IMG/VR virus record: IMGVR_UViG_3300020438_000007
Span: 166,740-230,739 of that record
Length of the DNA: 64,000 nucleotides
Strand: one strand, 5' to 3'
The notes under the pieces: model-generated
Databases searched by the model: none
Seen by the model: only the letters and a program-made list of their open reading frames with translations
Told to the model about the DNA's origin: nothing
Shown here: positions 1 through 64,000 of the stretch, piece after piece
Numbering within the stretch: the first letter of the stretch is position 1
How the letters are laid out: every line of letters begins with the position of its first letter
Position numbers and translations under genes: made by a program

Positions 1-205
1 TAGGTGCGAAACCGATAGAAGCGATAGCATTATCAAGCGCAACTCTATCAAGATCGGGATCATCAAAATCAACGCCTGCAGCGTGATCTACACCCCACTC
101 GAGCACCTCATCACAAAAATCTGAGAAATCTTTGCATACCCAAGCAACATTTTCAAAGTTTTCTACTTCTTTGATTCTGTTAATTAATCTGTCTGTTTTA
201 GTCAT
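1..205 (-). CDS. small acidic early protein, 3' end beyond window (MTKTDRLINRIKEVENF...)
   Basis: Manually translated open frame from ATG at 205 to the window edge; preceded by (AAAC)n leader and promoter module 1. Confidence 0.7.
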   Translation of the reverse strand, partial: MTKTDRLINRIKEVENFENVAWVCKDFSDFCDEVLEWGVDHAAGVDFDDPDLDRVALDNAIASIGFAP

Positions 206-232
206 GTTTGTTTGTTTGTTTGTTATACTATT

Positions 233-290
233 ATTATAGGGCATTGAGATTGAATATCAACCCCACTTGTGCCAGTTTGATTAGTGGCAC
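233..290 (-). promoter_or_regulatory. early promoter module 1 (TATAAT + palindrome GTGCCA-GTTTGATTAG-TGGCAC)
   Basis: -10 at 233-238, TTGATA at 255-260, palindrome 269-290. Confidence 0.8.
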
Positions 291-291
291 A

Positions 292-531
292 CTATCGGTT
301 GACTTTCTCCAAGTCACTTAGATAGCATTCCACTGTATGAAACTCATAGTCATTAATGTAAGTTTTAATAACAGCGTAGTCTCTACTTCTATCCAATAAA
401 ACTACATCACCTTCTAGATCATCATGTACGAGCGATTTAACACTAGTGCCTAGTTTGATGTTTGCTGTTACATCTTGACCAATTTTAAGAACATCTTTTT
501 TACATAGTTCTTTGTATTCTTGAATTGTCAT
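292..531 (-). CDS. hypothetical early protein
   Basis: ORF track 292..549; ATG at 531 abuts the stop of the upstream ORF. Confidence 0.65.
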   Translation of the reverse strand: MTIQEYKELCKKDVLKIGQDVTANIKLGTSVKSLVHDDLEGDVVLLDRSRDYAVIKTYINDYEFHTVECYLSDLEKVNR

Positions 532-692
532 TATAGTTGATTCTCCCATACTGTTGATTTAAAACGTCTCACTGCTTTGTCTAACAGTTTAATATCACCA
601 TCGCAGATATCAGCGGCAGACTCATCCTCTACATGAGAGAATGAATTGTTGATATCACCTATGAGAGTGAGTAATGCTTCGTAATTAGTCAT
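531..692 (-). CDS. hypothetical 53-aa early protein (MTNYEALLTLIGD...)
   Basis: Manually translated; directly follows promoter module 2 and an AAAC leader. Confidence 0.65.
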   Translation of the reverse strand: MTNYEALLTLIGDINNSFSHVEDESAADICDGDIKLLDKAVRRFKSTVWENQL

Positions 693-715
693 AGTTGTTT
701 GTTTGTTATACTACT

Positions 716-773
716 ATTATAGTCGATCGAACTAGAATTTAGTCCTTGATTGTGCCACTTTAGCGATTGTCCT
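716..773 (-). promoter_or_regulatory. early promoter module 2 (half-degenerate palindrome)
   Basis: TATAAT 716-721, GTGCCA at 752 (same 30-nt gap); embedded in the 3' end of ORF 732..1004. Confidence 0.6.
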
Positions 774-1004
774 ACTATTCATAAACTGAGCAGGTCTCTT
801 TGTATTACATGTAACAGCATAATTCATATCAAGTAAAATATCAATTTCTTCCGCCATGTTAAACACGTTGATTGCTTCATTTTCGACTGTCTTACCTTTA
901 TAGGTAACCACCTTCAATCTAGTAAGGTTACTAACTTTATTTTGTCCATCTTTGACTTCATAATAGTCAACAACTGTGTTTAGGTTATCAGATTGAAATT
1001 GCAT
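732..1004 (-). CDS. hypothetical early protein
   Basis: 90-aa ORF after promoter module 3. Confidence 0.7.
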   Translation of the reverse strand: MQFQSDNLNTVVDYYEVKDGQNKVSNLTRLKVVTYKGKTVENEAINVFNMAEEIDILLDMNYAVTCNTKRPAQFMNSRTIAKVAQSRTKF

Positions 1005-1029
1005 GATGTTCTTTGTTTGTTATACTATC

Positions 1030-1087
1030 ATTATAGGGCACTGATATGCAATAACAACACTTAGTGTGCCACTAATCAAACTGGCAC
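1030..1087 (-). promoter_or_regulatory. early promoter module 3
   Basis: TATAAT 1030-1035; palindrome GTGCCA-CTAATCAAAC-TGGCAC 1066-1087. Confidence 0.8.
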
Positions 1088-1104
1088 ACTGTTGGTTGAT
1101 TATA

Positions 1105-1377
1105 TCACCAATCTGGGGTAGGTTGCTTTGCCTGTGCTTTTTCGACCTTATCATAGTATTTGTCAACTGAACCCTCTAAGATTTCAAAGATAGTATCAAC
1201 TTCATTTACATAATCATCAAATGGTTCTAATAATTGACCTTTAACTCTGTCCGCTCTGTAATGCTCACTCTTTTTAACACTATCCTCAAGTGAGCATAGG
1301 ATAACACCTATTTGTGCTTCGGTTAGTGTGACTTTGTATAGTGTATTATTCATGGATCCAGTTTCCTTGCTCATCAT
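1105..1377 (-). CDS. hypothetical early protein
   Basis: ORF track; true start may be the internal MNNTLY. Confidence 0.65.
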   Translation of the reverse strand: MMSKETGSMNNTLYKVTLTEAQIGVILCSLEDSVKKSEHYRADRVKGQLLEPFDDYVNEVDTIFEILEGSVDKYYDKVEKAQAKQPTPDW

Positions 1378-1636
1378 AATCTCCTTCAGTAATAGATTCT
1401 AATCCATATGGATCACTATCAATAACGACTGATTGTAAACCTTTATAATCACGTCCCTGTAAACGATAGACTTCTTTCTGTTGTCTCATATCTCGATCGA
1501 GTCTATAACATAATTCTGCATTTAGTGCCATTAATTGACGTTTATCATCACTATGTTCAGAATAATGAAAGTTCATACACTCTAACATGTATTCAAGTTC
1601 AATAATAGTAAATTTCATTTTAGTAGTCTCCTCCAT
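1346..1636 (-). CDS. hypothetical early protein
   Basis: 96-aa ORF in a tightly packed minus-strand run. Confidence 0.65.
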   Translation of the reverse strand: MEETTKMKFTIIELEYMLECMNFHYSEHSDDKRQLMALNAELCYRLDRDMRQQKEVYRLQGRDYKGLQSVVIDSDPYGLESITEGDYDEQGNWIHE

Positions 1637-1796
1637 ATATTTCTTCCATCAACTCATCATAAAGTTTCTTTAGTTTAGTTGCTGTAATACTCTTTGCTTT
1701 ATCATTAATTTTCTCTTCTGTCTTATCATCAAAATTCTTAGCAAGATCTTTGATCTCTTTGATGTAATAACGACAGTCTGATCTTGTTATGGTCAT
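1620..1796 (-). CDS. hypothetical 58-aa early protein (MTITRSDCRYYIKE...)
   Basis: Manually translated; follows promoter module 4 and an AAAC leader. Confidence 0.65.
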   Translation of the reverse strand: MTITRSDCRYYIKEIKDLAKNFDDKTEEKINDKAKSITATKLKKLYDELMEEIYGGDY

Positions 1797-1821
1797 AGAT
1801 TTGTTTGTTTGTTATACTACT

Positions 1822-1879
1822 ATTATAGTAGCATGAGATTCAATAACAACCACGACTATGCCAGTAATTAAACTGGCAC
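1822..1879 (-). promoter_or_regulatory. early promoter module 4
   Basis: TATAAT 1822-1827; ATGCCA-GTAATTAAAC-TGGCAC 1858-1879. Confidence 0.8.
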
Positions 1880-2038
1880 ATCATAGGTTGATTTATTTTT
1901 AAGAACATGCCAATATTCTTCATAAGATAGAGTTTCTTCTTTATCTGTATCGGTATTGAGTACAATATCAAAAGGATAAAAAGCATAATATCTCATATGA
2001 TCATCAACATACTCTTTGATTTGTTTATACTTAGTCAT
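1868..2038 (-). CDS. hypothetical early protein
   Basis: ORF track 1868..2089; likely start MTKYKQ at 2038. Confidence 0.6.
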   Translation of the reverse strand: MTKYKQIKEYVDDHMRYYAFYPFDIVLNTDTDKEETLSYEEYWHVLKNKSTYDVPV

Positions 2039-2318
2039 CAGAACACCCCTTGATAACGCTTTGTATAGTATCGGTAAAATCCTCATCAAAGAATTCTTCG
2101 ATCTCTACCATAGCATCATTAAATGAATGGTCATCTATCCATTTTTGCATATCTTGAGCAACATATACAACTAAATCCTCGACTGACATTCCATCAACGA
2201 CTCGATCGATATAACGCTCTTTAAGAGCATTGAATTGTTTGTCTGTTAGTTTTGTTTTGTTCATAGTGTTAATCATGGATGATAGAATCAAAAATTGTGT
2301 CATCATTAGGGAACTCAT
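2031..2318 (-). CDS. hypothetical acidic early protein
   Basis: ORF track; likely start at the internal MNKTKL. Confidence 0.65.
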   Translation of the reverse strand: MSSLMMTQFLILSSMINTMNKTKLTDKQFNALKERYIDRVVDGMSVEDLVVYVAQDMQKWIDDHSFNDAMVEIEEFFDEDFTDTIQSVIKGCSDD

Positions 2319-2472
2319 TTACCTTAGCAATTGCTGCTGCGGCAACCATGTTCCAGACCTTTTGTCCTGACATTTTCTGATCTTGACAATGGAAAGCAAC
2401 TGTATCCTCTAAGAGTTCAAGCACTTCCATTGACTCATTAAAGAGTTTTTCGTATTCTACAGGGTTCATCAT
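2269..2472 (-). CDS. hypothetical early protein
   Basis: 67-aa ORF, overlaps the stop of the upstream gene. Confidence 0.65.
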   Translation of the reverse strand: MMNPVEYEKLFNESMEVLELLEDTVAFHCQDQKMSGQKVWNMVAAAAIAKVNEFPNDDTIFDSIIHD

Positions 2473-2702
2473 ACAGTCCTCACGAATAGTTTTGAAATGC
2501 GATCGTCAATTTCATTGACTCTCTCATAAACTGATCTGCCTTCGATCAATTCATCTTCTTGCATACTGTCATCATCATAACAACGATAATCTTCAAGTGC
2601 ATTTGAGATAGTGTCCCATTCTCCATCAGTGAAGAATGAGCGAATTGTTTGCAGTTGGTCAAAAGAGAAGTCTCTAACCAGTGATCCTTGACGATTCATC
2701 AT
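2469..2702 (-). CDS. hypothetical acidic early protein
   Basis: 77-aa ORF after promoter module 5. Confidence 0.7.
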   Translation of the reverse strand: MMNRQGSLVRDFSFDQLQTIRSFFTDGEWDTISNALEDYRCYDDDSMQEDELIEGRSVYERVNEIDDRISKLFVRTV

Positions 2703-2728
2703 AAAGTTTGTTTGTTTGTTATGTACTT

Positions 2729-2786
2729 ATTATAGGGCAGTGACTCAAAGAATCAACCACCCTTGTGCCAGTTTGTCTACTGGTCT
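2729..2786 (-). promoter_or_regulatory. early promoter module 5
   Basis: TATAAT 2729-2734; GTGCCA-GTTTGTCTAC-TGGTCT 2765-2786. Confidence 0.75.
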
Positions 2787-3079
2787 AATGCCCATAGACT
2801 TCCACCATCAAAATCGGTAGGGTATCCATAGTTTCTAACTAACATATCTCTAACTCTTTCTCTGTCAAGTGAATCACCATCGCCCCAAGTGAATCTATCA
2901 TTATCCAAATCAGATATCACTTGTAAGTAATCTTCCGTAGCAAGTGTAATGTCACCTTTAGTAACATTCATTTGATAAAGTGCATCATCAGCACCATAGA
3001 ATGAAAAGACATAATCAATAAACTCATCAAGTTGATTGATGTCATATTTTGATTTTCCGATAGCAACGATAGAAGTCAT
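2777..3079 (-). CDS. hypothetical early protein (WGDGDSLDRERVRD motif)
   Basis: 100-aa ORF after promoter module 6. Confidence 0.7.
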   Translation of the reverse strand: MTSIVAIGKSKYDINQLDEFIDYVFSFYGADDALYQMNVTKGDITLATEDYLQVISDLDNDRFTWGDGDSLDRERVRDMLVRNYGYPTDFDGGSLWALDQ

Positions 3080-3104
3080 AAACCTGTTTGTTTGTTATAC
3101 TATC

Positions 3105-3162
3105 ATTATAGGGCAGTGATATTGAATATCAACCGCCCTTGTGCCACTTATTCAACTGTCAC
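3105..3162 (-). promoter_or_regulatory. early promoter module 6
   Basis: TATAAT 3105-3110; GTGCCA-CTTATTCAAC-TGTCAC 3141-3162. Confidence 0.8.
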
Positions 3163-3346
3163 TAGGTACAACCATTTGTGGGATTCCATCTTGAATATCC
3201 GCTAAGTGTCCTAGTTTATGACGAATTTTCCTAAAATTAACGTCAAAATCATCGCTCAACTTGTCAGTAACCCTACAAGGCGTACCTAAGATAAGTTGAA
3301 GCAGAGCGTCACACTCTGCTGCGGTTAGATTTGGGTCATTCATCAT
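3152..3346 (-). CDS. hypothetical early protein
   Basis: 64-aa ORF coupled to the upstream gene. Confidence 0.6.
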   Translation of the reverse strand: MMNDPNLTAAECDALLQLILGTPCRVTDKLSDDFDVNFRKIRHKLGHLADIQDGIPQMVVPSDS

Positions 3347-3825
3347 GCTACCTCGTATAATTCTTTTGGATAATCAGCAGGGATAGTTTCTTTGATAGGT
3401 TTGAATGTATCGTTGAAATCTTTAGTCTCTTTGTTCCAAAAACTGAGACCATAACACTCTAGAGTTCCGTCAAGTTCCTTGACGTAAGCATACTCTCCAC
3501 AACACTTGTCAGTATCCTCAAAGAAGTGAGAGATAGTTTTGTGAAGTTTAGGAGCATTATCATCCATAGACTCACCTCGCTCTGTATAATAGCAAGGTTT
3601 GTACTCTCTACCTTCTAACTCTTCGGGTTCCTTAAGATCCCAACCTGAGTTAGTATAGCAACAACTCATGTTACCACCATCAATAAGTTCAGCGAATTGG
3701 TCTCTAGTATCATAGTGCTTGTTGAGAGTAACTCCCAACCACTGTGGATAACCATCCCAGTGATGATATACTGAAAGGATTGAACCATCAGCAAGGCGAA
3801 GTCCGATTCTTGAATTTGTTGACAT
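3343..3825 (-). CDS. conserved phage hypothetical protein (SVYHHWDGYP motif)
   Basis: 160-aa ORF; N-terminal TxSRIG...YxHWDGYP pattern recognised from other phages. Confidence 0.8.
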   Translation of the reverse strand: MSTNSRIGLRLADGSILSVYHHWDGYPQWLGVTLNKHYDTRDQFAELIDGGNMSCCYTNSGWDLKEPEELEGREYKPCYYTERGESMDDNAPKLHKTISHFFEDTDKCCGEYAYVKELDGTLECYGLSFWNKETKDFNDTFKPIKETIPADYPKELYEVA

Positions 3826-3852
3826 AGTGTGTTGTTTGTTTGTTATGTACTT

Positions 3853-3910
3853 ATTATAGTGTGGTGGGAATGGAAATCAACCACCTGTGTGCCACTAATC
3901 TAAGTGTCAC
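3853..3910 (-). promoter_or_regulatory. early promoter module 7
   Basis: TATAAT 3853-3858; GTGCCA-CTAATCTAAG-TGTCAC 3889-3910. Confidence 0.8.
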
Positions 3911-4164
3911 AGGTCTGCTGGGTCTGAAGGCATCACCTGTGGTACGATCATCAGTTGTAACCTATCAACGACAGCGGGCACTAGATAACTACCATCAAAA
4001 GAGCAAGTTCCGTCATCATTCTTGTTACCTAACTTCTCACAAATTGCATCACTAACTAACTCATATAAAACGTTATGTTTCCTTGGGTTCTGATAAATGT
4101 GTTCAATAACTTCCAATACCAAAGCATCAGCAAGTTTGTTTAATGTCTCTTTAGATAGAGTCAT
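3907..4164 (-). CDS. hypothetical early protein
   Basis: 85-aa ORF with AGGAGG SD upstream. Confidence 0.7.
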   Translation of the reverse strand: MTLSKETLNKLADALVLEVIEHIYQNPRKHNVLYELVSDAICEKLGNKNDDGTCSFDGSYLVPAVVDRLQLMIVPQVMPSDPADL

Positions 4165-4189
4165 TTAGTCCTCCTTTTTGTTTGTGTGG

Positions 4190-4576
4190 TCATTTTCCAA
4201 TTCCCATAGGGTCATCTGATTCGCTCTCTAATTGAGAGACAATTGCACTATCAATTTTGTCTAGTTCTTCTTGATGAAACTTTCTTGTCCATCCATCATT
4301 GTATGATGAATTTGCATTTACCAAATGGTGTGCTCGGTTTCCAATCAAAACATCATTTTCTTCTCTATAATATTCATAAACAAGTTGTTGATATATGTCA
4401 AACAACTCTTGCAATACTACTCCTTCGAGATCAGTCCATGAACCAACGTAGTCAACTTGTGTCTCATCATATCCGCCCTTCTTGAAACTAGGAGCACTAA
4501 AAAAGTGCATATCTGTGTCTATCATGAAGTGATGACCATACTTCTCACTCTCGTAAGTTTTTACATATGTCCTCAT
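4190..4576 (-). CDS. hypothetical early protein
   Basis: 128-aa ORF, ATGA overlap with the upstream gene. Confidence 0.7.
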   Translation of the reverse strand: MRTYVKTYESEKYGHHFMIDTDMHFFSAPSFKKGGYDETQVDYVGSWTDLEGVVLQELFDIYQQLVYEYYREENDVLIGNRAHHLVNANSSYNDGWTRKFHQEELDKIDSAIVSQLESESDDPMGIGK

Positions 4577-4758
4577 TTTGTACCTCCATCAACTGCTATC
4601 ATTTTGTGGTATATGTCATATGAAATATAATCTCTAATATCATTTGAGAGATCAGGGTCATGCTTTGTTTCTACTCTCTCTTTGAGTGAGAAATAAGTCG
4701 GTTCAAATATCTCAAAGAGTCTATTGAACTCGGTATCTGTTAGGTTTAATGTTTTCAT
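4573..4758 (-). CDS. hypothetical early protein
   Basis: 61-aa ORF, coupled overlaps. Confidence 0.6.
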   Translation of the reverse strand: MKTLNLTDTEFNRLFEIFEPTYFSLKERVETKHDPDLSNDIRDYISYDIYHKMIAVDGGTK

Positions 4759-4970
4759 AGGTCAATAGTATGCTCAAGTTTTAGACGTAATAGTGAGTCA
4801 ACAACCGATTCCATAGTTGTCTTAGAGTAACCAACTGCATAGGGATAATCCTTCTTGTAGTCAGCGGCACTCTGTTCCGAAGCACCATAACATACCTCAA
4901 TTGATTCATTGAGTGACATAATTATTGCATCAATAACGTAGGTCGGGATTTCAAGTTTGGGATCTGGCAT
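4755..4970 (-). CDS. hypothetical early protein
   Basis: 71-aa ORF after promoter module 8. Confidence 0.7.
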   Translation of the reverse strand: MPDPKLEIPTYVIDAIIMSLNESIEVCYGASEQSAADYKKDYPYAVGYSKTTMESVVDSLLRLKLEHTIDL

Positions 4971-4991
4971 TGAATTACCTTATATGTTTAT

Positions 4992-5049
4992 ATTATAGTA
5001 TAATAAAATAGGATTGCAACCACTCATGTGACATTTATTCAACTGGCAC
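4992..5049 (-). promoter_or_regulatory. early promoter module 8
   Basis: TATAAT 4992-4997, TTGCAA 5014-5019; GTGACA-TTTATTCAAC-TGGCAC 5028-5049. Confidence 0.8.
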
Positions 5050-5063
5050 ACCCGATGAAGTGA

Positions 5064-6035
5064 TTAAGAGTTGGTAATCACTTCATCTGGTACGCCCCAT
5101 GTCTTTTTCATGTTAAAGTTTGCATAACTGAAGCGTTGACGTTTGACAAGTTTGTATGTACCATATTTGTTAGTCATCACATAACCCTCATGTTCATAGG
5201 GTTGACCATCAATAAGACACTCTACATCTTGTGACGTAGTGATGCCTTGCATCAATAGTTCTTTAACTTCGATAATCATATTGTACAAGTGGAATAGGTT
5301 TTTTGAATATCCTGTATCACTTGCAAGTTGATCTGGGTTAAGTTTCTTGCCTTCCCTCACATAACTGTTGACGATTACCTTTAGTGTTTTCCCTTCCTTG
5401 AGCGTGGGGAACTCGGTGAATCGTACCAACGTGCGAATAAGAATGAGCAAAAATTCGATCTTTGCATTTAAGCGGTTTGATCGGGCGCCCATACTAGCAT
5501 GAGTATCAACTTGATAGTGTCTCAAGTTGGTACAGTCGAGATTCCCATAGTTATTAGTCCTATAATGGAATACTGCATCTAATTCTTGAATAGTTGCACC
5601 AACATATTCAGTATGAGTCGCTACAACCACTGATTGTTTGATTACTTTATCAAATTTGTAGGTGATTGTGTTAGGTTTGTAAGTATCATTACCACCATAA
5701 CCAATGAAGTCGCACTGATATACCCCATGCTCTGTGGGCAGGGTCTCAAGACAAGTGTGTAGAATACTTGCTACGTTTGGGATGTTCCCATGATTAGTTT
5801 CAATGTCATCATGAGTATAGTTTATCTTGATCTTTTTCTTATTGAATACTGATTTAGTACCAACAAAGAATCTACCATTCTCAGGGTTGACTCCATAGAC
5901 GACAGCGGGGGCACCATCATATTTGACTGATATTTGATTTCTCTTGCTCTTCAGAAACTTGATCACATCAACAGCACCCTCCTTACCAAGGGTCAGGATG
6001 CTGTCCTCTGGGTGTTCTAGGTGTTTGTTCTTCAT
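5064..6035 (-). CDS. putative ATP-dependent ligase-like nucleotidyltransferase (adenylation domain only)
   Basis: Motif I KYDG, motif IV EGYV, motif V-like YKLVKR; start MKNKHLEHPED at 6035 follows promoter module 9. Confidence 0.55.
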   Translation of the reverse strand: MKNKHLEHPEDSILTLGKEGAVDVIKFLKSKRNQISVKYDGAPAVVYGVNPENGRFFVGTKSVFNKKKIKINYTHDDIETNHGNIPNVASILHTCLETLPTEHGVYQCDFIGYGGNDTYKPNTITYKFDKVIKQSVVVATHTEYVGATIQELDAVFHYRTNNYGNLDCTNLRHYQVDTHASMGARSNRLNAKIEFLLILIRTLVRFTEFPTLKEGKTLKVIVNSYVREGKKLNPDQLASDTGYSKNLFHLYNMIIEVKELLMQGITTSQDVECLIDGQPYEHEGYVMTNKYGTYKLVKRQRFSYANFNMKKTWGVPDEVITNS

Positions 6036-6041
6036 ACTACC

Positions 6042-6099
6042 ATTATACACCATGCCAACAGGAAAACAACCCTCTCTGTACCAGTTTGTAGACTGTCAC
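6042..6099 (-). promoter_or_regulatory. early promoter module 9
   Basis: TATAAT 6042-6047; GTACCA-GTTTGTAGAC-TGTCAC 6078-6099. Confidence 0.75.
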
Positions 6100-6404
6100 A
6101 CAAAGAATTGTTCTAGTGGGGTCAAGTTAAGTTTCATTGCAGTATAGGGCGAAGTGTCCTCTATTGAGACTTCTTTACCTATTCTATTTGAATTGATGGG
6201 GGCGTAGTAAGCGTGCGTACTGCTTCTCTTTGTTCTCTTATGCTTGACGAATCCCCAGATACAACGAGATTCATCACCATCATTATAGAGAAACCTATAG
6301 TCAGATACAGTCCAGATAGCATCCACATTAGTTTTAAATTGTATCGACTCATAGCGGTATCCTTTAGGTGGTTGGTGAATAAAATCGTCTGGAAGTGCGG
6401 TCAC
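6096..6404 (-). CDS. conserved cyanophage hypothetical protein
   Basis: 102-aa ORF; F.H..P.GY.YE...CIWGF...YAPINS...TxPYTAM pattern. Confidence 0.75.
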   Translation of the reverse strand: MTALPDDFIHQPPKGYRYESIQFKTNVDAIWTVSDYRFLYNDGDESRCIWGFVKHKRTKRSSTHAYYAPINSNRIGKEVSIEDTSPYTAMKLNLTPLEQFFV

Positions 6405-6490
6405 AATTTATCAGTTAAAAGATTGTGGGAGAGATTCGACTTAAAGAGCATTTTCCACTGGGGTCGCTCACTCTTGCCTCCCACATTTAT

Positions 6491-6548
6491 ATAATAATCC
6501 ATTGGGATAGGATTACAACCAGTAGTGTGCCAGTTTATTATATGTCAC
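6491..6548 (-). promoter_or_regulatory. early promoter module 10
   Basis: -10 TATTAT 6491-6496; GTGCCA-GTTTATTATA-TGTCAC 6527-6548. Confidence 0.7.
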
Positions 6549-6729
6549 ATTCGGGGTTGAGAAATTGTCTATTTCGCTTTACCTTAGTAGTTGAAATATC
6601 AATTAGGTCTTCTAACTCTTCAATAGAATTAGATAGGTTATCATCATCTTTCTCTTCAGAATAGAAAAATAATGCTTCACTTAACAAGTTGAATTGCTTG
6701 TCAGTTAGTGTTACATCGATCTTATACAT
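6538..6729 (-). CDS. hypothetical protein
   Basis: 63-aa ORF. Confidence 0.65.
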   Translation of the reverse strand: MYKIDVTLTDKQFNLLSEALFFYSEEKDDDNLSNSIEELEDLIDISTTKVKRNRQFLNPECDI

Positions 6730-6730
6730 C

Positions 6731-7342
6731 TTACCTCATAGGTATGTTAAATGACATGATTGTCCTCTGTTTATCTGATTTAGATACTGGCGATTCATGT
6801 AACAATACAGAGGGGAAAGTTAGAATCTCACCTTCATTTACTGAAGGCGCAACCTTATCTATTGTACCATAAAAAGGGTTAGGATTAGGACTATAAAATG
6901 TAGTGGGAAAGTGCTCTTCTGCATCAAATTCAACATATAATACACATGATATATTCATTAAACCATGATTGTGGGCACCATGATATTGTCCTCTGTCATA
7001 TCTCTGTGACCATAGTTGCCAATCCTCAATACCTTTGAAAGGGCAATCTCCTCTATATCTATCATTCAATATCTGTGTGTATTCATTAACTAACCTATCT
7101 AAATCAGTTTCCAATATCTCATAAAACTCCATAAGATATGGTGCTGAAGTCTGATACTTATAGTAATCAGTCTGGCACTCATAATCTTGTTTAAAGTAAT
7201 CAAACTCTTGAAGATCATCACCAGTAAAATCCATTAGATTTAAGAGTTTAGATTTCTTGTCACTCCAATCATCTACCACAAACTTAGTGATAGGGAACCC
7301 AAATAGATTTAGAGATTGACCGTTCATTTCTTGTGATTTCAT
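6731..7342 (-). CDS. putative 2OG-Fe(II) oxygenase, TIGR02466-like (HxH type)
   Basis: HGAHNH...SCVLYV...FPSVLLHES...RTIMSFN. Confidence 0.8.
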   Translation of the reverse strand: MKSQEMNGQSLNLFGFPITKFVVDDWSDKKSKLLNLMDFTGDDLQEFDYFKQDYECQTDYYKYQTSAPYLMEFYEILETDLDRLVNEYTQILNDRYRGDCPFKGIEDWQLWSQRYDRGQYHGAHNHGLMNISCVLYVEFDAEEHFPTTFYSPNPNPFYGTIDKVAPSVNEGEILTFPSVLLHESPVSKSDKQRTIMSFNIPMR

Positions 7343-7620
7343 TTTCTGTCTTGAGAACCCTTGCCACCACTAGACCAAAGACCTGTTTTTTCCATAATTC
7401 TGTCCGTCAGGTGTGTTTGGTCATCCATCCCACTCTCGTTATGGAAAAAAGACTAAGTGTCATCCTAGAAGTTCATTTGTGCTTATAGTTCTTTCTTGAT
7501 TTGCGCCTTGGTTTTATACCCTTGTCTCTCTTCAACTCTGCTTTAAGTTTCTTTAGAAATTTCAAGTGATCAGGATACACCAATCTCATCAGATCCTTTT
7601 TAGTCTGTCTCGATTCTTTA

Positions 7621-7887
7621 CTAATCTCTGTCCACCTCAACATCATTTATGTCCTGAAATGTAATGTTTGCGATGTCCGAATCAGTCCAATCTGTGATAT
7701 CATCAAGGAATAAGTCGGTATCATCAAAATCATCTGCCTCGATCATCATTTCCTGTACTAATGCCTCAGCGTCCTCAAGTCGAACTTTATCCACCAAACT
7801 ACTCATCTGTGTGGCGAATTGCTCTTCCATGACTGAAAGGCATTGTGCTCTGATCTTGTCAATTTGTGCCATTGGTTTAATTACCAT
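7621..7887 (-). CDS. highly acidic small protein
   Basis: 88 aa, 24 D/E versus 6 K/R; TTGCAA-17-TATAAT promoter directly upstream. Confidence 0.7.
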   Translation of the reverse strand: MVIKPMAQIDKIRAQCLSVMEEQFATQMSSLVDKVRLEDAEALVQEMMIEADDFDDTDLFLDDITDWTDSDIANITFQDINDVEVDRD

Positions 7888-7924
7888 GTAGTTTAATTAT
7901 ACTATAATGTTAAGTTATTTGCAA

Positions 7925-9157
7925 CTACCTTGTCGCTCTTGATACCTGTGACTCTCCTCTAGTAAAGATAGTGTCAACAACTGATTGAAGGCGACGTTCT
8001 GTACCAATACCCACATTGCTGTAAACTGGTACAAACATCTTGCCAAATGGTTTTACATAACCATTTCCATTGATGTTAGGTTTGAGAGCACCTGTACTAA
8101 TCTTAAGTGCATCTTCCTTATGTAGTCGAATGACTCGACCAATAGTCTGTGCCATGGTGATTAGATCAAGATTCCTCAATAGAATACAAGCAGTCAATCC
8201 GCTCACATTCATACCCTCTGAGAGAATAGAATGATGAAACATGACAAACTTCTTGTCAGGGTCAGCACCCCACTTGTTCATCAAATTGAAGAATGTCTTG
8301 CGAGTGACCTTCTTACCATTGATGATAGCACCATACTTTGATGTAATCCACATTACATTGTATTTCATAGAGTGACATACTGCCATGAAATCAGTTTGAG
8401 TAATCAACTTGTGAATGTTCTTACTAGACTTAGCAGTGACCAATACTTTGTCCATGTGATCTTCATTTTCAAGAGCATCAAGAATCATACACCTGTCAAT
8501 CTGCTCGACTGATTCATAGAACCCGATAGGATACTTGACTGACTTGACTTGAGGCGGTACAATGTAACCCTTTTCAATCAACTCTGGAGCAGCGACTTCT
8601 GCAATAACATTACCATACACCTTGACATTGTTCATACCTCTCTCTTGTGATGTATGATGTTTAGGTGTGGCAGTGAAGTAAAACTTACGTCTGGTAATCT
8701 TAGAGCGATTCTTGACACTCTCAAAGAAGTTCCTTTGAACTGAATTGTGTGCCTCATCATAATATACTGTGTCTGCTTCAACATCTTCTCTGACTTTGTG
8801 AAGTGAGTGATATGTTGTAAAGATCAACTGGTTCCTTGTACTGTTATGATGCCACTCTTGAATCTCTTCTGGGTTAGTAGTAGTCTTATAGTTAGTCTCT
8901 CCACTATGAACATGAAGCACCTCGACATTATCAATGTGCTCTAAGAACTCCTCACACAACTGTTGTGCAAGTAAGATTCTAGGAGCAACAACAATAATAG
9001 TCTGCGGAATAGGCATACTGAATCGCCACTTAGCGTCCATAATCATACATATTGTTTTACCGCCACCTGTGGGTACAAGAACCTGCCCCCACTTGTGTTG
9101 CATGGTATCAATTATGTCTGTTTGATGGTCACGAAGTTGCATAGTCAGTTGTCTCAA
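7925..9157 (-). CDS. superfamily 2 DEAD/DEAH-box helicase (ResIII-like)
   Basis: PTGGGKT, YYDEAH, TATP, SEGMNV, QTIGRVIR. Confidence 0.9.
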   Translation of the reverse strand: MRQLTMQLRDHQTDIIDTMQHKWGQVLVPTGGGKTICMIMDAKWRFSMPIPQTIIVVAPRILLAQQLCEEFLEHIDNVEVLHVHSGETNYKTTTNPEEIQEWHHNSTRNQLIFTTYHSLHKVREDVEADTVYYDEAHNSVQRNFFESVKNRSKITRRKFYFTATPKHHTSQERGMNNVKVYGNVIAEVAAPELIEKGYIVPPQVKSVKYPIGFYESVEQIDRCMILDALENEDHMDKVLVTAKSSKNIHKLITQTDFMAVCHSMKYNVMWITSKYGAIINGKKVTRKTFFNLMNKWGADPDKKFVMFHHSILSEGMNVSGLTACILLRNLDLITMAQTIGRVIRLHKEDALKISTGALKPNINGNGYVKPFGKMFVPVYSNVGIGTERRLQSVVDTIFTRGESQVSRATR

Positions 9158-9164
9158 TACTCAT

Positions 9165-9222
9165 ATTATAGGATAAAAAAAGACCCCTGCATGGGGTCTT
9201 GTGACAGTTTCAGAACTGTGCC
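9165..9222 (-). promoter_or_regulatory. early promoter module 11 with embedded terminator
   Basis: TATAAT 9165-9170; GTGACA-GTTTCAGAAC-TGTGCC 9201-9222. Confidence 0.7.
9174..9200 (-). terminator. intrinsic terminator AAGACCCC-ATGCA-GGGGTCTTTTTTT
   Basis: GC stem followed by a U-run, downstream of ORF 9210..9395. Confidence 0.8.
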
Positions 9223-9395
9223 AATAGTTTTTGAGTCTCAGGATCGAACTCCTCTTTGACTCCATTGATGTCCATCAACCAATCATCTGCCTCAAGTCGT
9301 TCAAACTCTTCGGTTCCAAGTGTCCATTCGGGATCGCCCGAGAACATTTGGGCATTTTCTTCAAACTCTTGTGGGGTCATTGTCTTAATAATCAA
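9210..9395 (-). CDS. hypothetical acidic protein
   Basis: 61-aa ORF (TTG start call; ATG at 9380 also possible). Confidence 0.6.
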   Translation of the reverse strand: MIIKTMTPQEFEENAQMFSGDPEWTLGTEEFERLEADDWLMDINGVKEEFDPETQKLLAQF

Positions 9396-9425
9396 AATTT
9401 ACAAAAAATAATAAACACATCAAAC

Positions 9426-9659
9426 TCAGCAACTTGCAGGCGAGTATTGTTGTGGTTCAGTCAGGAAATCTGTCACCTGATAACCAAGATCGAGACGTGA
9501 ATTGATTGTCTCAGTCATTTCTCTCTTGCTCATCAGTCGCATTGACATAGCATTAACTTCGCCTTGATTGTTCTTCAGTTTGAGAGTATAAACGAATTTC
9601 TCAGTCAAAATGTTGTGAGGGCGGAACTCTACTGACATTGAACCTGATGTGAGTTGCAT
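9426..9659 (-). CDS. hypothetical early protein
   Basis: 77-aa ORF after promoter module 12. Confidence 0.7.
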   Translation of the reverse strand: MQLTSGSMSVEFRPHNILTEKFVYTLKLKNNQGEVNAMSMRLMSKREMTETINSRLDLGYQVTDFLTEPQQYSPASC

Positions 9660-9683
9660 GGGGTCTCTTGTGTTTACTCTCTT

Positions 9684-9741
9684 ATTATAATGGGATCAGA
9701 GTCCCCTGCAACCACCTGTGTGCCAGTTATCCAACTGGTGG
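9684..9741 (-). promoter_or_regulatory. early promoter module 12
   Basis: TATAAT 9684-9689; GTGCCA-GTTATCCAAC-TGGTGG 9720-9741. Confidence 0.75.
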
Positions 9742-10026
9742 TGTGCCTGGTGCCTGAGCAGGCATTGATTCCATATCAAACTTACTAGATGCCTTCTCTA
9801 GTTCTACCTTACCCTTGAGGGCATTGACCTCTGCAATAAGAGTCTTAATATCATCTTGTTGTTTATACAAGGCAGCATTAACCAATGACTCCAATGTAGT
9901 CAATCTCTCATCAAGATTACCAATGGTTCGCATTGATGCTTGTAATTGTTTCTTTAGTCTATCTACTTGTTGCAACTTAGTTTTAGTAAGTGCTTCTGTG
10001 TCTGATGTTAGTGAATCGTATCCCAT
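9727..10026 (-). CDS. coiled-coil hypothetical protein
   Basis: 99-aa heptad-rich ORF; late-type CTAAATA at 10047-10053. Confidence 0.7.
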   Translation of the reverse strand: MGYDSLTSDTEALTKTKLQQVDRLKKQLQASMRTIGNLDERLTTLESLVNAALYKQQDDIKTLIAEVNALKGKVELEKASSKFDMESMPAQAPGTPPVG

Positions 10027-10066
10027 AATTTATGTTACTCTTTGATTATTTAGATAGGTGTGCGTA

Positions 10067-10492
10067 TTACCTGATGTACAGATAACCACCTGCCCAGTCA
10101 CAGTTTGATAGCATCCACTGACGTTGATTGATGTCTCTCATATCAAATCTAACGTGTTTAGCAGGTGCTTTCCATGAAGCAGGTTTGTAAACCTCTCCTG
10201 TCATTTTGTCAACAAAAGCATGAACCCCTGCACTATCATATTTGCCTTGGTGGTAGTCATTCTGAATGATCTTATGATACCTTTTGCCTGATGTTATAGT
10301 AAACCTCATGCACTCTTCATCATTCTCAATTTTGTTAATCCTATCCTGTAGGTATGGATTATTTTCCTCTGAATTATTCTTGATGCAAGAGCGAACTGCG
10401 TAGTTCTTATACTGTTGTTCGAGAGCACGGCAAAGTGTCTCTGTCCATTGAAGTACTTCTACTTTTGTGAGTGATTGTTCTAGTGTTGACAT
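10067..10492 (-). CDS. conserved cyanophage hypothetical protein (VHAFVDKxTGEVYKPASWKAPAK)
   Basis: 141-aa ORF with a motif recognised from T4-like cyanophages. Confidence 0.85.
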   Translation of the reverse strand: MSTLEQSLTKVEVLQWTETLCRALEQQYKNYAVRSCIKNNSEENNPYLQDRINKIENDEECMRFTITSGKRYHKIIQNDYHQGKYDSAGVHAFVDKMTGEVYKPASWKAPAKHVRFDMRDINQRQWMLSNCDWAGGYLYIR

Positions 10493-10518
10493 AATCTTTG
10501 TTTGTATTGTTGTTTGTT

Positions 10519-10566
10519 AAAGAGAAAAGGGGGGAAAGGTAACAAACACAAAACCTTTCCCTCCAC
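10519..10566 (-). ncRNA. candidate hairpin sRNA / attenuator (GGAGGGAAAGGU-UUUGUGUUUGUU-ACCUUUCCCCCC-UUUUCUCUUU)
   Basis: 11 of 12 bp stem, 12-nt loop and U-run, immediately after promoter module 13. Confidence 0.5.
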
Positions 10567-10572
10567 ATTCAT

Positions 10573-10630
10573 ATATTACTGCTTTATGGTGGTAATACAA
10601 CCACCTATGTGCCACTACTTCAACTGTCCA
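10573..10630 (-). promoter_or_regulatory. early promoter module 13
   Basis: Degenerate -10 TAATAT 10573-10578; GTGCCA-CTACTTCAAC-TGTCCA 10609-10630. Confidence 0.65.
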
Positions 10631-10821
10631 CTCTTACCAAGTCTGTGTAGATAGTAACCTATGAGAGCACCAATACCCATCTTAAACAAGGCACTGAAAG
10701 AATTGTCAATTCGATTCAAATTAATATCTGTGCCTGTACCATACTCACTATTCCTCAAATGATAGTGAACAGTTTTGGGTCTGGTTTTCATGGCAATAAT
10801 ATAGTTGGGTGCGAGAAACAA
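10615..10821 (-). CDS. small protein with C-terminal hydrophobic segment
   Basis: ORF track; probable start MKTRPK. Confidence 0.55.
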   Translation of the reverse strand: MFLAPNYIIAMKTRPKTVHYHLRNSEYGTGTDINLNRIDNSFSALFKMGIGALIGYYLHRLGKSGQLK

Positions 10822-10918
10822 AAACGTGGACTTAAACTCATTGACTTCTTTTTACGTTTAGGACTTGCACCTAACCCAATGGATGCCAGTTTTGTTTCCC
10901 ATTATCATTATAGGTCAT

Positions 10919-11644
10919 CTACCTGTCCTTGTCAAGTTCTTGGTTCTCATTGTACTGAGGGTTGCACTCTTCTGTAAATGCTTTCCTTCTCTCTTGTGGT
11001 GTTAGTTGTACCACTCGCCAACCGTAGTCTCCATTAGTGACAATGGTGGGCATCATGTTCATTGATAATGTGACTCTGTTGTCTCCATTATTATGTTGAT
11101 AACCATGTATGACTTGAGCAGGGAAAATCATCAGTTCGCCCTCTTTCACCTGTACTTGATTATCCTGATTGTGGTCTGTAAACTTCTTCCGCATCAATGT
11201 TAGACTAGGCATTACAGGATAGTATAAATTTTCTTCTCTTGTGAAGTGTGTATTTACATGATCTTTTGTAACATCAAAGTTCACATAATATATGCAACTT
11301 AGGTAAGAATTGCTATGAAAGTGTGGATGTTGGTATCCACCCTTGTCGCTTATGTTATACCAACTATCTGTAACTGCTACTGTCTCCTGTATATAATGAC
11401 CTAGAACTTCCTTTGCATAATATTCTCCTTGTTGTTCACACCAATTTTTAAATCTACCATACTTCATATCCTCATGGAGCACAGAGTAATGTCCAAGGTG
11501 CTTTAACGCCTTTGAGTTTGCATTGTAAGATAACTGATTGCTTTTCTGTTCTTCAATGTCATCTAACATATTTTGCTTTACCTTATCATGGAATGGGCAC
11601 TCCACGATAAGAACTGGCGTTGGCAGAATGTTTACTACTTCCAT
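10919..11644 (-). CDS. putative 2OG-Fe(II) oxygenase, TIGR02466-like
   Basis: DSWYN...QHPHFHSNS.LSCIYY...FPAQVIHG...RVTLSMN. Confidence 0.85.
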   Translation of the reverse strand: MEVVNILPTPVLIVECPFHDKVKQNMLDDIEEQKSNQLSYNANSKALKHLGHYSVLHEDMKYGRFKNWCEQQGEYYAKEVLGHYIQETVAVTDSWYNISDKGGYQHPHFHSNSYLSCIYYVNFDVTKDHVNTHFTREENLYYPVMPSLTLMRKKFTDHNQDNQVQVKEGELMIFPAQVIHGYQHNNGDNRVTLSMNMMPTIVTNGDYGWRVVQLTPQERRKAFTEECNPQYNENQELDKDR

Positions 11645-11645
11645 G

Positions 11646-12350
11646 TTATAAATTAGGATAATCCCATAGTTCGCCTGACCTTTGGTTAGTCATGGCATTG
11701 TGTCTCTCTTGTTTGGTCAGAGGTTCAATTCTCACCTCATTCACATATCTAGGCATCAAATTACTTGATACTGTAATTCTATTGTTACTGTAATTAGTTG
11801 CATAACCATGGCAAGTATTAGCAGGCCACAGTAACAACGAACCCTCTAATCCTACCACTTCATTAACATAATTATACTTTGTTTTCTCGTAATTTGTCAA
11901 CATATATGCAAAGTAGTCAGGATTTTTCTGACTATTGTTTGGTCTGTAAAAATATGTTGGAGCGTGGACTTCATCATCAAAGTTGATATAATATAAGGCA
12001 CATATAACGGCATTTATATGAAAATGCGGACTCTGACGACCACCTTCATCACACACATTTAACCAACTATCTGTCAATACAAAATCAGATGTATCATAGT
12101 TAAGTATATCTTTTGCGTATATTTCTGCCTGTAGTTCTATCCACTCCCTAAACTCCTTGTACTTATCTTGAGATAGAGGCGAGTAGTAATCAAGGTGTTC
12201 TAATCTTTTTGCGGGTGCGTCAACCTTTTTATGTTCATAGTCATTACCATGACTATTGATCTCATCAGTAATTAATGACTTTAGTTTCTCATGCTCAGGG
12301 TATAATACTGCTCCTAACTGTAAAGGTAGTATATCAACCACTCTCATCAA
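11646..12350 (-). CDS. putative 2OG-Fe(II) oxygenase, TIGR02466-like
   Basis: DSWLN...QSPHFHINA...WPANTCHG...RITVSSN; tandem paralog of the preceding gene. Confidence 0.85.
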   Translation of the reverse strand: MMRVVDILPLQLGAVLYPEHEKLKSLITDEINSHGNDYEHKKVDAPAKRLEHLDYYSPLSQDKYKEFREWIELQAEIYAKDILNYDTSDFVLTDSWLNVCDEGGRQSPHFHINAVICALYYINFDDEVHAPTYFYRPNNSQKNPDYFAYMLTNYEKTKYNYVNEVVGLEGSLLLWPANTCHGYATNYSNNRITVSSNLMPRYVNEVRIEPLTKQERHNAMTNQRSGELWDYPNL

Positions 12351-12982
12351 CTTTCACCTACACTATTTGGGTGGTTTTCTCCCCAAACTTCCTTTAAAAA
12401 TGATTCAGGCAACATATCTCTAGGAGCAGGCGAAGTGTTGAAACTTACAGTAATTCGTTCCTGATCTGTATTATTAACTCTGCTTCCATGTTCTAACCAA
12501 GAAGGAAATAGGTATAGATGATTTTCTTTAATTGGTATATCCATTTCATATACACCATAACGTGTAGGTTGTATGTTATGAATACACATCATATATGGTT
12601 TGAGTGGCGATACCACGAAAAACTGTCCAAAATCTCCCTCTGGTAACTCAAGATAGAAAGCACCACTTACAACACTAGACTCATGGCGATGTTTATCTGT
12701 GTATCCACCTTTGGGCAGCATATTATACCATGCTCCACTAATAATTGCAGGGTAGTTTCCTATTTTAGCATTATAATCATTCAAACACTCATGAAAAACA
12801 TTTAATATATCATAACAACCCTCATCTTGTAACGGATCCCAACCACCATGAGAACTGACACCATTCACTGCTAAAGAATGTCCATGTGTTTTACCTTGTT
12901 CTTTTATATGTTTTTTAAAATAATCTAAACCAGGCGCCTCTGTTAGATCATATTCTTCCAATAGTGTGGGAAATAAATCCAT
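12347..12982 (-). CDS. putative 2OG-Fe(II) oxygenase, TIGR02466-like
   Basis: AWYN...KHRHESSVVSGAFY...FPSWLEHGS...RITVSFN. Confidence 0.85.
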   Translation of the reverse strand: MDLFPTLLEEYDLTEAPGLDYFKKHIKEQGKTHGHSLAVNGVSSHGGWDPLQDEGCYDILNVFHECLNDYNAKIGNYPAIISGAWYNMLPKGGYTDKHRHESSVVSGAFYLELPEGDFGQFFVVSPLKPYMMCIHNIQPTRYGVYEMDIPIKENHLYLFPSWLEHGSRVNNTDQERITVSFNTSPAPRDMLPESFLKEVWGENHPNSVGES

Positions 12983-12983
12983 A

Positions 12984-13508
12984 TCAATTCCATTTACAAT
13001 AGTCTATGTTGAGAACAACTCTCAGGTCAGCATCAGTACATGACGTACCTGCGTGAAGCAAATCACCTGAGAATATAACTGCCCTATTCTCTTTTGATAC
13101 CACTTTCTGTCCGTCCTCAAAGTATGTATATCCATCATTGTCATTGAAGTATATCACACAAATATGATAGTCTGGTATGTCAGTAAAGTTGCCTTGACTA
13201 TCTTGGGGACCTGATACATCAACGTGTAATGGTTTCTCTTTTATGTTTGTCGTTCTAGGTGTGGCATTGAACTTAATCCTATGCAATGCAAATGGATTAA
13301 TTGTAGCAAATATTGGTTTAATTATACCATAAAGATCTGATATTGGTTCAGAGTCTATGTAACAGGCATGAGTAAATTGTGGGCAACCATCGCCTTCCAT
13401 CACAGAGGTAGGAGAATAGTACCAAGGCATAACCCCACCAAAGATATACTCTTTGATAGGGTTAAAAACCTCAGTAGGTAGGAAGTTATCGTAAACTTCT
13501 ATGCTCAT
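12984..13508 (-). CDS. short 2OG-Fe(II) oxygenase (HxD...H)
   Basis: LHVD...NDNDGYTYF...ENRAVIFSG.LLHAG...RVVLNID. Confidence 0.85.
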   Translation of the reverse strand: MSIEVYDNFLPTEVFNPIKEYIFGGVMPWYYSPTSVMEGDGCPQFTHACYIDSEPISDLYGIIKPIFATINPFALHRIKFNATPRTTNIKEKPLHVDVSGPQDSQGNFTDIPDYHICVIYFNDNDGYTYFEDGQKVVSKENRAVIFSGDLLHAGTSCTDADLRVVLNIDYCKWN

Positions 13509-15022
13509 ACACTATCGCTTTTTGCAAGGTTCTGATCTTTGAATACTACTTGAATGTTCTCCATTGTAGTTTTGCCTCCTAGTGAGTGTGGAGTGATATG
13601 ATCTAGACTTGTGATATCTGGGTCTTTTGCTTCCTCACGACTAATGGGGCGACCAGATAGAGGACAAACTCTGTTCTGTCCTTCCCATAGAGGGATTCTC
13701 CAACGTGGATCTGCAAGTCTTACTTCATCTTTGACTACTGCAATACCTGCTTCAACTAACATAGGAATTAAATCCTCACGAATGTGCTCAACTCTGTGCT
13801 TTGCCTTGTACCAAGTGTTTGCACCATAGAGATCATAGAACTTAACCCATGTCTCACGATCTTGACCTGTATTGTACTTAGGTGTTTTGTCCTGACACTT
13901 CTCGTCATACCACGCCATGTAGACATCAAATAGTCTCTTGTAGTTACTCTTAGCAACTGAACCATTGAGTCTCTCAATCTCAACAAACAACCAATAGAAA
14001 TCATGTAAGATGTTTCTACCACCAGTTGCAGCAAGGTTCTTCCTCTTTTGAACAGTTTCCCTCATGAAAGGAAGGAAAATGTTATTAAGGAACTTGACAA
14101 AATTATCATAGTTCTTTGTTACCTTTGTGTTATTGGTACTTCCAACAACGTAGTCAGCATCAAGAGTAGATGTTGCATAAGGGTCAATCTGACCATACCA
14201 TGTATAGTAGTTAGACCATGCTGCGAGGTAGGCACAGAATTTGTATCTGATAGAATTAGACTTTGTGATGAAGTCTGCAGCAAGGAACTCTTCCTTGAGT
14301 ACGTCATTCAAGTCACGAATAGCACGACAATAGATCGAAGTATTGCAGTTACGGAACTCCTCAGTAGTCAAGTCCTCATTGTTGTTCAATTTGATGAACA
14401 AATCTTTCCTCTCTTCAGAGGTTAGAGAAGGATACTCAAACCAGTTGAACAAAGCAGAATCAACTGCCTCTACAAGTTTAGCATAGTCTTGACCCAAGTT
14501 CAAGAGAACTGACTTTGTGTAGTAGTCATCTTGATCTAAGATAACTGTGGTGTTCTTATAATCTCCAATGATGCCGTCCCACTCTCTAACTGTATAGTTA
14601 CCAGACTCCAGAGGAACTAGATCATTGTCCCAATCTTCAATGGCATCACATCTGTTACCACCATCAATGTGTAGATACTTATAACCTTGTTCTTGGAAAA
14701 AGATAAGTCTCTCTCTATATTCAACATCTAAAGGATCATTGTACACAGCAATCCTTGCGTTCATGGCATAAATTGTCTTTGCAATATTTACCATATGAAA
14801 TGATGAAAGTTCAGCGTATCCTTGAATAACAGCACTAATATAAGATGACTGTTTGCCTGGAAGATGTCTCCACACTGACTCTCGTTGTACGTCACGATCA
14901 CGACCTGCTGCTTTCAGAATCTCCTTGAAAGCATGTCCAGTCACCTCATAAAAAGGTTCTTTCTCAAGGCACTTGTGTGACTTTAGATTCCTGATCGGAA
15001 TTTTCTTTGATGATTTAGGCAT
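13505..15022 (-). CDS. DUF262 (ParB-like) + C-terminal HNH protein, GmrSD/SspE-like architecture
   Basis: QRESVW and IDGGNR (DUF262 QR..W / DGQQR variants); CPLSG...SLDHITPHSLGGKTTMENIQ...N (HNH). Confidence 0.7.
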   Translation of the reverse strand: MPKSSKKIPIRNLKSHKCLEKEPFYEVTGHAFKEILKAAGRDRDVQRESVWRHLPGKQSSYISAVIQGYAELSSFHMVNIAKTIYAMNARIAVYNDPLDVEYRERLIFFQEQGYKYLHIDGGNRCDAIEDWDNDLVPLESGNYTVREWDGIIGDYKNTTVILDQDDYYTKSVLLNLGQDYAKLVEAVDSALFNWFEYPSLTSEERKDLFIKLNNNEDLTTEEFRNCNTSIYCRAIRDLNDVLKEEFLAADFITKSNSIRYKFCAYLAAWSNYYTWYGQIDPYATSTLDADYVVGSTNNTKVTKNYDNFVKFLNNIFLPFMRETVQKRKNLAATGGRNILHDFYWLFVEIERLNGSVAKSNYKRLFDVYMAWYDEKCQDKTPKYNTGQDRETWVKFYDLYGANTWYKAKHRVEHIREDLIPMLVEAGIAVVKDEVRLADPRWRIPLWEGQNRVCPLSGRPISREEAKDPDITSLDHITPHSLGGKTTMENIQVVFKDQNLAKSDSV

Positions 15023-15077
15023 AATAATGACCAATTGTGACAATCTGGTACTGCGTACCTCATGTCTTTACATATTC

Positions 15078-15106
15078 ACTATAACAGGTCCTCTTTGCCT
15101 TGTCAA
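15078..15106 (-). promoter_or_regulatory. sigma70-type promoter TTGACA-17-TATAGT
   Basis: Near-consensus hexamers upstream of the DUF262-HNH gene. Confidence 0.75.
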
Positions 15107-15109
15107 CCC

Positions 15110-15238
15110 CTAATCCACAAATATGTGAGAACACTTGGGACAACAGTGAACTTCCTTCTCCTTGTACATTTGTTTGTACTCTCTGGGGTTGGAACGTTTA
15201 AACATTAACTCATCAATCTTTTTTACTTGTTTTCTCAT
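15110..15238 (-). CDS. 42-aa protein with C-terminal CCPKC.H (possible Zn ribbon)
   Basis: Manually translated. Confidence 0.4.
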   Translation of the reverse strand: MRKQVKKIDELMFKRSNPREYKQMYKEKEVHCCPKCSHIFVD

Positions 15239-15377
15239 TTTCGATGATTTGCAACATTTCAAGAGCGCCTTGCACTTTCAAAAATTCTTCTTTCTTGAGT
15301 TCAAAAGTTTTACTCAATTCTTGGATTTCTGCTTGAAGGTCTGTCGCCCTCTTTGTCAAATCTTCTTTGTGACTCAT
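15213..15377 (-). CDS. 54-aa coiled-coil protein (MSHKEDLTKRATDLQAEIQ...)
   Basis: Manually translated, heptad pattern. Confidence 0.6.
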   Translation of the reverse strand: MSHKEDLTKRATDLQAEIQELSKTFELKKEEFLKVQGALEMLQIIENEKTSKKD

Positions 15378-15445
15378 AATAATCTTGCACTACATGATAT
15401 ATATCATACCATAATAAATAGATTTGGCAAGATCTACCTAACAAT

Positions 15446-17038
15446 ATGAACGAGAATTATTCTTTAGAAGAAGAACAAAAAGAATATGAGATAGAATCTA
15501 ATCCCGAACTGCAAAGGAATGAGTTAAATCCCTCTGTAGCAACGGTCATGTATTCACATGAGAAGGTCTATAAGACTCTTGCAACTGTTGGAGACTTTGT
15601 ATGTCATATTTGGTACTATGATGATAACTATGACCCTCAGAGATCCACTGAGGGGTCTAAGAGAATCCATATTGTACCTACTGACAATATTCTAAGGCAT
15701 GATACTGACAGTGAACTGGTAAACTACTGGTTTAACATTGCCAATGACAAGTGGCCTCAAGGTGTAATCTTTGTCAACCCTATCATAAGGAGAAATGGGG
15801 TTAAGTTTGTAAGCAACAGTGACCTTAGAGACTGTGTGAAGTATATGTCAGGTGTTGCTGCACACTATGATGCAAACTCTAGTGACATTGTGGCGATTGA
15901 TGTTGAAGACGGCAATAAAATGTATGAGATGAGTTATGATGTGTCCGCTTCTAAGATATACTCTGACGTATCAAACAACACCTATGATGACTTCACTTCA
16001 GGACCCCTTAGTGGTGGTAGTTTAAGTCTATCATACGATCAATCGTTTGGAAGTGGTCAGATCTCTATGAGTAGTCTTGCTGTTACACTAAGTGGTTCGT
16101 CTCCAGAAAATTTCAGTCAGTATTATAGAGGCAACAAAGTTGCAAATATATCTCAAAACAATAGTGTTCCCACTAGTGGCACTTTCTCATTCAGTCAGTT
16201 GAGAAACGTAACCACTGGTGTGACTGCTAATGCTAATGGAAATTGGATGCACCTACAAGCAAGATGGGAAGTATTTACTGGTGGAATATGGGAATCCAAT
16301 TTAAATAAGAGATTGAATGTAACTGGTAGTGTTGGAGGAGCGACTGACAACCCTGCACTGCGATTTAATGGTTCTGGCGCAGGCAAAATTGATGTATCTA
16401 TTTCGGGTGATGTGAGGGGAGTCTCTGGCACGCCTGGTTTGCAAGGTGTCGCAGGCCTTGGTAAACCTGGCGGAACTGCAAATAAGGCAATGCACGTTGC
16501 AAGTCCAATCAGGATGTCTAGTGGTGACCTAAACAGCAGAATCCGTGGCGGTGGCGGCGGAGGCGGCGGTGGCGGTGGTGGAGGTAAAGGTGGTGGCGGA
16601 GGTCACGGCGGAGGTAGAAGATGTAGAGGTTGGTTCTGTAATAGTTCCGAAAGAGTATGCCACAATAATGGTGGTCAAGGTGGTGCTGGTGGTAATGGAG
16701 GAATTGGTGGAGTAGGTGCTGGATATGTTTGGGCTGGATCTTATTTCGCAGCGCACTCTGGTAGTGCTGGATATGGTGGCCAAGGCGGTTCAGGCGGTAG
16801 TTCTAGAGGAGGTGGCCAAGGCGGAAATGGTGGTGGCGGCGGTAGAGGCGGCGGACATGAACAAAATGGCACTGCTGGTAACCAAGGTTCAAAAGGCGAT
16901 CGAGGCGAAAGAAACGAGGAAAGTTGCGGATATGCCGGCGATGGTAGACGTGGTGGACAAGGCAGTAATGGAGGCGCTGGAGGTGGTAATGCAGGTAAGT
17001 GGACAACTAGTGGTAGTGGAGGTATAACTAATATCTAA
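15446..17038 (+). CDS. glycine-rich tail-fibre/adhesin-like virion protein
   Basis: 530 aa; SGQISMSSL / VPTSGTFSFSQL fibre-type motif; C-terminal ~190 aa Gly-rich; late-type ATAAATA at 15414-15420. Confidence 0.65.
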   Translation: MNENYSLEEEQKEYEIESNPELQRNELNPSVATVMYSHEKVYKTLATVGDFVCHIWYYDDNYDPQRSTEGSKRIHIVPTDNILRHDTDSELVNYWFNIANDKWPQGVIFVNPIIRRNGVKFVSNSDLRDCVKYMSGVAAHYDANSSDIVAIDVEDGNKMYEMSYDVSASKIYSDVSNNTYDDFTSGPLSGGSLSLSYDQSFGSGQISMSSLAVTLSGSSPENFSQYYRGNKVANISQNNSVPTSGTFSFSQLRNVTTGVTANANGNWMHLQARWEVFTGGIWESNLNKRLNVTGSVGGATDNPALRFNGSGAGKIDVSISGDVRGVSGTPGLQGVAGLGKPGGTANKAMHVASPIRMSSGDLNSRIRGGGGGGGGGGGGGKGGGGGHGGGRRCRGWFCNSSERVCHNNGGQGGAGGNGGIGGVGAGYVWAGSYFAAHSGSAGYGGQGGSGGSSRGGGQGGNGGGGGRGGGHEQNGTAGNQGSKGDRGERNEESCGYAGDGRRGGQGSNGGAGGGNAGKWTTSGSGGITNI

Positions 17039-18006
17039 TCTAAACCATAAACTAATTCTAACTTAGTACCATCATGTCCAGCAGTGATAATGGTGGCACC
17101 ATGTACTGCTTTGGGTTGTTCTTCCCATGAAATTATCTCTTTCTGCCATTCTTCTGACATCCCATACCAATTGGTTGCACTAGTGGAAATGTTAGATACC
17201 GATGTTTTATGAGATTGATGTCTCTCCAAATAGACTCCAAAATTATCTTGGGCTGTTGTTCCCTCTGGAGCATCATATGAAAATGTTGTAGATAAAGCAT
17301 ATCCTATCTCTTTAACCAATCCAGTTGAATTGAATTCAATAAGAATTTCAACATCACTGTCACTGTCTATTACGAGTTGGTCAACCAACTTACTCACACC
17401 TTCAATATTCTGATATATCTTAGTGTTTGATCTAGTACCATATAATTTTAATAGATCCTCTGATATAGAGGTAGATTCTTTCAACAATCCTATTCTAATA
17501 GACTTATCTACTACACTAATATTCGCTGTAGATATTTCATAATCAAACTCATCAGGTTCTAACATCTTCAACACTTCTCTTAAAGATGATGTGTCAGTAT
17601 TACCTGTGACCTCAGTTGCAAGCTGACATAAGGCATCAATGGTAGGATCAATTAGAGCAGGCGATTCAAATGATAGTATCTCATTTGTCATCACATTATT
17701 CTTAAAGTATAAGAACTTATATTTGTTCATATATTTGAACAATACATTGTTACCCAAGCGTCCATCGAAGTACTCATACTGTTCAATACCTGTAGGAATA
17801 CTGTACTTAAATCCATACTTTGAGACTTCACCCTCAGACTTGATAAGTCCGATAGAATCATGAGCACTAGAGATTATCTCAGGATATATCTCTGACAGTT
17901 CTCTTATAGCATCAACATCCGCACTGTTAAACAGATTAGGGTATTTGGATATTGAACTTAAGTGTTCTAAATTAACCATTCTTTTCCTTTTTGGTAACTG
18001 AACCAA
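17035..18006 (-). CDS. hypothetical protein
   Basis: 323-aa ORF; likely start MVNLEHL. Confidence 0.75.
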   Translation of the reverse strand: MVQLPKRKRMVNLEHLSSISKYPNLFNSADVDAIRELSEIYPEIISSAHDSIGLIKSEGEVSKYGFKYSIPTGIEQYEYFDGRLGNNVLFKYMNKYKFLYFKNNVMTNEILSFESPALIDPTIDALCQLATEVTGNTDTSSLREVLKMLEPDEFDYEISTANISVVDKSIRIGLLKESTSISEDLLKLYGTRSNTKIYQNIEGVSKLVDQLVIDSDSDVEILIEFNSTGLVKEIGYALSTTFSYDAPEGTTAQDNFGVYLERHQSHKTSVSNISTSATNWYGMSEEWQKEIISWEEQPKAVHGATIITAGHDGTKLELVYGLD

Positions 18007-18548
18007 GTGATAACAGAATATCTTTCACCTTTTGTCACAGGTTTGACCTCGTGTATGAACAAGTGATTACTTGGATATACATGAACAGAGTTGCTTTCAG
18101 ATATCATATTATGATTACCCCAAAAACAAATATTGCCGCCCTCATAATCATCATTGATAGTATATGATGTGGTTACTGAACCAGCATCAGCATCAACGTC
18201 TGTGTGAGGAGATAGATAACCGCCTTCTGGATACTTACATAACCAGTATCCTGAGTATTTATCGTATATTGGGTCTGTTGGTAATGTGCCTTTGTAATCA
18301 TTGTATATTGCAGGCATCAATCTAATGTGTGCCTTGTGAATCAAATCAAATATCTTTCCATGCTCAGGTTCTATCAACATTTGTGACCTGTAACCTTTCA
18401 AGTTATAGTATGAAGTAGGAGGAGGATTGTCTGGTTCAGGCCAATCTAATCCTTTAACGAGTTCGAGCAATCGTCTATGATCGACTGTAGAAAGAACATT
18501 CCCATGATGAAAGATATAGTGAAGTAGTCCTTTTGTTTCATTCAGCAT
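17967..18548 (-). CDS. prolyl-4-hydroxylase-like 2OG-Fe(II) oxygenase
   Basis: KYPEGGYLSPHTD...INDDYEGG...YPSN.LFIHEVKPVTKGERYS. Confidence 0.9.
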   Translation of the reverse strand: MLNETKGLLHYIFHHGNVLSTVDHRRLLELVKGLDWPEPDNPPPTSYYNLKGYRSQMLIEPEHGKIFDLIHKAHIRLMPAIYNDYKGTLPTDPIYDKYSGYWLCKYPEGGYLSPHTDVDADAGSVTTSYTINDDYEGGNICFWGNHNMISESNSVHVYPSNHLFIHEVKPVTKGERYSVITWFSYQKGKEWLI

Positions 18549-19305
18549 TGATATCTACGTTTAACGAGTCTGCAAATATAAATCCCGACAACGATGTTCT
18601 AGGCGTATCCTTATACCACCCCTTCTTCATTATTGCACTGTGCCACATGTATGAAGGATATATTATCAACCTATTGAATTTCATGGGAACATGATATTCT
18701 TCTTCCCATACATCTTCAATGAGCATTGTATCATTATCTATCATATCAGTTGCTTTATCAGAAAAATCATAGAACCACTCTTTCAAATTCCAATACTCTT
18801 CCGTTCTTTTAAATGGTTTATGTATGTTTTCAGTATTAGTTAGACCAGTTGCCTTGTGTTTAAAAAATGAGGTTCCACCTTGTCCATCATTCAAATATAA
18901 TACTGTTGCATATACTGCTGGGTCAATGTGTGGTTGCACCGATACCCTAGGCACTTGTCTGTCACTAAACATTGAATTGACCTGATATGACACTTTCGCA
19001 TAATTAGTATCAATATTCTCAAATTCTGTACACTTCTCAATCATATGAAAAATAAGTTTACTCAACTCTGGCAGTTCAATGAATAACCTAGACTGATAGC
19101 CTGGGAATACCTCATCGGGTTCACCCCTGCTGTCTAGATCATTATATTGCATAGGCAATTTCTCCACCACCTCACTAATGAAGTCATGGGGATTCTCCAG
19201 CACGTCATCAATTATGATTACTGGATGTGATTCTACTCTGGATACTTCATACTTTACTTCATCATTGACTCTGTGAGTCTCGTCATTAACAATGTTCAAA
19301 TTCAT
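18538..19305 (-). CDS. DUF6445-like 2OG-Fe(II) oxygenase-fold protein
   Basis: IIIDDVLENP...FPGYQ...PHID...VLYLN..GGTSFF...FNRLIIYPS..WHS. Confidence 0.75.
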   Translation of the reverse strand: MNLNIVNDETHRVNDEVKYEVSRVESHPVIIIDDVLENPHDFISEVVEKLPMQYNDLDSRGEPDEVFPGYQSRLFIELPELSKLIFHMIEKCTEFENIDTNYAKVSYQVNSMFSDRQVPRVSVQPHIDPAVYATVLYLNDGQGGTSFFKHKATGLTNTENIHKPFKRTEEYWNLKEWFYDFSDKATDMIDNDTMLIEDVWEEEYHVPMKFNRLIIYPSYMWHSAIMKKGWYKDTPRTSLSGFIFADSLNVDINAE

Positions 19306-19308
19306 GGT

Positions 19309-19524
19309 TTATAATTGTAGGTTGTATTCAGCAATCATGGCGAACATCTTACTTTGTATATGTTCTAGGTATGATTTGTTGATTGGCGGTATATCCTCAA
19401 ATGTATTAAGATAATCGGTGACAGTGTGATGAAGTATTCTTACCTCTTCAATTCCCATCACCGCCTCACAATGCCAATCACCATCATGAAACTCTTCTGG
19501 TAACCACTCTTCAGGACTTTCCAT
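19309..19524 (-). CDS. hypothetical protein
   Basis: Internal start MESPEEW of the track ORF, overlapping the fibre stop. Confidence 0.65.
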   Translation of the reverse strand: MESPEEWLPEEFHDGDWHCEAVMGIEEVRILHHTVTDYLNTFEDIPPINKSYLEHIQSKMFAMIAEYNLQL

Positions 19525-22500
19525 ATCCACCAGTCTTAAGACTTTCAATTTCATCTTTGAGTTCTTTGATTGCCTCAATCAGTACTGGGACTAACTTCTC
19601 ATATTTAACAGTTAAGTAATTGTCATTTTCTCGTTTAACAACTGCCTCTGGGAAGACCTTTTCTACCTCTTGTGCAGATACGCCGAGGTGTCTACCTTTT
19701 GGTAATCTAAGTTCTCTACCTGTCTCATTAAACTCATATGTAAATCCTCTAAGTTCACATACCTTAGCAACAGCACCTTCAATCTGTTCAAGATTCTGTT
19801 TCAATCTCATGTCAGATGCGAAGGCAGTGATGTCTCCACCAACTGATAGGTTATTGCTACTAGCATTGAATGTTAATCCACCATCTGCCTGTAGTGATTG
19901 ATTACCACTTGAACCACCAAGAATAACATTCTTGCTACCAGATGCACCTCCAATATTAACTTGTGATGCGGAAGCAGCGTTACCAGTGATATTACCACTG
20001 ATACTACTAGCACTAAGGGCAGAAACCGATAAGGTAGTTCCATCAAATGTAAAGTTAGAACTAGATGTAGTGTTGTTGCTTGAAGTGTTATAAGGAACTC
20101 TATTTGCACCAATAGCAATGTTGCTTGCTACTGTTGCAGTATCAGCGTTACCAGCGAATCCACCAGCAGCAGTGAATGTTCCAGTAACCGTTAAGTTATT
20201 AATACTAGAAGAACCAGTGATAGTCGCATCAGCACCTGTGATTCCATCAGGGAAGGCACCAGCACCACCTTGGAAGATACCAGTTGCAGTAATGTCCTTG
20301 ACTTTAGTACTACCATTGGAGTCTCTACCCATGATAGATGCACCACTTGTCCAGTTACTATCAATCATTGATAGTCCATCAAGTAAGTCAGCGTTCAAGT
20401 TTACACACTTAATAGTTGATGATGTCTTAATAGGTGGTACGTTTGTTGCAATAGATTCAAACTGGAATGACTTAATTTGTCCAGCAGGACCTGCATCAAT
20501 ACTCATGTTTGAATTACCACCAGCACTCAGAGCGGTAATAATACCAACGTCAGCGGTGATCTTAGGAGCAGCAAGTCCGTCACCACCAGGCGACATATTG
20601 ATTCTCGCCATTGTCATAGCGAAACCAGTGATACAAGTATAAAGACCAGCGTTAGCAAAGATAGTTAACTGTTCTGACTCTACGCCAGGATTAGGACCAT
20701 ACTTACTACCAATATATCTGGTAAGCATACCATCAGAGTCAACATCATTCGAGAAGTATGCGTCAGGTCCGATTAAGTCATCAGTAAATGTGATGTCTGT
20801 AGATGTAAGTTGATCAATGTTTGCAATTTCAATGTCAGCAGAACCAGTGTTAGGAACTATTAAGTTAGTAATTGTGGCGTTAGTGACTGTCTCGTTAGCA
20901 ATAGTCGCACTGTTTGTTACTTCTAAGTTAGTAGTAATACCTGTGAATACTCTGTTCTCATTGACATATTGTGTGCCCACATGAGATAGAGTTGTAATAC
21001 CAATGTCAGCATACAATCCGTTAGTAACTACACCAACTGTGACGTTCAGATCAGTAATAATACCAGCAGTTGCATACAAATCTTTCTTAACCGAAAGTGT
21101 ATCAATACCAGCGTTGATAGCATTAACAAATGTACCATTGAATGTACCACCTTCACACTCTAAGTTACCAACCTCAAGTGTGCCTGTGATTGTACTTACA
21201 CCTGAGAATGTGGACTTATAAGGTCCCTCAATGTGAATTGCAGATGCAGGCTTGAAGGTTACATAAGTACCAACAAATTCTGCATTGTAAAGTCTAGATG
21301 TACCAGCCTCATGTACCTGTGTATAGAAACCATGTTGTTCCCAAGGGATTCCGTCATAAGAAATACCACCTGTAGTGTTATATCCCCAGAAGTTTGCGTT
21401 CTTCTTGATGACCAATGTGTCATAAGACACACCAGCAAATGACTGGTTAGCAGCGAAGGTAACGATACCTGACACAAACAAGTCTTTGATCTTGGCAACA
21501 CCATTGACCTCAAATGAATCCTTGAAGTTAAATATACCAACACCAGACTGTCCAATACCAATCTGATCAAACCTATAGAATGATCTGTCTCTCTCCTGTG
21601 AAACTGCACCAAATCTTCTCCACTCACCCTCTGCAAAGATATGACCTAAGTATCCACCAGCGTTAGGAACACCAACGAATGAAATATCACCTGATCTTGC
21701 AGCAGTTAATGGTGTAGAGATACCAACTGTGAACACTTTACCCTGTGGGGCATCTCCTCTAAGAGATAGGTTTACAGTCTCAATACCATCTGCGGAAGTG
21801 TTGGTAAGTTTCTCTGTCATGTTGACAGGACCATAGAACTGTGATGTCCTATTGTTATTGTCTCCACCCTCAACTGTGAGTGATTCTCTAATCAATACTT
21901 CATCAAATACACCTGATGCTCTCTTGATTGTCTCTGCTTCAGCATCGTCACCAACATAGGTGAACACTGGCGCTTCAAGAACTTCCTCTTCACCTGTAAT
22001 AGATGATAACTTCTTATATCCTGTGAAGAAGTCTCCAGAGTCGTTCATACCAGTATAAACAACTGTACCACCGTCTAGTTCTTTCTTCTGAGCAGATAAT
22101 GTCTCTTGATCTGAAAGAACTCTATCCTGTTTCTGTGGTAATGATGTTGAGTAGTTTCCTGATCCGTAACCAAGATATTCAAACGTATGACCAGATGCAC
22201 GAAGAATCGAAGGTCTACGAAGTTCCATAGCGAGAACCTTGATCTTCTTGATCGTAGTTCCTGTTATGGCAGATGATGCCAGTGTACCAAACTGACCTCT
22301 AAGAATATTATTAATGTTGTCAGAGGTGAATCTTACGACTTCACCATTGATCATACAGTAGTCTCCTCTTCTGAATCCTTCAGTAGATGAGAGTGTGATG
22401 GTAGTATCAGTAGATGTCAGTGGGGCATTGATTGTGGTAGAAATACCTGTATAGAAGTATGAAGATCTACCAGCAAGATTATTCTCACCAGCACTCAATG

Positions 22501-25500
22501 ACTTACCGTTTGCAGATATACCAGTACCAAACAGTCTGTTGGAAACTAGTGAGTATGATGTATCAATACCAGCAGTGATGATACCAACGTTGAAAGTAAT
22601 ACTTCTAAGTGGTAAACCATCCTCTACACCTTGAACAACTAACTTCCTATCATCAAATAGTGGGTTTCCAGTTCCTTGAATAACAAATGCGTTACCAGCC
22701 ACAAGTGCGTGGTTGTCATCTGTTCTGAGTGTTGAAATTCCTGTCTCTTTAGAGACATCAATATAAGTAACACCAACACCAATGTTTGCTAAGTGATATG
22801 TTGGAACTCTTCTATCGTCTCTATCTGTGAAGTATGGGTCAAGATTTCTCGAAGTTCCAATCTCAACAGAAATAGACTTGGATGAAGGAACATCAACAAT
22901 TTTAAATGTACCGTTTAACTTAGGATCTTCAAAACCAGAGAGGTTCAATCCATCTCCTATATTTGTGAAGATAGATGTAACTGACACCACACCAGCGACA
23001 CTAGGAGCGCCAGCAGGGAATGAAGATACAGTCATGGTATTACCGATACCATATCCACAACCACCATCTAATAGTGATGCACCAGTAATAGTACCAGCAG
23101 CTGAGACTGTGATTTTAGCAGAAGCATTTCTACCAATCAGAGCAGAGTTCTCAAGGTCTGCAGCGTAGATTACAGTTGAAATACCTGATCCATTGTTGTA
23201 TCCAGCGCCAGGATTAACAACACTCAAACCCTTAACAGAGTTGAAGTTATGTTCAACTTCGGTGAATAGAGTAACAGTTGTATTACCTGTACCAGTAATT
23301 ATCGCGCCAGTAGCAGCAAAACCTACCTGTTGCCCCTGCATGAAGTACCCAAGAGACTCTTTGGTGATAGATCTCTTCTTATCACTAGTGATAACTTCAC
23401 CAATAACTGCGGCACTAGCATGAGTGATAGTGGGTTCTGGATCAGACTCGTAGTTGTCTCTATCTTGTTGTGGATATAGATTTCTTACGTCTTGTTGGAA
23501 AGACTTAGTAGATACACCAAATCCAAGATCCTTATCAAGTGGAATAGATGCACAAACCATAGTGATGTTGTACACACCGTCTTGTCCAGATGTGCCAGGT
23601 ACATGAGGTTTGTTCTCTTGTACTCTGTAAACTGTGAAACTATCAACTGCCTTTGATCTTTGAACTGTAGGTAGCGATTCAATCTGTTGTTGAGTAGTTC
23701 TCTGGTTTACCTGATTAAGGAACAGGCCTGGATCTGTACTGATACCAGTGACAGTGAACTTCTTAGTTGAAATAACATTATCAACACCAAACTCACCATT
23801 ATATCCTAACTTGAATGTTCCTAGACTATTGTTGACACTATCAATGTTCCTGATAGTAACAGTGTCTCCTTTCTGTAGTCTATGTGGTTCTTCAGTTGTA
23901 AATGAAATAGTCTGAGCATTATAAGTTGCCGTCTTAACAATTTTGACGTTCTTAAGTTGAGTTGGATTACTTAAGTCTGCACTCAAGAATGATGCACTAC
24001 TTACACCAACTGTCTTAGACTCTTGTAGAATGAAACCAGGCTTAGGAGCACGAGCATTGATATGTTCTTTTGGAATAACATATCTAATTCTATAGAGTCT
24101 GTCGAGTAGAGATCTATTATCAACTCTTCTCTTGAGGAATGTAGTTCCTGTTTCCTCTCCAATCACACCAACACCGATAGTATTGATAGCAGAGAAGATA
24201 GTATTATCAGCAGTGCTTGAAGAACCAGTTAGATACCAACCACCAACTGTGTTAGGAATACTATTAATGGTATAAGTACTCTCATCAAACTGCATTGGGT
24301 GGCCTGGATCGCCAGGATTCTTGTCCGATACAGTAGATCTTATTCTTAACTTACCACCACCATTAGAAATACCAGTAATAGGTCGTCTAGAAGCAGCATC
24401 GTTAAATGTAGATGCTAACTGAATTCTGTCTGCAGCGAGTGTACCACCAGAGATTGCAAAGTAAATCTTATCATTGAAGATACCACTTGGAGTTTCACCA
24501 GTATTACTGAATACTCTGACTTTCTCACCATTTACAAGTTGATGAGCGGTCTTGAACTGGAATACGTTAGAAATAATGGCGTTGACACCAGAGTTTCTAA
24601 TAACCTCATACTCTTTGAATCCAGAAGTTCCGATACCACTAGGAACTTGCATAAAGACAGGAGACTGATAAGTCTCTTGTACTGCCTGTCCAGATAGAGT
24701 ATTAACTAAACTTAGGAATAGTGTATCGTTATTTCTTGCACCAACTTTGAATGAATCAATCTCTGCTGGAGGAACAATCTCTTGGTTGTTATAACCAAAC
24801 AGATAGAATCTATCAGTTACACCAACACCAATGGTTTTTCTAGTATCAATGGTCAACCAAGATACAGTAGAGTCCTCTCTTGTAATCTCTCTTGGTGGAA
24901 TGACGTGAGTGATATAACCAACATCATCTCTGTCGAATGAGTCTGGACGGAAACCTGTAGACTCAAGAGCAGTTTGTCCAAAGTTGGAGTTAGAGTTGGT
25001 AATTGATGCGTCACCGCCTCGTTCTGCATGGAAGTGACGAGCATACGCAATAGCGAACACAGAAACCAACTGAATAACAGAGTTATTCCTAGTCCTCATG
25101 TGAGAGGTTTCAAAATTTGGTTTGTATATCGCCCTTGAGTTAGAGTGTAGTGGTTTATCTGACTCTGATACTGTAGTAGTATCGTTGAATATTGCAGTTG
25201 TAGGGTTGTAAAGTATGAAAGCGTTGTCGTCTTTCTGAATTGAGATACCAGTGAACTGAGCACAAACCATAGATTTGAAACCAGTTGCCTTGTCACCATC
25301 ACAATCCAATCCGTTCATACCGAACACTGATCGGAGTGATACGTTAAAGATGTATGGAGAAGCAGATCCAACAGTATCAGACTCAACTACAATACTAGAG
25401 TTCTGAATTTCTTGTGCAGTTGGTAGTGCATTACTAGGAACATTTGGTGTCTGAACTGTGAACTGAGTACTACTTGAAACTTCATCTACAAGGAACGAAC

Positions 25501-26494
25501 CATTGTAGGAGTTGATTGCAGTTGTAATACCAGCAATTAAAACAGGAGTATCTTTAAATAGTCCATGTGCCTTGTTAGTCTCAATGGTCAGAGTTGCCGT
25601 TGGTGTATTACCATCACCCGCTCTGATAGATGTAACACCAACTGGATCTGCTTGTAAATCACCAACAATTCTAAATTCATCAACACTTGGTTCAAAATCA
25701 TCAAATGTAGGATAGTTTCCAACTGGTCTACCAGATGAGTCTCCGTATGCCTTTGCAACCTTGAAGTAGAACATATCAAGGTCTGTCAATGTACTATCTG
25801 TACCATCGATCAAGACGTTGTTTACACCATCAGCATAAGTAAATGTTGCTAACTTGTGGTGTGAATATGAAGGAGTTTTTCTGTTACTATCATAGTCATA
25901 GTATGCAGTCTTGGTGATATCTGCATCAAAAATAGTGAATGCCGTAAAGTAACAAGTACCAGTAACTCTAAGAACACCACCATATTCCATATCATCATTC
26001 AGAGGATCTGGAACATAAAGAGGTCTAAGTTTGGTTTTACGAAGATCCAAACCAATGATAGATGTACCACGAGGCATGATAGCACCACCTTCGGTACTAT
26101 TATACTTGTACAGTTCGTTATTAGGATCTAAAACATCAAAGTTTGTTTCAGTTGTAAACTGTTCTAATGAAGTTACTTCATATCCAGCGTTCTTTCTGCA
26201 CTTAAATTCTGCGTTGCCACCATTATTTGTGACAGTAAATCCAGGCCTGTTATCAATGTAGTGTACGCCAGGATATGCTAAGATAGTTGTTCTGTCTATC
26301 TTATCGTTATTTTTACCAACCTGATATGAAAATCTTGCAGCCTCAATCAGTGCCCTCTGAATCGTCTTGAAGGGTCTTGTCTGAGAGTTACCTCGGTTTT
26401 CAATACTATCAGTAGCGTCAAAGTCACTTGGGTTTACATAGAGTATATTACCCTCAGCGTTCTTTAGAAAGTTTTCTAATCTTGATAGAGGCAT
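19511..26494 (-). CDS. giant tail fibre / virion structural protein with C-terminal peptidase S74 intramolecular chaperone
   Basis: 2327 aa; MPLSRLENFL...RPFKTIQRALIE N-terminus; GIGVT/GIST repeats; ASDMRLKQN...YEKLVPVLIEAIKEL (S74); late promoter CTAAATA 26527-26533. Confidence 0.9.
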   Translation of the reverse strand: MPLSRLENFLKNAEGNILYVNPSDFDATDSIENRGNSQTRPFKTIQRALIEAARFSYQVGKNNDKIDRTTILAYPGVHYIDNRPGFTVTNNGGNAEFKCRKNAGYEVTSLEQFTTETNFDVLDPNNELYKYNSTEGGAIMPRGTSIIGLDLRKTKLRPLYVPDPLNDDMEYGGVLRVTGTCYFTAFTIFDADITKTAYYDYDSNRKTPSYSHHKLATFTYADGVNNVLIDGTDSTLTDLDMFYFKVAKAYGDSSGRPVGNYPTFDDFEPSVDEFRIVGDLQADPVGVTSIRAGDGNTPTATLTIETNKAHGLFKDTPVLIAGITTAINSYNGSFLVDEVSSSTQFTVQTPNVPSNALPTAQEIQNSSIVVESDTVGSASPYIFNVSLRSVFGMNGLDCDGDKATGFKSMVCAQFTGISIQKDDNAFILYNPTTAIFNDTTTVSESDKPLHSNSRAIYKPNFETSHMRTRNNSVIQLVSVFAIAYARHFHAERGGDASITNSNSNFGQTALESTGFRPDSFDRDDVGYITHVIPPREITREDSTVSWLTIDTRKTIGVGVTDRFYLFGYNNQEIVPPAEIDSFKVGARNNDTLFLSLVNTLSGQAVQETYQSPVFMQVPSGIGTSGFKEYEVIRNSGVNAIISNVFQFKTAHQLVNGEKVRVFSNTGETPSGIFNDKIYFAISGGTLAADRIQLASTFNDAASRRPITGISNGGGKLRIRSTVSDKNPGDPGHPMQFDESTYTINSIPNTVGGWYLTGSSSTADNTIFSAINTIGVGVIGEETGTTFLKRRVDNRSLLDRLYRIRYVIPKEHINARAPKPGFILQESKTVGVSSASFLSADLSNPTQLKNVKIVKTATYNAQTISFTTEEPHRLQKGDTVTIRNIDSVNNSLGTFKLGYNGEFGVDNVISTKKFTVTGISTDPGLFLNQVNQRTTQQQIESLPTVQRSKAVDSFTVYRVQENKPHVPGTSGQDGVYNITMVCASIPLDKDLGFGVSTKSFQQDVRNLYPQQDRDNYESDPEPTITHASAAVIGEVITSDKKRSITKESLGYFMQGQQVGFAATGAIITGTGNTTVTLFTEVEHNFNSVKGLSVVNPGAGYNNGSGISTVIYAADLENSALIGRNASAKITVSAAGTITGASLLDGGCGYGIGNTMTVSSFPAGAPSVAGVVSVTSIFTNIGDGLNLSGFEDPKLNGTFKIVDVPSSKSISVEIGTSRNLDPYFTDRDDRRVPTYHLANIGVGVTYIDVSKETGISTLRTDDNHALVAGNAFVIQGTGNPLFDDRKLVVQGVEDGLPLRSITFNVGIITAGIDTSYSLVSNRLFGTGISANGKSLSAGENNLAGRSSYFYTGISTTINAPLTSTDTTITLSSTEGFRRGDYCMINGEVVRFTSDNINNILRGQFGTLASSAITGTTIKKIKVLAMELRRPSILRASGHTFEYLGYGSGNYSTSLPQKQDRVLSDQETLSAQKKELDGGTVVYTGMNDSGDFFTGYKKLSSITGEEEVLEAPVFTYVGDDAEAETIKRASGVFDEVLIRESLTVEGGDNNNRTSQFYGPVNMTEKLTNTSADGIETVNLSLRGDAPQGKVFTVGISTPLTAARSGDISFVGVPNAGGYLGHIFAEGEWRRFGAVSQERDRSFYRFDQIGIGQSGVGIFNFKDSFEVNGVAKIKDLFVSGIVTFAANQSFAGVSYDTLVIKKNANFWGYNTTGGISYDGIPWEQHGFYTQVHEAGTSRLYNAEFVGTYVTFKPASAIHIEGPYKSTFSGVSTITGTLEVGNLECEGGTFNGTFVNAINAGIDTLSVKKDLYATAGIITDLNVTVGVVTNGLYADIGITTLSHVGTQYVNENRVFTGITTNLEVTNSATIANETVTNATITNLIVPNTGSADIEIANIDQLTSTDITFTDDLIGPDAYFSNDVDSDGMLTRYIGSKYGPNPGVESEQLTIFANAGLYTCITGFAMTMARINMSPGGDGLAAPKITADVGIITALSAGGNSNMSIDAGPAGQIKSFQFESIATNVPPIKTSSTIKCVNLNADLLDGLSMIDSNWTSGASIMGRDSNGSTKVKDITATGIFQGGAGAFPDGITGADATITGSSSINNLTVTGTFTAAGGFAGNADTATVASNIAIGANRVPYNTSSNNTTSSSNFTFDGTTLSVSALSASSISGNITGNAASASQVNIGGASGSKNVILGGSSGNQSLQADGGLTFNASSNNLSVGGDITAFASDMRLKQNLEQIEGAVAKVCELRGFTYEFNETGRELRLPKGRHLGVSAQEVEKVFPEAVVKRENDNYLTVKYEKLVPVLIEAIKELKDEIESLKTGGYGKS

Positions 26495-26551
26495 CGCACC
26501 AACAACCTATAAAATTTCTTCTAACCTATTTAGACAGGATCAAATGACTAT

Positions 26552-27256
26552 CTATAAAAATATGGCCTGTGTTATCCTATCTACGTCAGTAAATTTACCC
26601 GTATTCATGATTGGAGATTGTAATATGTCAGCAGGAATGATTATTGCCCTATTAAATTTCATACCAAAAGTAAACTCCCTACCCCAAGTAAATTTAGAGT
26701 CATAAACATCTTTAATAATATCAAAATGTTTTTTAGTGGCATACATTGCCTTCATATCTTCAACTACTGAAGTCCTTCCAGCAAAATTCCATAGGTTTGT
26801 TCCACCAAAACATTCTTCCTCATGGTTTAAATATATCTCTATCTTAAATTGGAAAGGCGATGGGTTATGTTCATACCATAGTTGAAAAGGTATGAGTCGA
26901 TCTGGTTGATCTGTCATTGTCTTTTCATTTAGATACTCTACAAGAAACCACATGTATGACATATTTTCGTCAATCGTTGGTCTATCGCATGTTCTGCCCC
27001 AATGTTCATCGTCATGACATATCTGTTTGATCACATGTTCTATATTTTTCCTTAGTTCATCTGTTTGATATGCAGCTCTTTCTATTCCATTAGGGTGATT
27101 ACTAAATGGAATATCTTTTTTTCTATCCAACTTTAAAGCTAATCTTCTAACTTCCTCTGGATTTTCATAAAAATTATCTATGACCATAGCACTCCTACCA
27201 TCTATGCCTATGTCTGTGATGGCAGTAGCTTCTAAATTTTCACTTAATTCAAACAT
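26552..27256 (-). CDS. DUF6445-like protein apparently lacking Fe ligands
   Basis: VIDNFYENP...IYLN..GGTNLW...FNRAIII; HxD and distal His positions not conserved. Confidence 0.7.
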   Translation of the reverse strand: MFELSENLEATAITDIGIDGRSAMVIDNFYENPEEVRRLALKLDRKKDIPFSNHPNGIERAAYQTDELRKNIEHVIKQICHDDEHWGRTCDRPTIDENMSYMWFLVEYLNEKTMTDQPDRLIPFQLWYEHNPSPFQFKIEIYLNHEEECFGGTNLWNFAGRTSVVEDMKAMYATKKHFDIIKDVYDSKFTWGREFTFGMKFNRAIIIPADILQSPIMNTGKFTDVDRITQAIFL

Positions 27257-27437
27257 CTTTGTTCTTTTCTTCCACTAAATGTTCAACTTCTGAGGCAACC
27301 TTACCCATTACCTCTCTTACATCAGTTCCTGATCCAGAGGTATAATAGTAATCTGTTCCTTTCGGAGCATAATGTCTGGTGTGGAGTGTCCAATGCCACT
27401 GTTCAATATTTTTTGAATACCAGAATTGTAATCTCAT
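27249..27437 (-). CDS. hypothetical protein
   Basis: 62-aa ORF; TATAAAT late-type motif at 27448-27454. Confidence 0.65.
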   Translation of the reverse strand: MRLQFWYSKNIEQWHWTLHTRHYAPKGTDYYYTSGSGTDVREVMGKVASEVEHLVEEKNKDV

Positions 27438-27459
27438 GAGTGTTTTAATTTATATAGGA

Positions 27460-27750
27460 GGGGGCAGAGCCCCCACAGTCACTTGGTTAACAAGGAGTGA
27501 CTAATCCCCGATTGCCCCTTAAGCAGCGACGAGTTCGTCAGTGCGGGCAAATTCTCTTGTAAGAATACGAGAGAACGCTACGATGTTATTCGCAGCAGTG
27601 TCAGATGTTTTTGCATCTATGGTTTGCTCTCCGAGCAGGTTTTCAGTCATGTTCCGTATACCCTGTCGAGACCATGGCATCCCCTTGAATGGAGATGAGG
27701 GGAATCGAACCCCTGTCCAGAATGTCGATTACACCACCTACATGTCTTTT
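27460..27750 (-). ncRNA. ssrA: permuted two-piece tmRNA (cyanobacterial type), tag ANNIVAFSRILTREFARTDELVAA*
   Basis: Acceptor piece T-arm AGGGG-TTCGATT-CCCCT + CATCTCC-A (27690-27697); 5-nt spacer TTCAA; 5' strand GGGGATG (27684-27678) giving G3:U70; tag ORF 27593..27519; terminal hairpin GGGGGC-TCT-GCCCCC 27460-27474; 5' boundary approximate. Confidence 0.93.
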
Positions 27751-27767
27751 TGAGTCATACATCAGGA

Positions 27768-28355
27768 CTATACAATCCATTGTATCCAAGAATATCTGGT
27801 TCCTTTTGTTACTGGCATTACTTCATGTGGAAACAAATACAGTGCTGGAAATACTAACACACTTCCCTTCTTTATATTGACAGTGTGTTCCTTCCAAAAC
27901 CTAAACTCACCTCCTTCAAAATCGTCATTCAACACACCTACCACACTAGTAACAGGTATGCCTCTAAATTGTCCTTCAAAGAAATCTCGGATATGATCGT
28001 AGTGTGGACTAAGATAATCGCCAACATCATACTTATTGAATTTTATGCCTGAGCAAGCTTCCCAAAATGAACCGCCAGTTTGATTATCCTCAACGTCATA
28101 ATAATTATATTTTTCGTGGAAGGCATTAAACAACTCATCATTTATATGTGGTTGTATTATATTTACCGCCTCTGGGGCAGTTACGGTTGATTTCATATTT
28201 GATTCTTTATCAATATCAACCTGTTCAAAGTCCTGATACCAAGAAAATTCACCCCATTCACGAGAATCTAAAAGAGATACTATCTGATCACATTCCTGAT
28301 CAGATAGCAAATCATACTCAAATATGTGGTCTTTAAGATTCGGATACTTCAACAT
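27768..28355 (-). CDS. prolyl-4-hydroxylase-like 2OG-Fe(II) oxygenase
   Basis: KYDVGDYLSPHYD...LNDDFEGG...FPA.YLFPHEV.PVTKGTRYS. Confidence 0.9.
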   Translation of the reverse strand: MLKYPNLKDHIFEYDLLSDQECDQIVSLLDSREWGEFSWYQDFEQVDIDKESNMKSTVTAPEAVNIIQPHINDELFNAFHEKYNYYDVEDNQTGGSFWEACSGIKFNKYDVGDYLSPHYDHIRDFFEGQFRGIPVTSVVGVLNDDFEGGEFRFWKEHTVNIKKGSVLVFPALYLFPHEVMPVTKGTRYSWIQWIV

Positions 28356-28563
28356 CTTTCATAGTAGGTTTCTGTTTCAAAACCTCATTGCCAGTTTGTT
28401 TGGAGATAAATGCAGAGAGTTCTGGAGTTTCCTCCCACTCCCAGACTTGATTATTCTGTGGGTTTTTCTTTTGAATCGTGAGTGTGCGTTTTGCCAATTT
28501 CAACCTCTCTAGATAAAACTTCGATTTCATTTTCAAGGCCAATGATCCGAAGTTCTGCATCAT
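28333..28563 (-). CDS. hypothetical protein (WEWEETPEL motif)
   Basis: ORF track; start uncertain because of overlap with 28451..28753. Confidence 0.45.
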   Translation of the reverse strand: MMQNFGSLALKMKSKFYLERLKLAKRTLTIQKKNPQNNQVWEWEETPELSAFISKQTGNEVLKQKPTMKDVEVSES

Positions 28564-28753
28564 TGGCCGATCTTTCTAGAGCCCGTACAGCAGTAGAGAG
28601 TCTTGCGATCTCTGCTCCAAAGGCATCAATATTTTGTAGAAGTAAGTTGTTTCCAAATGTCTGAGGATTCCCCTTCTCCGCATAGGCAGTGTCCTGTACT
28701 TCCTCGCATCTCTTGAGATAATCCTCTTTTGACATTCTATTGTTGTCAGTCAT
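28451..28753 (-). CDS. coiled-coil hypothetical protein
   Basis: 100-aa ORF. Confidence 0.7.
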   Translation of the reverse strand: MTDNNRMSKEDYLKRCEEVQDTAYAEKGNPQTFGNNLLLQNIDAFGAEIARLSTAVRALERSANDAELRIIGLENEIEVLSREVEIGKTHTHDSKEKPTE

Positions 28754-29274
28754 GAGTATTCCATGTAAATGTTTCCAGATATTGTAGTTCCCTCATTGCC
28801 GGAATTAACCATGTGCATGAGGAATGATGGGAATATGATGATACTCCCAGGCTCCAGAATAGGTTTATAGTCTAACGGAAACTGGGGCAAAGTGCAACCA
28901 AAATGGTTCTGAATGTTATGAATCGAAGGATTAAAAAATGCAGTTCTTGATGTCACGTCAACATATATCACATAACTCCATTGACTTTTAGGATGTATGT
29001 GAGCATCTTGATAATCATGTTTCTTATAAACATTTCTCCATATATGTCCAAACCTTGCGTTCTTTCCCATCAGTTCTGCTGGATAGAGATTTCTCTCTAT
29101 TATACCAGACAAATAAACCCAAATTTCCTGTGGAATTTCTTCTTGTTTCTGTGACGAGAAAGTAGATGAAACTCCAGAATCCCAAGTAGGTTCTAAGGGA
29201 GAGAGGGGAATACAATCAAATTTAGTTACATCAACCTGATCTTCAAAGACAGGTATTCCAAAAAGTTGTTTCAT
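28750..29274 (-). CDS. putative 2OG-Fe(II) oxygenase, TIGR02466-like
   Basis: WRNVY..HDYQDAHIHP...WSYVIY...FPSFLMHMV. Confidence 0.85.
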   Translation of the reverse strand: MKQLFGIPVFEDQVDVTKFDCIPLSPLEPTWDSGVSSTFSSQKQEEIPQEIWVYLSGIIERNLYPAELMGKNARFGHIWRNVYKKHDYQDAHIHPKSQWSYVIYVDVTSRTAFFNPSIHNIQNHFGCTLPQFPLDYKPILEPGSIIIFPSFLMHMVNSGNEGTTISGNIYMEYS

Positions 29275-29654
29275 TAATGCAAATCATCTAATTTCTGTAA
29301 ATCGCTTTGTTCTAATACTTTTTCATAACCGTTTACGGCGGCATCTATAATTGCATTTCTCATATCATCATTTTCCCTCTCTTCTAATCGTTTCTTGATA
29401 CTATCAAAGTAAATTGAAGTTTCGGAAGGTAATCCCTGTTGCCCTGGCAATTTACCCTCGTAACTACCTGTGGATTTGACATCTATTATCTCAGGTGGCA
29501 ATGGTTTGGGTGCTTCTATCCGTTTATATGTAAATCCATCACCCTCATGTAATTCCAGAGTGGTAATGGCATATTGTTCGTGACTACAATCACAATACTT
29601 CTGTCCTATACTATCATAAACAGTCCAGAATGGGTAAAAATGATCAGGAATCAT
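29274..29654 (-). CDS. conserved cyanophage hypothetical protein
   Basis: 126-aa ORF; G.KYCDC.(H/W)E..A pattern. Confidence 0.7.
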   Translation of the reverse strand: MIPDHFYPFWTVYDSIGQKYCDCSHEQYAITTLELHEGDGFTYKRIEAPKPLPPEIIDVKSTGSYEGKLPGQQGLPSETSIYFDSIKKRLEERENDDMRNAIIDAAVNGYEKVLEQSDLQKLDDLH

Positions 29655-31285
29655 AATTCATATCCAAACTCTGCCCAGTCAAAATCTTCTATTGACAATG
29701 CGTTTTCTTCTTGTGTTTTTTGTCTGGAATTAGTGTATCCTAATGCCTGCATATAACCCCAAGCCCTAGTTTCATCTTCATCCCTCAAATACCTCATAGC
29801 TTTAGCTCCATTTATATAGTAGTTTATTTTGGGTACGTTTTTGTTGATCAATTCATTCATTTCTTGTGTCTTGACCACGATTGCGTTATCGTAAGTTCCA
29901 CAATCGCCTGGTATAGATAGGCCTGGAGGAACGTTAGCATATCCGATAGTGCTACTACCAGCATCAGTTCCACCCACACCAATCATAATTCTCTGTCCTT
30001 CTGTCGCATAGAATGAATCTGAAGTTCCGTCTCCGTCATCTGTACTGAAGGTAGGCCAATTAAAATTACCAACATAATATCCAGCTCTACCATTACCAAC
30101 AAGAGGTTCATCTTCTTGTCTAACTTGTCTCCATTGTGAAGTGGTATTAGGATCACCATTATTAATCAAATCTAATTGGTGTCCTTTTCCTATATTTACA
30201 TTTTGAGCGATACCAATCTCAACTGGGTCGATTGGATTCTTTGTTGATTCAAACTCGATATCTGATGTATTGCCTGGTCTTACAACTATTACCGAACTGT
30301 TTATACCAGCTTGAGAAGGCGGTTGACTCAAGTGTGCAAAATAATAATCAGATACAATACCGATATAGAATGAAGTTCCTATATCTTTGTTAACTGTTAT
30401 ACTGACGGCATTATTCAATTCAAACACATTGAGAATCATTTCTGCAGCGGATGTAATACCTGTATTATCAACGTATGTTATAATACCTACAGCAGTTGAA
30501 ATACCTGTGATACTGGTTCCAGCTGAAACCATCCCTCCTCCACTTTTGCCTGTATCACCAAATACAAAATCTCCTACACTAAAAGCGGTGAAGATACCAG
30601 TCTTATTATCGGCATAAATTTTGTTATCACCAGATGTACAGAATCCAGATAAAGGATAAACCTCAGCGGGGTATGGTGTTAGTCCAAATCCAAGAACACT
30701 TGTAGCATTACCTGATGGAAATAAGGTTGGATTTATAAGAGCATCAGTAATAAGATCTCCTGTTTTTATACCAACCCTCCCTGTAGTAAACCCAGTAAGA
30801 GTTTCGGCATCATCGTCAAATATAATAAGAGCAGCACTACCAACATTAACGTCAACACGATTGATATTTTCAACAACATTAGCACCATACTCCATATTTC
30901 TTGGGTACTTGTAATACTTTGCTCCGTAGTATCCCAAGAACTGATATGTGGAAGCGTCTTTTTTACACTCCCATACCGTTACCTCTTCATCATCGTCATA
31001 ACCATATCTACTGAAACTACTGTCCTCTACTTGAACCCATGCCAAATCACTCCTACATCCATGAGAGATTCTCTCCAGATATGCAGTTTGAACAGCCGTT
31101 ATTGCTGTGTTGATGGGATCAATGAGTGGAGGCAGTTTACCATCCATTTTATTGACTATTTCATCATACTCATCAATGAGTGCATCAGTTAATGCTAACT
31201 GTTCTGCAATGGAATCTTCTTCCTTCCTTTGTATGACAGTTTGCGCTCTGAGTCTTTTTGCAATTTCCTTTGGATTAGCAGCCAT
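29651..31285 (-). CDS. virion structural protein
   Basis: 544 aa, GIST/VGI repeats typical of cyanophage structural proteins; lies in the baseplate cluster. Confidence 0.75.
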   Translation of the reverse strand: MAANPKEIAKRLRAQTVIQRKEEDSIAEQLALTDALIDEYDEIVNKMDGKLPPLIDPINTAITAVQTAYLERISHGCRSDLAWVQVEDSSFSRYGYDDDEEVTVWECKKDASTYQFLGYYGAKYYKYPRNMEYGANVVENINRVDVNVGSAALIIFDDDAETLTGFTTGRVGIKTGDLITDALINPTLFPSGNATSVLGFGLTPYPAEVYPLSGFCTSGDNKIYADNKTGIFTAFSVGDFVFGDTGKSGGGMVSAGTSITGISTAVGIITYVDNTGITSAAEMILNVFELNNAVSITVNKDIGTSFYIGIVSDYYFAHLSQPPSQAGINSSVIVVRPGNTSDIEFESTKNPIDPVEIGIAQNVNIGKGHQLDLINNGDPNTTSQWRQVRQEDEPLVGNGRAGYYVGNFNWPTFSTDDGDGTSDSFYATEGQRIMIGVGGTDAGSSTIGYANVPPGLSIPGDCGTYDNAIVVKTQEMNELINKNVPKINYYINGAKAMRYLRDEDETRAWGYMQALGYTNSRQKTQEENALSIEDFDWAEFGYEL

Positions 31286-32139
31286 TAGGTTTCTCTATCC
31301 TCATATTCTGTAACTAGTCTTGAAACATCTTTACGTTCAGCATAGACTACATAACTGCAACGTATATTGTGAGTTTTGAAACTATGGGGGTTTACTATTA
31401 TGTTTAATTTACTTCCCTTAGAAACAGTATAACACAAATCTTGGTAAACTCCAATAGGAGTTAAATGAACTGTTATGGATTCATCATCTACAAGATCTTT
31501 CCAATAGTATGGCAGTTCAATCACATTATCACCTTTCAATACTCCTCTGAAATACACACCTATCTCTGGTCCTTCTAGACATGAATACCTCAGTCTATGT
31601 GGGGACTCTTTACTTGGATGTGGTATATCAAAGAACTTAAATGGAGCAGAAACTGATGCAAAGGTGCCGTTTGCAGCAATAATTGATGGGCAAGTTATGT
31701 TTCCTCCAACTGCAAGTAAACCAGCTATTGTACAGAATCCAGCAATATTTACGTTTCCATTCTTCTGTGTTATGGCGTTACCAATACCCAGTGCATTTTT
31801 AATATCAATACCATTCTTAAGACTCAGTGCGTTCTTGATTGTAGTTCCAAGTTTTGTAGTAAGACCAGTGAATGTACTGACTGCAAACACATTATGAACA
31901 CCGAATATATTTGTAATACCATGAACTTGCAATGATACAGGTGCTGGAAAACTCATGGGAGGTCCAATCATGACTGTTGCCATTGGAACACCAATGTTAG
32001 GAACTAATCCAAAGTAGCAGGGACCATTAGACACCAAAGTGCCAGGAAATACCTTTGGTATGCCTGGTAAAAATGAGGTATCCAGTGCTCCGATGACAAC
32101 TTTGTCACCGAACATTCCTATCGAAGCCGTTTGTGCCAT
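31285..32139 (-). CDS. baseplate spike-associated protein with C-terminal FDIPHP...LEGPE domain
   Basis: KFFDIPHPSK...RLRYSCLEGPEIGVYFRG...LPYYWKDLVD..SITVHLTPIG; downstream of gp5. Confidence 0.7.
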   Translation of the reverse strand: MAQTASIGMFGDKVVIGALDTSFLPGIPKVFPGTLVSNGPCYFGLVPNIGVPMATVMIGPPMSFPAPVSLQVHGITNIFGVHNVFAVSTFTGLTTKLGTTIKNALSLKNGIDIKNALGIGNAITQKNGNVNIAGFCTIAGLLAVGGNITCPSIIAANGTFASVSAPFKFFDIPHPSKESPHRLRYSCLEGPEIGVYFRGVLKGDNVIELPYYWKDLVDDESITVHLTPIGVYQDLCYTVSKGSKLNIIVNPHSFKTHNIRCSYVVYAERKDVSRLVTEYEDRET

Positions 32140-32711
32140 TATAAAAAGTCCTTAAATCTATCAAAGGCACCGATCAAAGCGCCAAGAAATCCACCCTGTA
32201 TCTTATCCGTCTGTGTACCCAAATCAACTGATGATCCACCAGATACCTCAACGAAGTTACCACCAAGAGAAAGATTCTTAGTACCAAGAACATTTGTATT
32301 ACTGGCATCTATATTCAAAATAGGAGACTTTCCTAAGTAGATTTGATCAGCAGCATTCATTGTAAGTTCTGATCTAGCATTTAGTCTTATATTGTTTCCT
32401 TGTAATATTATATCACCATCTTGAGCATCTATCAGAATGTGTCCGTATGCGGCACAAATAACTTTACTGGGTTCATTCTCCTTTCCTCTTATACCTACAG
32501 TTTCGTATGAACACCCATTTACTACTAACTTCTGAAGTCCACTCTTATACCAAGCGATACCTTGTTTTTCATCAGTGATTAGAGAGTAATCTGTATATTC
32601 TCCCTGCAAATCTCCATCAGTAATCTTTACACCAGAAGTTTCACGAAATCCTATATTATTTTTGAACCACTCCTGTGACTCTTTCTTTTGTACGTCTGGT
32701 TTAGTTGCCAT
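32139..32711 (-). CDS. gp5 C-terminal-like beta-helix spike protein
   Basis: Beta-repeat pattern (GHILIDAQDGDIILQGNNIRLNA); immediately downstream of gp5. Confidence 0.6.
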   Translation of the reverse strand: MATKPDVQKKESQEWFKNNIGFRETSGVKITDGDLQGEYTDYSLITDEKQGIAWYKSGLQKLVVNGCSYETVGIRGKENEPSKVICAAYGHILIDAQDGDIILQGNNIRLNARSELTMNAADQIYLGKSPILNIDASNTNVLGTKNLSLGGNFVEVSGGSSVDLGTQTDKIQGGFLGALIGAFDRFKDFL

Positions 32712-35700
32712 CAGTATCCGCCTCCGTAACCGCCTGATCCACCTGATCCGCCAGACCCGCCACCACCAGAAGGAGGACTACTAGGTGGAGGAGTGCTTGG
32801 AGGTGTAGTTCCCCCAGTTTGTTCTTGAGGCTGCGTAGTTTCTTGTGGGGTATTTGTATTAATAGATGGTGTAGAACTATCAGTAGTGTCGGCAGAGGCA
32901 TTTGTCTGTTCCGTTGTAGTAGTTGTGTTAGTTGTACTTACAGTTGGAGTGGTAGTGGTTGTAGTAGTGGTGCTCGATTGAGGGGTGTAGATTATAACTG
33001 GTTGTTGGCCAAGACTTTCATTCTTAGTATTATATATTGTGGCATGTGGTGAGGATACATGAGTAGGTCCTACCATCTTCTTACCTGTTGATGGATGAAC
33101 ATGGAAGTCGCCATAATATGGGTTACCATTGACCCAGCCAACCTGTGTTGTACGTTGACTGTAGACACAATCAACTACCTTAACAAACAGAGTTCCACCT
33201 CTTCTTGCCTCATCAGTTGATACAATTCCACCTCTACCAATAATACCACCATCTCTACTTGGTTTCTCTCCAATATCAGAAACATAGTCAGGACTATATG
33301 ACATGATTGGATACAATCTGGCACCAATTCCTGTTCTAGTATCTATCGATACTGAAGGAATAGATTTATGTTTATCTTGACAATTGATGTTATTGATTCC
33401 AGCGATAGAACCTGCTGGAGTAACAATTAAATCGAAAGAACAATCTCCCACTCTACCTTTATCTCCAGAAGTATATCCAATTCCAGGCCTGTAAGGAACA
33501 AGATCCGTTACAATACCAACTGCCTCACTACCAATACCAGAAACACCTCTGGTTGTAAAATTATAGGTATCAGTTCTTCCCATACCAGCAAACTGATTTT
33601 CATATAGATCTAAGAATGAACCCTCAGACATAGAAATATAGTATTCTGTGTTAAATTTTAGGTCATTCTTTGGATCTATCTTAATAATCCTATCGGATAG
33701 GAATGATATTTTATTATTCTTCACATTGATTCTTTCATGCACAACATTAGTGCCCGATTCTGTAATGGTAACATCTCCATTACCTTTTACTATTGGTTCA
33801 TTAAATGTAATTGAAAGAGAAGTAGAAGTTTGAACACCTACTGCATCATCAGCGGGTGTAGTAAATGTAATGAAGGGATTTTCATCATCATCGTCTTCAG
33901 TAACAGGATACTTTGGAGGAACTACATTAGTTGAAGGACAATATCCCTCTCCAGGCGCCAACATAAAGATGTCAACAATAGATCCATTTTCATCTATGAT
34001 TGCTTCAGCGTGAGCACCGCCGCCATGTCTAGTCTTGTCTATAATTGCAATTCTTGGAGTTCCAGTATAATTTAAGCCTGGTTCCAAGATCTCTAAAGTA
34101 AGAATACTTCCATTTACAGATGAGACTATAGGCATAAGAACAGCAGTTTTTGTTCCATCTCCCCTAACTTCTATCTTCGGTGGGATACATTCACTCCATG
34201 TAAATCCTGGCGGTACTGAATTACCAAGATCATCTTGTGTTTGTGGGTTCTGTACCCTAGCATTACAATCAAAGAAGTCTGGTAAACCTCCACCTAGCAT
34301 ACTGAGAAGTGAGAATTTAGCTCTTGCATCATAAACTCCATCACCAGTAGTATCTGCCGCTCCAACAAAATTATCATATTGTTCCAATATTTTCATGTTG
34401 TCAAGAACTTTTCCAAATGATAAGTCTGGTTTAGATGTGATTCCTAAACCCTGAGACCAATCATCATATTCTTTACAGGATAATTTAGCACAAGCAAAGA
34501 ATCCTAAGAGCATATTAACATAACTACTGACCTTTGATAACAAACTACCAACACTACCTAAAGCGCCAGTCAACCAATCTAATCCGTCTAGTATTGGTTT
34601 TAATGCTTTTGTTAGTTTATCGTAGATCTCTCCCAAAATATTTCCGACCATCTGCTCTACAGCACAGACAGATGGATTTAATACCTTACCAATCATGTCT
34701 TTCAAAAGACCAGTCACTAGATCAAATAGGCCTGGAAGTTGATCTCCAAAGATACAGAATAAAATATCAAGAATTTTCTGTAGGGCTTTGAGGATAGGAG
34801 ATTTTTGTGGTTCTGGTATAATTAGTGCTTGTACATTTCGGAATACCTTCGTTATCAACCCAATAACTTTATCTCTAATAACATTGAGTATCTTTTTAAC
34901 CGCAGCAGATATTAACTTAGAAGCCTTTCTAACTAACTTATTAACATCTGCAAGCAGATTTTGAGCAGTGTCAATGTAAGCACCAGCATAGGCAGTAAGA
35001 GAGTTTACTGTAGTTAGAAAACTACCAATCGTATGTGCAATATCACCTAAAGGACCCTGTTCACACCCATTGTCCATACTATGAGGACCTAGTTGGGTAT
35101 TAGAAAATTCTACCTCTGACTTTCTATCATTAGATATCCCCTCCTTTCCACTTTCCAATTCGCCAGGTGAGTTTTTCTTTTCCTCACCAGCTTTATTTTT
35201 TGCATTTTCTTGTAATTGATTCTTTCCTTCTGCTACAGCAGCTGGATTTAATTCTTTGTTTTCGGAATTGGGAAGAGTGGTCATCCCATCGATACCAGCC
35301 TTCCTACCAGTTGCCACAGCGAAAGCATTAGCTTCAGATTCAGCACCATCTCTAAGAAAGTTTGAAGGACCTGATTTGTCGTTGATTGATCTAGCTAAAG
35401 CACCAAAAATTACTGGTTGTTGTGCTTCCTCGCCATCCAAGAAGAAACCAAAAACAGTTTCTCCACCAACCATCTTTGACTTTTCTCCCAAACAGGCCTG
35501 TCCAGCACCAGAGGTAGGATCTACCATGACATGTGCCCAAGGTAAATCTTTTTCACCCATTATGGATTCGTCAAATGGGTGATAACCTATTATTCTTACT
35601 TTACATCTAAACGCCCAACCAGATTTAACATCAGTAGATTGATCGCGCCAATGTTCTGGATCGGCTACTCTACCAATCCACCATATGAATCCATCTCTTC

Positions 35701-35740
35701 CAACAAAGTTGGTCTGTGCAAGGGCGCTTTCTAACATCAA
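32711..35740 (-). CDS. gp5: baseplate hub/needle protein gp5 (OB-fold N-terminus) with Ig-like insertion
   Basis: FVGRDGFIWWIG.V...KVRIIGYH...DLPWA...GETVFGFFLDG..AQQPVIFG. Confidence 0.88.
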   Translation of the reverse strand: MMLESALAQTNFVGRDGFIWWIGRVADPEHWRDQSTDVKSGWAFRCKVRIIGYHPFDESIMGEKDLPWAHVMVDPTSGAGQACLGEKSKMVGGETVFGFFLDGEEAQQPVIFGALARSINDKSGPSNFLRDGAESEANAFAVATGRKAGIDGMTTLPNSENKELNPAAVAEGKNQLQENAKNKAGEEKKNSPGELESGKEGISNDRKSEVEFSNTQLGPHSMDNGCEQGPLGDIAHTIGSFLTTVNSLTAYAGAYIDTAQNLLADVNKLVRKASKLISAAVKKILNVIRDKVIGLITKVFRNVQALIIPEPQKSPILKALQKILDILFCIFGDQLPGLFDLVTGLLKDMIGKVLNPSVCAVEQMVGNILGEIYDKLTKALKPILDGLDWLTGALGSVGSLLSKVSSYVNMLLGFFACAKLSCKEYDDWSQGLGITSKPDLSFGKVLDNMKILEQYDNFVGAADTTGDGVYDARAKFSLLSMLGGGLPDFFDCNARVQNPQTQDDLGNSVPPGFTWSECIPPKIEVRGDGTKTAVLMPIVSSVNGSILTLEILEPGLNYTGTPRIAIIDKTRHGGGAHAEAIIDENGSIVDIFMLAPGEGYCPSTNVVPPKYPVTEDDDDENPFITFTTPADDAVGVQTSTSLSITFNEPIVKGNGDVTITESGTNVVHERINVKNNKISFLSDRIIKIDPKNDLKFNTEYYISMSEGSFLDLYENQFAGMGRTDTYNFTTRGVSGIGSEAVGIVTDLVPYRPGIGYTSGDKGRVGDCSFDLIVTPAGSIAGINNINCQDKHKSIPSVSIDTRTGIGARLYPIMSYSPDYVSDIGEKPSRDGGIIGRGGIVSTDEARRGGTLFVKVVDCVYSQRTTQVGWVNGNPYYGDFHVHPSTGKKMVGPTHVSSPHATIYNTKNESLGQQPVIIYTPQSSTTTTTTTTPTVSTTNTTTTTEQTNASADTTDSSTPSINTNTPQETTQPQEQTGGTTPPSTPPPSSPPSGGGGSGGSGGSGGYGGGY

Positions 35741-35743
35741 TCA

Positions 35744-35971
35744 TTAATCGTCATAGACGAGACATTCTGGTTCTGAGGGGTTTTGATCACAATATAGTTC
35801 GAGAGCAGTAGGATCGTGATGATCTCCTTCCTCAATTTCTTTTTTGTGATGATCGACATAATCTTCCAACTCGTGAAGTTCTCCTTCGATATGCCTACGA
35901 GTTTGAGGACTTGTTGTGGGATCTTCTAAGATCTCCTTATCTTTTTGAATGTGTTTCTCTAAACTTTCCAT
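35744..35971 (-). CDS. cp12: CP12 Calvin-cycle inhibitor (phage type)
   Basis: C-terminus LELYCDQNPSEPECLVYDD. Confidence 0.92.
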   Translation of the reverse strand: MESLEKHIQKDKEILEDPTTSPQTRRHIEGELHELEDYVDHHKKEIEEGDHHDPTALELYCDQNPSEPECLVYDD

Positions 35972-35979
35972 TTTACTCC

Positions 35980-37395
35980 TTATTGGATGCCATATGAATC
36001 TCTAATGAGATTTAGTGAGGTGACATTTTTTCCCTCAGCAATTTCAAAGTGATGTCGTAAACTACGGATAACAAAGAATCCACTTTGTTCTGAGTCTGAT
36101 GTCTTCTGACCTGAAGGTCCATCATATGTGGGACCTACTTCTGGAATCTCTACTCTCAAAATACCACCGATTCTTAACATAGGATTACAAGGTACAGTTA
36201 TATTTAGGGACTGTTGGAAAAGCATTGCATATCTAGTAAAAGATTTAGCCATGTCAGCGGAGTCTCTACCCTGTCCTTCCACATCTTCATCGGATTCCTC
36301 AAGGTTTTTATTCCACATTCCTCTGTCTCCTATTCTTACAAGAACTCTTGATGCTAATTTGGTGATATCTCCCTGTGGGATTGGTATTGTACCGCCAGCA
36401 GTCTTCAAATTGTTAGCCTCTACATTATCCTCTAAATTGTATTTCACAACATCTAACTTCCAGTCTAATGGATCATACACATATGTCAAGTTACTGTACA
36501 GTCCAACCCTTAAGTTCTTCTGCACATCTGTAGTTTTGTTTGTAAAAAGGTGAAGAATCTTAAACTCACTTTCTGGATCGTTTGCAGTGATTAGAGTTGA
36601 GTAAGTATATGTTGGAATACCATAGTTACTAAGTAATGCCTCACTGTTATCTGCTTGATAATCTACTTGAGTAGCATCCACCATTCTATCTACTGACTTG
36701 AACTTGTATCCATCATAATCTTCATAGAAAAAGAATCCAGAGGTTCCCTTTCCTTCCGCTGATACTCCTTCTCCACTTTTTCCTGACACTGGGGATGTTG
36801 ATGGAACTGCTTTAGGACATAACCATTGTAGAGTATAAAATGGTTTTCTCATATTACCAATGAAACCATAGTTAGTAAGACTCTTCTCAACGCTCATCCT
36901 ATCTGGATCAATTTTTAAAACCTCTGTTAGTATGTTTTTAACATGTTCACTTATTGGTCCTCTTTCATATCTTTTCATGACTCTAGCAGTCTCATTTGAG
37001 AGATTAGTTAGAGTACAACACTTAAGAGTAAATGTTTCTTGTCCTTCAACTTGATTAATTTTTTCAATGGCAGAAACATACAGAGGATTTCCATTGTCCT
37101 CAGTAAACTCAACATCACCGTATGCAGTTCCTATAACAAGATCAATCCTCTCATATCCTCTTATAGGTATTTTACTTAAGAGAGCAGAAGTATCAGATAC
37201 TAACAACCTTACTGATATTGCTGGAGATAAGAGATCCTCAAAATAGTCAAATTGCACAACACTATTCTTAATATCAAGGGAATCTACAGAGTCTTGTTTC
37301 CCTGAGTCACTAGAACCACCCCTTTTGAAAGTAATATTATTCTCAGGGGTTATTTTAACTTGTTTGAATTCAGTTTTTTGTAAAGATACAGACAT
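35980..37395 (-). CDS. baseplate hub protein (gp27-like)
   Basis: YFEDLLSP...D...GFFFYE..DGYKFKS.D pattern; synteny between gp5 and tape-measure-like genes. Confidence 0.65.
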   Translation of the reverse strand: MSVSLQKTEFKQVKITPENNITFKRGGSSDSGKQDSVDSLDIKNSVVQFDYFEDLLSPAISVRLLVSDTSALLSKIPIRGYERIDLVIGTAYGDVEFTEDNGNPLYVSAIEKINQVEGQETFTLKCCTLTNLSNETARVMKRYERGPISEHVKNILTEVLKIDPDRMSVEKSLTNYGFIGNMRKPFYTLQWLCPKAVPSTSPVSGKSGEGVSAEGKGTSGFFFYEDYDGYKFKSVDRMVDATQVDYQADNSEALLSNYGIPTYTYSTLITANDPESEFKILHLFTNKTTDVQKNLRVGLYSNLTYVYDPLDWKLDVVKYNLEDNVEANNLKTAGGTIPIPQGDITKLASRVLVRIGDRGMWNKNLEESDEDVEGQGRDSADMAKSFTRYAMLFQQSLNITVPCNPMLRIGGILRVEIPEVGPTYDGPSGQKTSDSEQSGFFVIRSLRHHFEIAEGKNVTSLNLIRDSYGIQ

Positions 37396-39266
37396 CAGGT
37401 TAAAGCTAAACTATTGAGTTGAATTTGAGTAAATAATGATCCATGATCAGCTACTGGAATTATTTGTGGGGATCCACTATCACCCGATCCTGTCACAATG
37501 GGTTGTTGACTTGTATTTACAGGGGTAGGAGTAAGTGCAATAATTTGTGAAGATGATTTAGATGGATCATCATAAGGCATATATCCCGTTGGAACGAATT
37601 GAGCAATTTGATTAGGCTTATTCGGAGTGAGAGATGACTGATCTCCCATAGGATCAGTGCCAGGAGAAACTTGTTTTAGTGATCCTGTTTTTGATCCTGA
37701 ACCAAAGAAGAAGTTTCCGCCCTTTCCTCTATTAAAATCTCCAGAACCAGACCTATATCCCCTAAAGGATACCATAGATCCAATATCACTAACAGATGTT
37801 TGAGATAATGATCCACCAGTTTGAAAGTCTTTTAATACTTTTAAAGCGTCAGATGAAGAACCGCCACCAAATAGTTTTTGTAGTGCATTTAGACCGTCTG
37901 GTTGAGAAGCAATCTCAAGTAGTCTTTTCTTTCTCTCCTGTGGATTATTACCTAATGCCGATGAAATAGGACCATACTTTGCTGCTGCAGCACTATCCGC
38001 ACTAACACCATAAATTGCAGAGGATAGTGGCGAGAATTGTTCCCTGCCCGTAATTTGATCTCCTAAGCTGGTGCCATATGCTCTGAAAGAACCACCTGCT
38101 TGTGCATCAGCAGCTCTATTAAGCATTACTTGGAACGCATCTGCTTGGTTTTGATTGCCAGATGCTTCCATAGTTGATAGAAATGCAGCAAGATTTTGCT
38201 CTCCTGTACCACCACCACCGCCAAGACTTAACATAGTAGATTGTGATGAAACACTACTAGGATTGGCATCTGACATCATCTCGTTAAGTACAGTAAGAGG
38301 TTCATCTTGAAGTCTTTTCTTCAACTTTTCTAGTTCAGTCTTAGTTCTAAGGTATTTTTTCGTAGCTTCTTCATCAGCCGCTAGAGCACCAGCATCTGTA
38401 TATGCCTTTTCATTTTTTGCAATCTGAGCATCAACTGATTCAGTAATTTCTCGGATCTGACTTTTTTGATCTTTTGAATTGTCTTTAGGTCCTAGACCTA
38501 GTTTTTGTCTTCCTTTTTCCGAAAGTACATTCGGAATATTTATTCCAAAACCAAGAGAAAATACACCATCATCAATTTTACCACCAGTAAATTTTCTAAT
38601 GTTTGCCTTTGTTTGATCTATACGTTCGGATAAGGTTGGACCTTTATCCACCACACCAAAAGCACCAACTTTAGCAAGGAACACAAATCTATCCATCAAT
38701 TCCACAAACTGATCTGAATTTTTTTTATCGATACCTCCATCCACAGATGATAATCTATCGTTCATCCTTTCTAGGGTAGTAGCATCTGAATCTACTTCTG
38801 ACTTAGGAATTTCTTCTGGGTCTTTCTGGGATACTGCTTTAAGATCTTTCTTCCTGTCTAATGATATATCTTTGTTCTCATCAGCAGTAGTTTTTACTTT
38901 TTCTAATCCTTCATCTCTAATCTTTTGTTCTTCCTTAAGATCTGACTGCATTGCTTTCTCGTTTCCACCATACTGGTTTTGGAGAAGTTCCTCTGTAGAT
39001 CTCTCTTTTGATATCATTTGCCCCAAAACTAGAGGCAACATCAAAGCACCGCCAAGTAACATTTTATTCACTTTTGAACTCCTACCACCACCGAAATTTT
39101 TTGCAAATAGTCCAGCTTTTTTTAATGTTTGTTGATTAGGACTATCCTTCGTAACACTTTTAGTCATCACTCCCATAAATCGAGCAAATCGATTTATAGT
39201 TGATTCAGATTTATCTACTGAATTCTTAGCTTTCTGTGTTATACCAGTTATTTTAGATTTTTTCAT
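37395..39266 (-). CDS. tape-measure/hub-like protein with putative SleB-type cell-wall hydrolase domain
   Basis: Coiled-coil N-terminus; MEAS...QVMLNR...QITGREQFSP. Confidence 0.55.
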   Translation of the reverse strand: MKKSKITGITQKAKNSVDKSESTINRFARFMGVMTKSVTKDSPNQQTLKKAGLFAKNFGGGRSSKVNKMLLGGALMLPLVLGQMISKERSTEELLQNQYGGNEKAMQSDLKEEQKIRDEGLEKVKTTADENKDISLDRKKDLKAVSQKDPEEIPKSEVDSDATTLERMNDRLSSVDGGIDKKNSDQFVELMDRFVFLAKVGAFGVVDKGPTLSERIDQTKANIRKFTGGKIDDGVFSLGFGINIPNVLSEKGRQKLGLGPKDNSKDQKSQIREITESVDAQIAKNEKAYTDAGALAADEEATKKYLRTKTELEKLKKRLQDEPLTVLNEMMSDANPSSVSSQSTMLSLGGGGGTGEQNLAAFLSTMEASGNQNQADAFQVMLNRAADAQAGGSFRAYGTSLGDQITGREQFSPLSSAIYGVSADSAAAAKYGPISSALGNNPQERKKRLLEIASQPDGLNALQKLFGGGSSSDALKVLKDFQTGGSLSQTSVSDIGSMVSFRGYRSGSGDFNRGKGGNFFFGSGSKTGSLKQVSPGTDPMGDQSSLTPNKPNQIAQFVPTGYMPYDDPSKSSSQIIALTPTPVNTSQQPIVTGSGDSGSPQIIPVADHGSLFTQIQLNSLALT

Positions 39267-40963
39267 TACAGCGCATCCATGATATTAAGCAGTGATTTAG
39301 TTGTTGTAAGATGTATATTTGAAGGATCTACTGCAAGAAGTATAGGAGCTTCATTCTCCATCCTACTCATCTTATACTTCCCTGTTTGATTACCACCACC
39401 ACCTACTGGCACTGGTATTGACACGACTGGAGGAGTTTCCGTTTTGTTGCCTTGGCCAACTGGTTGACTTATACCATCTGTTACCTGTCCTAAAGCTTCA
39501 AGATTCCTCAGATTAGCAGCAATCTCTAATTTAGGCAAGGAAAGATCACCCATTGTCTCTGTAGGAACATCTGCCTTACTCTTATCTTTAAATATATCTC
39601 CCCTCTTATCAAAGTCAGTCATACCAAAGCTCAACATGTCTCCCATACCAGCGAGACCTCTCATAAGTCCCTGTGGTTTAGGCATCTCTGCTATAGGTTC
39701 CATAGGTGTCCCAGAAGAAGCGGTCGTAGGTTTAATGCCTGGGTCTCCCTTAGATCCAAGAGCGCCTCTATTTCCCTTAACACCTTGGTTTCCTTTGAGA
39801 AATTCTATAGTCTGGGGTTTTAATACTAAATCAGGTCCACCTTGTCCAGTAAAAGTACTTGTCGGATCAGTAAGTGGTTCTACTGTTGATGGTTGCATAT
39901 CATCGCCACCAACAACAGTTCCTATGGGAACTGGTCTTCCGAGACTATCAAAGTTTTCATCTGCTTTTTTATCAGGATCAGGCAGAGGAAAATTAGAATC
40001 CAATCCCTCTACGGTAGTAGGAACTGATTTATCCTTATCTTTTGGTGGTTTACCATCTGGTTGTTCATCATCTGTTGCGTTCTTTAGACCAGTATCGTCA
40101 TCACCTTTGCCCTCAACAGCACTCTCTTCTTCCTCTTCAGGATCCTCTTCATTATTAGGGTCTGTATTAATATTTTTCCTGCTGATTTTACCTTTGAACT
40201 GCATCTCAACGAGACTCAAAGCCTCATCAAATTTCTCCAAGGATTCTTTGAATTGTTTAGTTACTTCTGATTTAGTTCCATCAACATTTAGTTCTTTTTT
40301 CTTACGTCCAAACACGTTCTTAGCAAGAGCGAGGCCACCTCCCAGAGCAGATCCCTTAAATAATCCACCACCTATTGCTCCAGCAACACCTAACGCTGCT
40401 GGTGCTGCCTTAACTGCCAGTGCGGCCAACCCAACAACTGCGGCACCTTTTAATAATCCTTTTAACAAACCTCCCTTTGACTTTTGAGGTTTGGCCTTCG
40501 CCATCTTCTCGATGAGATCAGCAATGATCCCCTTCGATTCCGTTAAAGATCCTAGAGATTTTTTCAGAGAGGATTGTAGACCCGACAACCCAGAGGCAAA
40601 GTTCTGTAAAGAATTTAAACCACCACCAAATATCTTACCTAAGAAGGCCTGTGGATCAAACGTACTGACCTTAGATTGTACCGACTTTACTAAATTAGGA
40701 ACTAGATTTTGGACTTTATTTTCTACTAGTCTTCCAACCCTTTTTATATTTGCTCTAGGTGTTATCTGTTCGGGAGGTTGTAGAGCCTGAGGAACCAGAG
40801 ACATTTTGCCTCTGACTTTACTTAACGTTCCTTTTGTGGATGATAGTACTTTATTCTTTGCACCACCTACTAGACTCTTGGCTTTCCCAAAAATCTTGTC
40901 AGCTTTAACAGTTTTCTTAACTGCTTTAGCACCTTTGTCTAATAGTGATCTTAGTTTAGCCAT
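39266..40963 (-). CDS. tape-measure/hub-like (gp29-like) protein
   Basis: 565 aa, helical Gly/Ala-rich segments; position after gp51 in the T4-like cluster. Confidence 0.55.
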   Translation of the reverse strand: MAKLRSLLDKGAKAVKKTVKADKIFGKAKSLVGGAKNKVLSSTKGTLSKVRGKMSLVPQALQPPEQITPRANIKRVGRLVENKVQNLVPNLVKSVQSKVSTFDPQAFLGKIFGGGLNSLQNFASGLSGLQSSLKKSLGSLTESKGIIADLIEKMAKAKPQKSKGGLLKGLLKGAAVVGLAALAVKAAPAALGVAGAIGGGLFKGSALGGGLALAKNVFGRKKKELNVDGTKSEVTKQFKESLEKFDEALSLVEMQFKGKISRKNINTDPNNEEDPEEEEESAVEGKGDDDTGLKNATDDEQPDGKPPKDKDKSVPTTVEGLDSNFPLPDPDKKADENFDSLGRPVPIGTVVGGDDMQPSTVEPLTDPTSTFTGQGGPDLVLKPQTIEFLKGNQGVKGNRGALGSKGDPGIKPTTASSGTPMEPIAEMPKPQGLMRGLAGMGDMLSFGMTDFDKRGDIFKDKSKADVPTETMGDLSLPKLEIAANLRNLEALGQVTDGISQPVGQGNKTETPPVVSIPVPVGGGGNQTGKYKMSRMENEAPILLAVDPSNIHLTTTKSLLNIMDAL

Positions 40964-41147
40964 TTTTCATTTGGGCTTCCCTGGCTCTTGCTTTTAGGTT
41001 TTCTTCTTCAATATGAAGTCTAAGTAATCCAACATAGATGTCTCTTTCCCAAGGCATCCAATTCTCAACATCCCACAAGTTATATTTATGGTACTGCATG
41101 AGAGCAAAATTGATTCGGAAGTATGTCTCAAGATTGATGTGAGACAT
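40956..41147 (-). CDS. gp51: baseplate hub assembly protein gp51
   Basis: LETYFRINFALMQYHKYNLWDVENWMPWERDIYVGLL. Confidence 0.9.
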   Translation of the reverse strand: MSHINLETYFRINFALMQYHKYNLWDVENWMPWERDIYVGLLRLHIEEENLKARAREAQMKNG

Positions 41148-41149
41148 AC

Positions 41150-41866
41150 TTAGGCGAAAAAATCGGCTAAGCCCTCTAATACTATAGTGTTTTCTTTCTT
41201 AGTGTTCGGATTAGTCACAGTAAGTTTATGTGACAATTTAGGCATAGTTTCAAAGAATTTTTCAAGTTTTTGAAACTGTTGTGAAGTCAATGCTTCGACC
41301 CATTCTTTTAACTCTTTTTTAGTGCAATCCGATGCGGCAAACATCTCTTCATCGTTATAAACCATCTCAATACAACTAGAGAGAACATTAAATGATTTCT
41401 CAATAGTATCTTCACTGTCAGTAAAGTTGCTATCAATGAACTGGTTGAGAGAAGGATATTTCATCTTCACAGTCCATCCATCACCAATTTCAATTTCTGA
41501 TATGTGATCTTCAGATCTTACAACTTGAATGTCGGAAATAGGAACTGTCACACTCACTTCGGTTTTTCCATCATCACCACATGTGACGAGAAGATCAATA
41601 GATTCACCTACAGACTTACCACGAATATTTAAAAACAAATATTCAATATCAAAAGCTGGTAGATTATCTATCTTGAGTCCTGTTGTAATGACGCACTCTT
41701 TAATTACTTGCTTAACTGCATTAGTAATATCTTTTTGGTTTCCACCCTCTAGAGCGAGGATAAGTATCTTCTCTTCTTTTACCAGAAACGGTCTATACTT
41801 TATAGTCTTTCCATTTGATGGCAATTCCAACTCATACTCAGTGGTAGTAATTTTTGGTAAAGGCAT
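41150..41866 (-). CDS. gp26: baseplate hub subunit gp26
   Basis: MPLPKI.T.EYELELPS.GK.IKYRPFLVKEEKIL...FDIEYLFLNIRGKSVGE; late promoter CTAAATA 41887-41893. Confidence 0.95.
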   Translation of the reverse strand: MPLPKITTTEYELELPSNGKTIKYRPFLVKEEKILILALEGGNQKDITNAVKQVIKECVITTGLKIDNLPAFDIEYLFLNIRGKSVGESIDLLVTCGDDGKTEVSVTVPISDIQVVRSEDHISEIEIGDGWTVKMKYPSLNQFIDSNFTDSEDTIEKSFNVLSSCIEMVYNDEEMFAASDCTKKELKEWVEALTSQQFQKLEKFFETMPKLSHKLTVTNPNTKKENTIVLEGLADFFA

Positions 41867-41907
41867 AATATGTAATTATTCGTTATTATTTAGAAGGGTT
41901 TTTGGAG

Positions 41908-42837
41908 CTATCTTGCTGTAGTAGGTTCTGTTTCATTAGTGACATTAGTAGGAGATTCTACGAGAGACTTACTGTTGTCATCAGTATCATTAGATGGGAT
42001 GGTTCCACCAGTATATCCAATAACATCAGAACTCCTCACCATAACATACCTATCATAAGCAAAATTGACTGTCACTTGCAATACTTGAGAATCTGAATAT
42101 GATAGTGCAATATCCTGTATGGATGTAGGAAAAACATTAACAAACCTATAACTCAATGCTTCTGGAATGTTATTGCTCCCTAAACCAAAAGCCAGACTCG
42201 TTGGTCTCACGAGAGTTGTATCAATATTCCTCTCAAATTTAGTTATAGTCATACTTCTCTTGTATGACTGTGGATATCTATATCTTAAGAAATTATTATT
42301 TGCAAAATGTTTTTCTTCTGGATATCCTGTAGCTGAAGCAGTCTCTAGTCCAGACTCGGAATACATTGGGTTTATATAATTGACCCATTCCTGAAACATT
42401 GTAAGACTTCTGTAGTCTCCTGTCAAATAATAAGTGACCGCAATATCATTAAATGTTCTTTGTGCTGCAAATTTCTCTACTATACCTTGTCTACTCCCAG
42501 TCTCCGAAGTAGTTGCAAAAGTTGCTCCAGGCAATATTGCTTCAGTTGCCATTAAGGAAAATCTTTCTTGACCTAAACTATCTTTCTTATACACACCACA
42601 ATCTTGTAACCACTTCTCTAAAGTGCCAGCTGAATTAGTAGGTGCTAAATCTAGTCTTACTTTGTAAAAACTTGATAAAGATGGATGTCCTAGTGAGTCT
42701 AAGAAACTAGTCTCGAAGGTTTCACCAACATCTAATGCGGTGTCTCGTATATCAGCAAAAGGTCTAGGACTTTGGGGATTTGCCCCCAAGTTTCCAACTT
42801 TAGTATTAAAATAAGCTTTCGATTCCTTTGAGGCCAT
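41908..42837 (-). CDS. tail-tube-family protein (gp19/gp54-like)
   Basis: EAILPG...R.FNDI.VTY...FQEW.NYI...FVNVFPTSI..I.LSY...LQVTVNFAYDRY. Confidence 0.8.
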   Translation of the reverse strand: MASKESKAYFNTKVGNLGANPQSPRPFADIRDTALDVGETFETSFLDSLGHPSLSSFYKVRLDLAPTNSAGTLEKWLQDCGVYKKDSLGQERFSLMATEAILPGATFATTSETGSRQGIVEKFAAQRTFNDIAVTYYLTGDYRSLTMFQEWVNYINPMYSESGLETASATGYPEEKHFANNNFLRYRYPQSYKRSMTITKFERNIDTTLVRPTSLAFGLGSNNIPEALSYRFVNVFPTSIQDIALSYSDSQVLQVTVNFAYDRYVMVRSSDVIGYTGGTIPSNDTDDNSKSLVESPTNVTNETEPTTAR

Positions 42838-42870
42838 CTAAATAAGGTTATGACTTACCATACTATGTAT

Positions 42871-43329
42871 ATGGCTTATAAGGGAAAATTTAAACCAAAA
42901 CATATTAAAAAGTATAAAGGTGATCCCACTCAGATCATTTATCGCTCTCTATGGGAGAGAAAGTTCATGGAATACTGTGATCTGACCGAGAATATAAGTC
43001 AATGGCAATCAGAGGAATTTTGGATACCATACAAGAATCCTTTAGATAGAAAGATGCACAGATACTTTCCTGACTTTTTCATAAAATACACTGACTCCGA
43101 TGGAAAGAAACGATCTGTTGTGATAGAAGTGAAACCCAAAAAACAATGCAAGTCTCCTCCAAAGAATCCAAAAAGGAGAACTAAGTCGTGGGCACATGAC
43201 GTTCAAGCATGGGTTATTAATCAAGCAAAGTGGGAAGCAGCAGAAGAATACTGTGCTGATAGAAAGTATGAGTTCAAGATCATGACCGAAGACGATTTAG
43301 GAATATCTCATGATCGTAGAAGATATTAA
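42871..43329 (+). CDS. gp4: head completion protein gp4
   Basis: YKGKFKP...KYKGDPT.IIYRSLWE.KFM.YCD...HRYFPDF...IEVKP; CTAAATA at 42839-42845. Confidence 0.95.
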   Translation: MAYKGKFKPKHIKKYKGDPTQIIYRSLWERKFMEYCDLTENISQWQSEEFWIPYKNPLDRKMHRYFPDFFIKYTDSDGKKRSVVIEVKPKKQCKSPPKNPKRRTKSWAHDVQAWVINQAKWEAAEEYCADRKYEFKIMTEDDLGISHDRRRY

Positions 43330-43804
43330 ACAACAAGCTGGTAAGAAGAATAGAAGTGGGGCATGGTATATAAATGCTCTTACACAGTCTCTATCTCAAA
43401 TCCAAAACCCAGACATAAGTACAAGTGATACTAATGGAATAATCGAGGGAGATTTATTTTTCTTTTCATACAGTCCATCTTTCCCAGAAAGATATCAATT
43501 TTGGGACACTCAACCACTAGCGGTGGCACTGAAATTCTATAGAGATGGGTTTCTAGGATGCAATTTACACTATGTAAATCCATCTTATCGTGATTCTGTT
43601 GCAATTAGCTTACTAAATAGTGGCGGCGGGGCTGCAGTGCCTAAAAATACACTACACAAATACCTGTACTCTGGTGTGGGTAGTTTACTAAAAGTTCCTA
43701 AAAATGAAGACTGGGGGGAAATTTCTAAACTTCCTACAGAACAGTTCATAGACAGGAATGGTATGAAATATCCAAAGTACCGAGCATTTAACTGGAAAAA
43801 ATAA
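43310..43804 (+). CDS. gp2: DNA end protector gp2
   Basis: FFFSY...WDTQPL...FLGCNLHY...HKYL; position after gp4. Confidence 0.8.
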   Translation: MIVEDIKQQAGKKNRSGAWYINALTQSLSQIQNPDISTSDTNGIIEGDLFFFSYSPSFPERYQFWDTQPLAVALKFYRDGFLGCNLHYVNPSYRDSVAISLLNSGGGAAVPKNTLHKYLYSGVGSLLKVPKNEDWGEISKLPTEQFIDRNGMKYPKYRAFNWKK

Positions 43805-43805
43805 C

Positions 43806-45530
43806 ATGGCAGAACCTACATTTGCTAACCAAGTTGAAGAGTATGGCAATGAACTTAGGCTTAAGCAAGTACTAAAACAAGATGTCATCACATCGGATGG
43901 TGGTACAGAAGAAGTAACGTACAAAGCATTTATTAAAGGAGACCAAGTAAAAGTATGGCCTGTTGATGATAAGGGTCTAGTTATTGCTGGGTCAGAACCA
44001 ATATTTGAAAATGGAGAGTGGAAGCCTGGCTCGGTAACAAGACCAATAATTACAACAAAAGGTCAAGGTGGTTCAATTAAAAGTCAGACGAATGTAACTT
44101 TTAAGGGAGTTGCTTTTGATAAAGACGGCAATGTAGATCCAACAAACTCAATTTTACAAGAACAATTAGCTGAGAGAACAAGATCATATGCTAATGTAAC
44201 AGATGAAAAAGTTGCGGAATGGGCAGAAAACCCAGACCTTACACCTTTACAAAAAGCAGAAAAAGACTTAAAGAGACTTAGAGAAGAAGGTTATATCAAA
44301 ACAGGAAACGCAAAGACCGACATGAGAAGGTCAATGGCATATTCTAGAGCAATAAGAATTGCTCAAAAGAAAGTTGAGTCAGAAAAAGAAAATGCAGAAT
44401 TTAACGAAACTCCAGGCGGAAAGAATGGTGAAGGGGGAGGTTTCTCTGGTTCAACACAAAAAATTAAATATGCTTTTGACAGGGGTGATGAGATCATGTT
44501 CTCTAGACCTGTCATATACCCACAAGACATGTCTATGAAGCAAGACCGCATGGTCATTCAGTGTTATACATATGAACCTCCATATAGTTCCGAGTTTACT
44601 AAAGACAATGGAGCTGCTTATGGTGCTAAAAGAGGAACGGCATTTAGAAAGAAACTGGGTTCTCCAATCATGTTACCCATGCCTAATAACATGCAAGATT
44701 CTAACCAGAGAATGTGGGAAGAAAGTAATATGAATAATGCGGCACTAGATGGTATTAGAAAAGCTGGTTCTAAGACTCTTTTAAAATCTATGATTTCGGG
44801 TAGTGGTATCTTTGAAACTCTTGATGCACTAGGTAATATTCTCCAACTAACATCACAACAAGCTGGTAGAGCTGATATAGCATCAAACAAAATGAGTCAG
44901 TTACTTGCGAATCAGGGATTTGATATCAGTTCAGATCAAATACTAGCTAGAACTGGTGGAGTCATTGCAAACTCCAACACGGAACTTCTATTTGCTGGTG
45001 TGAGTTTAAGAACTTTTGATTTTGAATGGTTACTAACTCCGAGAGATGAACAAGAAGCTCATATATGCAGAATGATTATTCGTGCATTTAAAGAGTGGTC
45101 TGCTCCAAGAAAAATGACAAAATTGGTTAAGAGTGGAAAAATGAAAGAAACTAATGAGGGTGGTACTGGACAGGCTGGAGGACCTAGTTACTTCCTAGGC
45201 ACACCAAACGTATTCAGATTGAGATATGTTACTGATGGAAACAAACCTATCATGGGTGCAAACATGTTCAAAGCTTGTGCTCTGACAGATATATCAGTAA
45301 ATTATACCCCAGAAGGTCAATGGATGGCCTATGAAAGAGGTCAACCCACATCATATACGATGAAACTCAGTTTCAACGAATTAGAGCCTATATACAACAC
45401 AGACTACCAAAAAGAAGGTATGTCTGACGGTGATAACAGAATCCATAGTGATAAAAACCAAACTGGAGACTTAATGCCAATCTTTGTTGTGAGTCAGGAC
45501 GATCCAAATACTTCAATGATAGGATACTAA
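43806..45530 (+). CDS. gp48: baseplate tail-tube cap gp48
   Basis: I.LPMP...NSNTELLF.GV.LRTF.FEW.LTPR..QEA...II.AFK...KACALTDISVNYTP...F.ELEPIY. Confidence 0.92.
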   Translation: MAEPTFANQVEEYGNELRLKQVLKQDVITSDGGTEEVTYKAFIKGDQVKVWPVDDKGLVIAGSEPIFENGEWKPGSVTRPIITTKGQGGSIKSQTNVTFKGVAFDKDGNVDPTNSILQEQLAERTRSYANVTDEKVAEWAENPDLTPLQKAEKDLKRLREEGYIKTGNAKTDMRRSMAYSRAIRIAQKKVESEKENAEFNETPGGKNGEGGGFSGSTQKIKYAFDRGDEIMFSRPVIYPQDMSMKQDRMVIQCYTYEPPYSSEFTKDNGAAYGAKRGTAFRKKLGSPIMLPMPNNMQDSNQRMWEESNMNNAALDGIRKAGSKTLLKSMISGSGIFETLDALGNILQLTSQQAGRADIASNKMSQLLANQGFDISSDQILARTGGVIANSNTELLFAGVSLRTFDFEWLLTPRDEQEAHICRMIIRAFKEWSAPRKMTKLVKSGKMKETNEGGTGQAGGPSYFLGTPNVFRLRYVTDGNKPIMGANMFKACALTDISVNYTPEGQWMAYERGQPTSYTMKLSFNELEPIYNTDYQKEGMSDGDNRIHSDKNQTGDLMPIFVVSQDDPNTSMIGY

Positions 45531-45531
45531 T

Positions 45532-46281
45532 ATGCAAGGTTATTTTTCCTACTTACCAAATATAGATTACATCTCCAGATCTCCAGACAGGAGTTCCAAT
45601 GATGAGTACATTCCAGTAAAAAATATTTTCAGAAGAGCAAAAATTCGTGAAGATCTGGAACAGGTAGCTACATCTTTTGAAGATTTCTTTGTTGTCGGTG
45701 ATCTCAGACCAGATCAACTAGCATATACTTTATATGGGGATCCTAGATTTGATTGGGTTATATTAGTAACAAACAATATAACAAAAGTTAGAGATCAGTG
45801 GCCACTAAATGATATTGATTTCAGAAAATACTGCTTAGAAAAATATGGTAGTGATGAGGGATTGAGTCAGATACATCACTATGAGACTATTGAAGATACC
45901 GATTGGGCGGGAAGAATAGTTGTTCCAGAAGGATTAAGAGTGGACTCTAACTTCGATCTTAAATATTTAAAGTATAGACCAGAAGAACAAAAAATTGTCT
46001 CATATAGTAGAGTCACTCAGTTAAATGAATTATCAACCATAGATTCTGTTGGAACTGCAAAAGATGTTAATGGTAATGTAATTCAAAATCAGAACGTAGC
46101 TCCTGTAACTAACTATGAGTTTGAAGTGGCTATGAATGATGCTAAGAGAAGAATCAGAGTCCTTAGACCAATTTATCTGAGCACTATTGTGCAAGATATG
46201 AATAGAATAGGTACATATAAGAAATCATCTCAATTCAAGACTAAGAGACTTAAGAGAGCATTCAATCCTAGAACTACATAA
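45532..46281 (+). CDS. gp53: baseplate wedge subunit gp53
   Basis: YFSYLPNI.Y...KNIFRRAKIR...RPDQLA..LYGD.RFDWVIL.TNNI...QWPL. Confidence 0.93.
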   Translation: MQGYFSYLPNIDYISRSPDRSSNDEYIPVKNIFRRAKIREDLEQVATSFEDFFVVGDLRPDQLAYTLYGDPRFDWVILVTNNITKVRDQWPLNDIDFRKYCLEKYGSDEGLSQIHHYETIEDTDWAGRIVVPEGLRVDSNFDLKYLKYRPEEQKIVSYSRVTQLNELSTIDSVGTAKDVNGNVIQNQNVAPVTNYEFEVAMNDAKRRIRVLRPIYLSTIVQDMNRIGTYKKSSQFKTKRLKRAFNPRTT

Positions 46282-46309
46282 AAAAAAGGGGTCGCAAGAC
46301 CCCTTTCTT
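46280..46309. terminator. bidirectional intrinsic terminator GGGGTC-GCAA-GACCCC between convergent gp53 and gp32
   Basis: GC hairpin flanked by A8 and TTTCTT. Confidence 0.85.
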
Positions 46310-46333
46310 ATTGGCAAATTATTTCAACTATGC

Positions 46334-47251
46334 CTATTCTTCAGCGAGTTTTTGGAAGTAACTTAGTGCGTCGTCCTCTTCCTCTGTATCCACATCAGCG
46401 GATGCAGGGGTAGCACTTGCACGGAGGTTAGATAGTTCCTCCTCAACAGTATTTCCTCTACCCTCACTCAAGTCATCAAGATCTTCATCTTGACGTGTAG
46501 GTGTTACAACAGCCTTCCTTGAAAGAACTGTATCCAAACGTGCCTTAAGTTGTTCATATGACTTGAACTGGTCTACAGCAGTGAACTCACTAAGATCGTA
46601 AATCTTGTTATAGATCTCCTCTAGTTTGTCATCATCATCCAAAAGTGATTCGGGTCTTGCAAACTCTGAACTATCATAGTTCCAGAATCCAGCCACCTGT
46701 TTGATCTTCAACTTGAAGTTAGCACCCTTCCAGAAATCGAATGGGTTGATTGCTTCCTCGTCATCGAACTCAGGTTGCATTGCAGCAGTGATCTTATCAA
46801 AGATCTTCTTACCAAACTTGTACAGTTTTACCTGTCCTTCGTTCTCAGGATTACTAGAATCTTTTACGACATAAACATTTGCATAGTAAGAAAGCTTACG
46901 CTTTTGCTTACGAGCAATATCTTTGTCTGATTCACGACCACTGTTCCAGAGACTGCGATTCAGTTCTCCAACAGGATCATCCTTACCAATAGTAGTTAGA
47001 CTGTTCTCAATGTACCAACCGCCTGGTCCTTGAAAAGCGTGACTCCAAACTTGAGTCCATGGCAATTCACAATTAGCATGTGCAGGTAGGAATCGAACAA
47101 CTGCGTATCCGTTACCCGCTTTATCTACAGCTGGTTTCCAAAGACGTTCATCAGTATTGTTGCCTTTCTCGTTGAGTTTCTCAACTTTTTTCATCAATCT
47201 CTCTGTAAGAGAGCCTGCTTTAGATTGCTTCTTTAATGCAGCAAATGACAT
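46334..47251 (-). CDS. gp32: single-stranded DNA-binding protein gp32
   Basis: DERLWKP..DKAGNGYAVVRFLP...WYIENSLTTIG..DPV...GKKIFDKI; acidic tail. Confidence 0.97.
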   Translation of the reverse strand: MSFAALKKQSKAGSLTERLMKKVEKLNEKGNNTDERLWKPAVDKAGNGYAVVRFLPAHANCELPWTQVWSHAFQGPGGWYIENSLTTIGKDDPVGELNRSLWNSGRESDKDIARKQKRKLSYYANVYVVKDSSNPENEGQVKLYKFGKKIFDKITAAMQPEFDDEEAINPFDFWKGANFKLKIKQVAGFWNYDSSEFARPESLLDDDDKLEEIYNKIYDLSEFTAVDQFKSYEQLKARLDTVLSRKAVVTPTRQDEDLDDLSEGRGNTVEEELSNLRASATPASADVDTEEEDDALSYFQKLAEE

Positions 47252-47290
47252 TTAGTATTCTCCGTATTTTTGTATTGTTGGATTGTTTGT

Positions 47291-47319
47291 ATTATAACAG
47301 ATAATGGTGTCTGTGTCAA
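47291..47319 (-). promoter_or_regulatory. consensus sigma70 promoter TTGACA-17-TATAAT for gp32, A/C-rich leader
   Basis: Perfect hexamers with 17-nt spacer. Confidence 0.85.
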
Positions 47320-47660
47320 TCTGGAATGTTTTCTTCCAGTTTGTCTAAGGTTTCAGTCAGAGTGTCAAAAAATTCTGAAATATTTTGACCTGGCTGAAGT
47401 CCCAGAAACTTGGCAGACTCTAAGATCTGCTCTTTCATCTCAAGCGCATCAGGATCATCCTTCTCTAATTGCAGTCTGAACATGAAGTTCCTCTGCTTTT
47501 CGAGTAGTGTTCTCATCTTCTTAATGTGCAAAAGGCCGTCATCCGCATTAGGATTTCGCATACCGTTTATTGCTAGGCCTGACATGATATCTTCTTGTAA
47601 CTCCTGTATCTCTGCCATGGCAGCTCTTACTGGAGCAGATCTAAAAAATTCACCCATCAA
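47316..47660 (-). CDS. DUF1825-like protein
   Basis: FF.S..VR..M.EI.ELQ...L.KQR...FRL.L..DDP.A pattern; upstream of gp32. Confidence 0.75.
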   Translation of the reverse strand: MMGEFFRSAPVRAAMAEIQELQEDIMSGLAINGMRNPNADDGLLHIKKMRTLLEKQRNFMFRLQLEKDDPDALEMKEQILESAKFLGLQPGQNISEFFDTLTETLDKLEENIPD

Positions 47661-47678
47661 TCGAATCTGATACTAACA

Positions 47679-47966
47679 CTATTTATTTGTTTTTGATACC
47701 CACATAGGTAGGTATATAAGGGTAAAAGCAGTACCCCAAAATGATAGAAAAACGTATAAGTGACTACCTCTGTGAGAGGAAAATGCAAACCCTAAGGCTA
47801 CAACAATTACCCAAACGTAGTCCACTATACCATGAAAGGTTTGCCAACCATCACCATATTTTTCTATAAGATTGTCTCGTTGTTTTGAAGCCCAAGGCGA
47901 GACATGGCGCATCATCACAAATCCCTCATTGAGGAACATGATGACAAATCCTATCCAGAATATCAC
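47679..47966 (-). CDS. hypothetical membrane protein
   Basis: 95 aa with several hydrophobic segments. Confidence 0.7.
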   Translation of the reverse strand: MIFWIGFVIMFLNEGFVMMRHVSPWASKQRDNLIEKYGDGWQTFHGIVDYVWVIVVALGFAFSSHRGSHLYVFLSFWGTAFTLIYLPMWVSKTNK

Positions 47967-48217
47967 AGAGGTAACTTAGATTTAGAAGTACGTTTTAAGT
48001 AATTCAATTCAGTTGCTTCCGCCTTCAATTTATCCTTTAGAGGTTTTGCGATTAATTTCCCAACTGACTCAAACTCAATATTATTTTCTTCGCAATAACT
48101 AATTATTGCTTCAATATAATTGAGCTCGGTGTCAAGTACCAGTTGTTCAACATCAGTAGTGAACTTGTGCTGGTCGAGAAATTTCTCTTTCAGCAGTTCA
48201 TTAACTTCTTTCTCCAT
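47963..48217 (-). CDS. gp33: late-transcription coactivator gp33
   Basis: YIEAIISYCEEN.IE.ESVGKLI.KPLKDKLK.EA.ELNYLK; start MEKEVN at 48217. Confidence 0.9.
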   Translation of the reverse strand: MEKEVNELLKEKFLDQHKFTTDVEQLVLDTELNYIEAIISYCEENNIEFESVGKLIAKPLKDKLKAEATELNYLKRTSKSKLPL

Positions 48218-48890
48218 ACTCTCCGAGTTTGTGGGTGACGAATTCTTTAATATACTTGGTAAGAAGCTTAATATAGTCACGTTTGTTGGTCTTTTCATAA
48301 ACTTTCACATCTCCATTATCAGCAACCATTAAGGTCACAATTTTCTCCACCGCAATACCTGTCATCTCAAAGTACATACAGGCATATGCAGTTTCTTGAA
48401 CGAAATAGTTTTCTAACCACTTCTCTGGTTTAATCTTTTTAGATGTTTTGAAATCTATTACCGCTAACTCTCCATTGTATTCGGCAATACAATCAACTCT
48501 TCCAGCAATACCGAAATACTCACTATATAGGGGTTTTTCCAGAGCGTGAATATTATCAATTTTGTTTAAGGCATCTCTTGCAGCAATCCACCTTGATTTT
48601 GTGGAAGGCAGAATGTCCTTCATAGAGTTGATATCTTCATTCAAGAGATACTTCTCAACCAGATCATGAAACTTAGTACCCCTGTCGGTGGCAACTTTTG
48701 TGATCTTATTGGCTTCTTCCTCACCTACCTTCTTACGCCATTTGATAAATGTTTGGCGATTATAAAAACTAGTTATGGAAGTGATAGATGGAGCTTTCTT
48801 TCCGTTAGGAAGGGTATAATACCTAACTCCATCTATATTATTGGCTTCTAACTCAAAATCACCAAGTTTATTCAAATGAGTAAACGTCAT
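48201..48890 (-). CDS. PD-(D/E)xK (Cas4-like) exonuclease
   Basis: PSITSI...RGT.FH...AGRVDCIAEY.GELAVIDFKTS...YFVQ..AYA. Confidence 0.9.
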   Translation of the reverse strand: MTFTHLNKLGDFELEANNIDGVRYYTLPNGKKAPSITSITSFYNRQTFIKWRKKVGEEEANKITKVATDRGTKFHDLVEKYLLNEDINSMKDILPSTKSRWIAARDALNKIDNIHALEKPLYSEYFGIAGRVDCIAEYNGELAVIDFKTSKKIKPEKWLENYFVQETAYACMYFEMTGIAVEKIVTLMVADNGDVKVYEKTNKRDYIKLLTKYIKEFVTHKLGEYGERS

Positions 48891-49663
48891 AAAGAAAGAG
48901 CGAGTTTAGTAACCAAGTAGTTTCTTACTAGACCAGAGCGAACAATATCATCTATACCGAATTCAACCATACCGAAATCATCTTCCATGATCTCAATAAT
49001 ACGTTTAAAGTCTAAGATGCCATTCTTCTCATTGGATTTTGTAAGATCCGTTTGAGTAGAGTCACCACAAAAAATTATTTTACAGTTATCTCCTACTCTT
49101 GTTATTATACTATCTAATTCATGAAAATTCAAGTTTTGCATCTCATCTACTAACACAATGCAATTATCAAGTGTTGTTCCCCTGATAAATGATGTGCTCC
49201 AAAATGAAATAGTCTCTTGTGCTTTTAAATTACCGTATAACATTTCAAAGTCATTGTCTGATGGCATTTCAAACATGTACTTGACCATATTCTTATAAGG
49301 AATCTGGTAAAGTGATGACTTATCTTCATGGTCGCCTGGCAAGAAACCAATCTCTCTTGTGGAAACCAATGATCTGACAATGTACACCTTATCATATGGT
49401 GTCATTTCGTCAAGAACATCTTTGAGTGCGAGGTACAAACTGATAAAAGTCTTACCAGTTCCAGCACAACCGTACCCAAATATATTCTTTCCTTTTGCAT
49501 AGTGATCAAAGAATACCTTCTGGTTATCTGTGATGGGTTCTACGTCAACCATCACACTATTGTTAATTGGTCTCTTCCTACGTCTCTGCTTAGCAGTCAT
49601 TCCAGCACCAACATTACTATCACGATGTTGACTATTAGTATTCCTTCTTTTTTTAGTTGTCAT
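48887..49663 (-). CDS. phoH: PhoH-like ATPase
   Basis: GCAGTGKT, REIGFLPGD, FIRG.TLD..IVLVDE.QN, IF.GD..Q.D. Confidence 0.97.
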   Translation of the reverse strand: MTTKKRRNTNSQHRDSNVGAGMTAKQRRRKRPINNSVMVDVEPITDNQKVFFDHYAKGKNIFGYGCAGTGKTFISLYLALKDVLDEMTPYDKVYIVRSLVSTREIGFLPGDHEDKSSLYQIPYKNMVKYMFEMPSDNDFEMLYGNLKAQETISFWSTSFIRGTTLDNCIVLVDEMQNLNFHELDSIITRVGDNCKIIFCGDSTQTDLTKSNEKNGILDFKRIIEIMEDDFGMVEFGIDDIVRSGLVRNYLVTKLALSL

Positions 49664-49665
49664 AC

Positions 49666-49929
49666 TTAAACGATACCTCTTTTAGCTAAACGACCCTGTA
49701 TTCCAGAAGATTTTTCAGTTTTCTTTAAAATTTCATTCCAGCCTGGATGTTTGTTGTTGAGTTTATCTCTCCACTCTCCAACTTCTCCCACGCCTGGTAC
49801 TGTTGATGGGTCTGAATAATCTCTGTCCCACTCTGGGTTATCAGATTTCCACTGATCCCAATCATGGACACTCATTCTAACTTCTTTCTGTTCACGAGTT
49901 TCCTTGTGAACCACAGGGTACGTTGCCAT
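49666..49929 (-). CDS. conserved cyanophage hypothetical protein
   Basis: MATYPV.HK.T.EQKEV.MSVH.WDQW..DNPEW.RD; upstream of phoH. Confidence 0.8.
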   Translation of the reverse strand: MATYPVVHKETREQKEVRMSVHDWDQWKSDNPEWDRDYSDPSTVPGVGEVGEWRDKLNNKHPGWNEILKKTEKSSGIQGRLAKRGIV

Positions 49930-50618
49930 TAAGATTCCTCTCCGTGAAGTTCTTTTTTAATTTGTTTTTGCATCTCAACCACACCATTTCTCCATTCTAA
50001 TGCTTCAGAAACGATTGGAAACTGTTCTATAAAGACAGTTTTACATGCCTGTGCAATGTCCATGTGTTCCTTTTGAGTTCCATGAGCGGATCTCAGTTCA
50101 ATATAATGAATCCATGATCTGCAAGAGCCTGTCATATAGATTCTCGTGGGCGTGCAGAGTGGCAATACCATTCTAGCACATTCCTTTGCAACGCCCTCCT
50201 CCAACATTTGTTGATATAAGGCGGTTGCAGAACTAAACAAAGTATTAATTTGTAGTTCTAACTTTTGTTTAACAAAGGGATCAAGATCATCAGTTGAGTT
50301 CTGACGATTCTTTAGATCTTGTTTCCTAAGTTTAGGAATAGGAATAGTTCCTAATTGTGTACTATCAGCATAACGCTGAGAGAACTCTTGAAAAGTAAAT
50401 GATCTATGACGTAGAATCTGGGCTGCAATAGCCCGAGTCGTTTCGATTTCAAGAGTCATGCTCGATTGTTCAAATACTGACCAGTGATTATGACTGATAC
50501 AATATTTTAATAATCCAGCAAACTTTTCATTGTCTTGGTTGGCAGGGTTAGAAACTCTGGCAATGTGTGCCATGGTCTTTTCTGCATCTGGTGTGATACT
50601 TACCAGTTTTACTGTCAT
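49929..50618 (-). CDS. thyX: FAD-dependent thymidylate synthase
   Basis: HWSVFE, QILRHRSFTFQEFSQRY ThyX signature; uninterrupted. Confidence 0.97.
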   Translation of the reverse strand: MTVKLVSITPDAEKTMAHIARVSNPANQDNEKFAGLLKYCISHNHWSVFEQSSMTLEIETTRAIAAQILRHRSFTFQEFSQRYADSTQLGTIPIPKLRKQDLKNRQNSTDDLDPFVKQKLELQINTLFSSATALYQQMLEEGVAKECARMVLPLCTPTRIYMTGSCRSWIHYIELRSAHGTQKEHMDIAQACKTVFIEQFPIVSEALEWRNGVVEMQKQIKKELHGEES

Positions 50619-50635
50619 AATTCCTCTATTTGGTC

Positions 50636-50764
50636 ACTATATGACACTTTTTGTCTTTTATCTTCCGATGTATATTGTTCTAAATCAGAATAAACTTCGG
50701 ACTCAAGTGCTTCAACAAGTAATTTTAAATTTTTTACAATTAGTTTTAGTTTTGTTTTTTCCAT
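50636..50764 (-). CDS. 42-aa conserved hypothetical (KLKLIVKNLKLLVEALESEVYSD)
   Basis: Manually translated. Confidence 0.6.
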
Positions 50765-50765
50765 A

Positions 50766-51248
50766 TTAGATGAAGTAATTGAGGTTAATTACGCACCTAC
50801 GAAGGGTATCAGTCGGGGAGCACCCAGCATGTAGAGTATTTGAGTTAAATACTACCATCCTGTTTGCTATACTGTCAACCTTTGTACCATCTTCAAATCG
50901 TGTGTAACCATCATTTGTATTTACATAATATATGGAAGTGATACAATCGTCAACATCTGTGTGAAGATCATATTCTTGCCTTTCGGGTGTTCTCATATTT
51001 AGATTAGCCTTAATCCTGACTATTGAGATGGGTTGCAACTCATTAATGATAGGCATGAGATTGTAAAAGAATTGACTTCTAGGTTCAAATTGATGATAAA
51101 ACACATGACAAAATTGATAATATCCATCATCAGGTGTATTAACACCTTTACCGAATTGCCATTGAAACGAAGGATCCTCCATCATAGTTGTCTGGAGAGT
51201 CTTAAAATCTTCTGGTTTTAGAAAATCATCAATTACCTTCAGCTTCAT
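50766..51248 (-). CDS. short 2OG-Fe(II) oxygenase (HxD...H)
   Basis: RIKANLN...LHTD...NTNDGYT.F...NRMVVF...LHAG...R.VINLNY. Confidence 0.85.
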   Translation of the reverse strand: MKLKVIDDFLKPEDFKTLQTTMMEDPSFQWQFGKGVNTPDDGYYQFCHVFYHQFEPRSQFFYNLMPIINELQPISIVRIKANLNMRTPERQEYDLHTDVDDCITSIYYVNTNDGYTRFEDGTKVDSIANRMVVFNSNTLHAGCSPTDTLRRCVINLNYFI

Positions 51249-51474
51249 TCGCTTCTTTCTCTAGTTGAGATACGACCTTTTCAGTGCCGTCCATGATTTT
51301 AACTTGAAATAAGTTAGATTTCATATACTTCTTGATCTTTTTATATTTCTTCAACACCTTCTTATACTCTTGTTGATTGATCTCAATATTACCTTGTTTG
51401 GCATCTCCAGAGTATTTACTGCCAGAAACGTCTCTGCCATCTCCCACAGGAGATGATCCACTATACTCACCCAT
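51229..51474 (-). CDS. hypothetical protein
   Basis: 81-aa ORF; KYKKIKKYMKS.LF motif. Confidence 0.7.
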   Translation of the reverse strand: MGEYSGSSPVGDGRDVSGSKYSGDAKQGNIEINQQEYKKVLKKYKKIKKYMKSNLFQVKIMDGTEKVVSQLEKEANEAEGN

Positions 51475-51634
51475 TTACAATATCTCCTTCAAAGTTCATC
51501 ATTGCCAACAAAGTATTATATGGAATCCATGCAGGGTCTTCATTATCGAACTGCACTTCGACTTCCTTGACGTTTTTCTGTAAAAACCTACTATATGAAG
51601 TTCTTACATTTTTCACAACACTTATAGGATTCAT
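51467..51634 (-). CDS. 55-aa hypothetical (EVEVQFDNEDPAWIPY)
   Basis: Manually translated, coupled overlaps on both sides. Confidence 0.6.
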   Translation of the reverse strand: MNPISVVKNVRTSYSRFLQKNVKEVEVQFDNEDPAWIPYNTLLAMMNFEGDIVNG

Positions 51635-51933
51635 AATTTACGTTTTGGTGGTTTTTTAGTTGGTGGTTTTTTCTTATCTGGATTGAGCATATCCTCTTTC
51701 CAAAGCTTTGGATTGACATTACCTCTGGATTGAACCCATCCCTGTAGTCCCTTTTTATACTTGTCGTAGTAGTGGTCAAACATTTCCACTTGTTTTTGAC
51801 ATAAAGTTATGTCATGACACACTTTGTCGTCCTTTACATACGTCACAAGATATGCCGTATAAGGTAACTTTGTGTTTTCTGCTAGTTTTGGGTCACAATC
51901 TTCGTGGATAATTTTCAACTTCGGTTCCCCCAT
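51631..51933 (-). CDS. conserved cyanophage hypothetical protein
   Basis: LPYTAYLV.Y...MFDHYYDKYK...G.VNPKLW. Confidence 0.8.
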   Translation of the reverse strand: MGEPKLKIIHEDCDPKLAENTKLPYTAYLVTYVKDDKVCHDITLCQKQVEMFDHYYDKYKKGLQGWVQSRGNVNPKLWKEDMLNPDKKKPPTKKPPKRKL

Positions 51934-52499
51934 GTAATTTCTGGATAGGCTTCTGCCACTAATTCCTTAGTGATATTATACTTGGTGTTGAGAGCTTTGT
52001 CTTTTACAAGAATAAGTAGTTCTGCCTCTGGTTGAGGTAGAGTTTGGAGAATATTAATAAAAATAGATTCTCTCTTGATCTTGTTAAGTTGATCGTCTCC
52101 ACCCTTTACAAAGCGGTAGAATTGTCTTGCGGCATTACGAATAGTGGTTCTTTGTGGGATACCCTGTTCTCTATTCGCTTGAACATCCCCTTCTACAGGT
52201 TGATATGGCACTTTTCCATCTGGAAGTGCAGAGATGACCGATTCATCAAAATTCCAAATCATAACCATTTTAAAAGAGTCATCTCCATGAGTGCGGAGAA
52301 GTTCTACCTTCTTAGAATTAACTCTTTCCGAATCTACTGCTTCCAGTAGTTCATGAACCATAGGATTCGATGGCAGTTCTATCTTTTTAACTGTCACCGT
52401 CCTTGGTTTTGTTGCAGTTTTGCGAGTGGAAGTAGTTTTCTTCCTAGTTGACGCGGCTCTAGTCCTCGTCGTCTTCTTCGCTGTCGTCATTGTGTTCAA
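51915..52499 (-). CDS. conserved T4-like phage hypothetical protein
   Basis: NFDESVISALP.G.VPY...FY.FVKGG...KRE..FI.IL..L...EA.LL...KDK.L...Y.IT. Confidence 0.8.
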   Translation of the reverse strand: MNTMTTAKKTTRTRAASTRKKTTSTRKTATKPRTVTVKKIELPSNPMVHELLEAVDSERVNSKKVELLRTHGDDSFKMVMIWNFDESVISALPDGKVPYQPVEGDVQANREQGIPQRTTIRNAARQFYRFVKGGDDQLNKIKRESIFINILQTLPQPEAELLILVKDKALNTKYNITKELVAEAYPEITWGNRS

Positions 52500-52689
52500 A
52501 CCTCACGGCTACTATTTCATCAGGAATAAGATTCCCATTTTCATCATACATCTCAGGATGCGTGTACGCCACTTGATTTTGCATGTTGACGTAATTGTTT
52601 TGTTGGGCTAACCAGCCAATTATACCACCCAATACCAAAAATGTAAAGCATAATATACTGAATATTACAAGAAGTACTGACGTTTCCAT
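52459..52689 (-). CDS. small membrane protein (HPEMYDENG motif)
   Basis: N-terminal TM segment, acidic tail. Confidence 0.75.
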   Translation of the reverse strand: METSVLLVIFSILCFTFLVLGGIIGWLAQQNNYVNMQNQVAYTHPEMYDENGNLIPDEIVAVRFEHNDDSEEDDED

Positions 52690-52856
52690 TGGATTCCTCC
52701 CAAGGTTAATTACTGGTTTTCTTTTTTATATCTAGCGATAATCTATATTCTCTGTCAAATAGAGAAAGTTTGATATCGAAGAACTTTGGTGTTTGTTTTG
52801 GCGGTGCCCTTTTATCCCCTTTGAGTATAAGTTCAACGCCTTTATTTATGTCCATG

Positions 52857-53105
52857 TCAGGAGGCATCATCGGAATAAACCCTATGTTCTTTTAAATATT
52901 TTAATGTTTGATTTGCATTACCTAGATTCTTACCATCCAAAACCACCTGTGGCATGGATAAAGTGTGAGGGAACTGGGTTTCAAACTCTTTTACAGTATA
53001 GTCTTTGTTTAGTTCCTTGTAAATATAGTCTTTACCCAACAGTTCAAGAACAGTTTTGATCTTGAAGCACATAGGGCATTCATCTTTTCCGTATATTACA
53101 AACAT
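52857..53105 (-). CDS. glutaredoxin
   Basis: CPMC active site, MPQV, LG.A. Confidence 0.9.
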   Translation of the reverse strand: MFVIYGKDECPMCFKIKTVLELLGKDYIYKELNKDYTVKEFETQFPHTLSMPQVVLDGKNLGNANQTLKYLKEHRVYSDDAS

Positions 53106-53293
53106 AGTTTTAATAATGGAGTACTTCTACTTTTTCCCAAGTGTGCTGAAAGATAAGTAAAGAACATAATGACTTTTCATTAATACATACTGTGAAGTAT
53201 GGTAAGAGTTTACTACCGTCCAATCTTCTCATGGGAGTTTCTTGAGTATCTACAAAAAGAACCCGACCTTCTAGTGGTTTCCCACCTAAAATT

Positions 53294-53521
53294 TCAGGCA
53301 CTCTGACTATCGATCCTTGACGAATAGATATCGTTCTCGCAGTATTCAAGAAAAAAGGCTTCGATTCCTTTTGTGTCTGATTTCCCCTGCGATACCCAGA
53401 CATCGCAAAATTCGTACATTTGTCGGACATGATCGAGGGTGTTGTATTTTTTGAGGGCGAGCAAGGCCTTTTGACGGATGGCCATGCGTTCATCAGTGTA
53501 ACGCCAGTCATTCATCATCAT
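53294..53521 (-). CDS. conserved cyanophage hypothetical (DWRYTDERM...YEFC..WVSQG)
   Basis: 75-aa ORF. Confidence 0.7.
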   Translation of the reverse strand: MMMNDWRYTDERMAIRQKALLALKKYNTLDHVRQMYEFCDVWVSQGKSDTKGIEAFFLEYCENDIYSSRIDSQSA

Positions 53522-53717
53522 CTGCGCTCTCTTTGATTGCTTTATCTAGTTTATCAAAAAGCCCATCGGCCGAAACCAGATTTTCAATGTGAGATAACAT
53601 AGCTCCCAACTCCCTACAAATGTAGGGTCTCTCTGTTCGTGCAGCAAAGGCGAGAGCTTCTCGAATGTGTCTCTCTGCCTCTTTCATACTGTCTTCTACT
53701 TGTCTAGATAGTGCCAT
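53508..53717 (-). CDS. conserved cyanophage hypothetical (MALSRQVEDS...ALAFAAR.E.P)
   Basis: Internal start of track ORF 53508..53840. Confidence 0.75.
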   Translation of the reverse strand: MALSRQVEDSMKEAERHIREALAFAARTERPYICRELGAMLSHIENLVSADGLFDKLDKAIKESADDDE

Positions 53718-54366
53718 CTTTTTTCTGAATTGAGTCCCAATCTTTCTGGAACAGGTCAAGGCCTTTGTCTGTAAGAATGTGGTTATACATCTTATCAAAG
53801 ACACCCACAGGAATGGTACAAACGTCAGTACCAGCACCAAAACAACGTCCTACATGATGAACATCTCTCAAAGATGCAGACAAAACCTGAGTTCTTACAA
53901 GATGTTCACGATATGTCTGTGCGATTGTCTGTACAAGTGAGACTCCAGATATAGAGTTATCATTCATTCTTCCAACAAAAGGAGAGACATATGTTGCATC
54001 TGCTTTTGCAGCAAGAATCGCCTGAGAAACAGAGAATACCAAAGTTACATTAGTAGTGAATCCGTCAGATACAAGTAACTTACATGCTTTCAGTCCTTCA
54101 ACTGTACATGGAACTTTGATAGTCACATTCTTCATATCTTTGAACACTTGAGCCTGTTCAATCATGTCAAGAGCGTTTTTTGCAACAACCTCAGCAGAGA
54201 TGGACTCAAAATGTGGGAACGCCTCAGAGAGTCGTCTAATGACCTCTACAGGGTCTCCACCGTTTTTGCGGATAAGTGTGGGGTTTGTAGTTACACCGTC
54301 AATGAGACCCGACTGGTCACGTTTGGCGATTTCATCGTATTGAGCTGTGTCAAGAAAGATTTTCAT
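53704..54366 (-). CDS. talC: transaldolase (TalC/FSA family)
   Basis: MKIFLDTA, GVTTNPTL, IKVP, NVTLVFS, YVSPFVGR. Confidence 0.97.
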   Translation of the reverse strand: MKIFLDTAQYDEIAKRDQSGLIDGVTTNPTLIRKNGGDPVEVIRRLSEAFPHFESISAEVVAKNALDMIEQAQVFKDMKNVTIKVPCTVEGLKACKLLVSDGFTTNVTLVFSVSQAILAAKADATYVSPFVGRMNDNSISGVSLVQTIAQTYREHLVRTQVLSASLRDVHHVGRCFGAGTDVCTIPVGVFDKMYNHILTDKGLDLFQKDWDSIQKKDGTI

Positions 54367-54462
54367 CATTAGATTTGTGTTTCTTATAAAGTTTTTTAAT
54401 CAACTTGGCGTATTTTACGTCCTCTTCAGTATACCAGTTAGGATTCTTTTTTGCAACCTTTA

Positions 54463-54645
54463 TTAATCGTTTTGCCGTTTTTCTTTGATCTTTTCTAATG
54501 ATTTCGTCCAACATGTTTGCTCTTTTTCTTTATTCCGTGTTCTGCTATTTAACATACCAGATAAGTAAAAATACGCTTTGGAACCATAACATCCAGATTC
54601 TCTTAATTTTCTGACGATCAATAATTGTTCTTCTAATTTATTCAA
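54463..54645 (-). CDS. hypothetical protein
   Basis: 60-aa ORF, ATGA-type coupling. Confidence 0.5.
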   Translation of the reverse strand: MNKLEEQLLIVRKLRESGCYGSKAYFYLSGMLNSRTRNKEKEQTCWTKSLEKIKEKRQND

Positions 54646-54836
54646 CGTCTTAATGTTTGTAAGTGTTCTAGGACATGCTCACGAATCCACATCAGTTCAT
54701 TGTAACAACCCTGATTATGAGCACAGGATCTAAGTTGAGAGTCTGGTTGATGAACAGACTCAATGAAGATGTCTAGACCACGATTCCATTTCACATCTTG
54801 CGGCTCGTGTTTATCAATCGAATTTTGATCTTCCAT
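54642..54836 (-). CDS. conserved cyanophage hypothetical (WNRGLDIFIESV...CAHNQ.CYNELM)
   Basis: 64-aa ORF. Confidence 0.75.
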   Translation of the reverse strand: MEDQNSIDKHEPQDVKWNRGLDIFIESVHQPDSQLRSCAHNQGCYNELMWIREHVLEHLQTLRR

Positions 54837-54848
54837 AAAATTAAGTAC

Positions 54849-55145
54849 TCAGTTTAGGGGGGTTTCTGGTGGGCATTCAGTGCAATATTTATCAGCACCT
54901 GTAACTACTTTTACTTGTTCAATGGTCATCCATTGTTTCTCCATCTCTTCCACCAGATATGAAATTTTTTTGTTCTGTATCTCTACAGTCTCTAAAAGAT
55001 ATGCAATGGTATGAGAAAGCGTTTGCCTGTTACCATCCTCATCTTTGAGGTAGATTGTATAAGTTGTGCGAAATTTACGAACCAAGTGGATCCTGAGTAT
55101 AACGTACAGAATCAAATTCGTAAAAACAATCCAAAAAAAAGTCAT
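54849..55145 (-). CDS. hypothetical protein with N-terminal TM
   Basis: 98-aa ORF. Confidence 0.65.
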   Translation of the reverse strand: MTFFWIVFTNLILYVILRIHLVRKFRTTYTIYLKDEDGNRQTLSHTIAYLLETVEIQNKKISYLVEEMEKQWMTIEQVKVVTGADKYCTECPPETPLN

Positions 55146-55828
55146 TTCTTAAATTTCGATTTAGCAAATCCAAAGGCCATTTTTGTGAGACTCCACAACA
55201 CTGTCATGAAAGGGTATGGATCTCCCTCTGACAGTTCATTAAACATGTACATGTTCAACCGAAATGCAAAGTTTGCCTCAACTATAACATTGTTCTTTTC
55301 CATAAGAGGAAGAGAATCCAATGCAGCACGGTATTTTACCTTAAATTCCTTAGAACTGGGAATATCCTCAAATTCATAGAAATCTAAACCACCATCATAT
55401 AGGTTTAGTGATTTTTGTGCGATATTCTTGAGAATCTGTCCACCAGACAAATCTCCCAAGTATCTTGTGTAGTGGTGACCTACAAGTAGTTCTGGTTCTA
55501 CTTCTTCGATACGAGCAATGTACTGTTTTGCTGCTTCAGAAGGCGATATAATCTCCTTCCAATCAGAACCATAAAAATACTCGCAATCTTTTGCAAGAGT
55601 ATCAACTCTTTTCAGTTCATCAAAGGCAATCGGGGCGATTGCAGGGTGTTCCTTATTTGATTCAATCTCCTTTTCAAGAGCTTGATATACAAAGTAGAAA
55701 TTGGCAATCAGTTTCCTGTAATTCTCCTTACTAATTACACCAGAAAGAAAATTAGAGACAAATCCAGTATTCTCTGCAGCACTGTGAGAGACTTTTGTGC
55801 CTTCTTTGATTTCTTTTGAAAAATTCAT
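55142..55828 (-). CDS. ho1: heme oxygenase
   Basis: KEGT..SH..AENT, HHYTRYLGDLSGGQ, EAN.AF.LN; start MNFSKE after a TAGACA-17-TATAAT promoter. Confidence 0.95.
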   Translation of the reverse strand: MNFSKEIKEGTKVSHSAAENTGFVSNFLSGVISKENYRKLIANFYFVYQALEKEIESNKEHPAIAPIAFDELKRVDTLAKDCEYFYGSDWKEIISPSEAAKQYIARIEEVEPELLVGHHYTRYLGDLSGGQILKNIAQKSLNLYDGGLDFYEFEDIPSSKEFKVKYRAALDSLPLMEKNNVIVEANFAFRLNMYMFNELSEGDPYPFMTVLWSLTKMAFGFAKSKFKK

Positions 55829-55971
55829 AATGTTATTATAGTATATCTCAGTCTTTTTGTCTAGGGGGATGAAGAGATTCATCTATTGCTGGGTGAAAAG
55901 AGTATTCATTATTCCATTTGAACCCAGTATTGTTCATTTCTTGTTTTTTGGGTTTTATACCCAATAGTCTC

Positions 55972-56442
55972 TTAATTTTGTTTAGCATCGAGATAATCCA
56001 CAAATAAAATACCTTCTAAATGGTCAATTTCATGCTGAACCACTCTGGCAGCAATACCATCTAGTTTCCATTTCTTATATTTACCATCTTTATTTTGGAA
56101 GGTTATTTTTATTGACTTAGATCGTGATACTTCTCCATTTGTGTCGGGAACACTCAAACATCCTTCATCAAATAATACTTTTTCTTCGCTTTTCCAAGTT
56201 ATCTTGGGATTTACCATCAAATGAGCATACCTACCATGTTCTTCTGTCGTCTCATCTACCAATATCACTCTTTTATTAATTCCTATCTGTGGTGCTGCCA
56301 AACCAATACCATCCGCTTCCCACATAGCATCACACATGTCTGTATAGAGTTCTGCTATTTCTTTTTTATCAAAGACGACTTCCTCAGAAGTAACTCTGAG
56401 GCATCTATCTCCAATAGTTTTAATCTTCTTCGGGGAAGTCAT
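55972..56442 (-). CDS. def: peptide deformylase (C-terminally short phage type)
   Basis: GIGLAAPQIG, EGCLSVP, QHEIDHLEG. Confidence 0.97.
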   Translation of the reverse strand: MTSPKKIKTIGDRCLRVTSEEVVFDKKEIAELYTDMCDAMWEADGIGLAAPQIGINKRVILVDETTEEHGRYAHLMVNPKITWKSEEKVLFDEGCLSVPDTNGEVSRSKSIKITFQNKDGKYKKWKLDGIAARVVQHEIDHLEGILFVDYLDAKQN

Positions 56443-56556
56443 AAGGTCCGTTTAATTTACGTTCTAGTTCTCTTTCATCCAAGATATCGTTAATGAGTTG
56501 TCTTAACTCAAGTCGAAGTTGAGGATGAAGGTAAGGATATTGATATTCTTCTTTTT

Positions 56557-56865
56557 TCATAGTCCATTCCAAAATGTATCGGTAGGTGATGCCATGTTTC
56601 TTGAGATGAAGTACAGACCTATGTTACATAGGAACCAATAGATGTTAACCATCCATGCCTGTCTGAAACAATACTTCCTGTTGACCTCTGCGATGTACTG
56701 ATTTCTCTCGTTTACCTCCGCAAAATCAGATAAAGGTCTTGCTTTTAACCATTGTTCTAATAAGAATGAAATAACAGTGCCGATCGCAAAGACATAGAAT
56801 AGCAGGTTCAGTAAACCTGCGATTGTGAATAAAAAACTAATCATCGTGGTCATCAAATGGGTCAT
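56557..56865 (-). CDS. hypothetical membrane protein
   Basis: Two hydrophobic segments; start probably MISFLF. Confidence 0.65.
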   Translation of the reverse strand: MTHLMTTMISFLFTIAGLLNLLFYVFAIGTVISFLLEQWLKARPLSDFAEVNERNQYIAEVNRKYCFRQAWMVNIYWFLCNIGLYFISRNMASPTDTFWNGL

Positions 56866-56983
56866 CTAATCCTTCGTTTGCAAAGAATCCTCTGTAAATG
56901 CCATAAAATATGAACAATACAGTGATAACTGCAATTGAGATGGGTAATGTAAATTCTGGGTCAAATGTGTAATGGGAAATCAT
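56837..56983 (-). CDS. psbN: PsbN-like photosystem II assembly peptide (48 aa)
   Basis: Manually translated MISHYTFDPEFTLPISIAVITVLFIFYGIYRGFFANEGLDDPFDDHDD; single TM followed by L.DPF..H.D PsbN tail; absent from the ORF track. Confidence 0.75.
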   Translation of the reverse strand: MISHYTFDPEFTLPISIAVITVLFIFYGIYRGFFANEGLDDPFDDHDD

Positions 56984-57228
56984 CATCTTCTACTAATAAA
57001 AACGTCGCCTTCGCCATCATCATCTTCATCTCTTCGAGGATTGAAGACTAATAACTGTTCTCCAGACTCTACATCTCGCATTTCTGGATGTAAATCTGAT
57101 CTCTTGGTTCTTGTTGGTTTGTTCATTTCATCAAATGTCGCAGTCATGGTTTTAAACATAAATGCAAATGTTGCCCCCAATAAAGCGACAAAAAAGGTCA
57201 AATACAAAAATATCATGAAATCGTTCAT
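56983..57228 (-). CDS. DUF2973-like small membrane protein
   Basis: TM segment followed by HPEM...EQLLVF. Confidence 0.65.
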   Translation of the reverse strand: MNDFMIFLYLTFFVALLGATFAFMFKTMTATFDEMNKPTRTKRSDLHPEMRDVESGEQLLVFNPRRDEDDDGEGDVFISRR

Positions 57229-57557
57229 CTGTTGAATAACTTTTGGATGGGAACTTGCCTCACTCTATCTATAACGTCATTTTCGACTCTATCTACGATC
57301 CTGTCCAATAAACCAATATCAATCTGCATGAATGGCGGAATGATACCCAATAAACGGAGTAATCCATCTACAAATAAAGCAAGAGTTGTAAATCCAAGGA
57401 TCATACTGAGGACAGTTGCATCACGATTATGTTTTGCCATTGATGCTTCATCAATCTTCCTTGCCTCGCCTATGGCATATTTGATGAGTTCATCAACCTC
57501 TTCTTTTGTGTATGTATCCCTTTTTGGTTTATATACGTCTGAAATAGGTAAATCCAT
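57225..57557 (-). CDS. conserved cyanobacterial/cyanophage membrane protein
   Basis: IDEASMAKHNRDAT.LSMILGF..LALFVDGLLR.LGIIPPFM; start MDLP at 57557. Confidence 0.8.
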   Translation of the reverse strand: MDLPISDVYKPKRDTYTKEEVDELIKYAIGEARKIDEASMAKHNRDATVLSMILGFTTLALFVDGLLRLLGIIPPFMQIDIGLLDRIVDRVENDVIDRVRQVPIQKLFNR

Positions 57558-57559
57558 AA

Positions 57560-57628
57560 GCTGACCCTGTAGGACAGAAAAATACCCGAATTTTTTTACC
57601 AGCTTTTTAGGCTTTGAAAGCTGATTTT
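57560..57628 (-). repeat. intergenic structured element, copy A
   Basis: AAAATCAGCTTT-loop-AAAGCTGG-A7-TCGG...AGGGTCAGC; related copy at 60932-61000. Confidence 0.7.
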
Positions 57629-57636
57629 CGTTTTGG

Positions 57637-57906
57637 TTAGTATCTATCTGGAATTTTGTCATAACTTTTGGAGTAGTCTGAGGGTTTCGCTTGTCGGATA
57701 CATCCAACAGCTTTTTCAAAACAAACTGAATTGAATTTGCCGTCTACTCCGATCAAAGTTATCTTAGTATGCTGAGAATGAATCTCAACTTCTTCTACTA
57801 AGTATGTATTTCCTTCGATAAGTTTAAGTTGAGGATCATCATTGTTCCCCCACCTAACTTGCTCAGGTGTACAACCCAAAAATCTGACTTGATCTCCTAT
57901 TTTCAT
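57637..57906 (-). CDS. conserved phage hypothetical (EQVRWGNNDDP...Y.V..VE.HSQHTKI.L.G..GKFNSVCF)
   Basis: 89-aa ORF. Confidence 0.8.
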   Translation of the reverse strand: MKIGDQVRFLGCTPEQVRWGNNDDPQLKLIEGNTYLVEEVEIHSQHTKITLIGVDGKFNSVCFEKAVGCIRQAKPSDYSKSYDKIPDRY

Positions 57907-57989
57907 AGTCCTCTATGTGGATCATAATATAAAAGTGTCCATGCAATGTAAATGGTTGCTAGGACACTGGGAATTAGTAATAAAGGCAT
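57903..57989 (-). CDS. 28-aa single-TM micropeptide
   Basis: Manually translated MPLLLIPSVLATIYIAWTLLYYDPHRGL; ATGA overlap with the next gene. Confidence 0.45.
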   Translation of the reverse strand: MPLLLIPSVLATIYIAWTLLYYDPHRGL

Positions 57990-58006
57990 TGTAATGCAAT
58001 GGTTAA

Positions 58007-58156
58007 TTAAATTATATCGGAATCTTGATCTTCTGTCAAGGGAAGTCCGAGTGTTTTTATGTTTAAAAGTTCTTGGAGAAATTTTATCTCCGCTTTTAGT
58101 TTCTGGTTTTCTTCTTCTAAGAAGTCGCAGTGCTCTGCGTAAATGTGAATACTCAT
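58007..58156 (-). CDS. 49-aa coiled-coil peptide
   Basis: Manually translated. Confidence 0.5.
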   Translation of the reverse strand: MSIHIYAEHCDFLEEENQKLKAEIKFLQELLNIKTLGLPLTEDQDSDII

Positions 58157-58164
58157 AAATGCGA

Positions 58165-58188
58165 AGAGACCCCCTTTCGGAGGTCTCT
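58165..58188 (-). terminator. GAAA-tetraloop hairpin, probable terminator or processing stem
   Basis: AGAGACCTCC-GAAA-GGGGGTCTCT; weak U-tract. Confidence 0.5.
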
Positions 58189-58211
58189 GAGTTTAGTTCA
58201 TTGGTTTGGAA

Positions 58212-58373
58212 TTACCGTAAGATTTCTGTACATACTTTTCGACAGTAATTGTCCGTACAATCTATCATACAGGCAAAGTATTCGTCGATTAAGTCGTCCT
58301 GAGAAAATTCAGGATTTGTATCTTCGTGATGAATCCATTCTGCCATTTGATTGCGTGACATTCGGGTTCTCAT
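58212..58373 (-). CDS. 53-aa peptide with four Cys (DEYFACMIDC...C..VC)
   Basis: Manually translated; GAGGAG SD; TATAAATA at 58455-58462. Confidence 0.65.
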   Translation of the reverse strand: MRTRMSRNQMAEWIHHEDTNPEFSQDDLIDEYFACMIDCTDNYCRKVCTEILR

Positions 58374-58657
58374 AAATTTCTTCTCCTCTGAATTGTGATT
58401 TACATAACGAAGTTTTTCAGCATCACTTCATTTTGTCCGTCCTAATTCTACCAGTATTTATAGAGCAATTCCCGATTTTTGTGTTGAAGTTCACACACTG
58501 TAATGGCGTATTTTTACCCACGCATTAATACTTACCTTCCTTTATATACATCATAATCAAGAAGGCCGCACTGGTGGCAACCGTTATCGACAATGCAATG
58601 ATTGCCGTATGTACTATGTTCACAAAATTTACTTAACATAACGTAATATTTATACCA

Positions 58658-58828
58658 TCAATCATCTTCCGTGTATGCTGATGGATTTTTCCTGAGAAAT
58701 TGCTTGCAATGTCCATGAACATCTATCTCCTGTTCCAAGTGTGCCTTAGTATGCACAACTTCAATGAATCCTATAATTAATAGTAAAAACACTGGTGCAA
58801 ACCAGAGTGGATTAGAAAGTATTTTCAT
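58658..58828 (-). CDS. 56-aa TM + His-rich peptide (IEVVHTKAHL...DVHGHC)
   Basis: Manually translated. Confidence 0.6.
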   Translation of the reverse strand: MKILSNPLWFAPVFLLLIIGFIEVVHTKAHLEQEIDVHGHCKQFLRKNPSAYTEDD

Positions 58829-58832
58829 TCAT

Positions 58833-58862
58833 AAAAAAAAACCTCTACAATATGTAGAGGTT
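58833..58862 (-). terminator. intrinsic terminator after the DUF4278 gene
   Basis: AACCTCTACA-T-ATTGTAGAGGT hairpin followed by a U-run. Confidence 0.8.
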
Positions 58863-58892
58863 AACGACAAGTAGATGTTTGTCAACTACTGA

Positions 58893-59036
58893 TCAGCTCT
58901 TAGATGCGAACTTGCGTTCCACCTTGACACCACGATACATTAGATCGTGACGTTGCTTCTTAGCAGCTTCTTCGAGTACCTTTGCATTGTACTCGGCAGA
59001 GTCATAAGAGACTCCTCTGTATGTGACTTGTGCCAT
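58893..59036 (-). CDS. DUF4278-family peptide (47 aa)
   Basis: MAQVTYRGVSY...LMYRGVKV (repeated L.YRG motif); AGGAG SD at 59045-59049. Confidence 0.85.
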   Translation of the reverse strand: MAQVTYRGVSYDSAEYNAKVLEEAAKKQRHDLMYRGVKVERKFASKS

Positions 59037-59073
59037 CGGTTTTACTCCTGTAAGTAGTAGGGGGGTTTTAAAT

Positions 59074-59257
59074 CCCGTTCCTTCAGTCGTCATTTGCGTC
59101 CCAGCACCCAGGCGTTGACTCTTGCATAACAAGAATCAGTTCCGCCTTCTCGTTCTCACTTAACGTGTTGTTCCTAAGTATTCGATCAGTAATGTCGAAT
59201 GCTTGAGAACACTCAAGTGAAGTATAGAGTAACAAGAGAGGTATCATGGGATGAACG
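59074..59257 (-). promoter_or_regulatory. glutamine-II (Downstream-peptide) riboswitch copy 2, with a ~150-nt ORF-bearing insertion in P2
   Basis: CGTTCATCCCA...TGGGACGCAAATGACGACTGAAGGAACGGG upstream of DUF4278. Confidence 0.75.
59083..59247 (-). CDS. 54-aa ORF nested in the riboswitch (MIPLLLLYTSLECSQ...STPGCWDANDD)
   Basis: Manually translated, 55 codons, no internal stop; two Cys; hydrophobic N-terminus. Confidence 0.65.
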   Translation of the reverse strand: MIPLLLLYTSLECSQAFDITDRILRNNTLSENEKAELILVMQESTPGCWDANDD

Positions 59258-59259
59258 AT

Positions 59260-59321
59260 CCGTTCCGTGTCGGCTTACTTGCGTCCCCTCATTCTGCCAA
59301 AGGCAACTTGGGGGATGAACG
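59260..59321 (-). promoter_or_regulatory. glutamine-II (Downstream-peptide) riboswitch copy 1
   Basis: CGTTCATCCCC...GGGGACGCAAGTAAGCCGACACGGAACGG. Confidence 0.75.
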
Positions 59322-59330
59322 TGTGTGTTA

Positions 59331-59359
59331 ATTATAACACAATGCAATTATTTATGCAA
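59331..59359 (-). promoter_or_regulatory. sigma70 promoter TTGCAT-17-TATAAT with an overlapping late TAAATA
   Basis: Hexamers 59354-59359 and 59331-59336; TAAATA 59349-59354. Confidence 0.8.
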
Positions 59360-59395
59360 GTTTTTTGCAGCAATAGCGTGTGTATTGTTACAATT

Positions 59396-60931
59396 TTATG
59401 AAGATTTAACATTGTCACCTAGTACTAGAGTGTCTAGACCAGTCTCATAAAATAGTTCCAAGGCATCCCCAAACCTTCCAGCTATGGGTTTACCACCATT
59501 ATTTAGGGAAGTATTGAGCAAGACAGGTGATCCAGTCAACTTCTCAAACTCCTGTAGTAGACTGTAATAATCTTCTTGAGATTCATTTACTGTGTTGATT
59601 CTACATGTACCATCTACATGTGTGATTGTAGGATATCTGTCTGGTTCTAACACATCAGTCACATATAACATGTATGGACTGGGACCATTCCAGTAGAAAT
59701 TTTCACTTACCTTCTCTTCTAAAACAGAGGCACCGAATGGTCTGAATGGTTCTCTATGTTTAACCTTATTATTAATAAAGTCTTTCCCATGAGGATCAAA
59801 AGGATTCATAAGTATACTTCTATTACCTAATGCTCTAGGACCTATCTCACCATGTCCTTGATACCAACCAACAATCTCACCCTTGGCGAGTCTTTCTGCG
59901 GTCTCCTTGATAGTTTTGGTAGAAGGTCTATCAATAGGAGCCTGATCATCTTGCATAAAGGGGAATCCTTCTGTGGGGAGTGGCATCATATTGTGTTCCC
60001 TTCTTAGAAACTCTATTGCACCAAGACTCAATCCCTGATCGTATGCGTGTGGTGGTATAACAAGATTAGGTATGGCATCTTTCAATACCTTATTAATAAT
60101 AGTATTCTGTGCCACACCACCAGAGTACCCAACAATATCATCTGGTTTAACAAACTCTAGAAAATGTTTTAGATATATCTGTTCTGTATATTCATGTGCT
60201 GTATGAATATAATCCATGATGTATTGTTGATCGTGAAGATTATGATCTATTACATCAAAATTCCATAGTTTTTCTAGATCATCTATACCAATACCCTTAG
60301 CAGATATATCTGGATCATGTTTACCAAACGCTTTCAGAGCCATGATCTTCCCTGCCTGATCTAGGTAATGACCACCCATCTGTAAGGCAGCACCCATCCT
60401 AGTCATAATGAATCCAAGACTAGGAGAACCCTGTTGACTTGGAAATATACCTACTGTCTTGCCATGATCTATAAGTTTATCATCTCTCCATACACTACGA
60501 TACATCCAATCATCACCGAATCCATCAAAGACGAAGTGAAGATTGGGTTTGACCTTCATAGGCCAGAAACTTAATGTATGTGCATAGTGATGATCTATCC
60601 TGTGAATAGGGCATCTAAATCCTAAGTCTTTGAAAAAAGGTATATCTACTACTTCTGATATCTCTTGGGAATTTATAGAGAAGGATGTATGTACGACACC
60701 CATCCTTTCATATTCAGTTCCAGCACAGTCCATGATGATGCAGACACCATCAATAAACCAAGGTTGGATATTCCAATCCTCAAGTATTCTTGTCCATTGA
60801 TATACTCCGTTCTCAAAACCTACATGCTTACATTGATAGTCTCTTTCAAAAGATCTATATCTGACAGTCTCTCCGTCATAGTAAGTTACGTTTGCGTCAT
60901 GAGAGTCTAGTCTTAGACCTAATAATTTCAT
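59396..60931 (-). CDS. carbamoyltransferase (NodU/CmcH/TobZ family)
   Basis: HD.N, DHHYAH, DG.GD, GK.MAL, SGGVAQN, EIGPRALGNRSIL, REPFRPF, HVDGT.R, LLNTSLN. Confidence 0.95.
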   Translation of the reverse strand: MKLLGLRLDSHDANVTYYDGETVRYRSFERDYQCKHVGFENGVYQWTRILEDWNIQPWFIDGVCIIMDCAGTEYERMGVVHTSFSINSQEISEVVDIPFFKDLGFRCPIHRIDHHYAHTLSFWPMKVKPNLHFVFDGFGDDWMYRSVWRDDKLIDHGKTVGIFPSQQGSPSLGFIMTRMGAALQMGGHYLDQAGKIMALKAFGKHDPDISAKGIGIDDLEKLWNFDVIDHNLHDQQYIMDYIHTAHEYTEQIYLKHFLEFVKPDDIVGYSGGVAQNTIINKVLKDAIPNLVIPPHAYDQGLSLGAIEFLRREHNMMPLPTEGFPFMQDDQAPIDRPSTKTIKETAERLAKGEIVGWYQGHGEIGPRALGNRSILMNPFDPHGKDFINNKVKHREPFRPFGASVLEEKVSENFYWNGPSPYMLYVTDVLEPDRYPTITHVDGTCRINTVNESQEDYYSLLQEFEKLTGSPVLLNTSLNNGGKPIAGRFGDALELFYETGLDTLVLGDNVKSS

Positions 60932-61000
60932 GCTGACCCTACGGTTCAAATTTTTATCCGAGTTTTTTTCCCAGCTTTTTGTGTTTTAAAAGCTGATTTT
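60932..61000 (-). repeat. intergenic structured element, copy B
   Basis: AAAATCAGCTTTT-loop-AAAAGCTGG-A7-CTCGG...AGGGTCAGC-ATG. Confidence 0.7.
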
Positions 61001-61253
61001 ACATGCCAGGTGGCATCGAAGGATCATTCATAGGCATACCAGAACCAGGCATATTATATCCCTGACCCATTCCACCCATGCCAGGAGGTCCTCCCTGTTG
61101 TCCTCCACCACCAAACTGACGGTTGACTCCGCCTGGTTGCATCTTCTCAAACCCATGTTCAACTCTATGAGATTCTACAGTTTGTTTAATTGTTTCCAAT
61201 TCTTTCTGTAGATCCTTTAACTTATAGAGGATCAAATCAATCTTATCTTCCAT
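60999..61253 (-). CDS. coiled-coil + G/P/M-rich low-complexity protein
   Basis: 84-aa ORF. Confidence 0.7.
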   Translation of the reverse strand: MEDKIDLILYKLKDLQKELETIKQTVESHRVEHGFEKMQPGGVNRQFGGGGQQGGPPGMGGMGQGYNMPGSGMPMNDPSMPPGM

Positions 61254-61452
61254 GTTGAGACCTATTTTTTATAATGATACAGTTGTTTGCATAGTCAGGA
61301 GTAAACTCTAAGACATCATCAGATGGCCAATCCAACTCTTCATAGAGAGCATTGAGTCTGTCCATGTCTTCCCAAAGGTCATTAACATGTTCCGTGGGAG
61401 ATCGTTTAAACCAATCGTCTCCACACTCCTCTGGTTCTAAGTTTCCGTGCAT
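61243..61452 (-). CDS. conserved cyanophage hypothetical (LWEDM.RLNALYEEL.W)
   Basis: 69-aa ORF. Confidence 0.75.
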   Translation of the reverse strand: MHGNLEPEECGDDWFKRSPTEHVNDLWEDMDRLNALYEELDWPSDDVLEFTPDYANNCIIIKNRSQHGR

Positions 61453-61454
61453 TG

Positions 61455-61670
61455 TTATCTTCCTAAGAAATAATGATTGATTACTTCAATTTTCTCATGT
61501 GCTTGAGCAACAGCAGCAATCTCGCCATCTACTGCTGCCATGATATCAGAGTGTTCACCAATACCTACAGGTGAGTTGAGATAGACCTCAACATTCTGTC
61601 GATGTTTGGCGATTAATCCTTCATAATAACGGATTTGTGACTTTAAAATGTCATCACGCAAGTTAACCAT
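61455..61670 (-). CDS. conserved hypothetical (NVEVYL.SPVGIGEHSDI)
   Basis: 71-aa ORF. Confidence 0.8.
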   Translation of the reverse strand: MVNLRDDILKSQIRYYEGLIAKHRQNVEVYLNSPVGIGEHSDIMAAVDGEIAAVAQAHEKIEVINHYFLGR

Positions 61671-61671
61671 A

Positions 61672-61908
61672 TTAAACTAGTTTGTATTCTTGTAGGTATT
61701 TAACAGTTTCTGCTGCGCCACCAATGGTGAGGTCATCAACTGATACTTGAGGGAATGTAGATCCCTCACCAAACTGGGAAATGAATTCATTCTTGTCGAA
61801 GTCTTCGTCAAGTTTATATTCTACGAAGTTTAGTTCAGCTAATTGTAACACAGAAATAACTTTTTTGCAATGACCACATCCCAATTTTGAGTAAACGGTA
61901 AAATTCAT
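61672..61908 (-). CDS. glutaredoxin
   Basis: CGHC, TFPQV, IGGA.E. Confidence 0.9.
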   Translation of the reverse strand: MNFTVYSKLGCGHCKKVISVLQLAELNFVEYKLDEDFDKNEFISQFGEGSTFPQVSVDDLTIGGAAETVKYLQEYKLV

Positions 61909-62129
61909 TTTGCCTCGTGTGTTTGAAACCACTCTTTGAGTGAAATTTGATAACCAGACTCTCGACTAGGAGGTTCTTTTATTCCTTTGATCTGCTTCCA
62001 TTTATTGTGCAACGCACCCAGTTCCCATGCTTGAGACAAACTTCGAGGTCCGTTCTCTAGGAGTTCAAGATGACGTTTGTTATTACAATAGTTGTCAGCG
62101 TAATCCTTTCGCCAGGATGTATCGATCAA
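61905..62129 (-). CDS. conserved cyanophage hypothetical (LENGPRSLSQAW)
   Basis: 74-aa ORF. Confidence 0.75.
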   Translation of the reverse strand: MIDTSWRKDYADNYCNNKRHLELLENGPRSLSQAWELGALHNKWKQIKGIKEPPSRESGYQISLKEWFQTHEAK

Positions 62130-62318
62130 AGAAGTATCGCTCCGATTACAAACCCCTTAGCGAAGGCAATACATGTGATTTGATAGTCTGTTAGATTAAA
62201 TTTCTTTTGAAACTTCTTAATAAGTTTCTTATCCCATTCAACTACTTTATCGAAAGCTCCTTTTGCTTTATGTTTGAAACAACTCATGCTGTATATTAAA
62301 AAAACTATTTAGATTATA

Positions 62319-62942
62319 TCACTTCAAGTTGAAAGTGTAAATGTGTTTGCCTGGAGTGTTGACATAATGTGCATCTCCTGACTCCAATGCGTCTCGAAGT
62401 TTCTGTGCAAATGGTTTTAATTTATTCTTATACTTTGTTCTGATTGCCTTATCATGATAAGTTTTATCACCGTACTGTATGAGTCTGCCTGGCGAAGTTA
62501 ACCCCTCATGTTTGAAGTTAGTTGCCTTGTATATGACCCCTCTGTGACCGTGAAATGCGTCTGCATAGGACACGATGATCTTGTGGTCGGTGTTCTTTTT
62601 CAACCACCTCTGAGTCTTTCCTATGAAGTAACTCTCAGTGCATTTGGGAGTGGCATCAATACAACATAGTCTCCTGAGTTCAATGACATCACTCTCACTC
62701 TCTCCATACTTCCTCCACGCATTTGCCATACCTAGAGGACCATATATCATTGCACCTATCAAGGTAGAGTCACAGTAAAGTCCAAACACATGAGATATTC
62801 TGAGTCCATTGACACTCTTAGAGTAGTGCCATGACTCTATAAAATCTCTCACACACTGTATGTTAGTTACCTTGACATCAAAATCCTTTACCCTTTTACC
62901 CAAGGGCACTGAATAATCGTCGTAAAGAAGTGACTTCAACAT
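62319..62942 (-). CDS. Mom-like (GNAT-fold) DNA adenine-modification protein
   Basis: FIE.WHYS...FGL...LIG.MIYG...IELRRLC...ESYFI...IVSYAD...H.G.IYKATNF; TAGACA-17-TATACT promoter. Confidence 0.75.
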   Translation of the reverse strand: MLKSLLYDDYSVPLGKRVKDFDVKVTNIQCVRDFIESWHYSKSVNGLRISHVFGLYCDSTLIGAMIYGPLGMANAWRKYGESESDVIELRRLCCIDATPKCTESYFIGKTQRWLKKNTDHKIIVSYADAFHGHRGVIYKATNFKHEGLTSPGRLIQYGDKTYHDKAIRTKYKNKLKPFAQKLRDALESGDAHYVNTPGKHIYTFNLK

Positions 62943-62977
62943 ACAATAAGTATATCAATCAAATGATCTTTTGTCTA

Positions 62978-63061
62978 TGGGAGAAGAGGGACTCGAACCC
63001 TCACGACATTTCTGCCAACAGATTTTAAGTCTGGTGTGTCTACCGATTCCACCACACTCCC
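62978..63061 (-). tRNA. tRNA-Leu(UAA)
   Basis: Cloverleaf with long variable arm, loop CT-TAA-AA, GGTTCGAGTCC; CCA not encoded. Confidence 0.93.
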
Positions 63062-63064
63062 GAA

Positions 63065-63138
63065 CGACTCAAGTAGGACTCGAACCTACGACCGACTGCT
63101 TAGAAGGCAGTTGCTCTATCCATCTGAGCTATTGAGTC
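63065..63138 (-). tRNA. tRNA-Arg(UCU)
   Basis: ACTGC-CT-TCT-AA-GCAGT anticodon arm; 7-bp acceptor stem. Confidence 0.95.
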
Positions 63139-63141
63139 TGG

Positions 63142-63215
63142 AGCCACTTGTCGGACTTGAACCGACGACCTACGCATTACAAATGCGTTGCTCTATCCAG
63201 CTGAGCTAAAGTGGC
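63142..63215 (-). tRNA. tRNA-Thr(UGU)
   Basis: ACGCA-TT-TGT-AA-TGCGT anticodon arm; U73. Confidence 0.95.
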
Positions 63216-63218
63216 GAA

Positions 63219-63290
63219 TAGGACTACCGAGAATTGAACTCGGTTCACACCGTTATAAGCAGTGGGCATTAACCAATATGCGATAGTCCC
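63219..63290 (-). tRNA. tRNA-Ile(UAU)
   Basis: CACTG-CT-TAT-AA-CGGTG anticodon arm; A73; T-loop GTTCAAT. Confidence 0.88.
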
Positions 63291-63304
63291 TTGCCTCACT
63301 CTGT

Positions 63305-63352
63305 TATTATACCACAGTTGACATAAAAAAAACCCCCTCAGAGAGAAGGTTT
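63305..63352 (-). terminator. psbD terminator followed by an extended -10 promoter (TGGTATAAT) for the tRNA cluster
   Basis: AAACCTTCTC-TCT-GAGGGGGTTTTTTTT at 63324-63352; TGnTATAAT at about 63306-63314. Confidence 0.7.
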
Positions 63353-63374
63353 TGAAAGATTTAAGATTTGAGAT

Positions 63375-64000
63375 TTACAACGCATTACCACGAGGTAATA
63401 CTTCTTCTGGGAAGATGAAGTTTTCATGTGGTTGATCAGCAGGTGCCAACCAAGCACGGAGTCCTTCATTCAGAAGAATGTTCTTAGTGTAGAAGGTCTC
63501 AAATTCTGGATCCTCCGCTGCACGAATCTCCTGAGATACAAAGTCGTAAGCACGTAGATTAAGAGCGAGTCCAACAATACCGATAGAAGCAGTCCAGAGA
63601 CCCATGACGGGCACGAATAGCATAAAGAAATGCAACCAACGCTTGTTACTAAAAGCAACACCGAAGATCTGTGACCAGAAACGGTTCGCAGTAACCATCG
63701 AGTAAGTCTCCTCCTCTTGCGTAGGTTCAAAACCTTTAAAAGTATTTGATTGTTCTCCATCTTCATAGAGTGTATTCTCTACTGTTGCTCCGTGGATTGC
63801 ACATAACAAAGCACCACCCAGGATACCAGCAACTCCCATCATATGGAATGGGTTGAGCGTCCAGTTATGGAAGCCCTGTAGGAAGAGTAGGAACCTAAAG
63901 ATCGCTGCAACACCAAACGACGGCGCAAAGAACCAACTGGACTGTCCGAGAGGATAGATGAGAAACACACTGACAAAAACAGCGATAGGCCCAGAGAACG
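63375..64000 (-). CDS. psbD: photosystem II D2 protein, 3' part (5' end outside window)
   Basis: [29 protein letters not shown]...[15 protein letters not shown]...[10 protein letters not shown]; no intron in the visible part. Confidence 0.99.

What the first reader, a model, noticed from the sequence alone, without database searches (positions are those of the whole stretch)
59083..59247. A complete protein-coding gene nested inside a riboswitch aptamer
Seen: the P2 loop of riboswitch 2 is expanded to ~150 nt and holds a 54-aa ORF. Its AUG overlaps the 5' strand of P2 (CCCAUG), the 3' strand and conserved core are read as W-D-A-N-D-D (UGG GAC GCA AAU GAC GAC), and its UGA stop lies in the conserved GACUGAAGGAACG. 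It has no SD of its own, and the start lies 13 nt after riboswitch 1. Inference: aptamer folding and translation of the nested ORF are mutually exclusive. Riboswitch 1 could gate the nested peptide, whose translation in turn disables riboswitch 2 and sets DUF4278 output: a two-peptide, translation-coupled glutamine logic circuit. The peptide (hydrophobic N-terminus, two Cys) may be an effector itself. I am not aware of this architecture having been described.
Basis: partly seen in the sequence, partly recalled or inferred. Interest (0 to 1): 0.85.

Follow-up and report, generated by a model that had tools for sequence, protein, structure and literature searches.

The report
Small gene inside glutamine riboswitch
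In this cyanophage, and in hundreds of its relatives, a real 50-66 amino-acid protein gene sits inside a stem-loop of a glutamine-sensing RNA switch, with its start and stop codons built into the sensor's own conserved strands, so the same RNA must alternate between being a sensor and being a message.

Summary
On the minus strand, a 54-codon ORF (59247..59083) fills a 153-nt stem-loop of a glutamine (glnA-type) aptamer, upstream of a DUF4278 gene.

The ORF is a real gene:
- It belongs to phrog_504 and is found in 276 cyanophage records.
- It is intact in 139 of 139 insert-bearing viral loci.
- Insert lengths are almost all multiples of three, and dN/dS is about 0.32 only in this frame.
- Synonymous sites are frozen where it overlaps the aptamer core.
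- The helix that closes it covaries across the insert.

The "tandem riboswitch" reading is not supported. Covariation and the Rfam model indicate one complete outer aptamer: P1 joins the first 5' strand to the last 3' strand, and an E-loop plus P3 forms between the two junction strands. This outer aptamer encloses an inner, permuted aptamer-like module, whose P2 carries the ORF.

A homologous ORF sits in the outer P2 in about a quarter of the loci. This argues against "riboswitch 1 gates the peptide".

The ORF's stop codon lies in a switch sequence, CU[G/A]AAG, that covaries with a partner overlapping the DUF4278 Shine-Dalgarno.

Inferred mechanism: folding with glutamine hides the nested AUG and frees the downstream SD, while translation of the nested ORF unfolds the sensor. 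No description of this architecture was found in the literature searched. Interest is high.

The parts
59331..59359 (-). Promoter-like site: TTGCAT (59359-59354), 17-nt spacer, TGT-TATAAT (59339-59331). It would start the transcript a few nt before the aptamer.
   Evidence: Read from the sequence. The consensus scan did not list it because the -35 hexamer matches only 3 of 6. A TATAAT at the same distance from the first CGUUC is seen in most related loci.
59317..59321 (-). a1: 5' strand of the outer P1 (CGUUC). Its proposed partner is a'2 at 59080-59076.
   Evidence: In relatives the fifth base changes C to U only together with G to A in a'2 (10 loci). The Rfam model pairs these two strands in compact relatives.
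59284..59315 (-). Outer P2 hairpin (UCCCC...GGGGA) with a 22-nt loop. In about a quarter of related loci this loop holds a 65-75 aa ORF.
59266..59283 (-). J1: CGC, then AAGUA (E-loop strand, 59280-59276), then AGCCGACA (P3 5' strand, 59275-59268), then CG.
   Evidence: J1 and J2 covary in length (short with short, long with long). The pair J1 position 8 with J2 position 4 switches from A:U to U:A.
59253..59265 (-). Inner hairpin: a'1 GAACG (59265-59261), loop GAU, a2 CGUUC (59257-59253). This is the P1-like helix of the inner, permuted aptamer-like module.
   Evidence: GAACG/CGUUC in 154 loci, CAACG/CGUUG in 124, and no single-sided change. The hairpin is also predicted in the minimum-energy fold of the compact P-TIM68 relative.
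59099..59251 (-). Inner P2 arm, 153 nt. It is closed by UCCCA (59251-59247) pairing with UGGGA (59103-59099) and carries the nested ORF.
   Evidence: closing pairs 1-4 are paired in 99-100% of 139 loci. Pair 4 is C-G in 106, U-A in 22 and U-G in 9. In the minimum-energy fold the closing pairs form in all 50 native arms tested, against 86% of codon-permuted controls. The arm interior folds much more stably than codon-permuted controls (window z = -4.2).
59083..59247 (-). Nested protein gene, 54 aa, phrog_504. Predicted two-helix hairpin between two invariant Cys (C13, C48). The C-terminus WDANDD is dictated by the aptamer core.
59081..59098 (-). J2: CGCAAA, then UGACGACU (P3 3' strand, 59092-59085), then GAAG (E-loop strand, 59084-59081). 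The switch sequence CUGAAG (59086-59081) contains the ORF's UGA stop (59085-59083).
59076..59080 (-). a'2: 3' strand of the outer P1 (GAACG).
59045..59054 (-). Expression platform: CUUACAG (59054-59048) is complementary to the switch CUGAAG, with one bulged A. It overlaps the Shine-Dalgarno AGGAG (59049-59045) of the downstream gene.
   Evidence: The helix appears in the minimum-energy fold. Across 196 distinct relatives the central pair is A:U in 61, G:C in 70, G:U in 55 and A:C in 0 (Fisher p = 1e-16, not corrected for relatedness).
58893..59036 (-). Downstream regulated gene: 47-aa DUF4278 protein (IF17-like).
   Evidence: Pfam PF14105, 28.7 bits against a cut-off of 25.3; phrog_5049, E = 2.4e-23. 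Glutamine aptamers are linked to DUF4278 genes in cyanobacteria (PMC6212724).
58831..58862 (-). Intrinsic terminator ending the small transcription unit.
   Evidence: 10-bp stem followed by a U run.

Best explanation
The locus is a self-contained early-type cassette of a T4-like cyanophage: promoter, glutamine sensor, DUF4278 gene, terminator. Steps are marked as shown, supported or inferred.

The sensor (supported by covariation and by the Rfam model):
- It is not two riboswitches in a row. It is one complete type-I glutamine aptamer.
- Its P1 is 59321-17 paired with 59080-76.
- Its P2 is 59315-59284.
- Its E-loop is AAGUA with GAAG, and its P3 forms between the two junction strands.
- The P3 arm ends in a second, circularly permuted aptamer-like module. 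The P1-like helix of that module is the local hairpin 59265-59253.
- The 153-nt P2 arm of that module carries a real 54-aa gene.

The nested gene (shown by comparative sequence evidence):
- The ORF is under purifying selection as a protein.
- Its AUG sits in the 5' strand of P2.
- Its last five codons and stop are read from the P2 3' strand, the conserved core, the P3 3' strand and the E-loop.

The switch (supported by covariation):
- The stop codon lies in CU[G/A]AAG. This sequence can pair either inside the aptamer or with CUU[C/U]AG, which overlaps the Shine-Dalgarno of the DUF4278 gene.

The regulation (inferred):
- With glutamine the aptamer folds. The switch sequence is held in P3 and the E-loop, the DUF4278 ribosome-binding site is free (ON, as shown for gifB in Synechocystis), and the nested AUG is buried in P2 (OFF).
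- Without glutamine, or on nascent RNA before the 3' partner strands are made, the nested AUG is accessible and the DUF4278 site is masked.
- A ribosome reading the nested ORF unwinds the whole sensor. It stops on the switch sequence, 47 nt before the DUF4278 start, and so transiently unmasks that start.

The peptide is a small helical hairpin bracketed by two invariant cysteines. Its target is unknown.
For: Coding:
- Intact in 139/139 loci with 134 distinct sequences, and none open in another frame.
- Insert lengths are almost all multiples of three.
- Third-position entropy is about 1.5 against about 0.7 at second positions.
- Pairwise dN/dS is 0.32 in frame, against 0.79 and 2.1 in the shifted frames.
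- The peptide matches phrog_504 at E = 2.4e-17. It is found in 276 cyanophage records and in 341 clusters of small proteins among 1.84 billion representatives.
- AlphaFold gives a confident two-helix hairpin.

RNA constraint on the same bases:
- Third positions of the last five codons have entropy 0.14-0.54.
- The P2 closing pairs covary across the insert.

Nested topology:
- The P1 position-5 classes are C/G/C/G in 134 loci, C/C/G/G in 94 and U/C/G/A in 10. All fit the outer and inner pairing, and the last two break both cis helices.
- J1:J2 pairing shows A:U to U:A and G-C to G-U changes, and the two strands covary in length.
- The Rfam RF01739 model aligns five of six compact relatives as one aptamer spanning both units, at 35.6-43.6 bits against a gathering score of 35. 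In the sixth (P-TIM68) the above-threshold match (35.4 bits) covers only the second unit.

Expression platform:
- The switch/anti-SD pair covaries with no A:C case, and the helix is present in the window's minimum-energy fold.

Generality:
- A homologous ORF (hhalign 90%, E = 1.8e-6) sits in the outer P2 in 39 loci. Its stop codon UAA/UGA/UAG covaries with the 5' strand UCUUA/UCUCA/UCC.A.

Sign of regulation:
- The glutamine aptamer before gifB (DUF4278) switches translation on, by a proposed release of the ribosome-binding site (PMC6212724).
Against: - There is no experimental evidence here for glutamine binding, for translation of the ORF, or for either switch state.
- The window's own aptamer does not reach Rfam's gathering score (25.2 bits for the first unit). 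The nested reading of the window cannot be scored because of the 153-nt insert.
- The two decisive P1 covariations may each be a single evolutionary event. The U/C/G/A class is one close clade.
- The window itself belongs to the ambiguous C/G/C/G class.
- The inner module also scores as a Glutamine-II-like unit in some compact relatives (34 bits against 33), and in P-TIM68 the second unit alone reaches the type-I threshold (35.4 bits). An alternative cis fold is therefore not excluded, and both folds may be used as the two states of the switch.
- In the minimum-energy fold of the arm, part of the AUG is paired whatever the ligand. De novo initiation may therefore be poor in every state.
- Ribosome termination on the switch sequence could make DUF4278 expression partly independent of glutamine.
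Confidence: 0.6

Rival explanations
1. Two independent glutamine riboswitches stand in tandem. Riboswitch 1 gates translation of the nested peptide, and that translation in turn disables riboswitch 2 and sets DUF4278 output.
For: - Each unit holds the core shared by both glutamine riboswitch classes: CGUUCA, a UCCC/GGGA hairpin, CGCA and GAACG.
- The second unit of compact relatives scores 31-34 bits as Glutamine-II, and in P-TIM68 it alone reaches the type-I threshold (35.4 bits).
- The literature treats such doublets as independent, pseudo-cooperative riboswitches (PMC9481103).
- The AUG lies 13 nt after unit 1.
Against: - 104 fully parsed loci (124 counting partial ones) carry changes that break both cis P1 innermost pairs but keep the crossed pairs.
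- Unit 1 lacks the GAAG strand of the E-loop and unit 2 lacks the AGUA strand. The two are complementary to each other.
- Rfam's model prefers the single nested aptamer in five of six compact relatives.
- Homologous ORFs sit in the first P2 loop with nothing upstream to gate them.
Confidence: 0.15
2. Kinetic 'one-shot' variant. The nested ORF is translated only from nascent RNA, in the roughly 150-nt window before the 3' strand of P2 is transcribed. Once the first ribosome has passed, the RNA folds for good and serves only as a glutamine switch for DUF4278. Glutamine does not regulate the nested ORF.
For: - The partner strand of the AUG lies 150 nt downstream.
- The arm is very stable once complete: -55 kcal/mol in the window, with P2 closing pairs in the minimum-energy fold of all 50 native arms tested.
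- Insert interiors are more structured than codon-permuted controls (mean z = -2.85).
- There is no conserved Shine-Dalgarno.
- From my own knowledge, start sites open only on nascent RNA are known for the maturation gene of RNA phage MS2.
Against: - This is purely inferential.
- It does not explain why the stop codon is kept inside the switch sequence in 132 of 139 loci.
Confidence: 0.2
3. The insert is mainly an RNA element, a long extension of P2 or a former mobile insertion. The open frame would then be incidental, or the aptamer around it a dead relic.
For: - The insert is strongly structured.
- One small internal hairpin shows compensatory third-position changes.
- The P2 and P3 loops of glnA RNAs tolerate long insertions in the original 2010 alignment.
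Against: - dN/dS is 0.32 only in the ORF frame.
- The codon-position entropy pattern is that of a coding sequence.
- The two Cys are invariant and the helical hairpin is confidently predicted.
- All 134 variants are open in this frame only.
- No conserved global RNA fold of the insert was found.
- Both aptamer halves are conserved to the nucleotide and covary, so the aptamer is not a relic.
Confidence: 0.04

Closest known systems
Type-I glutamine riboswitch (glnA RNA, Rfam RF01739) before gifB/DUF4278 genes of cyanobacteria (PMC6212724; PMC2864571)
   Same: - Same conserved strands: CGUUC / GAACG for P1, the UCCC/GGGA hairpin, the CGCA core and the AAGUA/GAAG E-loop.
- Same kind of downstream gene (DUF4278).
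- Same proposed logic: the 3' part of the aptamer masks the ribosome-binding site unless glutamine is bound.
   Different: - Here the P3 arm carries a second, permuted aptamer-like module.
- The P2 loop or loops carry conserved 50-75 aa protein genes whose start and stop codons are part of the aptamer.
- The window's RNA does not reach Rfam's threshold as it stands.
Tandem ('doublet') glutamine riboswitches, described as pseudo-cooperative independent units (PMC9481103; PMC2864571)
   Same: Two aptamer-like units stand head to tail before one gene. These are probably the same objects when they lack inserts.
   Different: - Covariation here supports crossed (nested) pairing of the four P1 strands and a helix between the two junction strands. 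The units are therefore interlocked, not independent.
- None of the papers read mentions an ORF inside.
Leader ORFs inside sensing leaders: mgtL in the Mg2+-sensing mgtA leader of Salmonella (own knowledge), and uORFs coupled to atypical B12 riboswitches in Mycobacterium tuberculosis (PMC11260477)
   Same: A short ORF lies inside a ligand-sensing 5' leader. Its translation competes with alternative RNA structures and influences the downstream gene.
   Different: - Those ORFs lie in the expression platform or in loosely defined sensing stems, and they act through ribosome position.
- Here the ORF lies inside a helix-loop of the ligand-binding aptamer itself.
- Here it encodes a conserved, folded protein family under purifying selection, and it borrows its last codons from the binding core.
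ORFs housed in loops of structured RNAs: homing-endonuclease genes in group I intron loops, the intron-encoded protein in domain IV of group II introns, and dual-function sRNAs such as SgrS/SgrT and RNAIII/hld (own knowledge)
   Same: A protein gene is tolerated in a peripheral loop of a functional RNA fold, so the RNA is both structure and message.
   Different: - The host RNA here is a small metabolite aptamer, not a ribozyme or a base-pairing sRNA.
- The coding sequence overlaps the catalytic-core equivalent (the ligand-binding core) rather than being confined to the loop.

Membership tests
Glutamine riboswitch type I (glnA RNA, RF01739) | P1 helix CGUUC / GAACG closing the aptamer | tested here: met
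   Both strands are present (59321-17 and 59080-76). The crossed partner assignment is supported by C-G to U-A covariation in relatives and by the Rfam alignment of compact relatives.
Glutamine riboswitch type I (glnA RNA, RF01739) | P2 hairpin (UCCC/GGGA) followed by the ACG(G/C) core | tested here: met
   P2 pairs covary in 112 compact and 139 insert-bearing examples.
Glutamine riboswitch type I (glnA RNA, RF01739) | E-loop strands AAGUA and GAAG flanking a P3 element | tested here: met
   Met only in the nested reading: AAGUA at 59280-76 and GAAG at 59084-81, with P3 between AGCCGACA and UGACGACU (6 of 8 Watson-Crick pairs).
Glutamine riboswitch type I (glnA RNA, RF01739) | Score at or above Rfam's gathering threshold (35 bits) | tested here: inconclusive
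   In the window the first unit alone scores 25.2 bits, and nothing passes at the gathering threshold. The 153-nt insert prevents scoring of the full nested aptamer. Compact relatives score 35.4-43.6 bits, five of six as one aptamer spanning both units.
Glutamine riboswitch type I (glnA RNA, RF01739) | Selective binding of L-glutamine | not testable with these tools
   Needs in-line probing or ITC.
Glutamine riboswitch type I (glnA RNA, RF01739) | Position in the 5' leader of a nitrogen-related or DUF4278 gene | tested here: met
   A DUF4278 gene lies 40 nt downstream of the outer P1. All parsed relatives have a YRG-repeat (DUF4278-like) gene there.
Glutamine-II riboswitch (Downstream-peptide, RF01704) | Score at or above the gathering threshold (33 bits), with the 3' hairpin enclosing GGAACG | tested here: not met
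   The window scores 25.1 bits. In compact relatives the second unit reaches 28.8-34 bits, but the 3' hairpin columns are mismatched.
Independent tandem (pseudo-cooperative) riboswitches | Each unit closes its own P1 and folds on its own | tested here: not met
   104 fully parsed loci (124 counting partial ones) carry C.C and G.G (or U.C and G.A) at the innermost cis P1 pairs, but Watson-Crick pairs in the crossed arrangement. The J1:J2 helix links the two units.
phrog_504 (cyanophage small protein of unknown function) | Significant match to the family profile over its full length | tested here: met
   E = 2.4e-17, residues 5-53 against profile positions 4-53 of 53.
DUF4278 (PF14105), for the downstream gene | Score above Pfam's gathering threshold | tested here: met
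   28.7 bits against 25.3.
Leader-peptide or uORF-controlled leaders (mgtL type) | Short ORF whose translation, not its product, is the signal, so the peptide sequence is not conserved beyond key codons | tested here: not met
   The peptide is conserved as a protein: dN/dS is 0.32, two Cys are invariant and a fold is predicted.

The most novel reading that the evidence does not exclude
One RNA serves as a glutamine sensor and as the message for a protein lodged inside the sensor, and it gives opposite outputs. When host glutamine is low the sensor stays open and the nested cysteine-bracketed peptide is made. When glutamine is high the sensor closes on the nested start codon and instead releases the ribosome-binding site of the IF17-like DUF4278 protein. 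Each ribosome that reads the nested gene erases the sensor and forces a fresh reading of glutamine. The sensor itself would be a new 'aptamer within an aptamer' fold with two possible ligand sites.
Probability: 0.3. Interest if true: 0.92.

Novelty: new variant of a known kind. Interest (0 to 1): 0.85.

Why it matters
Riboswitch aptamers are treated as non-coding, and phages are said to use them rarely. A 2017 survey found only two glutamine aptamers in cyanophage genomes (PMC5473149).

This result changes that picture in several ways:
- A glutamine sensor is widespread in T4-like cyanophages but escapes the standard model, because protein genes sit inside it.
- It is a natural case in which a ligand-binding core and a coding sequence share the same nucleotides under double selection.
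- It suggests a compact way to obtain reciprocal control of two proteins from one sensor.
- It indicates that the common 'tandem' glutamine riboswitches may really be interlocked double aptamers. That would alter how their dose-response behaviour is interpreted.
- It gives two unknown phage protein families (phrog_504/13397 and phrog_6471) a firm link to the host's nitrogen status, beside the IF17-like DUF4278 proteins. This makes their function directly testable.

Tried and rejected
- Pfam gives nothing for the peptide.
- The word-indexed protein search found no candidate.
- Foldseek against the PDB gave no match with E below 1, as expected for a generic helical hairpin.
- One giant 5238-aa protein among the HMM hits matches only through 21 weak repeats of about 5 bits or less each. 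I judged it spurious.
- A lipoprotein or signal peptide for the window's family: by inspection the Cys is at position 12-13, there is an acidic residue at position 3 and no basic N-region. This does not fit the usual rules (own knowledge), so I rejected it for this family. Some sister families (MKFLLPLLLL..., MLSILLALTLAHH...) do look signal-like. This was not tested.
- RNAalifold on a codon-aware alignment of 105 inserts found no conserved global fold, only small hairpins.
- 'Rod-likeness' of the arm does not differ from codon-permuted controls.
- Minimum-energy folding of a compact relative does not decide between topologies.
- The exact junction pattern in 185,579 species genomes gave five hits, none a convincing cellular copy. 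Four are contigs of metagenome-assembled genomes. The fifth, filed under Nonlabens, is 98% identical to phage P-TIM40.
- A Shine-Dalgarno in the linker: GGAG occurs in about 65% of loci. It is absent in the window and would lie in the inner hairpin, so I rejected it as a conserved feature.
- Ames and Breaker 2011, the paper that validated the aptamer, could not be read. A mention of inserts there cannot be excluded.
Full report
**What the window is**

The region lies on the minus strand of a T4-like cyanomyovirus. The closest record is Synechococcus phage S-SSM7, at 78.5% identity over the locus. 162 cyanophage records match the locus at the DNA level. The window has a G+C content of 36-40%. 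It also holds a carbamoyltransferase gene, four tRNAs and a tmRNA.

**Check of the observation**

Reading 59400 to 58860 on the minus strand gives the following elements in order:
- a TTGCAT-17-TGTTATAAT promoter-like site;
- CGUUC-A-UCCCC...GGGGA-CGCAAGUAAGCCGACACG-GAACG;
- the three bases GAU;
- CGUUC-A-UCCCAUG, followed by 140 nt;
- CUGGGA-CGCAAAUGACGACUGAAG-GAACG;
- a short spacer, AGGAG, and a 47-aa DUF4278 gene (Pfam 28.7 bits against 25.3);
- a terminator.

The 54-aa ORF 59247..59083 is listed mechanically. Rfam finds the first unit only below threshold: RF01739 at 25.2 against 35 bits, RF01704 at 25.1 against 33 bits. At the gathering threshold it finds nothing.

**The ORF is a gene**

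- It matches phrog_504 (E = 2.4e-17) and has no Pfam family.
- tblastn finds it in 276 phage records, all cyanophages.
- In S-SSM7, ACG-2014b, S-SSM4 and P-TIM40 an annotated hypothetical gene occupies the same place. It begins CGUUCAUCC[C/U]AUG and ends in GACU[G/A]AAGGAACG. P-TIM68 has the same two units without any insert. Four further genera repeat the layout.
- A scan of viral contigs for the junction pattern, and a second scan anchored only on the 3' core, each stopped at the 120-locus limit.
- Among the loci found by the 3' anchor alone, roughly six in seven carry an insert of 147-230 nt.
- All 139 insert-bearing loci have an intact ATG-ORF of 50-66 aa. They represent 134 distinct nucleotide sequences, and none is open in either other frame.
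- Insert lengths are almost all multiples of three.
- In a codon alignment of 105 sequences, third-position entropy (about 1.5 bits) exceeds second-position entropy (about 0.7) throughout the interior.
- Pairwise dN/dS is 0.32 in frame, against 0.79 and 2.1 in the shifted frames.
- Two cysteines are invariant. AlphaFold predicts two helices (residues 13-25 and 31-44) between them, with pLDDT 89-95. No significant structural neighbour was found.
- A profile search of 1.84 billion representative proteins finds 341 clusters, essentially all 50-80 aa. The longer ones are gene calls that read backwards through the RNA core.
- The 64-aa variants (phrog_13397) are homologous to the 54-aa family (hhalign 91%, E = 1e-6).

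**The RNA around and under the ORF is also selected**

- The last five codons (W-D-A-N-D) have third-position entropies of 0.14-0.54, so synonymous change is suppressed where the ORF overlaps the aptamer core.
- The helix that closes the 150-nt arm is paired in 99-100% of loci at pairs 1-4. Pair 4 is C-G in 106 loci, U-A in 22 and U-G in 9, so the two strands covary across the whole gene.
- Insert interiors fold more stably than codon-permuted versions: mean z is -2.85, and the window's is -4.2. No conserved global fold emerges.

**The 'tandem' is better read as one nested double aptamer**

Call the four P1-type strands a1, a'1, a2 and a'2, in order along the RNA. Three lines of evidence bear on their pairing.

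1. Two further scans together with the earlier loci give 286 parsed sites. The fifth P1 position falls into three classes:
   - C/G/C/G in 134 loci;
   - C/C/G/G in 94 loci, plus partial ones;
   - U/C/G/A in 10 loci.

   The last two classes give mismatches in both cis helices. They give Watson-Crick pairs for a1:a'2 and for a'1:a2. No single-sided change was seen: GAACG/CGUUC occurs 154 times, CAACG/CGUUG 124 times, and mixed combinations never. The U/C/G/A class is one close clade. There are therefore at least two independent compensatory events, not many.
2. The two junction strands are complementary. J1 is AAGUA-AGUCG-CG and J2 is AAA-CGACU-GAAG, which gives an AGUA/GAA E-loop followed by five pairs. 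The longer forms (as in the window) go together. They keep six of eight pairs and switch one pair from A:U to U:A. G-C to G-U changes also occur.
3. On five of six compact relatives, Rfam's own covariance model aligns both units as one RF01739 aptamer at 35.6-43.6 bits, above the gathering score of 35. In that alignment P1 is a1:a'2, and the second unit is a 38-41-nt insertion in the P3 loop. In the sixth relative (P-TIM68) the above-threshold match (35.4 bits) covers only the second unit.

Unit 1 alone lacks GAAG and unit 2 alone lacks AGUA. This explains the sub-threshold score in the window.

The inner module (a'1:a2 hairpin, P2 with the ORF, CGCAA) keeps the core shared by both glutamine riboswitch classes and may bind a second ligand. 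That cannot be tested here. A cis fold of unit 2 resembling Glutamine-II scores 28.8-34 bits in compact relatives, but with mismatched hairpin columns. It remains a possible alternative state.

The literature I could read treats these doublets as independent, pseudo-cooperative riboswitches (PMC9481103; PMC2864571). The original 2010 alignment has very wide gap columns in the P2 and P3 loops but no annotation about ORFs.

**A second nested gene in relatives**

In 39 of 261 parsed loci the outer P2 loop also holds an ORF of 65-75 aa (phrog_6471). Its AUG lies in the same position relative to a1, a few nucleotides from the promoter's predicted start.

Its stop codon overlaps the 3' strand of P2 and covaries with the 5' strand:
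- UCUUA with UAA, 8 of 8;
- UCUCA with UGA, 8 of 8;
- UCC.A with UAG, 13 of 13.

This family is homologous to the window's family from Cys to Cys (hhalign 90%, E = 1.8e-6). Hosting an ORF is therefore a property of these P2 loops, not of a position behind 'riboswitch 1'.

**Expression platform**

The sequence CU[G/A]AAG comprises the end of the P3 3' strand and the E-loop, and it contains the nested ORF's stop codon. It is complementary to CUU[C/U]AG, which overlaps the AGGAG of the DUF4278 gene.

In 196 distinct relatives the central pair is A:U in 61, G:C in 70, G:U in 55, and never A:C. Fisher's p is 1e-16, which ignores relatedness. In the window the helix (CUGAAG with CUU-A-CAG) appears in the minimum-energy fold, although its energy is unremarkable.

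This matches the model proposed for gifB. There, nucleotides at the 3' edge of the aptamer mask the ribosome-binding site until glutamine binding withdraws them, and the switch is ON with glutamine (PMC6212724).

**Mechanism (inference)**

- When the aptamer is folded, the nested AUG is in P2 and the downstream Shine-Dalgarno is free.
- When it is unfolded or still nascent, the nested AUG is open and the Shine-Dalgarno is masked.
- A ribosome on the nested ORF must unwind P2, the core, P3 and the E-loop. At the stop codon it also covers the outer P1 3' strand.
- The ribosome ends 47 nt before the DUF4278 start, on the masking sequence, which should transiently unmask that start.

Whether glutamine truly regulates the nested ORF is open. 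The alternative is that the ORF is translated only from nascent RNA. The arm is very stable, and its closing pairs form in every native minimum-energy fold.

**Distribution and novelty**

The exact junction pattern occurs in five contigs of 185,579 species genomes, none a convincing cellular copy. Four are contigs of metagenome-assembled genomes. The fifth, filed under Nonlabens, is 98% identical to phage P-TIM40.

Full-text searches found no description of an ORF inside a glutamine aptamer or of the nested topology. A 2017 survey reported only two glutamine aptamers in cyanophage genomes (PMC5473149). The paper that first validated the aptamer could not be read.

The nearest concepts are leader ORFs in sensing leaders (mgtL, from my own knowledge; B12 uORFs, PMC11260477) and ORFs in loops of introns. 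None of these places a conserved protein gene inside a metabolite-binding aptamer with shared nucleotides.

I rate this a new variant of a known kind, of high interest, with the mechanism still to be shown.

Noticed in passing
window 27428-27779 (-): The phage window carries a two-piece (permuted) cyanobacterial-type tmRNA gene. Rfam RF01851 scores 109 bits, and ARAGORN gives the tag peptide AKTSDTAANNIVAFSRILTREFARTDELVAA.
   Followed up: partly
window 62978-63290 (-): A cluster of four tRNA genes separated by 3-nt spacers or directly abutting: Leu-UAA, Arg-UCU, Thr-UGU and Ile-UAU.
   Followed up: no
window 59396-60949 (-): A 517-aa carbamoyltransferase (Pfam Carbam_trans_C, phrog_1601) lies directly upstream of the riboswitch cassette. 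In S-SSM7 the same neighbours occur, with pstS downstream, whereas in most other phages the cassette sits between nrdB and talC.
   Followed up: partly
L010, L014, L151, L306 and 35 other loci (outer P2 loop): A second nested gene family (phrog_6471, 65-75 aa, MLSILLALTLAHH..PYGWHMSCERF...KVEGQC) sits in the first P2 loop. Its stop codon is paired with the 5' strand of P2. It is homologous to the window's peptide family.
   Followed up: yes
L159:about 5390 (-): One locus has a single aptamer whose 325-nt insert looks like a fusion of the outer-loop ORF and an inner-loop ORF. This would arise if the segment between the two units had been deleted.
   Followed up: no
codon-alignment columns 109-131 of the family (VETVKEST region); in the window about 59135-59113 (-), estimated from codon positions: A small hairpin inside the coding region (GUUGA...UCAAC) has one pair made of two third-codon positions. 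It switches from U-A (46 sequences) to A-U (28), a hint of RNA-level selection inside the ORF.
   Followed up: partly
L176-L180 (genome contigs): Cyanophage sequence is filed under cellular names. A 188-kb contig of a Nonlabens xiamenensis assembly is 98% identical to phage P-TIM40. Other hits are contigs of Euryarchaeota and Synechococcus MAGs.
   Followed up: partly
P0002, P0015, P0024 and similar proteins: Public gene calls often extend the nested ORF upstream through the first unit (…DASKSRNGAVHPM…). This translates the RNA core as protein.
   Followed up: yes
L129:1021-1116 (+): A PhotoRC-II RNA (57 bits) lies on the same viral contig as a compact glutamine doublet.
   Followed up: no
L181, L185 and eight close relatives (tail after the outer P1): In the U/C/G/A clade an extra hairpin (AACGGAUCCUG....CAGAGAAGGUU) is inserted between the aptamer and the anti-SD sequence. 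Its role is unknown.
   Followed up: no
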